A DNA stretch of 41,340 nt from Acidimicrobiaceae bacterium (lineage in GTDB: Bacteria > Actinomycetota > Acidimicrobiia > Acidimicrobiales > RAAP-2): contig PKZN01000084.1 in the NCBI GenBank assembly GCA_003133075.1, forward strand, positions 36,827 through 78,166, in the 5' to 3' direction. Positions 1 through 41,340 of this stretch are shown here, in pieces. The translations under genes were made by a program, and so were the position numbers. Under the pieces are notes generated by a model, which searched no databases, was not told the DNA's origin, and was given only the letters and a program-made list of their open reading frames with translations. Each line of letters starts with the position of its first letter. Position 1 is the stretch's first letter.

Positions 1-551
1 ATGGGGTTCTTGGTGCCGAGCACGTTGGACATCGCGGTCACCGACACCAGCTTGACGCCTTCTAGGAGTTCGTCGAGTTTGGTGAGATCGAGTCGGTAGT
101 CGTCCGAAACCGGGATGAAACGGACCTCGATGCCGGTGGCGTCACGAAGTTGGAACCACGGCACGATGTTCGCGTGGTGCTCCATCTCCGAGACGAGCAC
201 GACGTCACCGCGAGTGAGCGTGCTCGCCCCCCACGAGTGCGCGAGCAGGTTGAACGACTCGGTGGTGTTCTTGGTGAAGACCACTTCGTCGGCGCCCCCG
301 GGCGCGTTGATGAACGACGCGATTGCGGCGCGCGCGCCTTCGTATTCTTCGGTGGCTTCATTCGCGGTTTGGTAGACCCCGCGGTGCACGTTGGCGTGGT
401 GAAGTTCGTAGTAGCGGCTCATCGCTTCGATGACGGCTCGTGGTTGGAGGGAACTCGCGCCGGAGTCGAGGTAGGTGATGGGTCGCCCGTTGACCATCCG
501 TCGAAGCAGCGGCACGTCGGCGCGCACGCGGCGCGCGTTGAAGCTGGTCAC
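1..551 (-). CDS. sufS: Cysteine desulfurase SufS, N-terminal part (runs off the left edge)
   Basis: Not in the ORF track. Manual translation from GTG 551: MTSFNARRVRADVPLLRRMVNGRPITYLDSGASSLQPRAVIEAMSRYYELHHANVHRGVY. YLDS and ANVHRG are SufS motifs. GTGA overlap with the sufC stop. Confidence 0.93.
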   Translation of the reverse strand, partial: MTSFNARRVRADVPLLRRMVNGRPITYLDSGASSLQPRAVIEAMSRYYELHHANVHRGVYQTANEATEEYEGARAAIASFINAPGGADEVVFTKNTTESFNLLAHSWGASTLTRGDVVLVSEMEHHANIVPWFQLRDATGIEVRFIPVSDDYRLDLTKLDELLEGVKLVSVTAMSNVLGTKNP

Positions 552-1306
552 GCGCGCACCGGTCGCCAGGCGTCGTAGCCGTCGCGGTCGATCTCGCGAG
601 CGAGTTCGGCCCCGCCGCTGTGGACGATCTGGCCGTCGAAGAGCACGTGCACGTAGTTCGGCTGGATCTCGTCGAGCAACTTCACGTAGTGGGTGACGAC
701 CACCGCGCCCATGGAGGGGTGCTGTTCGCGCACGGTGGAGACGCCCTTGGCGACCACGCGCAGGGCGTCGATGTCGAGACCCGAGTCAGTTTCGTCGAGC
801 AGTGCGATGACCGGCTCCAGTAGCGCCATCTGGAGAACCTCGTTGCGCTTGCGCTCACCACCGGAGAAGCCGTCGTTGAGGTGTCGTTCGGCGAACGCGG
901 CGTCGATGCCGAGTCGGTCCATCCATTCGGCCAGGTCGAGGCGGACCTCGAGGACGCTGAGTTCGTCCAGTCCCTTACGCGCGGCGATCGCCTGGCGCAA
1001 GAACTGGATCACCGAGACGCCGCTGATCGCCTCGGGGTACTGAAAGGCGAGGAAGATGCCGGCGCGCGCGCGCACATCGGGGGTCCAGGTCGCGATGTCC
1101 TCGCCGTTGAGCAGGATTTCGCCGCTGGTGACGCGGTAGCCGGGATGTCCCATGATGACGCTCGCGAGCGTTGACTTACCCGCGCCGTTGGGGCCCATGA
1201 GCGCGTGCACTTCGCCCGCGTAGACCGCGAGGTCGACCCCACGCAGAATCGTCGCGTCGTCGGCCTCCGCGTGGAGGTTACGCAGCTCGAGAACTGGAAT
1301 TGGCAC
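548..1306 (-). CDS. sufC: Fe-S cluster assembly ABC ATPase SufC
   Basis: Walker A GPNGAGKS, LAFQYP, FSGGERKRNE, LDETDSGLDIDA, VVTHY. Confidence 0.96.
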   Translation of the reverse strand: MPIPVLELRNLHAEADDATILRGVDLAVYAGEVHALMGPNGAGKSTLASVIMGHPGYRVTSGEILLNGEDIATWTPDVRARAGIFLAFQYPEAISGVSVIQFLRQAIAARKGLDELSVLEVRLDLAEWMDRLGIDAAFAERHLNDGFSGGERKRNEVLQMALLEPVIALLDETDSGLDIDALRVVAKGVSTVREQHPSMGAVVVTHYVKLLDEIQPNYVHVLFDGQIVHSGGAELAREIDRDGYDAWRPVRA

Positions 1307-1347
1307 GCAGCGAGCCTACTGGCGGAGACCGTCGCGACGACCGATTT

Positions 1348-1965
1348 TTACCAGCCGCGATCGATCCACTCATCGAGGTGCGGGCGCTCGGTCCCGATCG
1401 TCGAGGGCGCACCGTGACCGGGCCAGATCGTGGTCGCGGCGCCGTAGACGCGGAAGAGTCGCTCCTCAATCGAGGTGATGATCGTGGGGAAGCTGCCGCC
1501 CTCGGAGGCGGTGTTGCCCGGCCCCCCGGGGAAGAGGGTGTCGCCGGTGAAGAGCATCGGGGTGTTCTCCAACGCAAAGCAGATGCTGCCCGGCGTGTGA
1601 CCGGGCGTGTGCACGCTGCGCAGGCGTAGGTGACCAACCTCGTGCACGGAGTCGTCTTCGATGACGTGGTCGTAGCTTGGCAGCATGGCCGCGTCCTCTG
1701 CTTGCACCCAGACGTCGATCCCGGCCGCGCGGACCTCTTCGACGGCGCCAATGTGGTCCCAGTGCCCGTGGGTCTCTAGGACCGAGGTGACCCCCAGACT
1801 GGTCGCCACGCGAAGGAGCCGCTCGTGCTCATTCGCGGCATCGATCAATGCCGCCACGCCGCTCCGCCGACAACGCACGACGTAGACGTTGTTGGCGATA
1901 GGCCCCACGACGAAGCGGTACACCTCGGCGCCCGCGTCGGACCAGACCAGTTCCACGTTGTCCAC
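1348..1965 (-). CDS. MBL-fold metallo-hydrolase (glyoxalase II-like)
   Basis: THGHWDH, HTPGHTPG, TGD and PGHG motifs. Start moved to GTG 1965 because the longer ORF overlaps the divergent gene. Confidence 0.9.
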   Translation of the reverse strand: MDNVELVWSDAGAEVYRFVVGPIANNVYVVRCRRSGVAALIDAANEHERLLRVATSLGVTSVLETHGHWDHIGAVEEVRAAGIDVWVQAEDAAMLPSYDHVIEDDSVHEVGHLRLRSVHTPGHTPGSICFALENTPMLFTGDTLFPGGPGNTASEGGSFPTIITSIEERLFRVYGAATTIWPGHGAPSTIGTERPHLDEWIDRGW

Positions 1966-2047
1966 GACCCCAGACTGACACGAAATCCCCGCGGTGGAGA
2001 GTTGAGTAATCTCGGTCGTGGCGGTAGGCGCGGAGAATGAGGGTGCG

Positions 2048-3163
2048 ATGAATTTTGGCTTCAGCGAAGAGCAAGACGAACTTCGCAAAATGGTGCGGCG
2101 CTTCTTAGAAGAGAAGTCGCCCGAGACCGAGGTCCGACGACTCATGGCGACCGAGGAGGGCTACGACCCCGCGGTGTGGTCGCAGATGGCGAACGAGCTC
2201 GCCCTCCAGGGACTCGGGATTCCTGAAGAGTTCGGCGGCCAGGGATACGGTCCGGTTGAGCTCTACGTGGTCTTTGAAGAGATGGGCGCCGCGCTGCTCT
2301 GCGCGCCGTACTTCTCGACCGTGGCGCTCGCCGCCAACGCGTTGCTCTTCGTTGGCAACGAGAAAGACCACGCCGCGTACTTGCCGGGGATCGCCTCGGG
2401 CGAGACGATTGCGACGGTGGCCCTGACCGACGACGCCGGGATGTGGGACCTTCGTTCCACCTCGACGACCGCGACGCGCGAGGGGGACCACTTCGTGATC
2501 AGCGGCGTACGCAGCTACGTGACCGACGGGTCAACCGCGACGCTGTTACTCGTGCCTGCCGTCACCGACAAGGGTCTCTCCCTCTTCGCCGTGGCCGGTG
2601 ACGCCGAGGGTGTCACGCGCGAGGTCTTAGCGACGATGGACCAGACCCGCAAGCAGAGCCGCATCGAGTTCGCCAACGCACCCGCGACACTCGTGGGCGA
2701 GGAGGGCGCCGCGCTCGCCGGCCTCGAGACGACCGCCCAGGTGGCCGCCGCGGCGTTGGCGGCCGAGCAGGTGGGCGGCGCCCAGCGGGTGCTCGACGCG
2801 TCGGTTGAGTACGCGAAGAACCGCGTCCAATTCGGCCGGCCCATTGGTTCGTTCCAAGCGATCAAGCACAAGTGCGCCGACATGCTGCTCGACGTCGAGT
2901 CCGCGAAGTCGGCCGCGTACTACGCCGCCTGGGCCGCGCAGGAGCGCAACGAGGAACTCCCCATCGCCGCGTCCCTGGCCAAGTCCTTCTGCTCGGAGGC
3001 CTACTTCCACTGCGCGGCGGAGAATATCCAGATCCACGGGGGCATCGGCTTCACCTGGGAGCACCCGGCGCATCTCTACTTCAAGCGAGCCAAGAGTTCA
3101 GAACTGTTCCTCGGCGACCCGGCGTACCACCGAGAACTGCTGGCGCAGCGCCTGGGCATCTAG
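2048..3163 (+). CDS. Acyl-CoA dehydrogenase family protein (resembles beta subunits of heteromeric ACADs)
   Basis: MNFGFSEEQ start, RVQFGRPIGSFQAIKH, QIHGGIGFTWEH. The C-terminal YEGT motif position reads FLGD. Confidence 0.9.
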   Translation: MNFGFSEEQDELRKMVRRFLEEKSPETEVRRLMATEEGYDPAVWSQMANELALQGLGIPEEFGGQGYGPVELYVVFEEMGAALLCAPYFSTVALAANALLFVGNEKDHAAYLPGIASGETIATVALTDDAGMWDLRSTSTTATREGDHFVISGVRSYVTDGSTATLLLVPAVTDKGLSLFAVAGDAEGVTREVLATMDQTRKQSRIEFANAPATLVGEEGAALAGLETTAQVAAAALAAEQVGGAQRVLDASVEYAKNRVQFGRPIGSFQAIKHKCADMLLDVESAKSAAYYAAWAAQERNEELPIAASLAKSFCSEAYFHCAAENIQIHGGIGFTWEHPAHLYFKRAKSSELFLGDPAYHRELLAQRLGI

Positions 3164-3169
3164 TCGCTC

Positions 3170-3916
3170 GTGCTCGTCCACGAGCAGATCAAGAGCGGAC
3201 GGACGGTCCTCGACCTTCGTCTCTCTAACTCGAACGCACGTCCCCTCCCCGGGCACGTCCTCGTGCTGGTGCACGGACTGCCCCGTCTGGTGGGCATGGG
3301 CCGCCAAGCCGCGGGGCTCTTGCCCGAACTGGCCGAACACGTCGCCACCGAATCGGGGTGGCTGGTCGCCTCGGGCACGCTCTCGGGCGTCGGGGGCAGC
3401 ACCGGCACGTTCTCGGCGTCCAAGTGGCTCGACGACCTGCGCGTCATCATCGATCGCGTCGCCGACGAAGAACAACGCGTCTCCCTCGCCGGATTCGGCT
3501 TCGGGGGATCGCTCGCCTTGGCGGTCGCGGCGAAGGACGAACGCGTGCGCGGGGTGGCGACCTTCGCCGCGCCCGCGCACCTGGCCGCGTGGGGCGGATC
3601 GCCCGAGGAGATCCACCGCGCCGTCCAGGTGGCGGGCGTCGTGGGGGACGAGAAGGACCTGCTCGACGCGGCGGCCTTGTATCAGGACCTGCTCGCCGTC
3701 GACCCGATGGGCGCCATCGCCAAGATCCCGCCGCGGCGACTGTTGATTGGACACGGGACCGACGATCTCGAAGTACCGGCCTCGGACGCGCGCGATCTTG
3801 TCGCCGCCGCCGACGGAAGGGCGGAACTGCGTCTGATCCAAGGGGCGGGTCATCAGCTTCGGGCCGATCCCCGGATGGTGGCGACGCTCCTAGGTTGGCT
3901 GGACCGTCACCGCTAG
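3170..3916 (+). CDS. Alpha/beta hydrolase-fold protein with a Ser-less nucleophile elbow
   Basis: LVHG, LAGFGFGGS, HGTDD, GAGH. Confidence 0.82.
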   Translation: MLVHEQIKSGRTVLDLRLSNSNARPLPGHVLVLVHGLPRLVGMGRQAAGLLPELAEHVATESGWLVASGTLSGVGGSTGTFSASKWLDDLRVIIDRVADEEQRVSLAGFGFGGSLALAVAAKDERVRGVATFAAPAHLAAWGGSPEEIHRAVQVAGVVGDEKDLLDAAALYQDLLAVDPMGAIAKIPPRRLLIGHGTDDLEVPASDARDLVAAADGRAELRLIQGAGHQLRADPRMVATLLGWLDRHR

Positions 3917-4534
3917 CAGCGCGTCGTCGAGCGCGCTCCTGATCGCTCGGGCCGCTCCTTCGGGGTCGTTTGATTCAGTGAGTGCCCGCACCACTACGAA
4001 GTGGCGTAGTCCCGCGTCGACGAGTCCAGCGACGTTGGCGGCGTTGACGCCGCCCGTTACGAACACTGGCCGAGGAGTACGCGTCTGGCTGGTCGTCGCG
4101 TACGCGACACCGGTGCCCGCGCGGCCCAACTTGGTAGGGGTGGGCACGATCGGCCCGGCGCTGAAGTACGTTGCGTCCTCATCGAGCGCTCGGTCGAACT
4201 CCTCGCTCGAGTGCGTCGAGAGCCCCACGATCGCGGCTCTGCCGAGTAACGCGCGACAGTGCGTCACGCTGACGTCGTCTTGACCAACGTGGACGCCATC
4301 GGCCCCTGCGGCGAGCGCCAACTCCGGAGAATCGTTCACAATGAAGGGCACGCCCGCGTCGTGGCATATCGAACGCATCAGTCGAGCCGCGTCGAGTTGT
4401 TCTTCGGGCGGCGCGACCTTTTCGCGCAGTTGCACGATGTCGACCCCACCGCGCAGCGCCGCCGGAAGGAACACACCCAGGTCGTCGCGCAGTCCCACGC
4501 AGAGGTAGAGCTGGCGGGTTGAGAGGTCGAACAC
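3890..4534 (-). CDS. thiE: Thiamine-phosphate synthase
   Basis: VQLREK, IVND, ADGVHVGQDD, GLSTHS, PTPTK, GGV. Confidence 0.95.
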   Translation of the reverse strand: MFDLSTRQLYLCVGLRDDLGVFLPAALRGGVDIVQLREKVAPPEEQLDAARLMRSICHDAGVPFIVNDSPELALAAGADGVHVGQDDVSVTHCRALLGRAAIVGLSTHSSEEFDRALDEDATYFSAGPIVPTPTKLGRAGTGVAYATTSQTRTPRPVFVTGGVNAANVAGLVDAGLRHFVVVRALTESNDPEGAARAIRSALDDALLAVTVQPT

Positions 4535-4598
4535 GCCCCCACCCTAGAAGGGGGGCTCACGCGTCACTCCGGGAAGGTACGTGAGGCAGAATGGTTGG

Positions 4599-5057
4599 GT
4601 GCAGATTCCCGCCAAGGCCGAGTACGCGATTCGCGCACTCTTGACCCTGGCGGCGAGTGACGTGTCGGTGAGTGCCGACCACCTGGCCCACGAACAAGAC
4701 CTACCGGCCAAGTTTCTCGGAGCGATCCTCTCCGACCTTCGCCGCGGGGGACTCGTCACCAGTCAGCGCGGCCCCGAGGGTGGCTTTAAATTGGCGCGCG
4801 ACCCCGACACCATCATGATCGCCGACATCCTGCGCGTGGTCAGTGGTCCGATGGCGGGGGTGCGCGGCATGCGTCCAGAGACCTTGATCTACGAGGGTGA
4901 AGCCAAACACCTCCGCGACGTGTGGGTCGCGGTGCGCGGCACGCTGCGCGAAGTCCTCGAGCACGTCACCCTCGGTCAGGTGCTGCGCGGGGAGCTCCCC
5001 GTCGCCGTTACGAGGTTCACGAGCGATCCGGACGCCTGGATTACCCGAGTCATATGA
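4599..5057 (+). CDS. Rrf2-family transcriptional regulator without Cys ligands
   Basis: KAEYAIRAL, LRRGGLVTSQRGPEGGFKLARDP. No cysteines. Start GTG 4599 lies 6 nt after CAGAAT. Confidence 0.9.
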   Translation: MQIPAKAEYAIRALLTLAASDVSVSADHLAHEQDLPAKFLGAILSDLRRGGLVTSQRGPEGGFKLARDPDTIMIADILRVVSGPMAGVRGMRPETLIYEGEAKHLRDVWVAVRGTLREVLEHVTLGQVLRGELPVAVTRFTSDPDAWITRVI

Positions 5058-5491
5058 TTCGCATCTATACCGATGGCGCCTGCCGCGGTAACCCGGGACC
5101 GGGAGGCTGGGCGTGGGCGAGTGACGCGAGCGACTTCGCCAGCGGCGCCGAAGCCCACACGACGAACCAACGCATGGAAGTGCGCGCGGTCATCGAAGCG
5201 CTACTCGAACACTCCAGCGGCCCCATCCACATCGTCAGCGACTCGACCTACGTCGTCAAGTGCTTCCACGACAAGTGGTACGCGGGATGGAAGCGACGCG
5301 GTTGGAAGAACTCCAAGGGTGACCCTGTCGCGAACCGGGACCTCTGGGAGACGTTGATCCCCCTCGTGCTCGAGGGCGGTCGAGCGGTCACGTTTTCGTG
5401 GGTGAAGGGACATTCGGGGGACCGGATGAACGACTTCGTCGACGAACTCGCGACGTCCGCCGCCGACGCCCAGATCGGGCGACACTCCTAG
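5054..5491 (+). CDS. rnhA: Ribonuclease HI
   Basis: IYTDGACRGNPGPGGW, TTNQRME, SDSTYV, WKRRGW, NRDLW, WVKGHSG, N..VDELA. ATGA overlap with rrf2. Confidence 0.96.
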   Translation: MIRIYTDGACRGNPGPGGWAWASDASDFASGAEAHTTNQRMEVRAVIEALLEHSSGPIHIVSDSTYVVKCFHDKWYAGWKRRGWKNSKGDPVANRDLWETLIPLVLEGGRAVTFSWVKGHSGDRMNDFVDELATSAADAQIGRHS

Positions 5492-5590
5492 TACCGGTGC
5501 TGATCGAGGTGCCTATCCTCGTCCTGGCCCGGGCGCCAAAACATTAGGCTTCCTCCGGGGGAGGTCGCCGTTCTACTGAAGGGAAATGCC

Positions 5591-7006
5591 GTGGCAAACG
5601 AGGTCCAACAGTTCGATGTGGTCGTGATCGGTGGAGGACCCGGAGGCTACGCCGCCGCCCTCTACGGTGCCGCCGCCGGACTCAATATCGCCATCGTCGA
5701 ATTCGACAAGGTCGGTGGGACCTGCCTGCACCGCGGCTGCGTCCCGGCGAAGGAGTTCTTAGAGACCGCCCACGTGCGTCGCACCGTCGAGCACGCCTCG
5801 AACTTCGGGATCGAGGCGACCGGCGTGACGGTCGATTTCGCGGTCAGCCAGAATCGCAAGAACGAGATCGTCGACCGCCTCTTCAAGGGACTCTCAGGTC
5901 TCCTCAAGGGTCGCAAGGTGACAATCTTTTCGGGCACCGGTCGACTCGAGAAGGACCTGACGGTCACCGTGGTCGACGGCGCCGACGCCGGGGTCGTCGC
6001 AAAGGGAACCAACGTGATCTTGGCAGCGGGTTCGGTCCCGCGGACCATCCCCGGTTTTGACATCGACGGCACGCTCGTGCTGACTTCGGATGAGTTCTTG
6101 GACCTCAGCGCATTGCCCGAGCGCGCGACGGTGATCGGCGGCGGTGCGATTGGTTGTGAGTTCGCGTCGCTGCTTTCTGATATGGGCACCAAGGTGACGA
6201 TCCTCGAGGGGTTGCCTTCGATCCTGGCGGGGTGTGACAGCGAAGTCGCCACCGTCGTACAGCGTTCGTTCAAGAAGCGCGGCATTGACATCCGCGTCGG
6301 TGTGAAGATCACCGGCCACACCCCCAAAAAGGGCACGACCACCATCGCCATCGAGGGCGAGGACGGCGTGGAGACGGACATGGTCGTGATGTCCGTTGGC
6401 CGACGTGCGCGCACCGAGGGCCTACTCGCGGACGGCACCGGTGTTGAGATCAACGCCGGTGGGTTCGTGGTGGCTGATTCCTTCATGCGCACTTCGGCGC
6501 CCAACGTCTTCGCCGTCGGTGACGTCGTCGCGGGCACCCCGCAACTCGCCCACGTCGGCTTCGCGGAAGCGATCGTCGCGATAAAGACCATCCTCGGCGA
6601 GCCCGCCGTTCCCGTCGACTACGACCGCGTGCCCTGGGCAATCTATTCCAACCCCGAGGTCGCCTTCTGTGGTCTCACCGAAGCTGCCGCCAAGGAAAAG
6701 GGTTACGACGTCGTCGTGAAGAAGGATCCCTTTGGTGGGAACTCCCGCGCCCAGATCATCGGCGACACCGAGGGCGTCGTCAAGATCATCGCCGAGAAGC
6801 GAGCCGACGGCTCGGGTGGCCAGATACTGGGCGTGCACATGGCGGGACCGTGGGTCACCGAACAACTCGGCGCCGGATACTTCGCCGTGAACTGGGAGGC
6901 GACCGCCGAGGAGGCGGCCGCGCTGATTCAGCCCCACCCGTCGCTTTCGGAGACCTTCGGCGAGACCCTGCTCGCACTGGCGGGACGAGGATTGCACCTT
7001 GCCTGA
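5591..7006 (+). CDS. lpdA: Dihydrolipoyl dehydrogenase (E3)
   Basis: GGGPGG, redox motif GGTCLHRGCVP, GGGAIG, HPSLSE. Confidence 0.96.
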   Translation: MANEVQQFDVVVIGGGPGGYAAALYGAAAGLNIAIVEFDKVGGTCLHRGCVPAKEFLETAHVRRTVEHASNFGIEATGVTVDFAVSQNRKNEIVDRLFKGLSGLLKGRKVTIFSGTGRLEKDLTVTVVDGADAGVVAKGTNVILAAGSVPRTIPGFDIDGTLVLTSDEFLDLSALPERATVIGGGAIGCEFASLLSDMGTKVTILEGLPSILAGCDSEVATVVQRSFKKRGIDIRVGVKITGHTPKKGTTTIAIEGEDGVETDMVVMSVGRRARTEGLLADGTGVEINAGGFVVADSFMRTSAPNVFAVGDVVAGTPQLAHVGFAEAIVAIKTILGEPAVPVDYDRVPWAIYSNPEVAFCGLTEAAAKEKGYDVVVKKDPFGGNSRAQIIGDTEGVVKIIAEKRADGSGGQILGVHMAGPWVTEQLGAGYFAVNWEATAEEAAALIQPHPSLSETFGETLLALAGRGLHLA

Positions 7007-8216
7007 CGTCACGCTGCCATCTTTGGGTGAGTCGGTCACCGAAGGGACCATTACCCAATGGTTCAAGAAGGTTGGCGACGTCGTCGCGCGAGACGAGCCA
7101 CTCTTTGAGGTCTCAACCGACAAAGTTGACTCCGAGATGCCCTCGCCGGCGGCGGGTATCTTGACTGAGATCATCGCGGGCGAGGGCGACACGGTGCAGA
7201 CCGGTTCACGCGTCGCGGTGATCGATGATTCGGGTGCACCCGCTGGCGCGCCGGTCGCGTCTGCGACGACAGAAGCGCCCCCTTCGCCCACGGCGAGTGC
7301 TCCCGTGGCCGAGGTTGCCACGAGTGCACCACCGGTGGCCGCAGCACCTGCTGCTCCAGTGCCAGAAGAGAGTTCGAATACCGGCGTGGTCGTCTCGCCC
7401 GTGGTGCGTCGCATCCTCAGTGACGGCGGCGTTGAAGCGTCGAGCGTCCAAGGCACCGGACCCGGCGGTTCAATCACCCGGCGCGACGCCGAACGAGCCG
7501 TGGCCCAGGGCCCGACCGAAGAGGTCGTCGTGCCGCTCTCCAACGGGAAACGGCGAATGGGCCAACACATGTCGGTCTCGAGCCAAAGCACGCCGCACGG
7601 TTTCGTCGCCATAGAAGTCGATGGGAGCATCTTCGCTCAGCTCGACAAACTCGGCCGCGTCACGCGCGACGGTGAAGCGATCACCGATGAGATGGTCGTG
7701 AGCCTGGCGGCGGTGCGGGCATTGGCCGAGTTCGAATCGCTAAACGCCACCTACGTTGGTGATGAGTTCGTTCTCCATCGCACCGTCAATCTCGGCGTGC
7801 TCCGCTCCATCGCCGATGACGGGATGCTGGTGCCAGTGGTGCACGCCGCGGCCGGTCTCACGTTGCGCGCACTGGCGCGACGAGTGAACGAGCTCGATGA
7901 GCGTCTCGCGTCTCGACAACTCACGACGGACGACCTCATGGGCGGTACGTTCACGATCGCGGGCTCGCCGAGTGAGCACACGCTATGGACGACGCCCATC
8001 ATCATTCAGCCCGAAGTGGCGATTCTTTCAATGGGCGCGGTCCGTACGGTTCCAGTTGTCAAGACCAGCGGCAAGACGCCGAAGATCGAGGTCGGTCGTC
8101 GCTTGGTCCTAGGGCTCTCCTTCGACCACCGGGTCTGTGAGCCCGTCGGTGCGGCGAGCTACCTCGAACGCGTCGCCGAACTCCTCGCCGGGATGGACCT
8201 AGAGAGCGAGCGCTAG
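6999..8216 (+). CDS. 2-oxoacid dehydrogenase E2-like protein: lipoyl domain, PSBD and a divergent acyltransferase core
   Basis: EVSTDKVDSE lipoyl-Lys motif, Ala/Pro linker, PSBD SPVVRR..GTGPGGSITRRD, core ending SFDHRVCEP. Confidence 0.88.
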   Translation: MPDVTLPSLGESVTEGTITQWFKKVGDVVARDEPLFEVSTDKVDSEMPSPAAGILTEIIAGEGDTVQTGSRVAVIDDSGAPAGAPVASATTEAPPSPTASAPVAEVATSAPPVAAAPAAPVPEESSNTGVVVSPVVRRILSDGGVEASSVQGTGPGGSITRRDAERAVAQGPTEEVVVPLSNGKRRMGQHMSVSSQSTPHGFVAIEVDGSIFAQLDKLGRVTRDGEAITDEMVVSLAAVRALAEFESLNATYVGDEFVLHRTVNLGVLRSIADDGMLVPVVHAAAGLTLRALARRVNELDERLASRQLTTDDLMGGTFTIAGSPSEHTLWTTPIIIQPEVAILSMGAVRTVPVVKTSGKTPKIEVGRRLVLGLSFDHRVCEPVGAASYLERVAELLAGMDLESER

Positions 8217-9845
8217 GTGCTTCGTCGCCGCCACTTGGGACGCGTCAGTTTCGTTGAGGCGAATGACTTACAACGCGCGTTACTCCAAGCCAGTGACGAC
8301 TACGTCTTGCTCTTCGAGCACCCGCCGACCTACACCCGAGGCGTACGGACGCTCGAGGAGAACTTCCTCGTTCCGCCCTCGACCCTTCAGGCGGTCGTGG
8401 TCGACGCGGACCGCGGTGGCGACGTCACCTACCACGCGCCCGGACAAGTTGTGGCCTGGGCGATCGTGAACGTCACGGACGATCCCGCTGCGGGCAAGGC
8501 GCACGTTCGACGACTCGAGGACGCGGTCATCGCCACCGTTCGACGCACCGACCCCGACGGCCGTCTCGGCGACGTAGGACGCCTCGAGGGCTACCCCGGT
8601 GTCTGGGCCGATCTCGCGCGCGTGCCAAAGAAGATTGCGGCCATTGGGGTACGCACCGAGCGCAACGACGCGGGCCAGCGACGTACCCTCCACGGCGTCG
8701 CGCTCAACGTCGAGATCGACCTTTCGGGCTTCTCCTTCATCGTTCCCTGCGGTATACCCGACAAGCCCGTCGCGTCGCTTCGCTCACTGGGCCTCTCGGT
8801 GACGGCGCTCGAAGTAGAGAACATCTTGGGCGAGGAGCTCGATCGCGTGCTCGGCAGCGACGTGCGAGTAGCGCGCGTGGACCGCAGCGCCGCGACGACT
8901 TCAGACGAGCGGCCGCTCATCCGACGTTTGCGTAAGGCCGGTGTCGATCCCGACGCGGGGCTCTCGATCAACACGCGTAAGCCCGAATGGCTCCGCATCG
9001 AGGCGCACATGGGTGCGGAGTATCAGTCGCTGCGAAAATTGACCGAAGACCTTCGACTGGTGACGGTCTGTGAGGAAGCGGGCTGCCCCAACATCTTCGA
9101 GTGCTGGTCGGCCGGTACGGCGACGTTCATGGTGAATGGAGAACGGTGCACGAGAGCGTGTGGATTCTGTCTTGTCGACACGCGCAAGCCAATGCCCCTG
9201 GATCCGAGTGAACCGGAACGAGTCGCCGAAGCCGTCGTTCGACTGAAGTTAGCCCACGCGGTGATTACGTGTGTCGCGCGTGACGATCTCGCCGATGGCG
9301 GTGCGGGCGCCATCGCCGCCTGCGTGCGCGCAATCCGAGCGCGCGCGCCGGGCACCGACGTCGAAGTCCTCACGAGTGACCTCAAAGGAGACCCCGACGC
9401 GCTGCAGTTGATCATTGACGAGCGGCCCGACGTGTTAAATCACAACATCGAAACGGTGGCGCGCCTACAACGAGCCGTCCGACCGAGTGCGGGTTACCTT
9501 CGGTCGTTGACTGTCTTAGCGCGGAGCGCGCGCGCCGGACTCACTACCAAATCTGGCCTCATGGTCGGACTCGGTGAGACTGCCGATGAGGTGGAAGAGA
9601 CTTTGGCGGACCTCTCAGCAGTCGGCGTGCAAATCGCGACCATTGGTCAGTACTTACGACCTACCGAGCGGCACTTGCCAGTCGCACGATTTTGGGAACC
9701 TTCGGAGTTCATCGATCTCGCGGAACGAGGAAAGCGATTAGGACTACGACACGTACAGTCTTCGCCGCTCACTCGATCCAGCTATCACGCTCGAGAAGCA
9801 CTGAGCGACGCCACGCCAGTTGCAGCACCGGCACTCCGTCACTGA
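8217..9845 (+). CDS. lipA: Fused octanoyltransferase (LipB) and lipoyl synthase (LipA)
   Basis: LipB motifs EHPPTYTRG, DRGGDVTYH, KIAAIG, HGVALN, IVPCG are in one frame with LipA motifs RKPEWL, CEEAGCPNIFEC, CTRACGFC, RSSYHA. Confidence 0.93.
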   Translation: MLRRRHLGRVSFVEANDLQRALLQASDDYVLLFEHPPTYTRGVRTLEENFLVPPSTLQAVVVDADRGGDVTYHAPGQVVAWAIVNVTDDPAAGKAHVRRLEDAVIATVRRTDPDGRLGDVGRLEGYPGVWADLARVPKKIAAIGVRTERNDAGQRRTLHGVALNVEIDLSGFSFIVPCGIPDKPVASLRSLGLSVTALEVENILGEELDRVLGSDVRVARVDRSAATTSDERPLIRRLRKAGVDPDAGLSINTRKPEWLRIEAHMGAEYQSLRKLTEDLRLVTVCEEAGCPNIFECWSAGTATFMVNGERCTRACGFCLVDTRKPMPLDPSEPERVAEAVVRLKLAHAVITCVARDDLADGGAGAIAACVRAIRARAPGTDVEVLTSDLKGDPDALQLIIDERPDVLNHNIETVARLQRAVRPSAGYLRSLTVLARSARAGLTTKSGLMVGLGETADEVEETLADLSAVGVQIATIGQYLRPTERHLPVARFWEPSEFIDLAERGKRLGLRHVQSSPLTRSSYHAREALSDATPVAAPALRH

Positions 9846-9854
9846 CGACGTGTG

Positions 9855-9876
9855 AGTTTAAGTCGGGCCTCCGACA
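9855..9876 (-). promoter_or_regulatory. PafBC-type promoter motif (TGTCGG-N10-TAnnnT), antisense to lipA
   Basis: Minus strand reads TGTCGG AGGCCCGACT TAAACT, matching the mycobacterial consensus spacing. Confidence 0.45.
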
Positions 9877-9983
9877 CAGTTTGCGACCTCGTTAGAGAAA
9901 GCTTCCATTGAATTTCGCGTCTCCGCGGCCGAACTAGTCATAGCGGTGAAGTCCTGACGCTGGCGTGGTCATAGATTGAGGAC

Positions 9984-10307
9984 GTGGCAGTAGCACTTAC
10001 GTCCGAGCAGTTTCTCGAATCTCCGGGAGTGGGGGAGTGGGGCGTGACGGGGAACGCCGCGACAGCTACGTATTCGACGGGCTCATTTGCCCGAGGCGTC
10101 AAATTCATCGACGTCATTGGATCACTCGCCGACGCGGCTAATCATCATCCTGACGTTGATCTTCGGTATTCGTTCGTCACGATACGACTCACCACCCACG
10201 ACGTTCGTGCATTGAGTGAGCTGGATGTCAATCTTGCGCGTCAAATCTCCGAGGCGGCGCGCGAACTTGGAATCGTCGCGAACGGCGCCACCGCACAGAC
10301 CGAATAG
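9984..10307 (+). CDS. Pterin-4a-carbinolamine dehydratase family protein
   Basis: ANHHPDVDLRY, LTTHD, LSELDVNLARQIS. Confidence 0.9.
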   Translation: MAVALTSEQFLESPGVGEWGVTGNAATATYSTGSFARGVKFIDVIGSLADAANHHPDVDLRYSFVTIRLTTHDVRALSELDVNLARQISEAARELGIVANGATAQTE

Positions 10308-10573
10308 ACCAATCCCGGTACGTGGGTTCTCGAAGCGAATAGTCTCCAACAGATCTTCCCAAGCAAGGTGCATCGCGCGAGTCGCCGTGTTTCAGAGATG
10401 GTGGCTCATTTTCCCGCACCCCATCAGACATCAATATCATCACCAACCTTGACGCGGCTTACTCGAGGCGCCACTGTAGGCTCGCATTCCGGTTACGCCG
10501 GGTCTCTAATAATGATGGTTGCCGTGTTGTCACTCGGAGGCGCAAAGATACCGATCCGTCTTATGATCGAGCC

Positions 10574-10885
10574 ATGCACCATGATTGGGTGGACGGAGTA
10601 GTTCGAGAATACGACGACCGTGAAGGTTTCGGTGTCATCGATTCGCTTGACACACCTGAAGGATGTTGGTTCCACTTTTCGATGATTGAGGTCCCCGGTC
10701 ATAAGACTCTGCTCGCTGACCAACTGGTTCGCTTCACTTTCGACAGCGAAGTGAAGCAGGACGGTTTTGTGTTCCGAGCCGTGCAAGTGCGGCCGTCTAG
10801 CCGAAGCACAAACCTTTCGTGCAAGAAGTCTTCAGTGCACGACGGACGATTCCTCACGTCGGGTCTCCGACATCCTGTGGACTAG
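10574..10885 (+). CDS. Cold-shock-domain protein
   Basis: GVVREYDDREGFGVI (RNP1-like), WFHFSMI (RNP2-like), QDGFVFRAVQVRP. The last ~29 aa look like a non-conserved extension. Confidence 0.8.
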   Translation: MHHDWVDGVVREYDDREGFGVIDSLDTPEGCWFHFSMIEVPGHKTLLADQLVRFTFDSEVKQDGFVFRAVQVRPSSRSTNLSCKKSSVHDGRFLTSGLRHPVD

Positions 10886-10973
10886 ATCCCGATCAGTGAA
10901 ACAGAGTTTGAGGTGATGAGACCCATTTGCGTTGAAAGAAGATCCTCGTATCCGTTGGGTGATGTCCAACGCC

Positions 10974-11984
10974 TTAGCGGTCCAAGAGTGTTTCGATGAC
11001 CGACCTATCTGATGCCTGGCGTTGGGAGTCGCTCGATGCATCAACACCAACGCCGCCACCGACTCGCCCAGTGAGCGCGGGTGCCCCTAAAGGTTCTGGA
11101 TCGTCGAACACGTCGTGGAGCCAAAGGGTACGCTCGCTGCCCCAGTAGCGCATCATCGTGGCGCCTCCGTTGGGCAGGTCGCTGATATATCCCTCTGAGG
11201 TCAGAAACCCTGCCCAACTGAGATGCACCCCATCAAAGTCAGCCGCTACGCCCTCCCAGTCGGGCAGCACGTGAACCGCGATCTCGGTTCTTACTGCGTG
11301 TTGGGTAGCGACAGCTCTCAGCATCTGGGTGTCGGACCGATGTTGATTAGGACCGGGCAACTCCCAGCCAGCGTGTGGTTCTGTGGCCACTTTCGGATAG
11401 GTCTCGACCAAGCGTGACCAGTCTTCGGGTGCGTTGATATTCCAGACGCGCGCGTCGGGGCGGACGGGAAGTAGCCAGCGCGAGGTGGGTCGACCGGAAA
11501 AGTCCCACGCTGAAATGAGGGCGTCGTGCACGTCGGGTGGCGGTTCGGTGACGGTCCACAGTCCACTCCACGTGAACTCACCGTTGCCGTACACGTTCGA
11601 GTAGTTGGTGAAGCAGGGGGGCGCAAGATGGGCTGAATCATGTGGGTCTTCGTGCCACCACTGCTGTGCGCCAAAGTCCGCGTCGCGGTGGAGTTCTGCG
11701 TGGAACCTTTCGGACACCGCCTCGGCTATCTGGCGACGATGCCCTGCCTGCTCATACAGGTAAGGGAGGGACAAGAGTGCTTGGCCGCTCCACGGTCCAG
11801 CCAGAAATTCGGCAGAGTAGACAGCCATTTCGAGCAGTTTTCCGTATGGCATTTCCCAGATCGATGACGCCGCACGCTGAACCGCGTCCAGGTTTGAGTC
11901 TCGTGGCAAACCAAACCTAGGAATGTCATCGCGTTGCGTGACCTCCAAGCGAGCCAAGAGTGCGACGCCGGCGGGTGCTCGCAC
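10974..11984 (-). CDS. Hypothetical Trp-rich protein, possibly ADP-ribosyltransferase/RES-like fold
   Basis: 336-aa ORF with GLWTVT, ARVWNI, PDWEGVAADFDGVHLS, WGSERTLWL. Start codon uncertain. Confidence 0.7.
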   Translation of the reverse strand: MRAPAGVALLARLEVTQRDDIPRFGLPRDSNLDAVQRAASSIWEMPYGKLLEMAVYSAEFLAGPWSGQALLSLPYLYEQAGHRRQIAEAVSERFHAELHRDADFGAQQWWHEDPHDSAHLAPPCFTNYSNVYGNGEFTWSGLWTVTEPPPDVHDALISAWDFSGRPTSRWLLPVRPDARVWNINAPEDWSRLVETYPKVATEPHAGWELPGPNQHRSDTQMLRAVATQHAVRTEIAVHVLPDWEGVAADFDGVHLSWAGFLTSEGYISDLPNGGATMMRYWGSERTLWLHDVFDDPEPLGAPALTGRVGGGVGVDASSDSQRQASDRSVIETLLDR

Positions 11985-12409
11985 GAGGTTCTCCGCGAGA
12001 GATGATGGAGGTGCGGCCGAGATTTCACCAACTTACTAAAGGCGCTCGTTGTACGTTCTACGAGATCGAAGTATTGAACGATCGTGCAACAATTGTGAGG
12101 AGACGTGGCACGACGACGGCCGTCATCGGGGTCATTCACGCCGCGAGCGGAAGGCTGCAGATCTGTTGCCTCCAAGGTGCGATCCCTTCAACCATCGGGC
12201 GATGACGAATCGACTCGTATTCTTATCCTGCTCGACGAACCCGCGGGACCAGCCGCTGCTATTGGCGACATGTTCCAAAGAGAGATGGGAACGGAATGGT
12301 CGGGTCGCATTCATGTTATTTTCGGGAAATGCAGAAGAGTCAACGACTGTGAATTGAGGTTGTTGTACGTGGCAACGCACCATTCGATCCACAAGCGAGG
12401 GTGAAAGGC

Positions 12410-13030
12410 ATGACAGGTTATTCGGTCGCTTCAACGTCAATCCCGCGCACTCGAAGCCGTCTCGTTGGTCCTCGACTGCGACGCAGCGCACTCGCACTTC
12501 TCGCTGCAACCGGCAGTGCCTCGGTGCTTTCGGGGTTTGTCCTCGTTCCGTCAGTATCGGCCGCGCACTTGAAAGCGCATTCGTCGAATTCGAGTGCGTC
12601 TGCGTTCTGCGCGAAGATGCCGGCGTCGAAGGTCTCCTCGATCGTGGGTTCGACGGTGACGCTTGGTGAGGCGGTGGTCCAGGGTGCGATTCTTGTCTGC
12701 CTATACGACGGCTCCCCCACGACCGTCACCCTTGAGAAGGAGACCGGCATGGCGGCCTCGGGACTTTCCTCTCTACAAAAAGCCGAAGCGGGACATAAGA
12801 AACTGTTCTACGCCAGCCAGCCCAATCCCCTCCCGAAGGGAACGACGATTAGTTTTTCACCTCTGGCGGCGCTTGGCTCAAACGCCTTCTATTGGACTGG
12901 CGTGATCGAAGGCACTCGCTACAGCGGCGCGGACGCATTCAAGGGGACAACTGGCTACTTCACCGAGATGCACAGCCCGCTGGATCAATCAAAGGTGAAG
13001 CAACTCGAGCAACTCGTTCTCTCAGCCTGA
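12410..13030 (+). CDS. Secreted hypothetical protein (signal peptide, one Cys pair)
   Basis: Basic N-region (RLRRSAL), hydrophobic stretch, VSA/A cleavage site, FC...LVCLY. Confidence 0.7.
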   Translation: MTGYSVASTSIPRTRSRLVGPRLRRSALALLAATGSASVLSGFVLVPSVSAAHLKAHSSNSSASAFCAKMPASKVSSIVGSTVTLGEAVVQGAILVCLYDGSPTTVTLEKETGMAASGLSSLQKAEAGHKKLFYASQPNPLPKGTTISFSPLAALGSNAFYWTGVIEGTRYSGADAFKGTTGYFTEMHSPLDQSKVKQLEQLVLSA

Positions 13031-13063
13031 TATTCTCGGCAATTCGCCCTCGCCAACGCCGAA

Positions 13064-13231
13064 TCACCGACGCTTCAGAAAGACCAAATAGAGCGCGCCG
13101 AACACGAGGACAATTCCGACGTTGACTATCAATCGCTCGAACGTGTGGTGCCGGAGGAACAGAATGTCCACGCTGACGACGACGGCCACGAGCGCGAGAA
13201 CGTAGAACACGATCTCGGTCTTTGATTCCAT
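13064..13231 (-). CDS. Small two-TM membrane protein, 55 aa
   Basis: Below the ORF-track cutoff. MESKTEIVFYVLALVAVVVSVDILFLRHHTFERLIVNVGIVLVFGALYLVFLKRR. TAGGAT -10 box 6 nt upstream of the ATG. Confidence 0.8.
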   Translation of the reverse strand: MESKTEIVFYVLALVAVVVSVDILFLRHHTFERLIVNVGIVLVFGALYLVFLKRR

Positions 13232-13379
13232 GAATTCATCCTATGAAGGCATCAGCGCGCCAACGAAGCCCGCACCACAGATACGTGAGTCAATGGGTCT
13301 TGCGGTGAGCGGACGTTCTCGTAACTCCGGTTTCTAAAGGGCTCAAACGGCCAGTTGCTCGTCATTGCGCCTTCGATGA

Positions 13380-14048
13380 TCAAGCGGCGAAGGACTTCCA
13401 GTGTCCTTCGGAGACGACCTCGACCGCGCCGTCGACAACTTTGATGGCCGTCTGATCGTCAATCGCGTAGCAAGGCACTGACATGCCGGCCGCCCATCGC
13501 TCGGCGTCGGCCACGGTGTTCTCTGGGAGGTCTTCGTGGTCGAGGTGCGGGAATATTGAAAAATTCACCACGCCCAGAGTTGTGTCGCCTCCGGTGGGTG
13601 GCGTCCACCGAACGAAGTCGTCGCCGATGTTGGGCGTCATCACCATGCTCCCAGCACTCAGCCCCACGTAGACCGTATTGTCGAGCCTGGAAACAAGGTT
13701 CGCCAATCCGGACTCGAGCATCCAGTGGCCCAGAAACAGGGCGTCACCTCCGTCCACCAACAGGACGTCGACTGATTCCACCATGGGCACCCAGGACTCT
13801 GCGTCGATGCTTCGTAACGCGGTGAGCTCGAGTACTCCCAACGACTTCCAGCCACGTTCGCGCATGGGACAGCGGGGCTCGAGACCGCAGATGGTGCGCC
13901 ACGCCCTGATTGCGCCGCCGGGATTGGCCCACTGCGCGGTTGGAATGATGAGGGCGTCGCACTCGGCGATCGGTTTGCCGAGAAGTTCGACGAGCGCGTC
14001 ATGAATACTCGGGTTCTTGATGCCTGCGGAAGTGAGAAGTAACGTCAC
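13380..14048 (-). CDS. Peptidase S51 (dipeptidase E-like, class I glutamine amidotransferase fold)
   Basis: LLLTSAG, IPTA, LVDGGD, YVGLSAGS nucleophile, FPH, YAIDD. Confidence 0.9.
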   Translation of the reverse strand: MTLLLTSAGIKNPSIHDALVELLGKPIAECDALIIPTAQWANPGGAIRAWRTICGLEPRCPMRERGWKSLGVLELTALRSIDAESWVPMVESVDVLLVDGGDALFLGHWMLESGLANLVSRLDNTVYVGLSAGSMVMTPNIGDDFVRWTPPTGGDTTLGVVNFSIFPHLDHEDLPENTVADAERWAAGMSVPCYAIDDQTAIKVVDGAVEVVSEGHWKSFAA

Positions 14049-14163
14049 GGTGCCTCACTCAATCGTGGTGTCGAGTTGCGCCAGAACACTCGCCCCAAGC
14101 CCTGGCAATCGAGTGCAGCGAACCCAGTGCGTCGCGTTGCGAGGCGACACTAGGTTTTATCAG

Positions 14164-15024
14164 ATGGCAATGGGATCAGGGCTTGAGCGCCTTGGCGGCT
14201 ATCCGTTTGAAGTTCGTTGCAGTCCCGGCTCAGAGCTGCGAGCCCGGGCGTCGGCCGACGTCGCCGCGGAGGCCTACCGCTACTTGAGTCCCTTGTTGTC
14301 GAGTGTCGAGCCCGACATCGCCATCATCGTGGCCGCCGAAGCGGACTGGGAAAGTCGCCAGCCTTACGGTCTGCCGTACTTCAACGATGGGGAAGATCAG
14401 ATCCGTCCCGGCATCCTGGTGATGCCCGCCACGCGCGGTGACTTCTGGATCGCGATGGGGGAGGACCTTCGAGAAGCGACGCCGAGCGGTTACGCGAGGT
14501 TGCGCGCGGTGTACCCTGACGGCGCTGGCGGCCTCGACTTACAGCCATTCTTCGACCTCGTGACCATCCACGAACTCGGCCACGCGTTCGAAGTGCTCGG
14601 GGATCTCCGACTGCCGACCTTCTGGCTGGGCGAGATCTTCGCGAACCTGGCCCTCCACGCCTTCGTCGCAACGCGACAGCCGGAGAGTCTCGACACGCTG
14701 GAAGTACTCTCCACGGTGGGATCGCAGAGTCGACGTCTGGACGCGCGAATGCGCGCGGAGGGTTACACCTCGCTGGAGGACCTCGAAGTCCATTACACCG
14801 GCGGTGACAACCCCATGAGTCCGCTGAACTACGTGTGGTACCAGTATCGGTGGCAGCGACTCGCCGCCGGGGTGTTCGACGCCGATGGTGAGGACGCCCT
14901 ACGCCGCTTTTGGGACTGTTTTCGCGCTCGCGACGTCCTCGAGGTGGCCGCGGCGTCCCTCGCCACACTGCTGCGAGCCGAGGTGAGCGAGACCCTGGGC
15001 CGAGGAGTTGAGAACTGGCGATGA
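14164..15024 (+). CDS. Putative gluzincin-type zinc metallopeptidase
   Basis: HELGH followed by WLGEIFAN (candidate third zinc ligand). TAGGTT 7 nt upstream of ATG 14164. Confidence 0.72.
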   Translation: MAMGSGLERLGGYPFEVRCSPGSELRARASADVAAEAYRYLSPLLSSVEPDIAIIVAAEADWESRQPYGLPYFNDGEDQIRPGILVMPATRGDFWIAMGEDLREATPSGYARLRAVYPDGAGGLDLQPFFDLVTIHELGHAFEVLGDLRLPTFWLGEIFANLALHAFVATRQPESLDTLEVLSTVGSQSRRLDARMRAEGYTSLEDLEVHYTGGDNPMSPLNYVWYQYRWQRLAAGVFDADGEDALRRFWDCFRARDVLEVAAASLATLLRAEVSETLGRGVENWR

Positions 15025-15135
15025 GCCGAGCTTCGAGGTGAGGTGTACGGCCGCGGCGTCGACGATTCGGATCTCCGCATGGGCCGCGATGCGTGATGTC
15101 GCGACAGTGCCCGCATCCACGTACTATCCGCTGTC

Positions 15136-15909
15136 GTGACTCTCAGTTCTCTTGACGGCGCTCGATCGCTCGTGGCGACATCGTCGTCGGTGGTCGTGAT
15201 CACGGGGGCGGGTGTATCGACTGCATCGGGGATCCCCGATTTTCGCGGTCCCGAAGGCGTCTGGACCAAGGATCCCGCCGCTGAGCGGCTCGCCAATATT
15301 GAGGCGTACGTCGAATCGCCGGAACTTCGGATGACGGTCTGGCAGCGGCGGCTCGCCAATCGGGACGTGCCGGTGCAACCGAATCCGGCCCACTTCGCCC
15401 TCGCGGCGTTCGAGCGAACCGGCAAACTGACCGCGCTTGTCACCCAAAACATCGACGGACTGCATCTGTCGGCTGGTTCCAACCCGGCGCTCGTCATCGA
15501 GGTGCACGGCAACTCGCGGATGACGAAGTGCCTACGCTGCGGCGCAGAGTCGCCGACCGCCGCGATACTTGAGCGAGTGGCCGCGGGCGAACTTGATCCC
15601 CACTGCCACGTTCTCACCGCTGGCCACGAGTGCGGCGGCATACTCAAGACTGCTGTCGTGAGTTTCGGTCAACCGCTCCCCAACGAGGAGTTTGCCCGCG
15701 CCGAGTATCTGGCGAAGACCTGCGACCTGTTGATCTGTGTCGGATCGACCCTGATGGTGCGACCACTCTCGGGGCTCGTCCCCAAGGCGGTCGATCGCGG
15801 CGCACGACTGATCATCGTGAACGCCGAACCCACGCCGTACGACGACGATGCGGAGTTCGTTATCCGTGACGACATACCTTCCGTGCTCGGATACTTGCTC
15901 GGAGTGTGA
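15136..15909 (+). CDS. cobB: NAD-dependent protein deacylase (sirtuin)
   Basis: TGAGVSTASGIPDFRG, TQNIDGLH, EVHG, CLRC...HC...EC zinc site, VGST, VN. Confidence 0.93.
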   Translation: MTLSSLDGARSLVATSSSVVVITGAGVSTASGIPDFRGPEGVWTKDPAAERLANIEAYVESPELRMTVWQRRLANRDVPVQPNPAHFALAAFERTGKLTALVTQNIDGLHLSAGSNPALVIEVHGNSRMTKCLRCGAESPTAAILERVAAGELDPHCHVLTAGHECGGILKTAVVSFGQPLPNEEFARAEYLAKTCDLLICVGSTLMVRPLSGLVPKAVDRGARLIIVNAEPTPYDDDAEFVIRDDIPSVLGYLLGV

Positions 15910-16033
15910 CGAGACAACGCCGAGTACCTTCGGCGTGTGCCGCCGTCGACTCATCGCGGCACTAGCGCGTCGATATCACAGTCCTCTCGAAGCGATCCCG
16001 CCGTGCGCGGGACTGCGACGTGTGCGGAGGGAG

Positions 16034-16279
16034 CTAGAGAATCCCGGCGACCGGGTGGACTTCACCACACGGCACACCGAGCGCTTCGTGGTGGCTCCGA
16101 ACCGCGTCGGCATCGGGTGCTTCTAGGAGGCAGTAGACCTTGCCGTCCGCGTTGTGGAAGAGCTCCACTTGTCGTACGCCGAATTGGTCGGCTTTATGTT
16201 CCTTCGCTTCTTGGGTAATTTGTGCGATCGCGTCGTCCGGTAGCTTCAAGTCATCGTGGAAATCCATGAACTGCGGCAT
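16034..16279 (-). CDS. DUF4242 / SCO4226-like small putative nickel-binding protein
   Basis: MPQFMDFH...GKVYCLLEAPDADAVRSHH. RBS GAGGAGGGGG upstream of ATG 16279. Confidence 0.8.
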   Translation of the reverse strand: MPQFMDFHDDLKLPDDAIAQITQEAKEHKADQFGVRQVELFHNADGKVYCLLEAPDADAVRSHHEALGVPCGEVHPVAGIL

Positions 16280-16528
16280 TTTCCCCCTCCTCAGGTCCTC
16301 ATGGGCTCTTTCGCAGAGCCACGTTGGTGTCCGTGAAAATAGCGCACGTTCGGCTCGTCTGCAATCGAAGCCACTTTGTTGAGAATCGTCGCCAATGGCC
16401 GTGTCCATGATCGTGCACCCCGGGAATGAACATGACTCCAACACGTCGTTTCGCTGTGCTCGACGTTGAAGGTCCGTGGAGGGCGCTCGGATACGACGGT
16501 GAATCTGGTTACCGCGATACAGGCGGCG

Positions 16529-19500
16529 TTACGCGATGAAGTATTTCGCCTTCGGGTGGTGGCAGATGATCGCGTCGGTCGTCTGCTCCGGGTGTAGTTG
16601 GAACCCTTCCGAGACCGAGACGCCGATACGCTCGGACTCTAAGAGTGCCGCGACCTTCGCGTTGTCGGTGAGGTCGGGACAGGCGGGATATCCCCACGAG
16701 TAGCGACCGCCGCGATACTTCTGTCGAAAGAGTCCCGTCAACGTCGGCCCGTCTTCATCGACGAAGCCGAGTTCCTCGCGGATGCGTTTGTGCCATAACT
16801 CCGCCAACGCCTCGGCCATCTCCACTCCGAGACCGTGCAGCATCAGGTAGTCGTTGTAACGGTTCTCGGTGAAGAGCTGGTGGGTGCGCTCTGAGATCCG
16901 GCTGCCCATCGTCACCAACATGAAGCTGGCGTAGTCGCGGTCGTTGCTCTCCATGGGACGAAAGAAGTCCGCTATACAGAGGTGCGGCGCTTCTCGCTGG
17001 CGGGGAAAGACGAAGCGGGTCACCTCGGCGTCGCGCGCGTCGTCGGCGAAGATGACGAGCTCGTTTCCGTCGGCGGCGGCCGGGAAGTGGCCCCACACGA
17101 CTTGAGGGACCAGCAGATCCTCTTCCTTCGCGAAACTGAGTTGTTCGCGAAGCGTGGCGCTCACTCGTTCTTTGAACGCCGTGTCGTCTTCGCCGTCTTC
17201 GGGTCGATAGCCCCACTGATTTCGAAACAGTGCCGTCTGATTCAAGAACTCACTGATCTCGTCAATTGACATGCCCTTGGCGACTCGACTGCCGAGGAAG
17301 GGTGGCACGAAGAGTGGGTTGTCGAGGTCGACGTCGGGGCTTCGACGGGGCGCGTCAGCGGCGGGTTCCGGCGAGGGATCACGAAATCGGCGCTGGACCT
17401 TGCTCTGGGAGAGTTCGCGTCCAAAGTTTGGATCATCGGTGCCGCCTCGTCGAATCTCCCCGAGTTGGTCGAGCACGCGCAGGCCCTCGAAGGCGTCCTT
17501 GCCGTAAAAGAGGCGCCCCGAATAGACCTCGCGCAGGTCGCGCTCGACGTACGTGCGCGTGAGCGCCGCCCCGCCGAGCAGCACGGGCACCGAGGACATC
17601 GCGCGTTCGTTCATGATCTCTAAGTTCTCGCGCATGATCAACGTGGACTTGACCAGCAGCCCGCTCATGCCGAGGGCGTCGGCCCGGTGCTCTTCGACGG
17701 CGTTGAGCATCTCATTGACGCCGACCTTGATTCCGAGGTTGATCACCTCGTACCCGTTGTTGGTGAGAATGATGTCGACGAGGTTCTTGCCGATGTCGTG
17801 CACATCGCCCTTCACCGTGGCGAGCACGACGCGACCCCGCCCACCCTGGTCGCTCTTTTCCATCAGCGGTTCTAGATGAGAGACGGCCGACTTCATGGTC
17901 TCGGCGCTCTGGAGGACGAAGGGAAGTTGCATCTCGCCGCTCGCGAACAAATCGCCCACGACGCGCATCCCGTCGAGGAGGATCTCGTTCACGATGTCGA
18001 GGGGCTTGGCGCCCTCGGCCATCGCGGTGTCGAGGTCGTCTTCGAGGCCGACCCTTGCACCGTCGATGATGCGGCGCTTCAGTCGCTCGTTGAGTGGCAG
18101 GTCCTCTAAGGAGGGTCCGGAGTCGCTCGAGGAGGAAACGCCCTCGAAGAGTCGAAGCAACTCGCTCAAGGGGTCGTAGTCGTCGCGACGCCGGTCGTAG
18201 ATGAGGTCCAAACAGACCTGGCGGGCCTCGTCGTCGATGCGGTGCAGCGGCAAGATCTTCGACGCGTGCACGATCGCCGCGTCCAGGCCCGCTTCGGCGG
18301 CTTCGTGGAGGAAGACGCTATTGAGCACCTGACGCGCCGCGGGGTTCAGACCGAAGGAGATGTTCGAGAGCCCGAGAATCGTCCGCACTCCGGGTAGTTC
18401 CGCTTTGATTCGCTTGATGGCCTCGAGGGTCTCGATACCGTCGCGACGCGAATCGACCATGCCGGTAGAGAGTGGCAACGCCAGCGGGTCGATGAAGATG
18501 TCGTGAGCGTCCAGACCGTAGCGCGTGACGGCGAGTTCGGTGATTGCTTTGGCGGCGCGCACCTTCCACTCGGCGGTTCGAGCTTGGCCCTCCTCGTCAA
18601 TGCATGTCGCGACCACGGCGGCGCCGAACTCGGCGGCGAGCGAGAGGAATCCGTCCAGGCGCGTGCCCGGACCGTCGCCCTCTTCGAGGTTGACCGAGTT
18701 CAAGAGCGCCTTGCCCCCCAGCCAGGTGAGGGCCGCTCGTGCGACGGGCGCTTCGGTGGTGTCGATCATGACCGGCACCGAGGACTGCGTCGCGAGTCGG
18801 CTCATGACTTCGTTCATGTCGGTGACGCCGTCAGCGCCCGTGTAGTCAACGCAGACGTCCAAGATGTGCGCGCCCTCTTTGATCTGCTCACGCCCGATCT
18901 CCACGCAGGTGTCCCAGTCGCCCTCGAGCATGGCGGTGCGGAAACGTTTCGAGCCGTTCGCGTTCGTGCGCTCACCAATGAGTAGTACCGAGCGGTCCTG
19001 TTGGTAGTTAACGGGCGAGTAGATCGACGCGACCGCGTACTCGGGCGTCGGGGATCTCTTCGCGGCACTGAGGGGCCGCAACACCTCGATGACCCGAGCG
19101 AGATGTTCGGGCGTCGTGCCACAACACCCGCCAACGACCTGCACGCCGTGCTCGGTGACGAACTTAGAGAGGTGCTCGGCCAGCGCGTCGGGCGTCAAGT
19201 CGTAGTGCATCTGACCCTCGACGACGCTCGGGAGTCCGGCGTTGGGCATGCAGGAAACGGGCATCGTCGCGCTGTCCGAGAGTGTGCGCAGAGGCTCATA
19301 CATCTCGACGGGTCCGGTCGCGCAGTTAAGGCCGATGACGTCGATGCCGAGTGGCGAGAGTGCGGCGATGGCCGCGCCGATCTCCGTGCCGGGCAGCATC
19401 CGTCCCGTGAGTTCGATGGTGACCTGTACTTGGATGGGTACGACGCGACCGTGTCGCGCCATCGCTCGGTGACAGGCGGCGATGGCGGCCTTGCCCGAGA

Positions 19501-20035
19501 GCAGGTCGAACATCGTCTCGACCAATAAGAGGTCCACTCCGCCTTCTAAGAGCCCGTACGCGAGCTCCTCGTAACTCGCCGAGAGGTCGTCGTAGGTGAT
19601 CTGGCCCAGCGTGGGGAACTTGGTGCCCGGGCCCATTGAACCAGCCACGAAGCGAGGTGAGGCGGCCGAGGCGTACTCGTCGGCGACGCGGCGAGCAATC
19701 GTCGCCGAGGTGAAGGCCAACTCCTGGGCCCGCTCGGCGATGCCGTATTCGTTGAGCACCACCGAGAACGAGCCGAAGGAGTCGGTCTCGATGGCGTCGA
19801 CGCCAACGTCGAGGAACGAACGGTGTAGTGACGCAACCGCCTCGGGCTTAGAGACGACGAGGAACTCATTACAACCTTCTAAGGCGGCCCCCCCGAAGTC
19901 ATCGGCGCTGAGGTGCTGGAGTTGGAAGTTCGTGCCGGTCGCGCCGTCAAAGATGACGACGCGTTGGGCGAGGGCGCGAAGATAGGGATCATCCGCCTTC
20001 GGACGGGCGAACGGCGGTCGAAGGGTTGAATCCAT
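16529..20035 (-). CDS. metH: Cobalamin-dependent methionine synthase
   Basis: DGATGT, LNCATGP, GGCCGTT, GERTNANGS, GDVHDIGKN (B12 His ligand), RYSWGYPACP. Confidence 0.97.
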   Translation of the reverse strand: MDSTLRPPFARPKADDPYLRALAQRVVIFDGATGTNFQLQHLSADDFGGAALEGCNEFLVVSKPEAVASLHRSFLDVGVDAIETDSFGSFSVVLNEYGIAERAQELAFTSATIARRVADEYASAASPRFVAGSMGPGTKFPTLGQITYDDLSASYEELAYGLLEGGVDLLLVETMFDLLSGKAAIAACHRAMARHGRVVPIQVQVTIELTGRMLPGTEIGAAIAALSPLGIDVIGLNCATGPVEMYEPLRTLSDSATMPVSCMPNAGLPSVVEGQMHYDLTPDALAEHLSKFVTEHGVQVVGGCCGTTPEHLARVIEVLRPLSAAKRSPTPEYAVASIYSPVNYQQDRSVLLIGERTNANGSKRFRTAMLEGDWDTCVEIGREQIKEGAHILDVCVDYTGADGVTDMNEVMSRLATQSSVPVMIDTTEAPVARAALTWLGGKALLNSVNLEEGDGPGTRLDGFLSLAAEFGAAVVATCIDEEGQARTAEWKVRAAKAITELAVTRYGLDAHDIFIDPLALPLSTGMVDSRRDGIETLEAIKRIKAELPGVRTILGLSNISFGLNPAARQVLNSVFLHEAAEAGLDAAIVHASKILPLHRIDDEARQVCLDLIYDRRRDDYDPLSELLRLFEGVSSSSDSGPSLEDLPLNERLKRRIIDGARVGLEDDLDTAMAEGAKPLDIVNEILLDGMRVVGDLFASGEMQLPFVLQSAETMKSAVSHLEPLMEKSDQGGRGRVVLATVKGDVHDIGKNLVDIILTNNGYEVINLGIKVGVNEMLNAVEEHRADALGMSGLLVKSTLIMRENLEIMNERAMSSVPVLLGGAALTRTYVERDLREVYSGRLFYGKDAFEGLRVLDQLGEIRRGGTDDPNFGRELSQSKVQRRFRDPSPEPAADAPRRSPDVDLDNPLFVPPFLGSRVAKGMSIDEISEFLNQTALFRNQWGYRPEDGEDDTAFKERVSATLREQLSFAKEEDLLVPQVVWGHFPAAADGNELVIFADDARDAEVTRFVFPRQREAPHLCIADFFRPMESNDRDYASFMLVTMGSRISERTHQLFTENRYNDYLMLHGLGVEMAEALAELWHKRIREELGFVDEDGPTLTGLFRQKYRGGRYSWGYPACPDLTDNAKVAALLESERIGVSVSEGFQLHPEQTTDAIICHHPKAKYFIA

Positions 20036-20082
20036 TGGTTGTTCAGGTTACTTGGGTTGCTTGATTTCACTACGCTGTCGAG

Positions 20083-20625
20083 GTGAAGATTTACACCAAA
20101 GCGGGCGACAACGGTACGACCGGTCTCTACTTTGGTGGTCGTGTGGCAAAGAGCGCAGAGCCCATCGAAGTCAACGGTGCCGTCGACGAAGCCCAAGCGT
20201 CACTCGGCTGGGCGAGATCGCTCAGTGAGCCCACCTCGCGGCTCAACGAACTACTCGTCACCGTCGAACGCGACCTGTGGGTCTTGATGGCCGAAGTCGC
20301 GACGCTGCCCGAGAATCGCCGCAAACTCGTGGCCGAGAAATCACTGGTGACCGCGGCGATGATCGAACGTCTCGAGACCGAAATCGACGCGCTCTCCGAG
20401 GAGATCGAGATGCCCACCGAATTCGTGGTGCCCGGTGACGATTCGTTCTCCGCCGCCCTCGACGTGGCGCGCACCGTGGTGCGTAGGGCCGAACGCGTGG
20501 CGGTTGGCTACCCCTTAGAAGATTCCCTGGTGATCCAGTACCTCAATCGCTTGAGCGACCTCGTGTGGACGATGGCTCGCTGGGCCGAGGGGCCCGAGCA
20601 CCGCACCGCTCGGACTCAGCCATGA
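20083..20625 (+). CDS. PduO-type ATP:cob(I)alamin adenosyltransferase
   Basis: KIYTKAGDNGTT, GAVDE, ARTVVRRAER, YLNRLSD. Confidence 0.93.
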   Translation: MKIYTKAGDNGTTGLYFGGRVAKSAEPIEVNGAVDEAQASLGWARSLSEPTSRLNELLVTVERDLWVLMAEVATLPENRRKLVAEKSLVTAAMIERLETEIDALSEEIEMPTEFVVPGDDSFSAALDVARTVVRRAERVAVGYPLEDSLVIQYLNRLSDLVWTMARWAEGPEHRTARTQP

Positions 20626-20631
20626 GGCACC

Positions 20632-22137
20632 ATGTCGCGTAGCGCGCGGGTCTCATCGATAAAAGAGGCGTTGGCGCAGACGACTATCGCGTTCGCGGTA
20701 GTGATTCGCGACGGTGAAGGCGTGGTTCCCGAGGCGATCCCCATCAACCTTGGGGGCGTGGTCACCACTCGCACCCTCACCAAGGAGTGGTGTACCCGCC
20801 AGGGCCTCAAGGAAGAGCCCGGTAGCTCGGTGGTTCTTCGTTCCCTGACTGGCGCGACCATCGTGATCGTCTCGCTCGGCTCGAGTACGCAAGGGTCGTC
20901 CCGCTACCGCCTCGCGGGCGCCGCGGCGGCGCGCGCCGCGGGCGATGGTCCCCTCGCGTTCCTCCTAGCGACCGATGGCCTCAGTGACCCCGCGAGTGCG
21001 GCCCAGGCCCTCACCGAGGGCGCGGTGCTCGCGTCCTATAGCTATAAGGGCCACTCGAAACTCTCGACCTTTGACGTGGTGCCCGTCGACGTGCCACTGC
21101 CCACCGTCGCGGTGCACGACGCCGTCACCGACGGCGTGCAGCGTGGCGCAATCATCGCCGAGGCGGTCAACTGGGCCAAGTTCCTCATCGATTCGCCCGC
21201 CGGCTACATGCCGCCCAAGACCTTGGCGAGTGAGATCGAGGGTCGTTTGGCGCACGACGAGCACGTCAACGTCGAGGTCTGGACCGAATCGAGAATCCGC
21301 GAAGAGCGCCTCGGGGGTCTGCTCGGCGTCGGTCAAGGGTCCGCGCAACCGACGCGCTTGGTCTACGCCACCTACGATCCTCAACCCGGGGTTGCGCTGA
21401 CCCACGTGGCGCTGGTCGGTAAGGGCGTCACCTTCGACTCCGGCGGGCTTTCCATCAAGGGCGCTGAGGGCATGATGAGCATGAAGACTGACATGACCGG
21501 TGCCGCGATCGTGATGGCGGTCGTCTCGGTCGCCAGTCAGCTCCAACTTCCCATACGCATCACCGCGATCGCCCCGATGACCGAGAACCTGCTCGGCGAC
21601 CGGGCGACGAAGCCGGGCGACGTCTTGACGATCCGTAACGGCCTCACCATCGAGGTCCTCAACACCGACGCCGAAGGCCGACTGATCCTTGCCGACGGGC
21701 TCGCCCTGGCCGTGGACGCCGATCCCGACGTCATCATTGACGTCGCGACGTTGACGGGTGCACAAAACGTCGCGCTCGGCGACGAAGTCGGTGCGCTCTT
21801 TGTCTCGAGCGACGAACTCGCGGGTCGTCTCGCTTCGGCGAGTGATCGTTCGGGAGAAGCCTTCTGGCGCATGCCGCTCGTCGAGAGTTACGAGTCGCAC
21901 ATCGACTCCGACGTCGCCGACATGAAGAACATGGGCAAGCCCCCGCGTGCCGGGGCCATCGTCGCGGCGTTGTTGTTGCGCAGGTTCACCGCCGGCAAGC
22001 CCTGGGCGCACCTCGACATCGCCGGGCCCGCGCGAGCGGACGCGACGAGGGGCTATCAGACCAAGGGTGCCACCGCGTATGGCGCGCGAACGCTCATTGA
22101 ATACCTTCGCGTGCTCGCGAAGTCCTCCAAGGCGTGA
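20632..22137 (+). CDS. pepA: Leucyl aminopeptidase (M17)
   Basis: GKGVTFDSGGLSIK, MKTDMTG, NTDAEGRL, DVATLTG, WAHLDIAG. Confidence 0.95.
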   Translation: MSRSARVSSIKEALAQTTIAFAVVIRDGEGVVPEAIPINLGGVVTTRTLTKEWCTRQGLKEEPGSSVVLRSLTGATIVIVSLGSSTQGSSRYRLAGAAAARAAGDGPLAFLLATDGLSDPASAAQALTEGAVLASYSYKGHSKLSTFDVVPVDVPLPTVAVHDAVTDGVQRGAIIAEAVNWAKFLIDSPAGYMPPKTLASEIEGRLAHDEHVNVEVWTESRIREERLGGLLGVGQGSAQPTRLVYATYDPQPGVALTHVALVGKGVTFDSGGLSIKGAEGMMSMKTDMTGAAIVMAVVSVASQLQLPIRITAIAPMTENLLGDRATKPGDVLTIRNGLTIEVLNTDAEGRLILADGLALAVDADPDVIIDVATLTGAQNVALGDEVGALFVSSDELAGRLASASDRSGEAFWRMPLVESYESHIDSDVADMKNMGKPPRAGAIVAALLLRRFTAGKPWAHLDIAGPARADATRGYQTKGATAYGARTLIEYLRVLAKSSKA

Positions 22138-22140
22138 GTT

Positions 22141-22737
22141 CTAGGGAACGAGTCGGCGAACTCGCTCGTGACGGGCGGGAACGGTTCGATCGAGCGACTT
22201 AGAGGTGACGTCGTCGCCGTCCGTTTTGCCAATCAGCACGCTCGCGAAGAGTTCTTCGTCCTCGAGTCCGGCCCAGCGCCGCACGTCCTCACTGTGTCGA
22301 AAACTGCCCCAGAGAACCGCCTGCCAGCCGCGCTCTTCGAGGAGTAACAACAGGGCCATGGTCGCCATCGCGGCGTCGGTGTGCCAGTAGGGCACCGGCC
22401 ACGCCGAACGCTCCCCGAGGCCCGAGCCGGCTTTGTCGTCCTCGTCGTATCGCGCTTCGTAGTCCTGCGGTCTGCTCGTTACCAACACCGCCCCGCCCGC
22501 GCGACGCAGCCCGTGAAAGCGCGTCGAACGCGCTCGCCACTGCTCATCGGTGGCGACGGCGAAGAAACCTTCGAGGTCACCGTGGCCGAGCGTGTTGAGT
22601 CGCACACCCGCGCTGTTACCGGCGGTCGGCGCCCAGAGTGCGAGGGCGCAGAGTTCCTCGAGCCACGCAAGGTCGACCGGAGTGCCGTCAAAGGAGCGCG
22701 TCATTCGTCGTTGGGCGAGGAGATCGCGCAGTTCCAC
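22141..22737 (-). CDS. Nitroreductase family protein
   Basis: RRMTRSF, APTAGN, PVPYWHTDAAMA. Confidence 0.85.
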   Translation of the reverse strand: MELRDLLAQRRMTRSFDGTPVDLAWLEELCALALWAPTAGNSAGVRLNTLGHGDLEGFFAVATDEQWRARSTRFHGLRRAGGAVLVTSRPQDYEARYDEDDKAGSGLGERSAWPVPYWHTDAAMATMALLLLLEERGWQAVLWGSFRHSEDVRRWAGLEDEELFASVLIGKTDGDDVTSKSLDRTVPARHERVRRLVP

Positions 22738-22812
22738 GGCCCGTGTCTACCAGGTCGCGCGAGCGATTGTTGACCCAGCAGGTAAGGTTTAGGGACTGAA
22801 AAGGAGCGTCCC

Positions 22813-23976
22813 TTGCCCTCACCACGAGACCTACTGAACGCCGCAAAGGCCGACATCCGTGAGGTGGACCCGAAAGAGGTCGCCGAACACCTGGATCATT
22901 ACCGGATTCTCGACGTGCGCGAACCCGACGAGTACCAACAAGGTGCCCTGCCCGGGGCGGTGCACGTGCCGCGCGGCCAACTGGAGTTCTCCATCGAGGG
23001 TCGCTTGCCGGACAAGAGCGCGCCGATCGCTGTCTACTGCGCCGGTGGTACTCGCAGTGCCTTCGCCGCCAAAACGCTCCAAGAGTTGGGCTACAGCGAC
23101 GTCGTGTCGGTCATCGGGGGATTCAACAAATGGAAGGACGAAGGACTCGCCTGGGAGTCGCCTCGAACGATGACCGCCGACCAGCGCAACCGCTACCAGC
23201 GCCACTTGCTCTTACCTGAAGTCGGTGAGGCCGGCCAGATGAAACTGTTGGACTCGAAGGTGTTGTTGCTCGGGGCCGGCGGCCTCGGCTCACCGGCCGC
23301 CATCTATCTTGCTGCCGCGGGAGTCGGCACGATTGGCATCATCGACATGGACGTCGTCGACGCCTCCAACCTCCAGCGCCAGATCCTCCACACGCTCGAC
23401 CGTGTTGGTATGCGCAAGGTCGACAGTGCGAAGGCGGCCCTGACGGCGATGAACCCCGACGTCGTCGTCAAGACCTACGACACCAGACTGAGCGCAGAGA
23501 ACATCCTCGACATCATCGACGGCTACGACATCATCGTCGACGGCACTGACAACTTTCCCACGCGCTACCTCGTCAACGACGCGGCCCTCATCAAGCGCAT
23601 ACCCGTGGTGCACGGTTCGATCTTCCGCTTCGAGGGTCAAGCGACCGTGTTCTACCCCTACGTCGGTCCGTGTTATCGCTGCATGATTCCCGAGCCACCA
23701 CCCGCCGAACTCGCGCCGAGTTGTGCCGAGGCGGGGGTGTTGGGTGTCCTACCGGGCATCATCGGTTCGATTCAGGCCGTCGAGACGATCAAGTTGCTAC
23801 TCGACATCGGTGAGCCCTTAGTGGGGCGACTCCTCACCTACGACTCCTTAGAAGAGTCCTTTCGCACCTTTAAGGTGCGTCGCGACCCCAACTGCCCGGC
23901 CTGTGGCGAGCACGCGGGCGAGATCATCATCGCGGAATACGACGACCTCTGCATGCCGCACCCCGTCGGGGTCTAG
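22813..23976 (+). CDS. moeB: Rhodanese-MoeB/ThiF fusion (sulfur-carrier adenylyltransferase)
   Basis: N-terminal LDVREPDE and YCAGGTRS, then RYQRH, GAGGLG, SNLQRQ, DGTDNF, CYRC, PSCAEAG, CPAC. RBS AAGGAG. Confidence 0.92.
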   Translation: MPSPRDLLNAAKADIREVDPKEVAEHLDHYRILDVREPDEYQQGALPGAVHVPRGQLEFSIEGRLPDKSAPIAVYCAGGTRSAFAAKTLQELGYSDVVSVIGGFNKWKDEGLAWESPRTMTADQRNRYQRHLLLPEVGEAGQMKLLDSKVLLLGAGGLGSPAAIYLAAAGVGTIGIIDMDVVDASNLQRQILHTLDRVGMRKVDSAKAALTAMNPDVVVKTYDTRLSAENILDIIDGYDIIVDGTDNFPTRYLVNDAALIKRIPVVHGSIFRFEGQATVFYPYVGPCYRCMIPEPPPAELAPSCAEAGVLGVLPGIIGSIQAVETIKLLLDIGEPLVGRLLTYDSLEESFRTFKVRRDPNCPACGEHAGEIIIAEYDDLCMPHPVGV

Positions 23977-24515
23977 GCGACGACGACGATCGTGTTGGCG
24001 ATCTTGTCGTGCAGCGTCTGATTGCGCTTGTCGAAGAGGCAATACGCGTTATCGATGATGCCGACGACGATGATGACAAAAAATACTGGCGAGTCGTGGA
24101 GCGAGTAGCTCCCGACGAAGTAGAACATGACAATGGCGGCTCGTTTTAACGCTTGTTGTGGTGCGAGCATGGCGCCGGTCGAGGCGTCGCGCACGCGCGT
24201 GGCGGCGACGCGATTACCCACGGACTGTCCGCCCTTGGTGATGAAGCAGCGAAAGAGGTAGCCCGCGGTCACGATGAAACCGGACAACCCGCCGAGGAAG
24301 TTCGAGCCGATCTGGTCAAAGACCGCGACGAAGACCTCCACGGGAATCACGAGTACGAGTTGGTCAGAGAACATCTGGCCGACTCGTCGCCCGAACCCGG
24401 CGAGCATCATCCCGGTGACCGGGTCGATTGGTCCTCGAGCGCCCGAGGGCAGGTTTCTTCCACAGCCCGCGCAGGTCTTGCCGTCCATTTGAGCGCGGCA
24501 GTTCGAACAGATCAT
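23973..24515 (-). CDS. RDD family membrane protein with N-terminal zinc ribbon
   Basis: CSNC...[13 protein letters not shown]...[16 protein letters not shown]. Confidence 0.85.
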
Positions 24516-24618
24516 CGCTCTATCTTTGTCGGTGGCGCTCGCCCCACTCAATTCCTGTCCCGTTCAGCGATCTTGCGACGGTTTTCGCCTGATGTGGGCG
24601 CGACGTAACCTTGGTGGC

Positions 24619-26199
24619 GTGAGTTCGAATGAACGGGTCACCGACTCCGGCATCGAGGTGAAGGCTGTCTACCGCGGGGCGGACCTCAAGGACTTCGACG
24701 AAGCCACCCAACTCGGCGAACCCGGATCCTTCCCCTACACCCGCGGGGTGCAAGAGACCATGTATCGCGGTCGCCTGTGGACCATGCGTCAGTACGCGGG
24801 TTTCGGCACGGCCGAGGCGACGAACGAGCGCTTTAAGTTCCTCCTCGGCGCGGGCCAGACGGGGCTCTCGTGCGCCTTCGACCTGCCCACGCAGATGGGC
24901 CTCGACGCCGATCACGCGCGCGCCGAGGGTGAGGTCGGCAAGGTGGGGGTCGCCATCTCCTCCTTAGAGGACATGCGTCTGTTGCTCCAGGACCTGCCCC
25001 TCAACGAGGTCACGACGTCGATGACCATCAACGCCACCGCCTCAACGCTGCTGCTGCTCTACCAGTTGGTCGGCGAAGAACAAGGTGTCGCCGGCGGCGA
25101 ACTACGCGGCACGATTCAGAACGACATCTTGAAGGAGTACGTCGCGCGCGGGACCTATATCTACCCACCGCGCCCTTCGATGCGACTGGTGGTGGACACC
25201 TTCGCCTACTGCGCGAAGGAGATGCCCAATTGGAACACCATCTCAATCTCGGGCTATCACATCCGCGAAGCCGGCTCCACCGCCGTCCAGGAGATCGCCT
25301 TCACCCTCGCGAACGGCATCGCCTACGTCGAGGCGGCCCTGGCCGCAGGACTCGAGCTCGACGTCTTCGCGCCGCGACTGAGTTTCTTCTTCAACGCTCA
25401 CAACAACCTCTTCGAGGAGGTTGCCAAGTACCGCGCGGCCCGTCGACTGTGGGCGTCGATCATGCGCGATCGATTCAACGCGCAGGACCCCAAGTCAACG
25501 ATGTTGCGCTTCCACACCCAAACGGGTGGATCGACCCTCACGGCGCAACAGCCCGAGATCAACATCGTTCGCGTCGCGATGCAGGGACTGGCCGCCGCAC
25601 TCGGGGGGACCCAGAGTCTGCACACCAACGGTTTCGACGAGGCGCTGGGTCTGCCGACCGAGCGCGCGGCCAAACTCGCGCTTCGCACCCAGCAGGTCCT
25701 CGGCTACGAGTCGGGCGTCGCCGACACCGTCGATCCGTTGGCGGGCTCGTACTTTATTGAAAGCCTGACCGACGAGGTTGAGGCGCTCGCTCGCGAGTAC
25801 ATCTCCACCATCGACCAGATGGGCGGCTCGGTCGCCGCGATCGAGGCGCACTACCTCCAAGACGAGATCGAGGCCGCCGCCTACGAGTTCGCCCGCAGCG
25901 TCGAGCGAGGCGACAAGGTCGTGGTCGGCGTGAACCGCTTCGTCGAGAGCGAGACGACCAAGGCCGACGTCTTTCCCGTCGACGCCGCACAACAACAAGC
26001 CCAGGTCAATCGCGTGGTGGCGCTGAAGACCTCGCGCGATAACGACGGCGTGCGCGCCGCGCTGGATGACCTCGCTACGGCCGCACGGGGTTCGGCCAAT
26101 GTGCTCTATCCCATGAAGGTCGCACTCGCGCGCCTCGCGACGCTCGGCGAGGTCGCCGACGTGCTTCGCGCCGAGTTCGGGGTCTACCAGGCGGGCTAA
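24619..26199 (+). CDS. Methylmalonyl-CoA mutase substrate-binding subunit (no B12-binding domain)
   Basis: [40 protein letters not shown]. No DxHxxG motif. Confidence 0.92.
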
Positions 26200-26489
26200 C
26201 GCTGGATGGGCTCAAAGAAGTGCGTGACGCTGGGTGTCACGACGTAGAAGGGATGCGTGAGGGCCCGCCAGGCTTCGAAGCGCGGGGTCGCCCGAAATGC
26301 CATGTGCGCATCGATTGAGGACCATCGCACCAGGAGCAGAAACACCGAGCCGTCCTCGGCTTGACGACGAACCTCAGCCCCGAAGCACTCCTCCGCCCCC
26401 TCGATGATCGGCAGCGCCTCGCGCATCGAGTCTTCAAAGTCGCTCTCGCTGCCCGGTTGAACCGTCAACAACGCGTGTTCCAACATCAT
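26196..26489 (-). CDS. Antibiotic biosynthesis monooxygenase (ABM) family protein
   Basis: [24 protein letters not shown]. Confidence 0.85.
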
Positions 26490-27643
26490 GATCGACTCAT
26501 CAGGCGTGCGCGTAACTCGTCGTCGTTGGCGACGGCGACCGCAGTGGCGGCGAGGGCGATGGCGCCATCGATCACTGCCTGGTCCGCGGCGGGGGTCACG
26601 CAGGCTGCGGTGAAGGCCGCCTGATGGTTCACGGCGCCGTCGGTGGGGATCATCAACATCGGGTGGATCGAGGGCACGACGAGCGAGACGTTGGCCATGT
26701 CGGTTGAGATACTGGGCTTCGCGGCACCCTCGTCGTCGAGGTGGAAGTCGCGTCCGAGGGCTTCGGCAGCGTCGCGGTAGTGCGCGAGGATTCCCTTGTC
26801 AGAGACCATGTGCGAGAAGGGATGCCCGAGTTCTTCGATCGCTAACGTGGTGCCCGTCGCCAGGGCACCCGCCTCGAAACAGGCGTTTATGCGTTGGCGA
26901 AGTTCGCCCAGTCGCTCGAGGTTGAGCGAACGCGCCATGAACCGACCGACGGCGCGATTGGGGATGATGTTGGCCGCCGAACCGCCTTCGGTGACGATGC
27001 CGTGAATTAGGTCGCCGGGTCGAAGTTGTTGTCGTAACAGCGCGAGCGCCACCTGGGAAATGGTGAGCGCGTCGAGCGCGTTGCGTCCCTCCCACGGCGC
27101 CGCCGCGGCGTGCGCCTCCTTGCCCGAGAAGATGACGTCGAAGTGATCGACCGCGAGGCAGGCCGCGTCGAGTCGCTCGGAGGGGAAGGGGTGCACCATC
27201 ATCGCGGCGTGGGCGTCGTCGAAAAAGCCCGCGTCGAGCAGGTCGATCTTGCCGCCGCCGCCCTCTTCGGACGGCGTGCCCAGGAGGGTGACGCGCACGT
27301 CGAGGTCATCGGCGACTTCCGCGAGGCCAATGGCCGCACCGAGAGACGAGGCGGCGATGATGTTGTGACCGCAGGCGTGCCCGACGTCGGGGAGCGCGTC
27401 GAACTCCGCGCAGAATGTCACGTGCAGCGCGCCCGAGCCGGCCGTCGCGCGAAAGGCCGTGGGCAGACCCGCGATACCACGCTCCACGTGGAAGCCGGCC
27501 GCTTCGGCGGCGTTGGCGACCGCGTCACTCGAGACGAACTCCTCGTACCCCAACTCGGGGTGCTCGTGGATGAAGTGACTGAGGGCCACCAACTCTCCGC
27601 GCGACGCCTCGATTCGCGCGGCGGCGCGTTCCTCGGCGCTCAC
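26486..27643 (-). CDS. M20 family amidohydrolase (ACY1L2/AbgB-like)
   Basis: HPELGYEE, EFDALP..GHACGHN, GTPSEE, HAAAAPWEGRNALDA, STD. Confidence 0.92.
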   Translation of the reverse strand: MSAEERAAARIEASRGELVALSHFIHEHPELGYEEFVSSDAVANAAEAAGFHVERGIAGLPTAFRATAGSGALHVTFCAEFDALPDVGHACGHNIIAASSLGAAIGLAEVADDLDVRVTLLGTPSEEGGGGKIDLLDAGFFDDAHAAMMVHPFPSERLDAACLAVDHFDVIFSGKEAHAAAAPWEGRNALDALTISQVALALLRQQLRPGDLIHGIVTEGGSAANIIPNRAVGRFMARSLNLERLGELRQRINACFEAGALATGTTLAIEELGHPFSHMVSDKGILAHYRDAAEALGRDFHLDDEGAAKPSISTDMANVSLVVPSIHPMLMIPTDGAVNHQAAFTAACVTPAADQAVIDGAIALAATAVAVANDDELRARLMSRS

Positions 27644-29394
27644 TCGATCTCCACGACGACGTCGCCCGCGCCGACCTGGTCGCCAGTGGCGACGTTGACG
27701 CTCTTGATCACCCCGGACTTCTCGGCGTTGACGGCATTCTCCATCTTCATCGCTTCAAGGATCACGACCGTGTCGCCCGCTTCGACGCTTTGACCGACGG
27801 TGACGTTGACCTTCACGATGGTGCCCTGCATCGGGACGAGGACCTTGCCCGATCCGCTGCCCAGGACGCCGCTGTGATGTTGGCGCCGGGGCTTCAGCGC
27901 CGTGCTCTGGGGTCGCGCCGGGAGCTCCTCGCTGCCGTCGGGCACCCAGAGTGCGACCGTGACTCGTCGTCCATTCACCTCAGCGGTGACGTCCTTGCGG
28001 ATGCGGCCCTCGCCGATCGAGACGACCGCCGGTGCGGCGGTCGGCAGGCTCGAGAAGTCGAGGGTGGTCTCGACCCACTTGGTCGAGTGGGTGCCGTTGA
28101 CGAAGTCCTCACTCGACAGGATCGCCACGTCCGCGGGCAACGTCGTGGCGACGCCTTCGATCACGGTCTCTTCAATGGCGCGAAGCATCTTGCGGCGCGC
28201 TTTTTCCCGGTCCGAGGACCACACCACCAACTTCGCGATCAGATTGTCGTAGAACTGCGAGATCGTGTCACCGGCGCCGTACCCGGCGTCCAGTCGAACG
28301 CCGGGACCACTCGGTTGGTCGAATCGAGTGATCGTGCCCGGCGACGGGATGAACTTGCCCCCCGAAGGGTCTTCGGCGTTGATACGCACTTCAATGGCGT
28401 GGCCGTTGCGCGCGACGTCGTCCTGAGCGAAGTCGAGCGCCTCGCCCGAGGCGATGCGGAGCTGCCATTCGACGAGATCGAGGCCCGTTACCAATTCGGT
28501 GACGGGGTGCTCAACTTGGAGCCGGGTGTTCATCTCTAAGAAGAAGAACTCGCCGTCTTGATAGAGGAACTCGACCGTGCCAGCGTTGACGTACCCGCAA
28601 GCCTTGGAGACCTTGACGGCCGCCTCGCCCATCGCGCGACGCACGTCATCGGGGAAGTTGGGGGCCGGGGACTCCTCGATGAGTTTCTGATGACGGCGCT
28701 GCGCGGAGCAGTCTCGTTCGCCCAGCCACAGCGTGGTCCCGAAGGAGTCGGCTAAGACTTGCATCTCGATGTGACGGGGCCAGGAAAGGTATCGCTCGAC
28801 GTAGCACTCGTCACGACCGAAGTAACTGAGCGCCTCGCGTTTTGCGCTCTCGAGGGCGGCCTCGGCTTCGCCGGCCTCGTTGACCACCTTCATGCCACGA
28901 CCGCCCCCGCCGTAGGCGGCCTTGATCGCGACGGGCCAACCGAACTCCGTCCCGAAGTCGATGACCTCTTGGGCGCTCTCGAGCGCCTGGCTGCGCCCCG
29001 GCACTCCGGCGACGCCGGCCGCTTCCGCGGCGAGGCGCGAGGAGATCTTGTCGCCCATCACCTCGATGGCTTCGGGCGGAGGGCCAATGAAGGTGACCCC
29101 GCGCGAGGTGATGGCCCGGGCGAAGTCGGTGTTCTCGGAGAAAAAGCCGTATCCCGGGTGCACCCCGTCGGCCCCGGAGCGTTCGATGACGTCCAAAATG
29201 GCCTCGGTGTTGAGGTAACTTTCGGCGGCGGTCTGGCCACCGAGCGCGTAGGCCTCGTCCGCCAGTCGCACGTGGAGCGCGTTACGGTCGAGCTCGGAGT
29301 ACACAGCGACGGTGGCGATGCCCATTTCGCGGCAGGTCCTGATCACGCGGACCGCGATCTCACCTCGGTTGGCGATGAGGACTTTCTGTAACAC
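27640..29394 (-). CDS. accA: Acyl-CoA carboxylase alpha subunit (biotin carboxylase plus BCCP)
   Basis: IANRGEIA, HPGYGF, GGGGRGM, EMNTRLQVEH, biotinylation motif EAMKM. Confidence 0.95.
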   Translation of the reverse strand: MLQKVLIANRGEIAVRVIRTCREMGIATVAVYSELDRNALHVRLADEAYALGGQTAAESYLNTEAILDVIERSGADGVHPGYGFFSENTDFARAITSRGVTFIGPPPEAIEVMGDKISSRLAAEAAGVAGVPGRSQALESAQEVIDFGTEFGWPVAIKAAYGGGGRGMKVVNEAGEAEAALESAKREALSYFGRDECYVERYLSWPRHIEMQVLADSFGTTLWLGERDCSAQRRHQKLIEESPAPNFPDDVRRAMGEAAVKVSKACGYVNAGTVEFLYQDGEFFFLEMNTRLQVEHPVTELVTGLDLVEWQLRIASGEALDFAQDDVARNGHAIEVRINAEDPSGGKFIPSPGTITRFDQPSGPGVRLDAGYGAGDTISQFYDNLIAKLVVWSSDREKARRKMLRAIEETVIEGVATTLPADVAILSSEDFVNGTHSTKWVETTLDFSSLPTAAPAVVSIGEGRIRKDVTAEVNGRRVTVALWVPDGSEELPARPQSTALKPRRQHHSGVLGSGSGKVLVPMQGTIVKVNVTVGQSVEAGDTVVILEAMKMENAVNAEKSGVIKSVNVATGDQVGAGDVVVEIE

Positions 29395-29456
29395 GGGAAC
29401 CTCCGTAAATGGCCATCAATTTTCTAGCACCGGTTCCACAACCCTAATGTTTGACC

Positions 29457-30200
29457 GTGAACCCAATTATCTGGCGAGTTGAGCACTTGGACGAGATCGA
29501 TTCGACCAACACCTACGTGAAGGACCGCGTGGAAGGTGAGCTCGAGGGGCTCGTCGTCATGGCTGACTTCCAGCAGTCTGGCCGCGGTCGGCTCGATCGA
29601 GCGTGGTCCTCGCCGCCGCGCGCATCGCTCTTGTGCTCGGTGCTGCTGCGACCCGACCTCGAGGTCGATCAGCTCCAACTCGTGGTGGCGGCCGTCGCGC
29701 TCGCCGTACGCTCGGCACTCGAGCGCCTCAGTGGTCTGCGCGCCGACCTCAAGTGGCCTAATGACCTGGTGGTGGCCGGGAACAAGCTCGCGGGACTCTT
29801 GGCCGAGGTCGCAGCGACCACCGACGGGGTCGCCGTGGTCGTGGGCTTCGGAGTGAATCTGACGTACGAGGGCCCCGACGGCGTCGCCGCCACGTCGGTG
29901 CGACGTGAAACGGGTCTCACGATTGTCCCGCGGGCGTTACTCGACATCGTGCTCGAAGAGCTCGAGCCCCGACGCGCCGAGCTCGACAGCGAAGAAGGTC
30001 GCGCGGAACTTCGCGCAGAGTACGAGCGAGCGCTCTCGACGCTCGGCCTGGCGGTACGCGTCGAGCAGCACCAGGGCGAACTGCTCGGGACGGCCGTGGG
30101 GATCGATCGGCGCGGCCAGTTGTTGGTGGACGTCGGCGGCGACGTGCGCACGGTCGAGGTCGGCGACGTGGTGCACCTGCGCGCGATGGACGCGCGATGA
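29457..30200 (+). CDS. birA: Biotin-protein ligase without HTH domain
   Basis: DSTN, QQSGRGRLDRAW, LKWPND, KLAGLL, GDV. Confidence 0.93.
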   Translation: MNPIIWRVEHLDEIDSTNTYVKDRVEGELEGLVVMADFQQSGRGRLDRAWSSPPRASLLCSVLLRPDLEVDQLQLVVAAVALAVRSALERLSGLRADLKWPNDLVVAGNKLAGLLAEVAATTDGVAVVVGFGVNLTYEGPDGVAATSVRRETGLTIVPRALLDIVLEELEPRRAELDSEEGRAELRAEYERALSTLGLAVRVEQHQGELLGTAVGIDRRGQLLVDVGGDVRTVEVGDVVHLRAMDAR

Positions 30201-31120
30201 GCGCCACTCGGGTCCTCGTCACCGGCGCTAACGGGCAAGTCGGCGTCGACGTCGACGACGTCCTTCGCGGCGCGACGCCGCTCGGTGGTGACGTCTCCTT
30301 CCAACCCGACGACCTCGCCGTGGGTGAAGGCGAATTCGAGGTGCTCGGACTCACCCACCACGATCTCGACGTCACTGACCGTGACGCCGTGGTGCGCGCG
30401 CTTCGCGCCACTCGTCCGGCGGTCGTCATCCACCTCGCCGCCTACACCGCGGTGGACCGCGCCGAAAGCGACGCGGAGCGGTGCTACTTGGTCAATGAGT
30501 TCGGCACCGCGAACGTGTCACTCGCCGCAAACGACGTCGGGGCCCACCTCATCGCGGTGTCGACCGACTACGTCTTTGACGGCACGAAGGGCGCGGCCTA
30601 CGTGGAGGGCGACGCCACCAACCCTCTCAACGTCTACGGTGCCTCGAAGCGCGCGGGCGAAGTGGCCTGTGCCCCTGGCGACACGATCGTACGGACGTCC
30701 TGGGTAATGGGCGTTCGTGGCGCGAGCGTCATCCACACGATCGCCGATCGAGCGACGTCGGGCGCGAGTGTGCGCTTCGTGAACGACCAGACCGGCACGG
30801 TGACGGTTGCGAGCGATTTGGCGAGGTCGCTCGTGACCTTGGCGAGGGAGCGGCCGGGGGGTCTCTGGCACGTTGCCAATAGCGGTGCCACCACCTGGTA
30901 CGAAGTCGCGGCCTTCGTGGGTGGGTTGCTCGGCCGTGACGAGGACTTCGCCACGCCCATTGAGTCACGCGAACTCGCCCCCTTCCAGAGCGCGCGGCGG
31001 CCCACGCGCAGCGACCTCGACACCAACAAGTTCGCCGAGCGGTGGCGGTCGCTACCGGAGTGGCGCGAGGCGCTCACTCGGTTGATCCAGGGTCGCGACG
31101 CGCGCGAGGTGCCCTCGTGA
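30197..31120 (+). CDS. rfbD: dTDP-4-dehydrorhamnose reductase
   Basis: TGANGQVG, AAYTAVD, STDYVFDG, YGASK, DQ. Confidence 0.93.
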   Translation: MSATRVLVTGANGQVGVDVDDVLRGATPLGGDVSFQPDDLAVGEGEFEVLGLTHHDLDVTDRDAVVRALRATRPAVVIHLAAYTAVDRAESDAERCYLVNEFGTANVSLAANDVGAHLIAVSTDYVFDGTKGAAYVEGDATNPLNVYGASKRAGEVACAPGDTIVRTSWVMGVRGASVIHTIADRATSGASVRFVNDQTGTVTVASDLARSLVTLARERPGGLWHVANSGATTWYEVAAFVGGLLGRDEDFATPIESRELAPFQSARRPTRSDLDTNKFAERWRSLPEWREALTRLIQGRDAREVPS

Positions 31121-31956
31121 GGGACGTGGGTGCGAGTGTGGTCGCGGTCGTCGTTGACTATCACGCCGATCTCGTGCTGGTTGCGTGCGTGGACTCGCTG
31201 TTTTCGAATGATCTTCGTCACGTGGTGGTGGTGGAGAATGGCGACGCTGGTTCGGTGCCCGCGACGTTGCTCGATCGGGGCGTCGTCGTCGTCTCGCCCG
31301 GCGTCAACCTCGGTTACGGCGGGGGAGTGAACCGTGGCGTCGCCGTCGCGCCACCGAGTGAGTTCATCCTCGTCTCCAATCCCGACATCATCGTCCACGA
31401 CCACGCGGTCGACGCCCTCGTCGCGTACCTCGAGGAACACAGCGACGTCGCACTCGTCGGACCCGAAGTGCGTCGACCCGACGGGACGGTCTACCCCTCG
31501 CGACGCGACTTTCCGAACGTCTGGCTCGCGGGACTCCACGCGGTCCTAGAGCCGCTCTGGGCGAAGAACCCCGCGACGGCGCGGTACCGCTCCACCAAGG
31601 CCGACGGCGTCGTCGACTGGGTGTCGGGCGCGTGCTTTTTGGTTCGACGTGACGCCTTCGAGGCGGTCGGCGGGTTCGACGAGCGCTATTTCATGTTCGC
31701 CGAGGAGATGGCGCTGTGCTGGGCGATGCGAGAGCGGGGATTCCTGGTCGCGGGAACGAGCACCGCCGTCGTGACCCACTTAGAAGGCGTCTCTCGGGCG
31801 CGGGCGCCCAGAGCGATGTTGATCGCACATCACCGAAGCGCGTTGCGTTTCGAGGTGCAGACCGCGCGTGGCTGGCGCCGGGCGATGCTACCCCTCGCCA
31901 CGATGGTCTTGAGCGTGCGACTGGTACTGGAACTGCTCGCCCGACCACGCCGCTGA
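31117..31956 (+). CDS. GT2 glycosyltransferase (WbbL-like rhamnosyltransferase)
   Basis: NLGYGGGVN, SNPD, DWVSGACFL, GGFDERYFMFAEE. GTGA overlap with rfbD. Confidence 0.88.
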   Translation: MRDVGASVVAVVVDYHADLVLVACVDSLFSNDLRHVVVVENGDAGSVPATLLDRGVVVVSPGVNLGYGGGVNRGVAVAPPSEFILVSNPDIIVHDHAVDALVAYLEEHSDVALVGPEVRRPDGTVYPSRRDFPNVWLAGLHAVLEPLWAKNPATARYRSTKADGVVDWVSGACFLVRRDAFEAVGGFDERYFMFAEEMALCWAMRERGFLVAGTSTAVVTHLEGVSRARAPRAMLIAHHRSALRFEVQTARGWRRAMLPLATMVLSVRLVLELLARPRR

Positions 31957-31964
31957 CGCACCGG

Positions 31965-31970
31965 TAGAAT
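31965..31970 (+). promoter_or_regulatory. Sigma-A-type -10 box for the ncRNA
   Basis: TAGAAT, 7 nt before the 5' strand of the RNA closing stem. Confidence 0.7.
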
Positions 31971-31977
31971 ATGGGCT

Positions 31978-32209
31978 GGGCTACGAGTGGTCTGTGGTTG
32001 AAAGTCGATGCCAGTCGCGGGCGAAACGACCCACGTAAGGCGTCTTGTCGACGCTGAGCATGGCGCGGTTTAGAAGTAAGTCCTGCCCCGGGACGGCCAC
32101 CCTGGTCATCACGGGAGCCGGTGGGGTGGACTCGATGGGCGCAAGCTCCGCGAGTGCGCGTCGCTGCAGGCGAGTGTGGGGTCAAAGACCAGGTCAGCAC
32201 TCGTAGCCC
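31978..32209 (+). ncRNA. raiA-motif structured RNA
   Basis: Perfect 12-bp closing helix GGGCTACGAGTG/CACTCGTAGCCC. Blocks GTGGTTGAAAGTCGATGCCAGTCGC, CCACGTAA, GAGCATGG, TTAGAAGTAAGTCCTGCC and GCAGGCGAGTGTGGGGTCAAAGACCAGGTCA match my recollection of the raiA RNA consensus. Confidence 0.9.
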
Positions 32210-32248
32210 TATTGAGAACCGGCTCCGACCGGTAGGGTGAAACACGGT

Positions 32249-34942
32249 ATGAGCGTATTTCAGAAGATTTTGAAGGCCGGCGAGGGCAAGCGCGTGCGAG
32301 AGCTCGCGGGGCTGGTTGGGCCCATCAACGACCTCGCCGAGGAGACGGCCGCCCTGAGCGACGTCGAACTGCGCGCCAAGACTGACGAGTTCCGCGCACG
32401 CATCGCCGAGGGCGAGACCCTCGATGACCTCTTGATTGAAGCCTTCGCGGTGGTGCGCGAGGCCGCCACCCGCGTGCTGGGTCAACGCCACTACGACGTC
32501 CAGCTGATGGGCGGGATGGCCCTGCACTTTGGCTGGATCGCCGAAATGAAGACCGGTGAGGGCAAGACGCTCGTTTCGACACTCCCGGTGTACTTAAACG
32601 CCCTGGGTGGCCAGGGTGTGCACGTGGTGACCGTGAACGACTACCTCGCCACCCGTGACGCGAACTGGATGGGCGAATTGCACCGCTTCTTGGGGATTAG
32701 CGTCGGTCGGGTCGGTCCGGACTTACAGGAGTTCGAGGACAAGCGCGCCGCCTACGCCGCGGACGTGACCTACGGCACGAACACCGAATTTGGCTTCGAC
32801 TACCTGCGTGACAACATGGCACGCCGTGCCGAGCACATGGTCCAGCGCGGCCACCACTTCGCCATTGTCGACGAGGTCGACTCAATCCTCATCGACGAAG
32901 CCCGCACCCCGCTGATCATCTCGGGCCCGGCGTCGGACGTGACCAAGCTCTACTACCAGTTCGCCTCCATTGCGCGCTCGCTCACCCGCGACGTCGACTA
33001 CGAGGTCGACGAGGAGAAGAAAACGGTCGTACCCACCGAGTCCGGTATCGAAAAGGTCGAACGTCAGCTCGGGGTCACCAACCTCTACGACGCCGTGGCG
33101 ACGAACTACGTCCATCAACTCGGTCAGGCGCTGCGCGCCAAGGAGCTGTTCCATCGTGACAAGGACTACCTCGTTGACGCCGGCGAGGTGAAGATCGTTG
33201 ATGAGTTCACCGGTCGCACCCTCGAGGGACGCCGTTGGAGCGAGGGCTTGCATCAGGCCGTTGAGGCCAAAGAACGCGTGCGGATCCAAGAAGAGAACCA
33301 CACGTGGGCGACGGTGACCCTGCAGAACTACTTCCGTCTCTACGAGAAGCTCTCGGGCATGACCGGCACCGCCGAGACCGAGGCGGCCGAGTTCGGCAAC
33401 ACCTACGGCCTCTCGGTCGTGCCCATCCCGACGAACAAACCAGCGATCCGCCTGGACCAACCGGACCTCATCTTTAAGACCGAGGCCGCGAAGTTCGCCG
33501 CCATCGTCGAGGACGTGCGCGAGCGCACCGATCTGGGCCAACCGATCCTGCTCGGCACGGCGTCGGTCGAGAAGTCGGAACTACTCTCGCGCGAACTCTC
33601 CAAAGCCGGCATTGCCCACGAGGTCTTGAACGCCAAGCAGCACTTCCGCGAGGCGGAGATCGTGGCCCAGGCCGGGCGCAAGGGTGCCGTCACCGTGGCG
33701 ACCAACATGGCGGGCCGAGGCGTTGACGTCATCCTTGGCGGTAACTTCGAAGGGCTCGCGCACCGCGAGGTCCTCGCCGAGGGTATCGCGGCAAACTCCG
33801 AGGAGTTCGCGCCGGCCTATGAGAAGGCGCTCGCGAAGTGGAAGCCGGTGACCCAGGCCGACGGCGACCAGGTTCGCGCACTCGGCGGGCTCTACGTCTT
33901 GGGTACCGAGCGACACGACTCTCGACGCATCGACAACCAGCTGCGCGGCCGTTCGGGGCGCCAAGGTGACCCCGGTGAAAGCCGCTTCTATCTCTCGCTC
34001 GAGGACGAGTTGTTACGCATTTTCGCGACCGGCGCAGTCTCGTGGGTTATGGACCGAACCATGCCCGAGGACGAGGCGATCGAGGCGAAGATGGTCTCGC
34101 GCGCTATTGAACGCGCCCAGAACACCGTCGAGGCTCGTAACGCCGAGATCCGCAAGGACGTGCTCAAGTACGACGAGGTCATGAACGAGCAGCGCAAGGT
34201 GATCTACAAGCGTCGCCAACAGGTGATTGACGGCGAGGACATCCACGACGCCACCATCGAGCTCATCGAAGAACGACTCACCGAGGTCGTCGATCAACAA
34301 CTCGGCGGCGTGTTCGCCGAAGAGTGGGACCTCAACACGCTGGTCCTAGAGCTCCAGGCGCACTATCCGACCACGCAGAGCGTCGAAAGTCTGAAGCCCT
34401 ACGACGACGTCGATGACGTCGTGGCCCTCGTGGTGGACGAAGCGGTAGCTCTCTACGAGAAGAAGTCCGAGGATCTCCCCGGTGGGCTCGACACCGCGAA
34501 GGATATCGAGCGCGACGTGATGCTTCAGATCCTCGATCAACGATGGCGCGACCACCTCTCGGAGATGGACTACTTGCGAGACGGCATTCACCTGCGTCAA
34601 GTCGCCCAACAAGACCCCCTCACGGCGTGGCAAAAAGAGGGCTACTTGATGTTCGAACACCTGCTCGAGGCGGTGGACGACGACTACGTGCGCTACATCA
34701 CCCACGTCGAAGCCACCGCACCGGTGCTCGCGAGTGAAGACGACGAGGGGCTCGAAGGAGCACTCACCAACGTCGACCAGGTCGCGCCCGGCGCGACGGA
34801 GTTACCCGCGCACGTGGCGCCGGCGGCGGGGATCGCCACCGCCTCTTCCAAGCCCGCGCCCGCGCGCGAGAAGCTCGGTCGAAACGACCCCTGCTGGTGT
34901 GGCTCCAAGCGTAAATTCAAGCAGTGCCATGGCCGACCCTAA
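32249..34942 (+). CDS. secA: Preprotein translocase subunit SecA
   Basis: [49 protein letters not shown]-terminal [10 protein letters not shown]...CH. Confidence 0.98.
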
Positions 34943-36074
34943 AGCGGAAAACGCCCTTCGCCTCGCCCTCGCCTCGATCGAAGAGCTCGAGGCTCGCTGG
35001 GTGGCGGCGCGTGACTACCTCAAAATCGACGCCAGCCGCGCTCGCCACGCGCTCTTGAGCGATCTCGCGGCCGACCCCAACCTCTGGGACGATCAGGACC
35101 ACGCGCGAGAGGTCACGACCGAACTCGGCCGGCTCAACAACGACCTCGAGTCCTTTGACGCGCTTCGTCGTGCGCTTGACGACGCGGTAGTGCTCGCGGA
35201 GTTCGCGGCTGAATCACTCGGCGCCGGTGAGGTCGACCAGTCGACCTTCGCCGAACTCGCCAGTGCGGTCGAGGACCTCGGTCACGCCATTGCCGCCCTC
35301 GAGACCCAGAGCCTCTTCAGCGGCCAGTACGACGAGAACGACGCGATCGTCGAACTCCACGCGGGCGCGGGGGGCACCGACGCGCAGGACTGGACCGAGA
35401 TGCTGCTGCGTATGTACTCACGCTGGGCGGAGCGTCGCGGCTTCGCGGTGGAGGTCGACGAAGCCACCGAGGGTCAAGAGGCCGGTCTGCTCTCTTCGAC
35501 CTTCATCGTCAAGGGTCGCTTCGCTTACGGGTGGCTCTCGGTCGAGCGCGGGGTGCACCGACTGGTGCGTATCAGTCCTTTCGACTCCCAGGCGCGTCGC
35601 CAAACCAGCTTCGCCAGCCTCGAGGTCACGCCGTTGCTCGAGGACAGTGCGGGCGAAGTGGAGATCGACGAGAAGGAACTTCGCGTCGACACGTACCGAT
35701 CCTCGGGCGCCGGTGGTCAACACGTGAACAAGACCGACTCAGCCATACGTATCACGCACCTACCGAGCGGCATCGTCGTGAGCTGTCAGAATGAACGCTC
35801 CCAACATCAAAATCGTGCTCGAGCGATGCAGATCCTCGAAGCGAAACTCGCCGAGCGCGCCCGGGCCCAGCGTCGAGCCGAGATGGACGCGTTGAGTGGT
35901 CAGCGCAGCGACAACGCCTGGGGATCGCAGATTCGTAGTTACGTCCAAGCGCCCTACCAACTTGTCAAGGACCACCGCAGTGACTTTGAGACCGGCAACG
36001 TCGAAGCGGTGCTCGACGGCGACCTCGATGGATTCATGGAAGCCGAGCTCCGACGTCAGCGTTCGGCATCATAA
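34929..36074 (+). CDS. prfB: Peptide chain release factor 2
   Basis: SPF anticodon-mimic motif (RISPFD), [11 protein letters not shown]. Confidence 0.96.
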
Positions 36075-36134
36075 AAATTCGCCGAGTCAGCAATCGCAGG
36101 ACTTTGATGGACCGAATGCGCGAGACGCTCAAAC

Positions 36135-36140
36135 TAGAAT
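36135..36140 (+). promoter_or_regulatory. Probable -10 box for ftsEX
   Basis: TAGAAT in the AT-richer intergenic gap 60 nt upstream of ftsE. Confidence 0.5.
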
Positions 36141-36199
36141 AAATGCGTCACTGTGCCCGAAATCTGCACAACCACTGAGCAACCCGAGGGGGTGATGAG

Positions 36200-36898
36200 T
36201 TGATTCGTTTCGAGAACGTATCAAAGACGTACAAGAACGGAACGCCCGCGCTCATCGACATCTCCCTCGACATCGACAAGGGTGAATTCGTCTTTTTAGT
36301 CGGTGCGTCAGGTTCGGGCAAGACCACCTTCTTGCGACTCCTCCTGCGCGAAGAGCACCCTGACAAGGGGCGCATTCTCGAGGCGGGACGCGACATCGGC
36401 GAACTGCCCAAGTGGCGCGTGCCCTACCTTCGTCGCAACATCGGCTGCGTCTTCCAGGACTTTCGGCTCCTCCCCAATAAGACGGTCTTTGAGAACGTGG
36501 CCTTCGCGCTCGAGGTCATTGGCCGTCCCCGCGCCACCGTCGATTCACAGGTTCCCCAGATCTTGGAACTGGTGGGACTGAGTGATAAGTCGAAGAACCT
36601 GCCGCACGAACTCAGCGGCGGTGAACAACAGCGCGTCGCCGTGGCGCGCGCGTTCGTGAACCGCCCGCTGATTCTCCTCGCGGACGAACCAACTGGCAAC
36701 CTCGACCCGTCGAACTCCGAATCGATCATGGCGCTGCTCGAGCGGATCAATCGCACGGGAACCACGGTCGTGATGGCGACGCACGACAAGGCGCTGGTTG
36801 ACCGGATGCGACGACGCGTGGTCGAGTTGGACCGCGGTGAGATGATCCGCGACCAAGTCCGCGGGGTCTACGGCATCGACGAGGGGATTGCCATCTAA
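36200..36898 (+). CDS. ftsE: Cell division ATP-binding protein FtsE
   Basis: [38 protein letters not shown]. Confidence 0.95.
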
Positions 36899-37752
36899 TG
36901 CGCGTCTACTTCCGTTACGCCTTGAAAGAGACCTTCTCCAACCTCTGGCGCAATCGGATGATGACGATTGCGGCAATTCTCTGCGTGGCGGTGTCCCTCG
37001 CCCTCGTGGGTTCGGCACTCTTGCTCAAGCAAAGTGCGGCGCAGGCCTCGGTGCTCTGGCAACAGGGCACGCGCGTCACCGTCTGGATGGAGCCGACTGC
37101 CTCGACGACGGAAATAGACGGCGTGCGGACCCAACTGGCTGATTTGCCCATTGTCAAGAGTTGCGACTACTTCAGTCAGACCCAGGACTACAACGAAGCG
37201 AAGAAGCTCCTGCCCCCCAACGAGTGGGCGGTGCTGACCGTCTCGGCAATGCCCTCGTCCTTCCGCTGCGTCCCGACCGTTCCTTCGGACGCGTTCCTGG
37301 TCCAAAACACCTTCTCCGGCCAGCCCGGCATCTACCAGGTGACCACGCCGGGCTCTCAGATTCGTGAGATGAACAAGGTGATCAGAATCCTCCAGATCGT
37401 CTTTCTCGCGCTGGCCGCGGTGTTGCTGCTCTCGGCGTCGGTCTTGATCTTGAACACCATCCGCATGGCGATCTTCTCGCGTCGCCGAGAGGTGTCGGTG
37501 ATGAAGCTCGTCGGCGCTACCAACTGGTTTATCCGGATTCCCTATATCTCCGAGGGCTTCGTGCAGGGACTCTTAGGTTCGCTGGTTGCGATCGTGGCGG
37601 TGACCGCGTTGCACACGTGGTACCCACTACCGAACGAATTTCACCTCGACACCGCGGCGCTCATTGGCACCAATATCGTCGTGCTGGTCGTGGGAATCGT
37701 GATCGGCTCGGTCGGTTCGGCGATCGCGATCCGGCGCTTCCTCGACGTCTAG
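36898..37752 (+). CDS. ftsX: Cell division permease FtsX
   Basis: NLWRN, NTIRMAIFSRRREVSVMKLVGATNWFIRIP, four TM segments. TAATG overlap with ftsE. Confidence 0.95.
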   Translation: MRVYFRYALKETFSNLWRNRMMTIAAILCVAVSLALVGSALLLKQSAAQASVLWQQGTRVTVWMEPTASTTEIDGVRTQLADLPIVKSCDYFSQTQDYNEAKKLLPPNEWAVLTVSAMPSSFRCVPTVPSDAFLVQNTFSGQPGIYQVTTPGSQIREMNKVIRILQIVFLALAAVLLLSASVLILNTIRMAIFSRRREVSVMKLVGATNWFIRIPYISEGFVQGLLGSLVAIVAVTALHTWYPLPNEFHLDTAALIGTNIVVLVVGIVIGSVGSAIAIRRFLDV

Positions 37753-38147
37753 TCCGCGCTCTTGTCGAAGTCGATGGCGAGTGAGTTCACACAGTAGCGA
37801 AGCCCGGTCGCGGTGGGCCCGTCGTTAAAGACGTGACCGAGGTGACCACCGCAGCGTGAACAGAGGATCTCGGTACGGCGTCGAAAGAGCGATCGGTCCT
37901 CGCGTTCGATGACCGTACCTTCTATGCAGTCGTCGAAGCTCGGCCACCCACAGCCCGAGTCGAACTTCTGGGCGGTCGTGAAGAGTAGCTGACCGCACCC
38001 GCCGCAGCGAAAGTCACCCTCGTCGTCGACGTGCAGCAACGAACCCGAAAACGGCGCCTCGGTCGCCGCCTTACGCAGAACGGCGAAACGGTCGGGCGAG
38101 AGTTCGGACTTCCACTCCCGCTCGGTCTTCTCGACGTCGTAGGCCAC
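37749..38147 (-). CDS. msrB: Peptide-methionine (R)-S-oxide reductase
   Basis: KFDSGCGWPSF, CSRCGGHLGHVF, RYCVNS. Confidence 0.96.
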   Translation of the reverse strand: MAYDVEKTEREWKSELSPDRFAVLRKAATEAPFSGSLLHVDDEGDFRCGGCGQLLFTTAQKFDSGCGWPSFDDCIEGTVIEREDRSLFRRRTEILCSRCGGHLGHVFNDGPTATGLRYCVNSLAIDFDKSAD

Positions 38148-40111
38148 TAGTAGAAGTTTGGTCGTGGCGCTTCGGTGACGACCTGGGGGCGTTCGGGTTC
38201 GTTGGCGAGCAGTCGGGCGAACGAGCCCGCCAGCCCTTCGGGATCGAGACCCAACTCCGCCAGGAGTTCGTCGGGCTTGTGCTGCTCGAGGTAGGCGCGC
38301 GGCACGCCCAGGATGCGGGTGGTGGGGAAGGGCTGGCCGAGTTCTTGGGCGCGAGAGCGCACCGCGGACACCATCAACGTGCCCGCCCCGCCGTGGCGCG
38401 TACCGTCTTCGACGGTGATGATGCGTGAGTGGGCGAGCGCGTCGTCGATCATCTGGGGGTCCGGTGGGAGAACCCGCACGTCGTAGAGGGTGACGCGTTG
38501 CGCGTCCTCTCCGAGTAGCTCGAGCGCGCGATAGGACGATGAGGCCATCTTGCCGAACGCCAACACGCAGAGTGAGCCGTCTCCTCGAAGGACCTCGCGA
38601 GCGCGAAGGCCCTCACCGACTTTTCCGTCGAAGGGTCGTGGATCGGTCTTGGGGTAGCGGATGGCCGTGGGCGTGGTCATCGACAGCGCCGTCTCGAGCA
38701 TGACGGGCACTTCTTCGGCGATCGCGGGCGCGAAAATCGTCATGTTAGGGATCGCCAAGCACAGCGCGATGTCGAGCAGTCCATGGTGGCTGGGGCCGTC
38801 GTCGCCCGTGATGCCGGCGCTCTTAAAGACGAAGACCACCGGCAAGTTCAACAGTCCGACGTCGAGGTTCGCCTGGTCGAAGGCGCGTGAGAAGAAGGTC
38901 GAATAGACCGCGACGATCGGCTTGAGGCCCCCCATGGCCATGCCCGCCGCAGCCGTGACCGCGTGTTGCTCGGCGATACCCACGTCGAAGAAGCGAGTCG
39001 GGAACTTGGTCTGGAAGTCGAGGAGTCCCGTTGGTCCGGCCATCGCCGCGGTGATGGCGACGATTCGCTCGTCGCGGTCGGCCGCTTTGATCAGGGCGTC
39101 GGAGAACGCTTCGGTGAACGTGGTGACGCTGGGGTTGGCCTCGTTGGCGGCCGGCAACTTGTAGTCGTGCATCTTGAGGTCGTCGCTCATCGCCGGCTCG
39201 TAGCCGCGACCCTTCTGGGTCAAGGTGTGCACGACGATGGGTCCGTCCCACTCGGCGGCGTTCTTGATGGCGCTCTCGAGCGCCTCAATGTTGTGACCGT
39301 CGATGGGTCCGACGTAGCGCACCCCGAGGTTCTCGAAGAACGCGTGCGGTGTGACGATCTCGCGCGCCACCGAAGTGACGCCGTGGATCCCGAGGTAGGC
39401 GGCCTGGCCGACGCGCGGGAGACGCGGGACCCAGCGTCGCACGCGCTCGCGCATCGTGACGTAGGTCTTGTTGAGTCGAAGTGAGGTGAGCGACTCGGAG
39501 AGTTTGGAGATGGTGGGCGCGTAGCTACGGCCGTTGTCGTTAAGGACGATCACCACTCGCTGGTTGGAGTGGCCGAGGTTGTTGAGCGCCTCGAAGGCCA
39601 TGCCGCCGGTCAGCGACCCGTCGCCGACGACCGCGACCACGTGACGCTTGCCGCCGTGTCCGATGAGTTCGTTTCGCTGTTCGAGCGCCACCGACAAGCC
39701 GTGGGCGTAAGAGAGGGCGGTCGAGGCGTGGCTGGACTCGATCCAGTCGTGTTGGCTCTCGGAGCGGCTGGGGTATCCCGACAGGCCGCCTCGTTGCCGC
39801 AGGTTCTTAAAGCCGTACCGGCGACCCGTCAAGAGCTTGTGCACGTAGGCCTGGTGACCGGTGTCCCAGAGCAGGATGTCCTTCGGGGATTCGAACACCC
39901 GGTGCAACGCGATGGTGAGTTCGACCACGCCCAAGTTCGACCCGAGGTGTCCGCCGGTCTTCTTGACGTTGGCGATGATGAACTGGCGAATCTCTTGGCT
40001 GAGTTGGTCGAGTTGCTTATACGAAAGCGCCTGCAGATCGGCGGGGGTCTCGATCGACGGCAGGATCACGGAGTCCAGCCTAGTGTTGGCCTCGCTGCGT
40101 GATCGGGCCAC
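38147..40111 (-). CDS. dxs: 1-deoxy-D-xylulose-5-phosphate synthase with a divergent acceptor site
   Basis: GGHLGSNLG, DTGHQAY, GDGSLTGG...NDN, IAEQH, YSTF. Confidence 0.93.
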   Translation of the reverse strand: MARSRSEANTRLDSVILPSIETPADLQALSYKQLDQLSQEIRQFIIANVKKTGGHLGSNLGVVELTIALHRVFESPKDILLWDTGHQAYVHKLLTGRRYGFKNLRQRGGLSGYPSRSESQHDWIESSHASTALSYAHGLSVALEQRNELIGHGGKRHVVAVVGDGSLTGGMAFEALNNLGHSNQRVVIVLNDNGRSYAPTISKLSESLTSLRLNKTYVTMRERVRRWVPRLPRVGQAAYLGIHGVTSVAREIVTPHAFFENLGVRYVGPIDGHNIEALESAIKNAAEWDGPIVVHTLTQKGRGYEPAMSDDLKMHDYKLPAANEANPSVTTFTEAFSDALIKAADRDERIVAITAAMAGPTGLLDFQTKFPTRFFDVGIAEQHAVTAAAGMAMGGLKPIVAVYSTFFSRAFDQANLDVGLLNLPVVFVFKSAGITGDDGPSHHGLLDIALCLAIPNMTIFAPAIAEEVPVMLETALSMTTPTAIRYPKTDPRPFDGKVGEGLRAREVLRGDGSLCVLAFGKMASSSYRALELLGEDAQRVTLYDVRVLPPDPQMIDDALAHSRIITVEDGTRHGGAGTLMVSAVRSRAQELGQPFPTTRILGVPRAYLEQHKPDELLAELGLDPEGLAGSFARLLANEPERPQVVTEAPRPNFY

Positions 40112-40145
40112 GAACTGGACTCGTTAGGTCGGTTGACGAGGACCG

Positions 40146-40505
40146 TTAGTCGGTACTGGTGGATGCGCTGGACGCCGTCGACGCGGTGTTCGGAGTTGTC
40201 GTCGAGGGCGCCGCGGGGGTCTTGGGAGTGCTGGATCCGGCGCCGTCACTAGAAGCAGCGCCGTCACTCGATGAGGTGCTGTCACTCGATGACGCGGTCG
40301 ACTCACTCTTGGCGCTGCTGGCGCTCGATCCCCTCGAGTCGTTCTTATAGAACCCACTGCCCTTAAAGACGATGCCCACCGCCGAAAAGACCTTGCGGAG
40401 TTCGCCGCCGCAGAGCGGGCAGGTCGTGAGGGAGGGGTCGGTGAATTTCTGTACCGCCTCTACGCGCTCGTGGCACGACGTGCACTGGTATTCGTAGGTA
40501 GGCAT
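40146..40505 (-). CDS. FmdB-family zinc ribbon protein with Ser/Thr-rich tail
   Basis: MPTYEYQCTSC...CPLCGG...GIVFKGSGFYKND. Confidence 0.92.
   Translation of the reverse strand: MPTYEYQCTSCHERVEAVQKFTDPSLTTCPLCGGELRKVFSAVGIVFKGSGFYKNDSRGSSASSAKSESTASSSDSTSSSDGAASSDGAGSSTPKTPAAPSTTTPNTASTASSASTSTD
40242..40295. repeat. Three imperfect 18-bp tandem repeats in the FmdB tail
   Basis: gccgtcactagaagcagc / gccgtcactcgatgaggt / gctgtcactcgatgacgc. Confidence 0.7.
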
Positions 40506-40585
40506 TAACAACTCCGGACGGCAAACGTAACGCGTGCATTCTACCGGGCAGGGGCTTCCACTCATTCGTGGCGTAGCATGACTCG

Positions 40586-41080
40586 GTGGACGATTTCCAC
40601 CAACTACGACGCGGAGGCCCCGCCGGCGCGGCCTTTCCTCGTGAGGTGGGTCCGAGCGAAGTCAGTGCGCGACGGGCGCTGGCACGCTGTCGCGTGACGA
40701 TGCTGGCCTCTACAACCGCTGCGGTGGCCGCGAACACCTTTAACAAGGGCGACGTCTTGGCGACGGCGCGCGTGGCGGGCATCCAGGCGGCCAAACGCGC
40801 CTCGGAGCTCCTGCCGATGGCGCATCCCGTGCTGGTCGGTAACGTCTACCTGAACTTCACCATCGCCGACGCCCACATCGACGTCGAGGCCGAGGTGGAC
40901 ACTATCGACCGAACGGGCGTCGAGATGGAAGCACTGACCGCAGTGACCGTCGCGGCGCTCACGATCTACGACATGTGCAAATCGAGTGACCGTACAATGA
41001 CCATCGAGCGCGTGGCGCTGTGGGAGAAGTCCGGGGGGCGTTCGGGCACCTGGCGTCGCGAAGAGTCGTCCCAAGAGTAA
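40586..41080 (+). CDS. moaC: Cyclic pyranopterin monophosphate synthase MoaC
   Basis: KGDVLATARVAGIQAAK, TGVEMEAL, IYDMCK, EKSGG. Confidence 0.92.
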   Translation: MDDFHQLRRGGPAGAAFPREVGPSEVSARRALARCRVTMLASTTAAVAANTFNKGDVLATARVAGIQAAKRASELLPMAHPVLVGNVYLNFTIADAHIDVEAEVDTIDRTGVEMEALTAVTVAALTIYDMCKSSDRTMTIERVALWEKSGGRSGTWRREESSQE

Positions 41081-41152
41081 GTGGGGCGATCGACACTTCG
41101 TGTCCGCCCGCCCGGCCCGCTACCCTCGATGTCAAGTGAGAACGGGAGATAC

Positions 41153-41340
41153 ATGAGCGCCATCCGTGGTGGGGTCGAGCAGAGTCGCGAGCGGCTCGTC
41201 GCGCTCGTCTTATTGCTCCAGCGCGCCTGGCAGTACGGGGCGCTCACCCAAGAAGAGATCCTGCGCGACCTCAAGATCGATGCGTACCCCGTCTCGGCCA
41301 AGGGTCCGCGGAAGATTCGCGCGTACGAGGGATCCGACAG
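41153..41340 (+). CDS. PafB-like WYL-family regulator, N-terminal HTH (partial, runs off the right edge)
   Basis: Manual translation MSAIRGGVEQSRERLVALVLLLQRAWQYGALTQEEILRDL...AYEGSD resembles the PafB N-terminus. In-frame alternative ATG at 41129. The WYL domain itself is not visible. Confidence 0.6.
   Translation, partial: MSAIRGGVEQSRERLVALVLLLQRAWQYGALTQEEILRDLKIDAYPVSAKGPRKIRAYEGSD

What the first reader, a model, noticed from the sequence alone, without database searches (positions are those of the whole stretch)
31978..32209. raiA-motif large structured RNA with its own promoter, directly upstream of secA and without a raiA gene
Seen: the ~290-bp gap between the GT2 gene and secA folds into a multi-helix RNA. 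Pairings are 31978-31989/32198-32209 (12 bp perfect), GGTCT 31989-31993/AGACC 32186-32190, GTGG/CCAC, GTCG/CGAC, hairpin GGCGTC 32039/GACGCT 32050, CCTGC 32082/GCAGG 32166, and a GCAA-tetraloop arm at 32130-32155. TAGAAT at 31965-31970 places the start site at the first base of the closing helix. Known: the linker sequences match, from memory, the raiA motif RNA of Bacillota and Actinomycetota. That RNA is highly conserved, its biochemical function is unknown, and it usually lies near comF/raiA(hpf)/secA. Inference: here comF and raiA are absent while the RNA remains next to secA. This argues against a dedicated cis-regulator of raiA and for a free-standing RNA, or one tied to secA/prfB.
Basis: partly seen in the sequence, partly recalled or inferred. 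Interest (0 to 1): 0.85.

Follow-up and report, generated by a model that had tools for sequence, protein, structure and literature searches.

The report
raiA RNA outlives its hibernation gene
This is a copy of the raiA-motif RNA, a known bacterial non-coding RNA of still unexplained biochemistry, which here likely has its own promoter and likely acts as a free-standing molecule; the ribosome-hibernation gene it was named after is not found in nearly all genomes of this bacterial genus, so the RNA likely does not work through that protein.

Summary
Confirmed: a full-length raiA-motif (ModT) RNA, Rfam RF03072, 152.7 bits against a cut-off of 101.3, with every core helix and both pseudoknots of the published structure. 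A TANNNT -10 box lies 5-10 nt before P1 in 39 of 39 loci (background 0.8%). secA has its own conserved -10 box (62 of 64 starts), also where hpf intervenes or the RNA is missing, so a secA-leader role is unlikely. Trans action, abundance and RNA-secA adjacency without raiA are already published. Not found in print in my searches: HPF/RaiA is not found genome-wide in 192 of 194 genomes of this Acidimicrobiales genus (the two hits are a likely chimeric and a likely contaminant contig), while the RNA is in 80 of 81 high-quality genomes. Across the order, RNA and HPF occur independently (37/18/65/30, odds ratio 0.95), which argues against both dependence on HPF and replacement of it. Metatranscriptome contigs hint at a discrete RNA. 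A word search of this scan's notes found no earlier report of it. Verdict: new member of a known family, with a modest comparative point. Interest 0.3.

The parts
31965..31970 (+). Predicted -10 box (TAGAAT) of the RNA's own promoter; start site inferred at 31977-31978
   Evidence: TANNNT 5-10 nt before P1 in 39 of 39 loci; genome background 0.8%; TANNNT peaks 6-7 nt before ATG codons genome-wide. The sigma-70 scan finds nothing because there is no -35 consensus.
31978..32209 (+). raiA-motif (ModT) RNA, 232 nt, subtype without P2 and with P7 plus a shortened P8
   Evidence: RF03072 31981-32206, 152.7 bits, E 2.7e-38; 99.7% of 1399 cells paired over 37 core pairs in 38 homologues, 5 pairs with two-sided change, 0 of 500 shuffles as high
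31978..31999 (+). P1 5' strand: P1a 31978-89 with 32198-209; GU bulge; P1b 31992-94 with 32195-97; P1c 31995-98 with 32188-91
   Evidence: P1a 11-12 of 12 pairs in 37 of 39 loci with varying sequence
32004..32034 (+). Core: P3a 32004-07/32027-30, P3b 32010-12/32020-22, PK1 loop 32014-19, P4 5' strand 32031-34 (with 32176-79)
   Evidence: P3a, P3b and P4 invariant in 38 of 38 rows; PK1 shows a G-C to A-U change in 14 rows
32039..32080 (+). P5 hairpin 32039-55, PK2 32061-62 (with 32183-84), PK1 3' strand 32064-69, conserved UUAGAAGUAA linker
   Evidence: mapped on the structure described in PMC12968392
32082..32170 (+). P6 (32082-86/32166-70), P7 (32087-32115, predicted), P8 (32120-32165, predicted; about 18 nt shorter than the usual form in the genus, GCAA tetraloop, no canonical E-loop)
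   Evidence: local folds and alignment
32233..32238 (+). Predicted -10 box (TAGGGT) of secA's own promoter, 10 nt before the ATG
   Evidence: TANNNT 7-10 nt before 62 of 64 distinct secA starts, background 0.5%; middle positions vary as in a -10 box; also present in relatives without the RNA
32249..34942 (+). secA (ATG at 32249; the longer GTG start at 32237 is not conserved)
   Evidence: NF009538 and TIGR00963 over cut-off; starts aligned
31042..31956 (+). GT2-type glycosyltransferase downstream of rmlD, in the place where comF lies in relatives
34929..36074 (+). prfB in one reading frame (likely ATG 34929, overlapping the end of secA), followed by ftsE and ftsX
   Evidence: TIGR00020 over cut-off; sequence

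Best explanation
This is a raiA-motif (ModT) RNA gene, likely transcribed from its own -10 promoter into a discrete ~232-nt RNA that is predicted to fold into the family's double-pseudoknot core and likely acts in trans, while its position next to secA is likely a relic of losing the hpf gene that lay between them. Shown here: family membership, conserved core pairs, two separate conserved -10 boxes, the order RNA-hpf-secA in relatives, and hpf and comF not found in the genus. Taken from the literature on Clostridia: abundance, stability, action in trans, an effect on the transition to stationary phase, and micromolar binding to KhpA-KhpB. Inferred: start at 31977-78, 3' end at the base of P1 by trimming or factor-dependent termination (no intrinsic terminator found), and the biochemical step. 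For that step I commit to a stable ribonucleoprotein scaffold that presents its fixed-length P1 arm and conserved core to a partner other than HPF and so tunes the growth-phase transition (about 40% for this step alone).
For: Rfam hit; covariation; -10 box in 39 of 39 loci and in 25 of 25 further loci that my pattern anchored, of 30 fetched; secA -10 in 62 of 64. RNA directly followed by hpf in 8 of 8 hpf-bearing family loci; secA follows in 22 of 23 genus loci. HPF in 2 of 194 genus genomes, both suspect; RNA in 139 of 150, 80 of 81 high-quality. Order-wide independence from HPF. Error-free RNA-library contigs across the variable P7/P8 region in two studies (a hint only). KhpA-type KH gene over cut-off in 5 of 5 genomes. 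PMC10861870, PMC11706538, PMC12968392.
Against: No transcript end, strand or level is shown: only assembled contigs were available, and one contig at depth 6.6 crosses from the RNA into secA, so read-through is possible. No intrinsic terminator, and only 39 nt separate P1 from the secA start. All functional data come from Clostridia. KhpA-KhpB binding is weak and non-specific. P8 here lacks the canonical E-loop. Genomes are MAGs, and the PF02482 genome search did not count an hpf fragment cut by a contig end (L077), so a very diverged or fragmented HPF could be missed.
Confidence: 0.8

Rival explanations
1. Same free-standing RNA, but its biochemical step is catalysis: a trans-acting ribozyme, for example in tRNA/rRNA turnover.
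For: Invariant core in 38 of 38 rows. Soares et al. favour a ribozyme; tRNA and 5S levels rise in the C. difficile mutant.
Against: No self-processing seen in vitro; no activity reported in the passages read; nothing in this locus points to a substrate.
Confidence: 0.3
2. A cis element (leader or riboswitch) that now controls secA-prfB-ftsEX in this lineage.
For: secA follows in 22 of 23 genus loci and in other hpf-less genera; 39 nt gap; no intrinsic terminator; a low-depth contig crosses the junction; Rfam still types the family as cis-regulatory.
Against: secA's own -10 in 62 of 64 starts, including relatives with hpf in between or no RNA. One family locus has a large unrelated ORF after the RNA (L066). 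No expression platform is conserved in the spacer. Deleting the RNA left flanking mRNAs largely unchanged in C. acetobutylicum.
Confidence: 0.07
3. The RNA is itself a ribosome-dormancy factor that lets this genus do without HPF.
For: HPF not credibly found in 194 genomes, no credible RafH, three Balon-related Pfam families in 0 of 5 genomes, while the RNA is kept in 80 of 81 good genomes. Gene neighbours are translation-related.
Against: No negative association across the order: 37 both, 18 RNA only, 65 HPF only, 30 neither, odds ratio 0.95. Two family genera lack both. In C. difficile the long form declines in stationary phase in some media.
Confidence: 0.06
4. Partner or regulator of HPF/RaiA or of comF, left here as a decaying relic.
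For: RNA directly upstream of hpf in 8 of 8 hpf-bearing family loci and downstream of comF in several other families.
Against: Intact core and high scores across a 194-species genus without either gene; 65 of 150 order genomes have HPF without the RNA.
Confidence: 0.02

Closest known systems
raiA motif RNA / ModT (Rfam RF03072; Soares 2024 PMC10861870; Lence 2024 PMC11706538)
   Same: Full-length model match, all core helices, both pseudoknots, single copy, own housekeeping-type -10 box, the secA-prfB neighbourhood; Acidimicrobiia are named as carriers in Soares 2024.
   Different: Neither comF upstream nor raiA downstream, and neither found elsewhere in the genomes of the genus; an rmlD-GT2 pair lies upstream; host is an uncultured acidimicrobial lineage, whereas function was tested only in spore-forming Clostridia.
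Ca-raiA subtype (no P2, with P7-P8) of He et al. 2026, PMC12968392
   Same: GAA(A)-type J1, GU and GGU bulges in P1, A-rich P3 internal loop, PK1 of six pairs, PK2.
   Different: P8 is about 18 nt shorter than the genus norm and has no canonical AGUA/GAA E-loop; some members of the same genus lack P8 altogether (174-181 nt hits).
Peptostreptococcaceae-type loci in Soares Dataset S1 (rows 28-30: ComF, RNA, SecA)
   Same: RNA directly upstream of secA with no raiA within ten genes.
   Different: Those keep comF; whether they hold hpf elsewhere was not examined by me. The family name is my recollection, not given in the rows.

Membership tests
raiA motif RNA (RF03072) | Covariance-model score above the gathering threshold over the full model | tested here: met
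   152.7 against 101.3 bits, model 1-209
raiA motif RNA (RF03072) | P1 in three parts with GU and GGU bulges and a fixed-length P1a | tested here: met
raiA motif RNA (RF03072) | Core P3a/P3b, P4, PK1, PK2 | tested here: met
   All pairs form in the window; 99.7% paired in 38 homologues. Most core pairs are invariant, so covariation supports mainly P5 and PK1.
raiA motif RNA (RF03072) | Single copy per genome | tested here: met
   One match in the assembly; one full match in each of 136 genus genomes over cut-off
raiA motif RNA (RF03072) | Independent, abundant transcript | tested here: inconclusive
   Conserved -10; RNA-library contigs cover the RNA, but contigs cannot show ends, strand or level
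raiA motif RNA (RF03072) | Action in trans on growth-phase transition | not testable with these tools
   Shown only in Clostridia
raiA motif RNA (RF03072) | Common but not defining: comFC upstream (74%), raiA downstream (66%), E-loop in P8 | tested here: not met
   these are optional in the family
Riboswitch or cis leader of secA | Shares one transcript with the downstream gene and has an expression platform | tested here: not met
   Separate conserved secA -10; no terminator; spacer not conserved apart from the -10. Read-through is not excluded.

The most novel reading that the evidence does not exclude
The raiA RNA is itself a ribosome-dormancy factor, and this 194-species peat and soil genus, in which no HPF, RafH or tested Balon-family protein is found, hibernates its ribosomes with an RNA instead of a protein.
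Probability: 0.06. Interest if true: 0.85.

Novelty: new member of a known kind. Interest (0 to 1): 0.3.

Why it matters
The biochemical job of the raiA RNA is an open question, and its name and usual neighbours point at ribosome hibernation. This lineage is a natural knockout: it keeps the RNA almost universally while HPF and comF are not found, and across the order the RNA and HPF vary independently. That removes HPF and ComF from the list of required partners and narrows the search to genes shared by Clostridia and these small-genome acidimicrobia. It also marks a large genus with no recognisable hibernation factor. It does not reveal the mechanism, and trans action was already established.

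Tried and rejected
Plain folding energy: not significant. Sigma-70 promoter and terminator scan: 0 and 0. GGTCT/AGACC helix: rejected for the published register. Diverged hpf in the own assembly: a profile built from relatives' HPF and RafH-type proteins, all filters off, best E 0.79 (the first try, used a wrong frame and is void). A family HPF against 5 near-complete genus genomes gave best E 0.012, with stops. RafH-type alignment across 194 genomes: 2 hits, one on the suspect contig and one marginal at E 8e-4, not followed up. comF: only the short PRTase motif in the genus, except G024, a dprA-linked gene in another setting. Balon-related PF18844, PF18854, PF18845: 0 of 5 each; other baeRF families and RMF were not searched. 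SecA tree of 47 rows: hpf-bearing family rows form one supported clade, but the backbone is open and the root arbitrary, so the number of hpf losses cannot be told. Sequencing runs: 6 of 20 listed were laid. X2, X3, X4 and X6 cover only conserved parts or other organisms' variants at the RNA; 30500-31250 has no cover in 4 runs, which proves nothing; no separate silent stretch was laid. Adapter-bearing contig ends at 32209 in X1 and X2 are suggestive but cannot fix a 3' end. Literature searches with no paper: hibernation + hpf + Acidimicrobiia; RAAP-2 + Acidimicrobiales + peat. Scan notes: two unrelated orphan inserts near hpf, not used.

Full report
Observation. The 292-bp interval between a GT2 glycosyltransferase (stop 31956) and secA (ATG 32249) holds a full-length match to Rfam RF03072 at 31981-32206: 152.7 bits against a gathering score of 101.3, E 2.7e-38, the only Rfam hit in the window and the only copy in the 79%-complete assembly. 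Mapping the structure described by He et al. 2026 (PMC12968392, parts 1-4 of 6 read) gives P1a-c, P3a, P3b, P4, P5, P6 and both pseudoknots. On 38 homologues (39 fetched, the chimeric L028 left out) 99.7% of 1399 cells pair, 5 of 37 pairs change on both sides, 0 of 500 shuffles reach this, and slid controls pair 30-49%. Most core pairs never vary, so covariation speaks mainly for P5 and PK1; the measure 'further pair types' was below the shuffles. P1a, counted apart with the best of six registers and G-U allowed, has 12 of 12 pairs in 26, 11 in 11, 10 in 1 and 9 in 1 of 39 loci. Folding energy alone is unremarkable (z -1.55). The RNA has no P2, has P7, and has a P8 about 18 nt shorter than the genus norm, without a canonical E-loop.

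Promoters. The sigma-70 scan finds neither promoter nor terminator. A TANNNT hexamer lies 5-10 nt before P1 in 39 of 39 loci and in 25 of 25 further loci that my pattern anchored, of 30 fetched, against 0.8% of random positions. A second TANNNT, TAGGGT at 32233-38, lies 10 nt before the secA ATG. It is 7-10 nt before 62 of 64 distinct secA starts (background 0.5%), including relatives where hpf lies between RNA and secA and relatives without the RNA. Relatives are not independent, but the middle letters vary while spacing holds. secA therefore likely has its own promoter.

Expression. Of 20 runs listed, six peat or permafrost RNA libraries were laid, all as assembled contigs. X1 holds a contig over 31991-32192 and X5 one over 32020-32193, both without mismatch across the variable P7/P8 region, with word depths 972 and 867; X1 contigs that cross the 5' and 3' edges have depths 3 and 6.6. 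The other four cover conserved parts only. Contigs cannot show ends, strand or level, and depth includes words shared with kin, so this is a hint of a discrete RNA, not proof. The contig crossing into secA leaves read-through open.

Lineage and gene loss. Record titles of close relatives read Acidimicrobiales or Acidimicrobiaceae, uncultured. In other families the order is often comF-RNA-hpf; in 8 of 8 hpf-bearing loci of the same family the RNA is directly followed by a short hpf, with secA next in 7. In the genus, secA follows the RNA in 22 of 23 loci. PF02482 matches 2 of 194 genus genomes, 1 of 110 high-quality; the C-terminal HPF domain matches 0 of 25. Both hits are suspect. G018's contig appears to switch organism inside the RNA: P1a 9 of 12, 5' half 92-97% like the genus, 3' half best matching other families at 82-87%, GC 0.64 to 0.71, and its secA on another contig's edge. 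G184's hit is on a 45.7% GC stretch against 64.8% at its secA locus, among unrelated genes. A profile from relatives finds nothing in the own assembly (best E 0.79), nor does a RafH-type alignment. Full-length comF is not found in 24 of 25 genus genomes. The RNA is in 139 of 150 genus genomes and 80 of 81 high-quality ones. In the family, HPF-domain hits occur in 102 of 301 genomes and the RNA in 135 of 150; several genera keep the RNA without HPF, and two lack both. In one draw of 150 order genomes: 37 both, 18 RNA only, 65 HPF only, 30 neither, odds ratio 0.95 (kin are not independent, so no p-value is claimed). Limits: these are mostly MAGs, the search did not count one hpf fragment cut by a contig end (L077), and only three Balon-related families were tried, in 5 genomes.

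Mechanism. Most likely the locus is a free-standing RNA gene between two independent transcription units, left beside secA when hpf was deleted and comF was lost or displaced. Its action is inferred from Clostridia: abundant, stable, rescued in trans, needed for normal entry into stationary-phase programmes (PMC10861870, parts 1-3 of 7 read; PMC11706538, passages). For the biochemical step I favour a stable RNP scaffold (about 40%) over a ribozyme (about 30%): the RNA sediments as an RNP and binds KhpA-KhpB, weakly, and a KhpA-type gene is present in 5 of 5 genomes tested. Neither dependence on HPF nor replacement of HPF fits the order-wide counts.

What is known and what is new. Soares 2024 already reports raiA downstream in only 66% and comFC upstream in 74% of 887 genomes, names secA and prfB as neighbours and Acidimicrobiia as carriers, and rejects a cis role. 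C. acetobutylicum and C. difficile have other downstream genes. In their Dataset S1, 3 of the 12 secA rows I saw, of 587 occurrences, have secA at +1 without raiA within ten genes; the rest of that file and the alignments were not read and may include this lineage. I found no paper on genome-wide absence of HPF in RNA-bearing lineages in six searches; the library lacks most subscription papers. PMC10901736 (Balon) was seen as passages and PMC5737381 as a listing only. A word search of this scan's notes returned two unrelated inserts.

Verdict. A real, well-formed member of a known RNA family. The lineage-wide absence of HPF is a useful constraint on an open question, but not a mechanism. New member of a known kind; interest 0.3.

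Noticed in passing
L028 (G018:C116) and probably L077 (G288:C130): Contigs that seem to switch organism inside the raiA RNA: the P1 arms mismatch, GC steps up, and an hpf gene appears. The conserved RNA may be a hotspot for chimeric assembly, which would bias gene-neighbour counts from MAGs.
   Followed up: partly
L041 (G184:C5): HPF on a 45.7% GC stretch with unrelated genes in a genome whose secA locus is 65% GC; likely a contaminant contig.
   Followed up: partly
L050-L057: RafH-type hibernation factors (E 1.6e-49 to PDB 8whx_w for L053) scattered in other genera of the family, away from the RNA locus.
   Followed up: partly
family genera g29 and g41: Both the RNA (0 of 9, 0 of 2) and HPF are not found; useful for finding genes lost together with the RNA.
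   Followed up: no
L024, L029, L030, L059: Short forms (174-181 nt) without P8 occur in the same genus as 243-245 nt forms and the 226 nt hit of the window; P8 is labile while the core is invariant.
   Followed up: partly
L066 (G229:C64): RNA followed by a long repetitive open frame instead of secA.
   Followed up: no
L058:681-2464 (G024): A dprA-like gene paired with a ComF-like phosphoribosyltransferase, apart from the usual comF locus; names are by my reading of the sequences.
   Followed up: no
window 34929-36074: prfB is one uninterrupted frame whose likely ATG overlaps the end of secA by 14 nt.
   Followed up: no
whole assembly: TANNNT peaks 6-7 nt before ATG codons, suggesting many leaderless mRNAs in this organism.
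   Followed up: no
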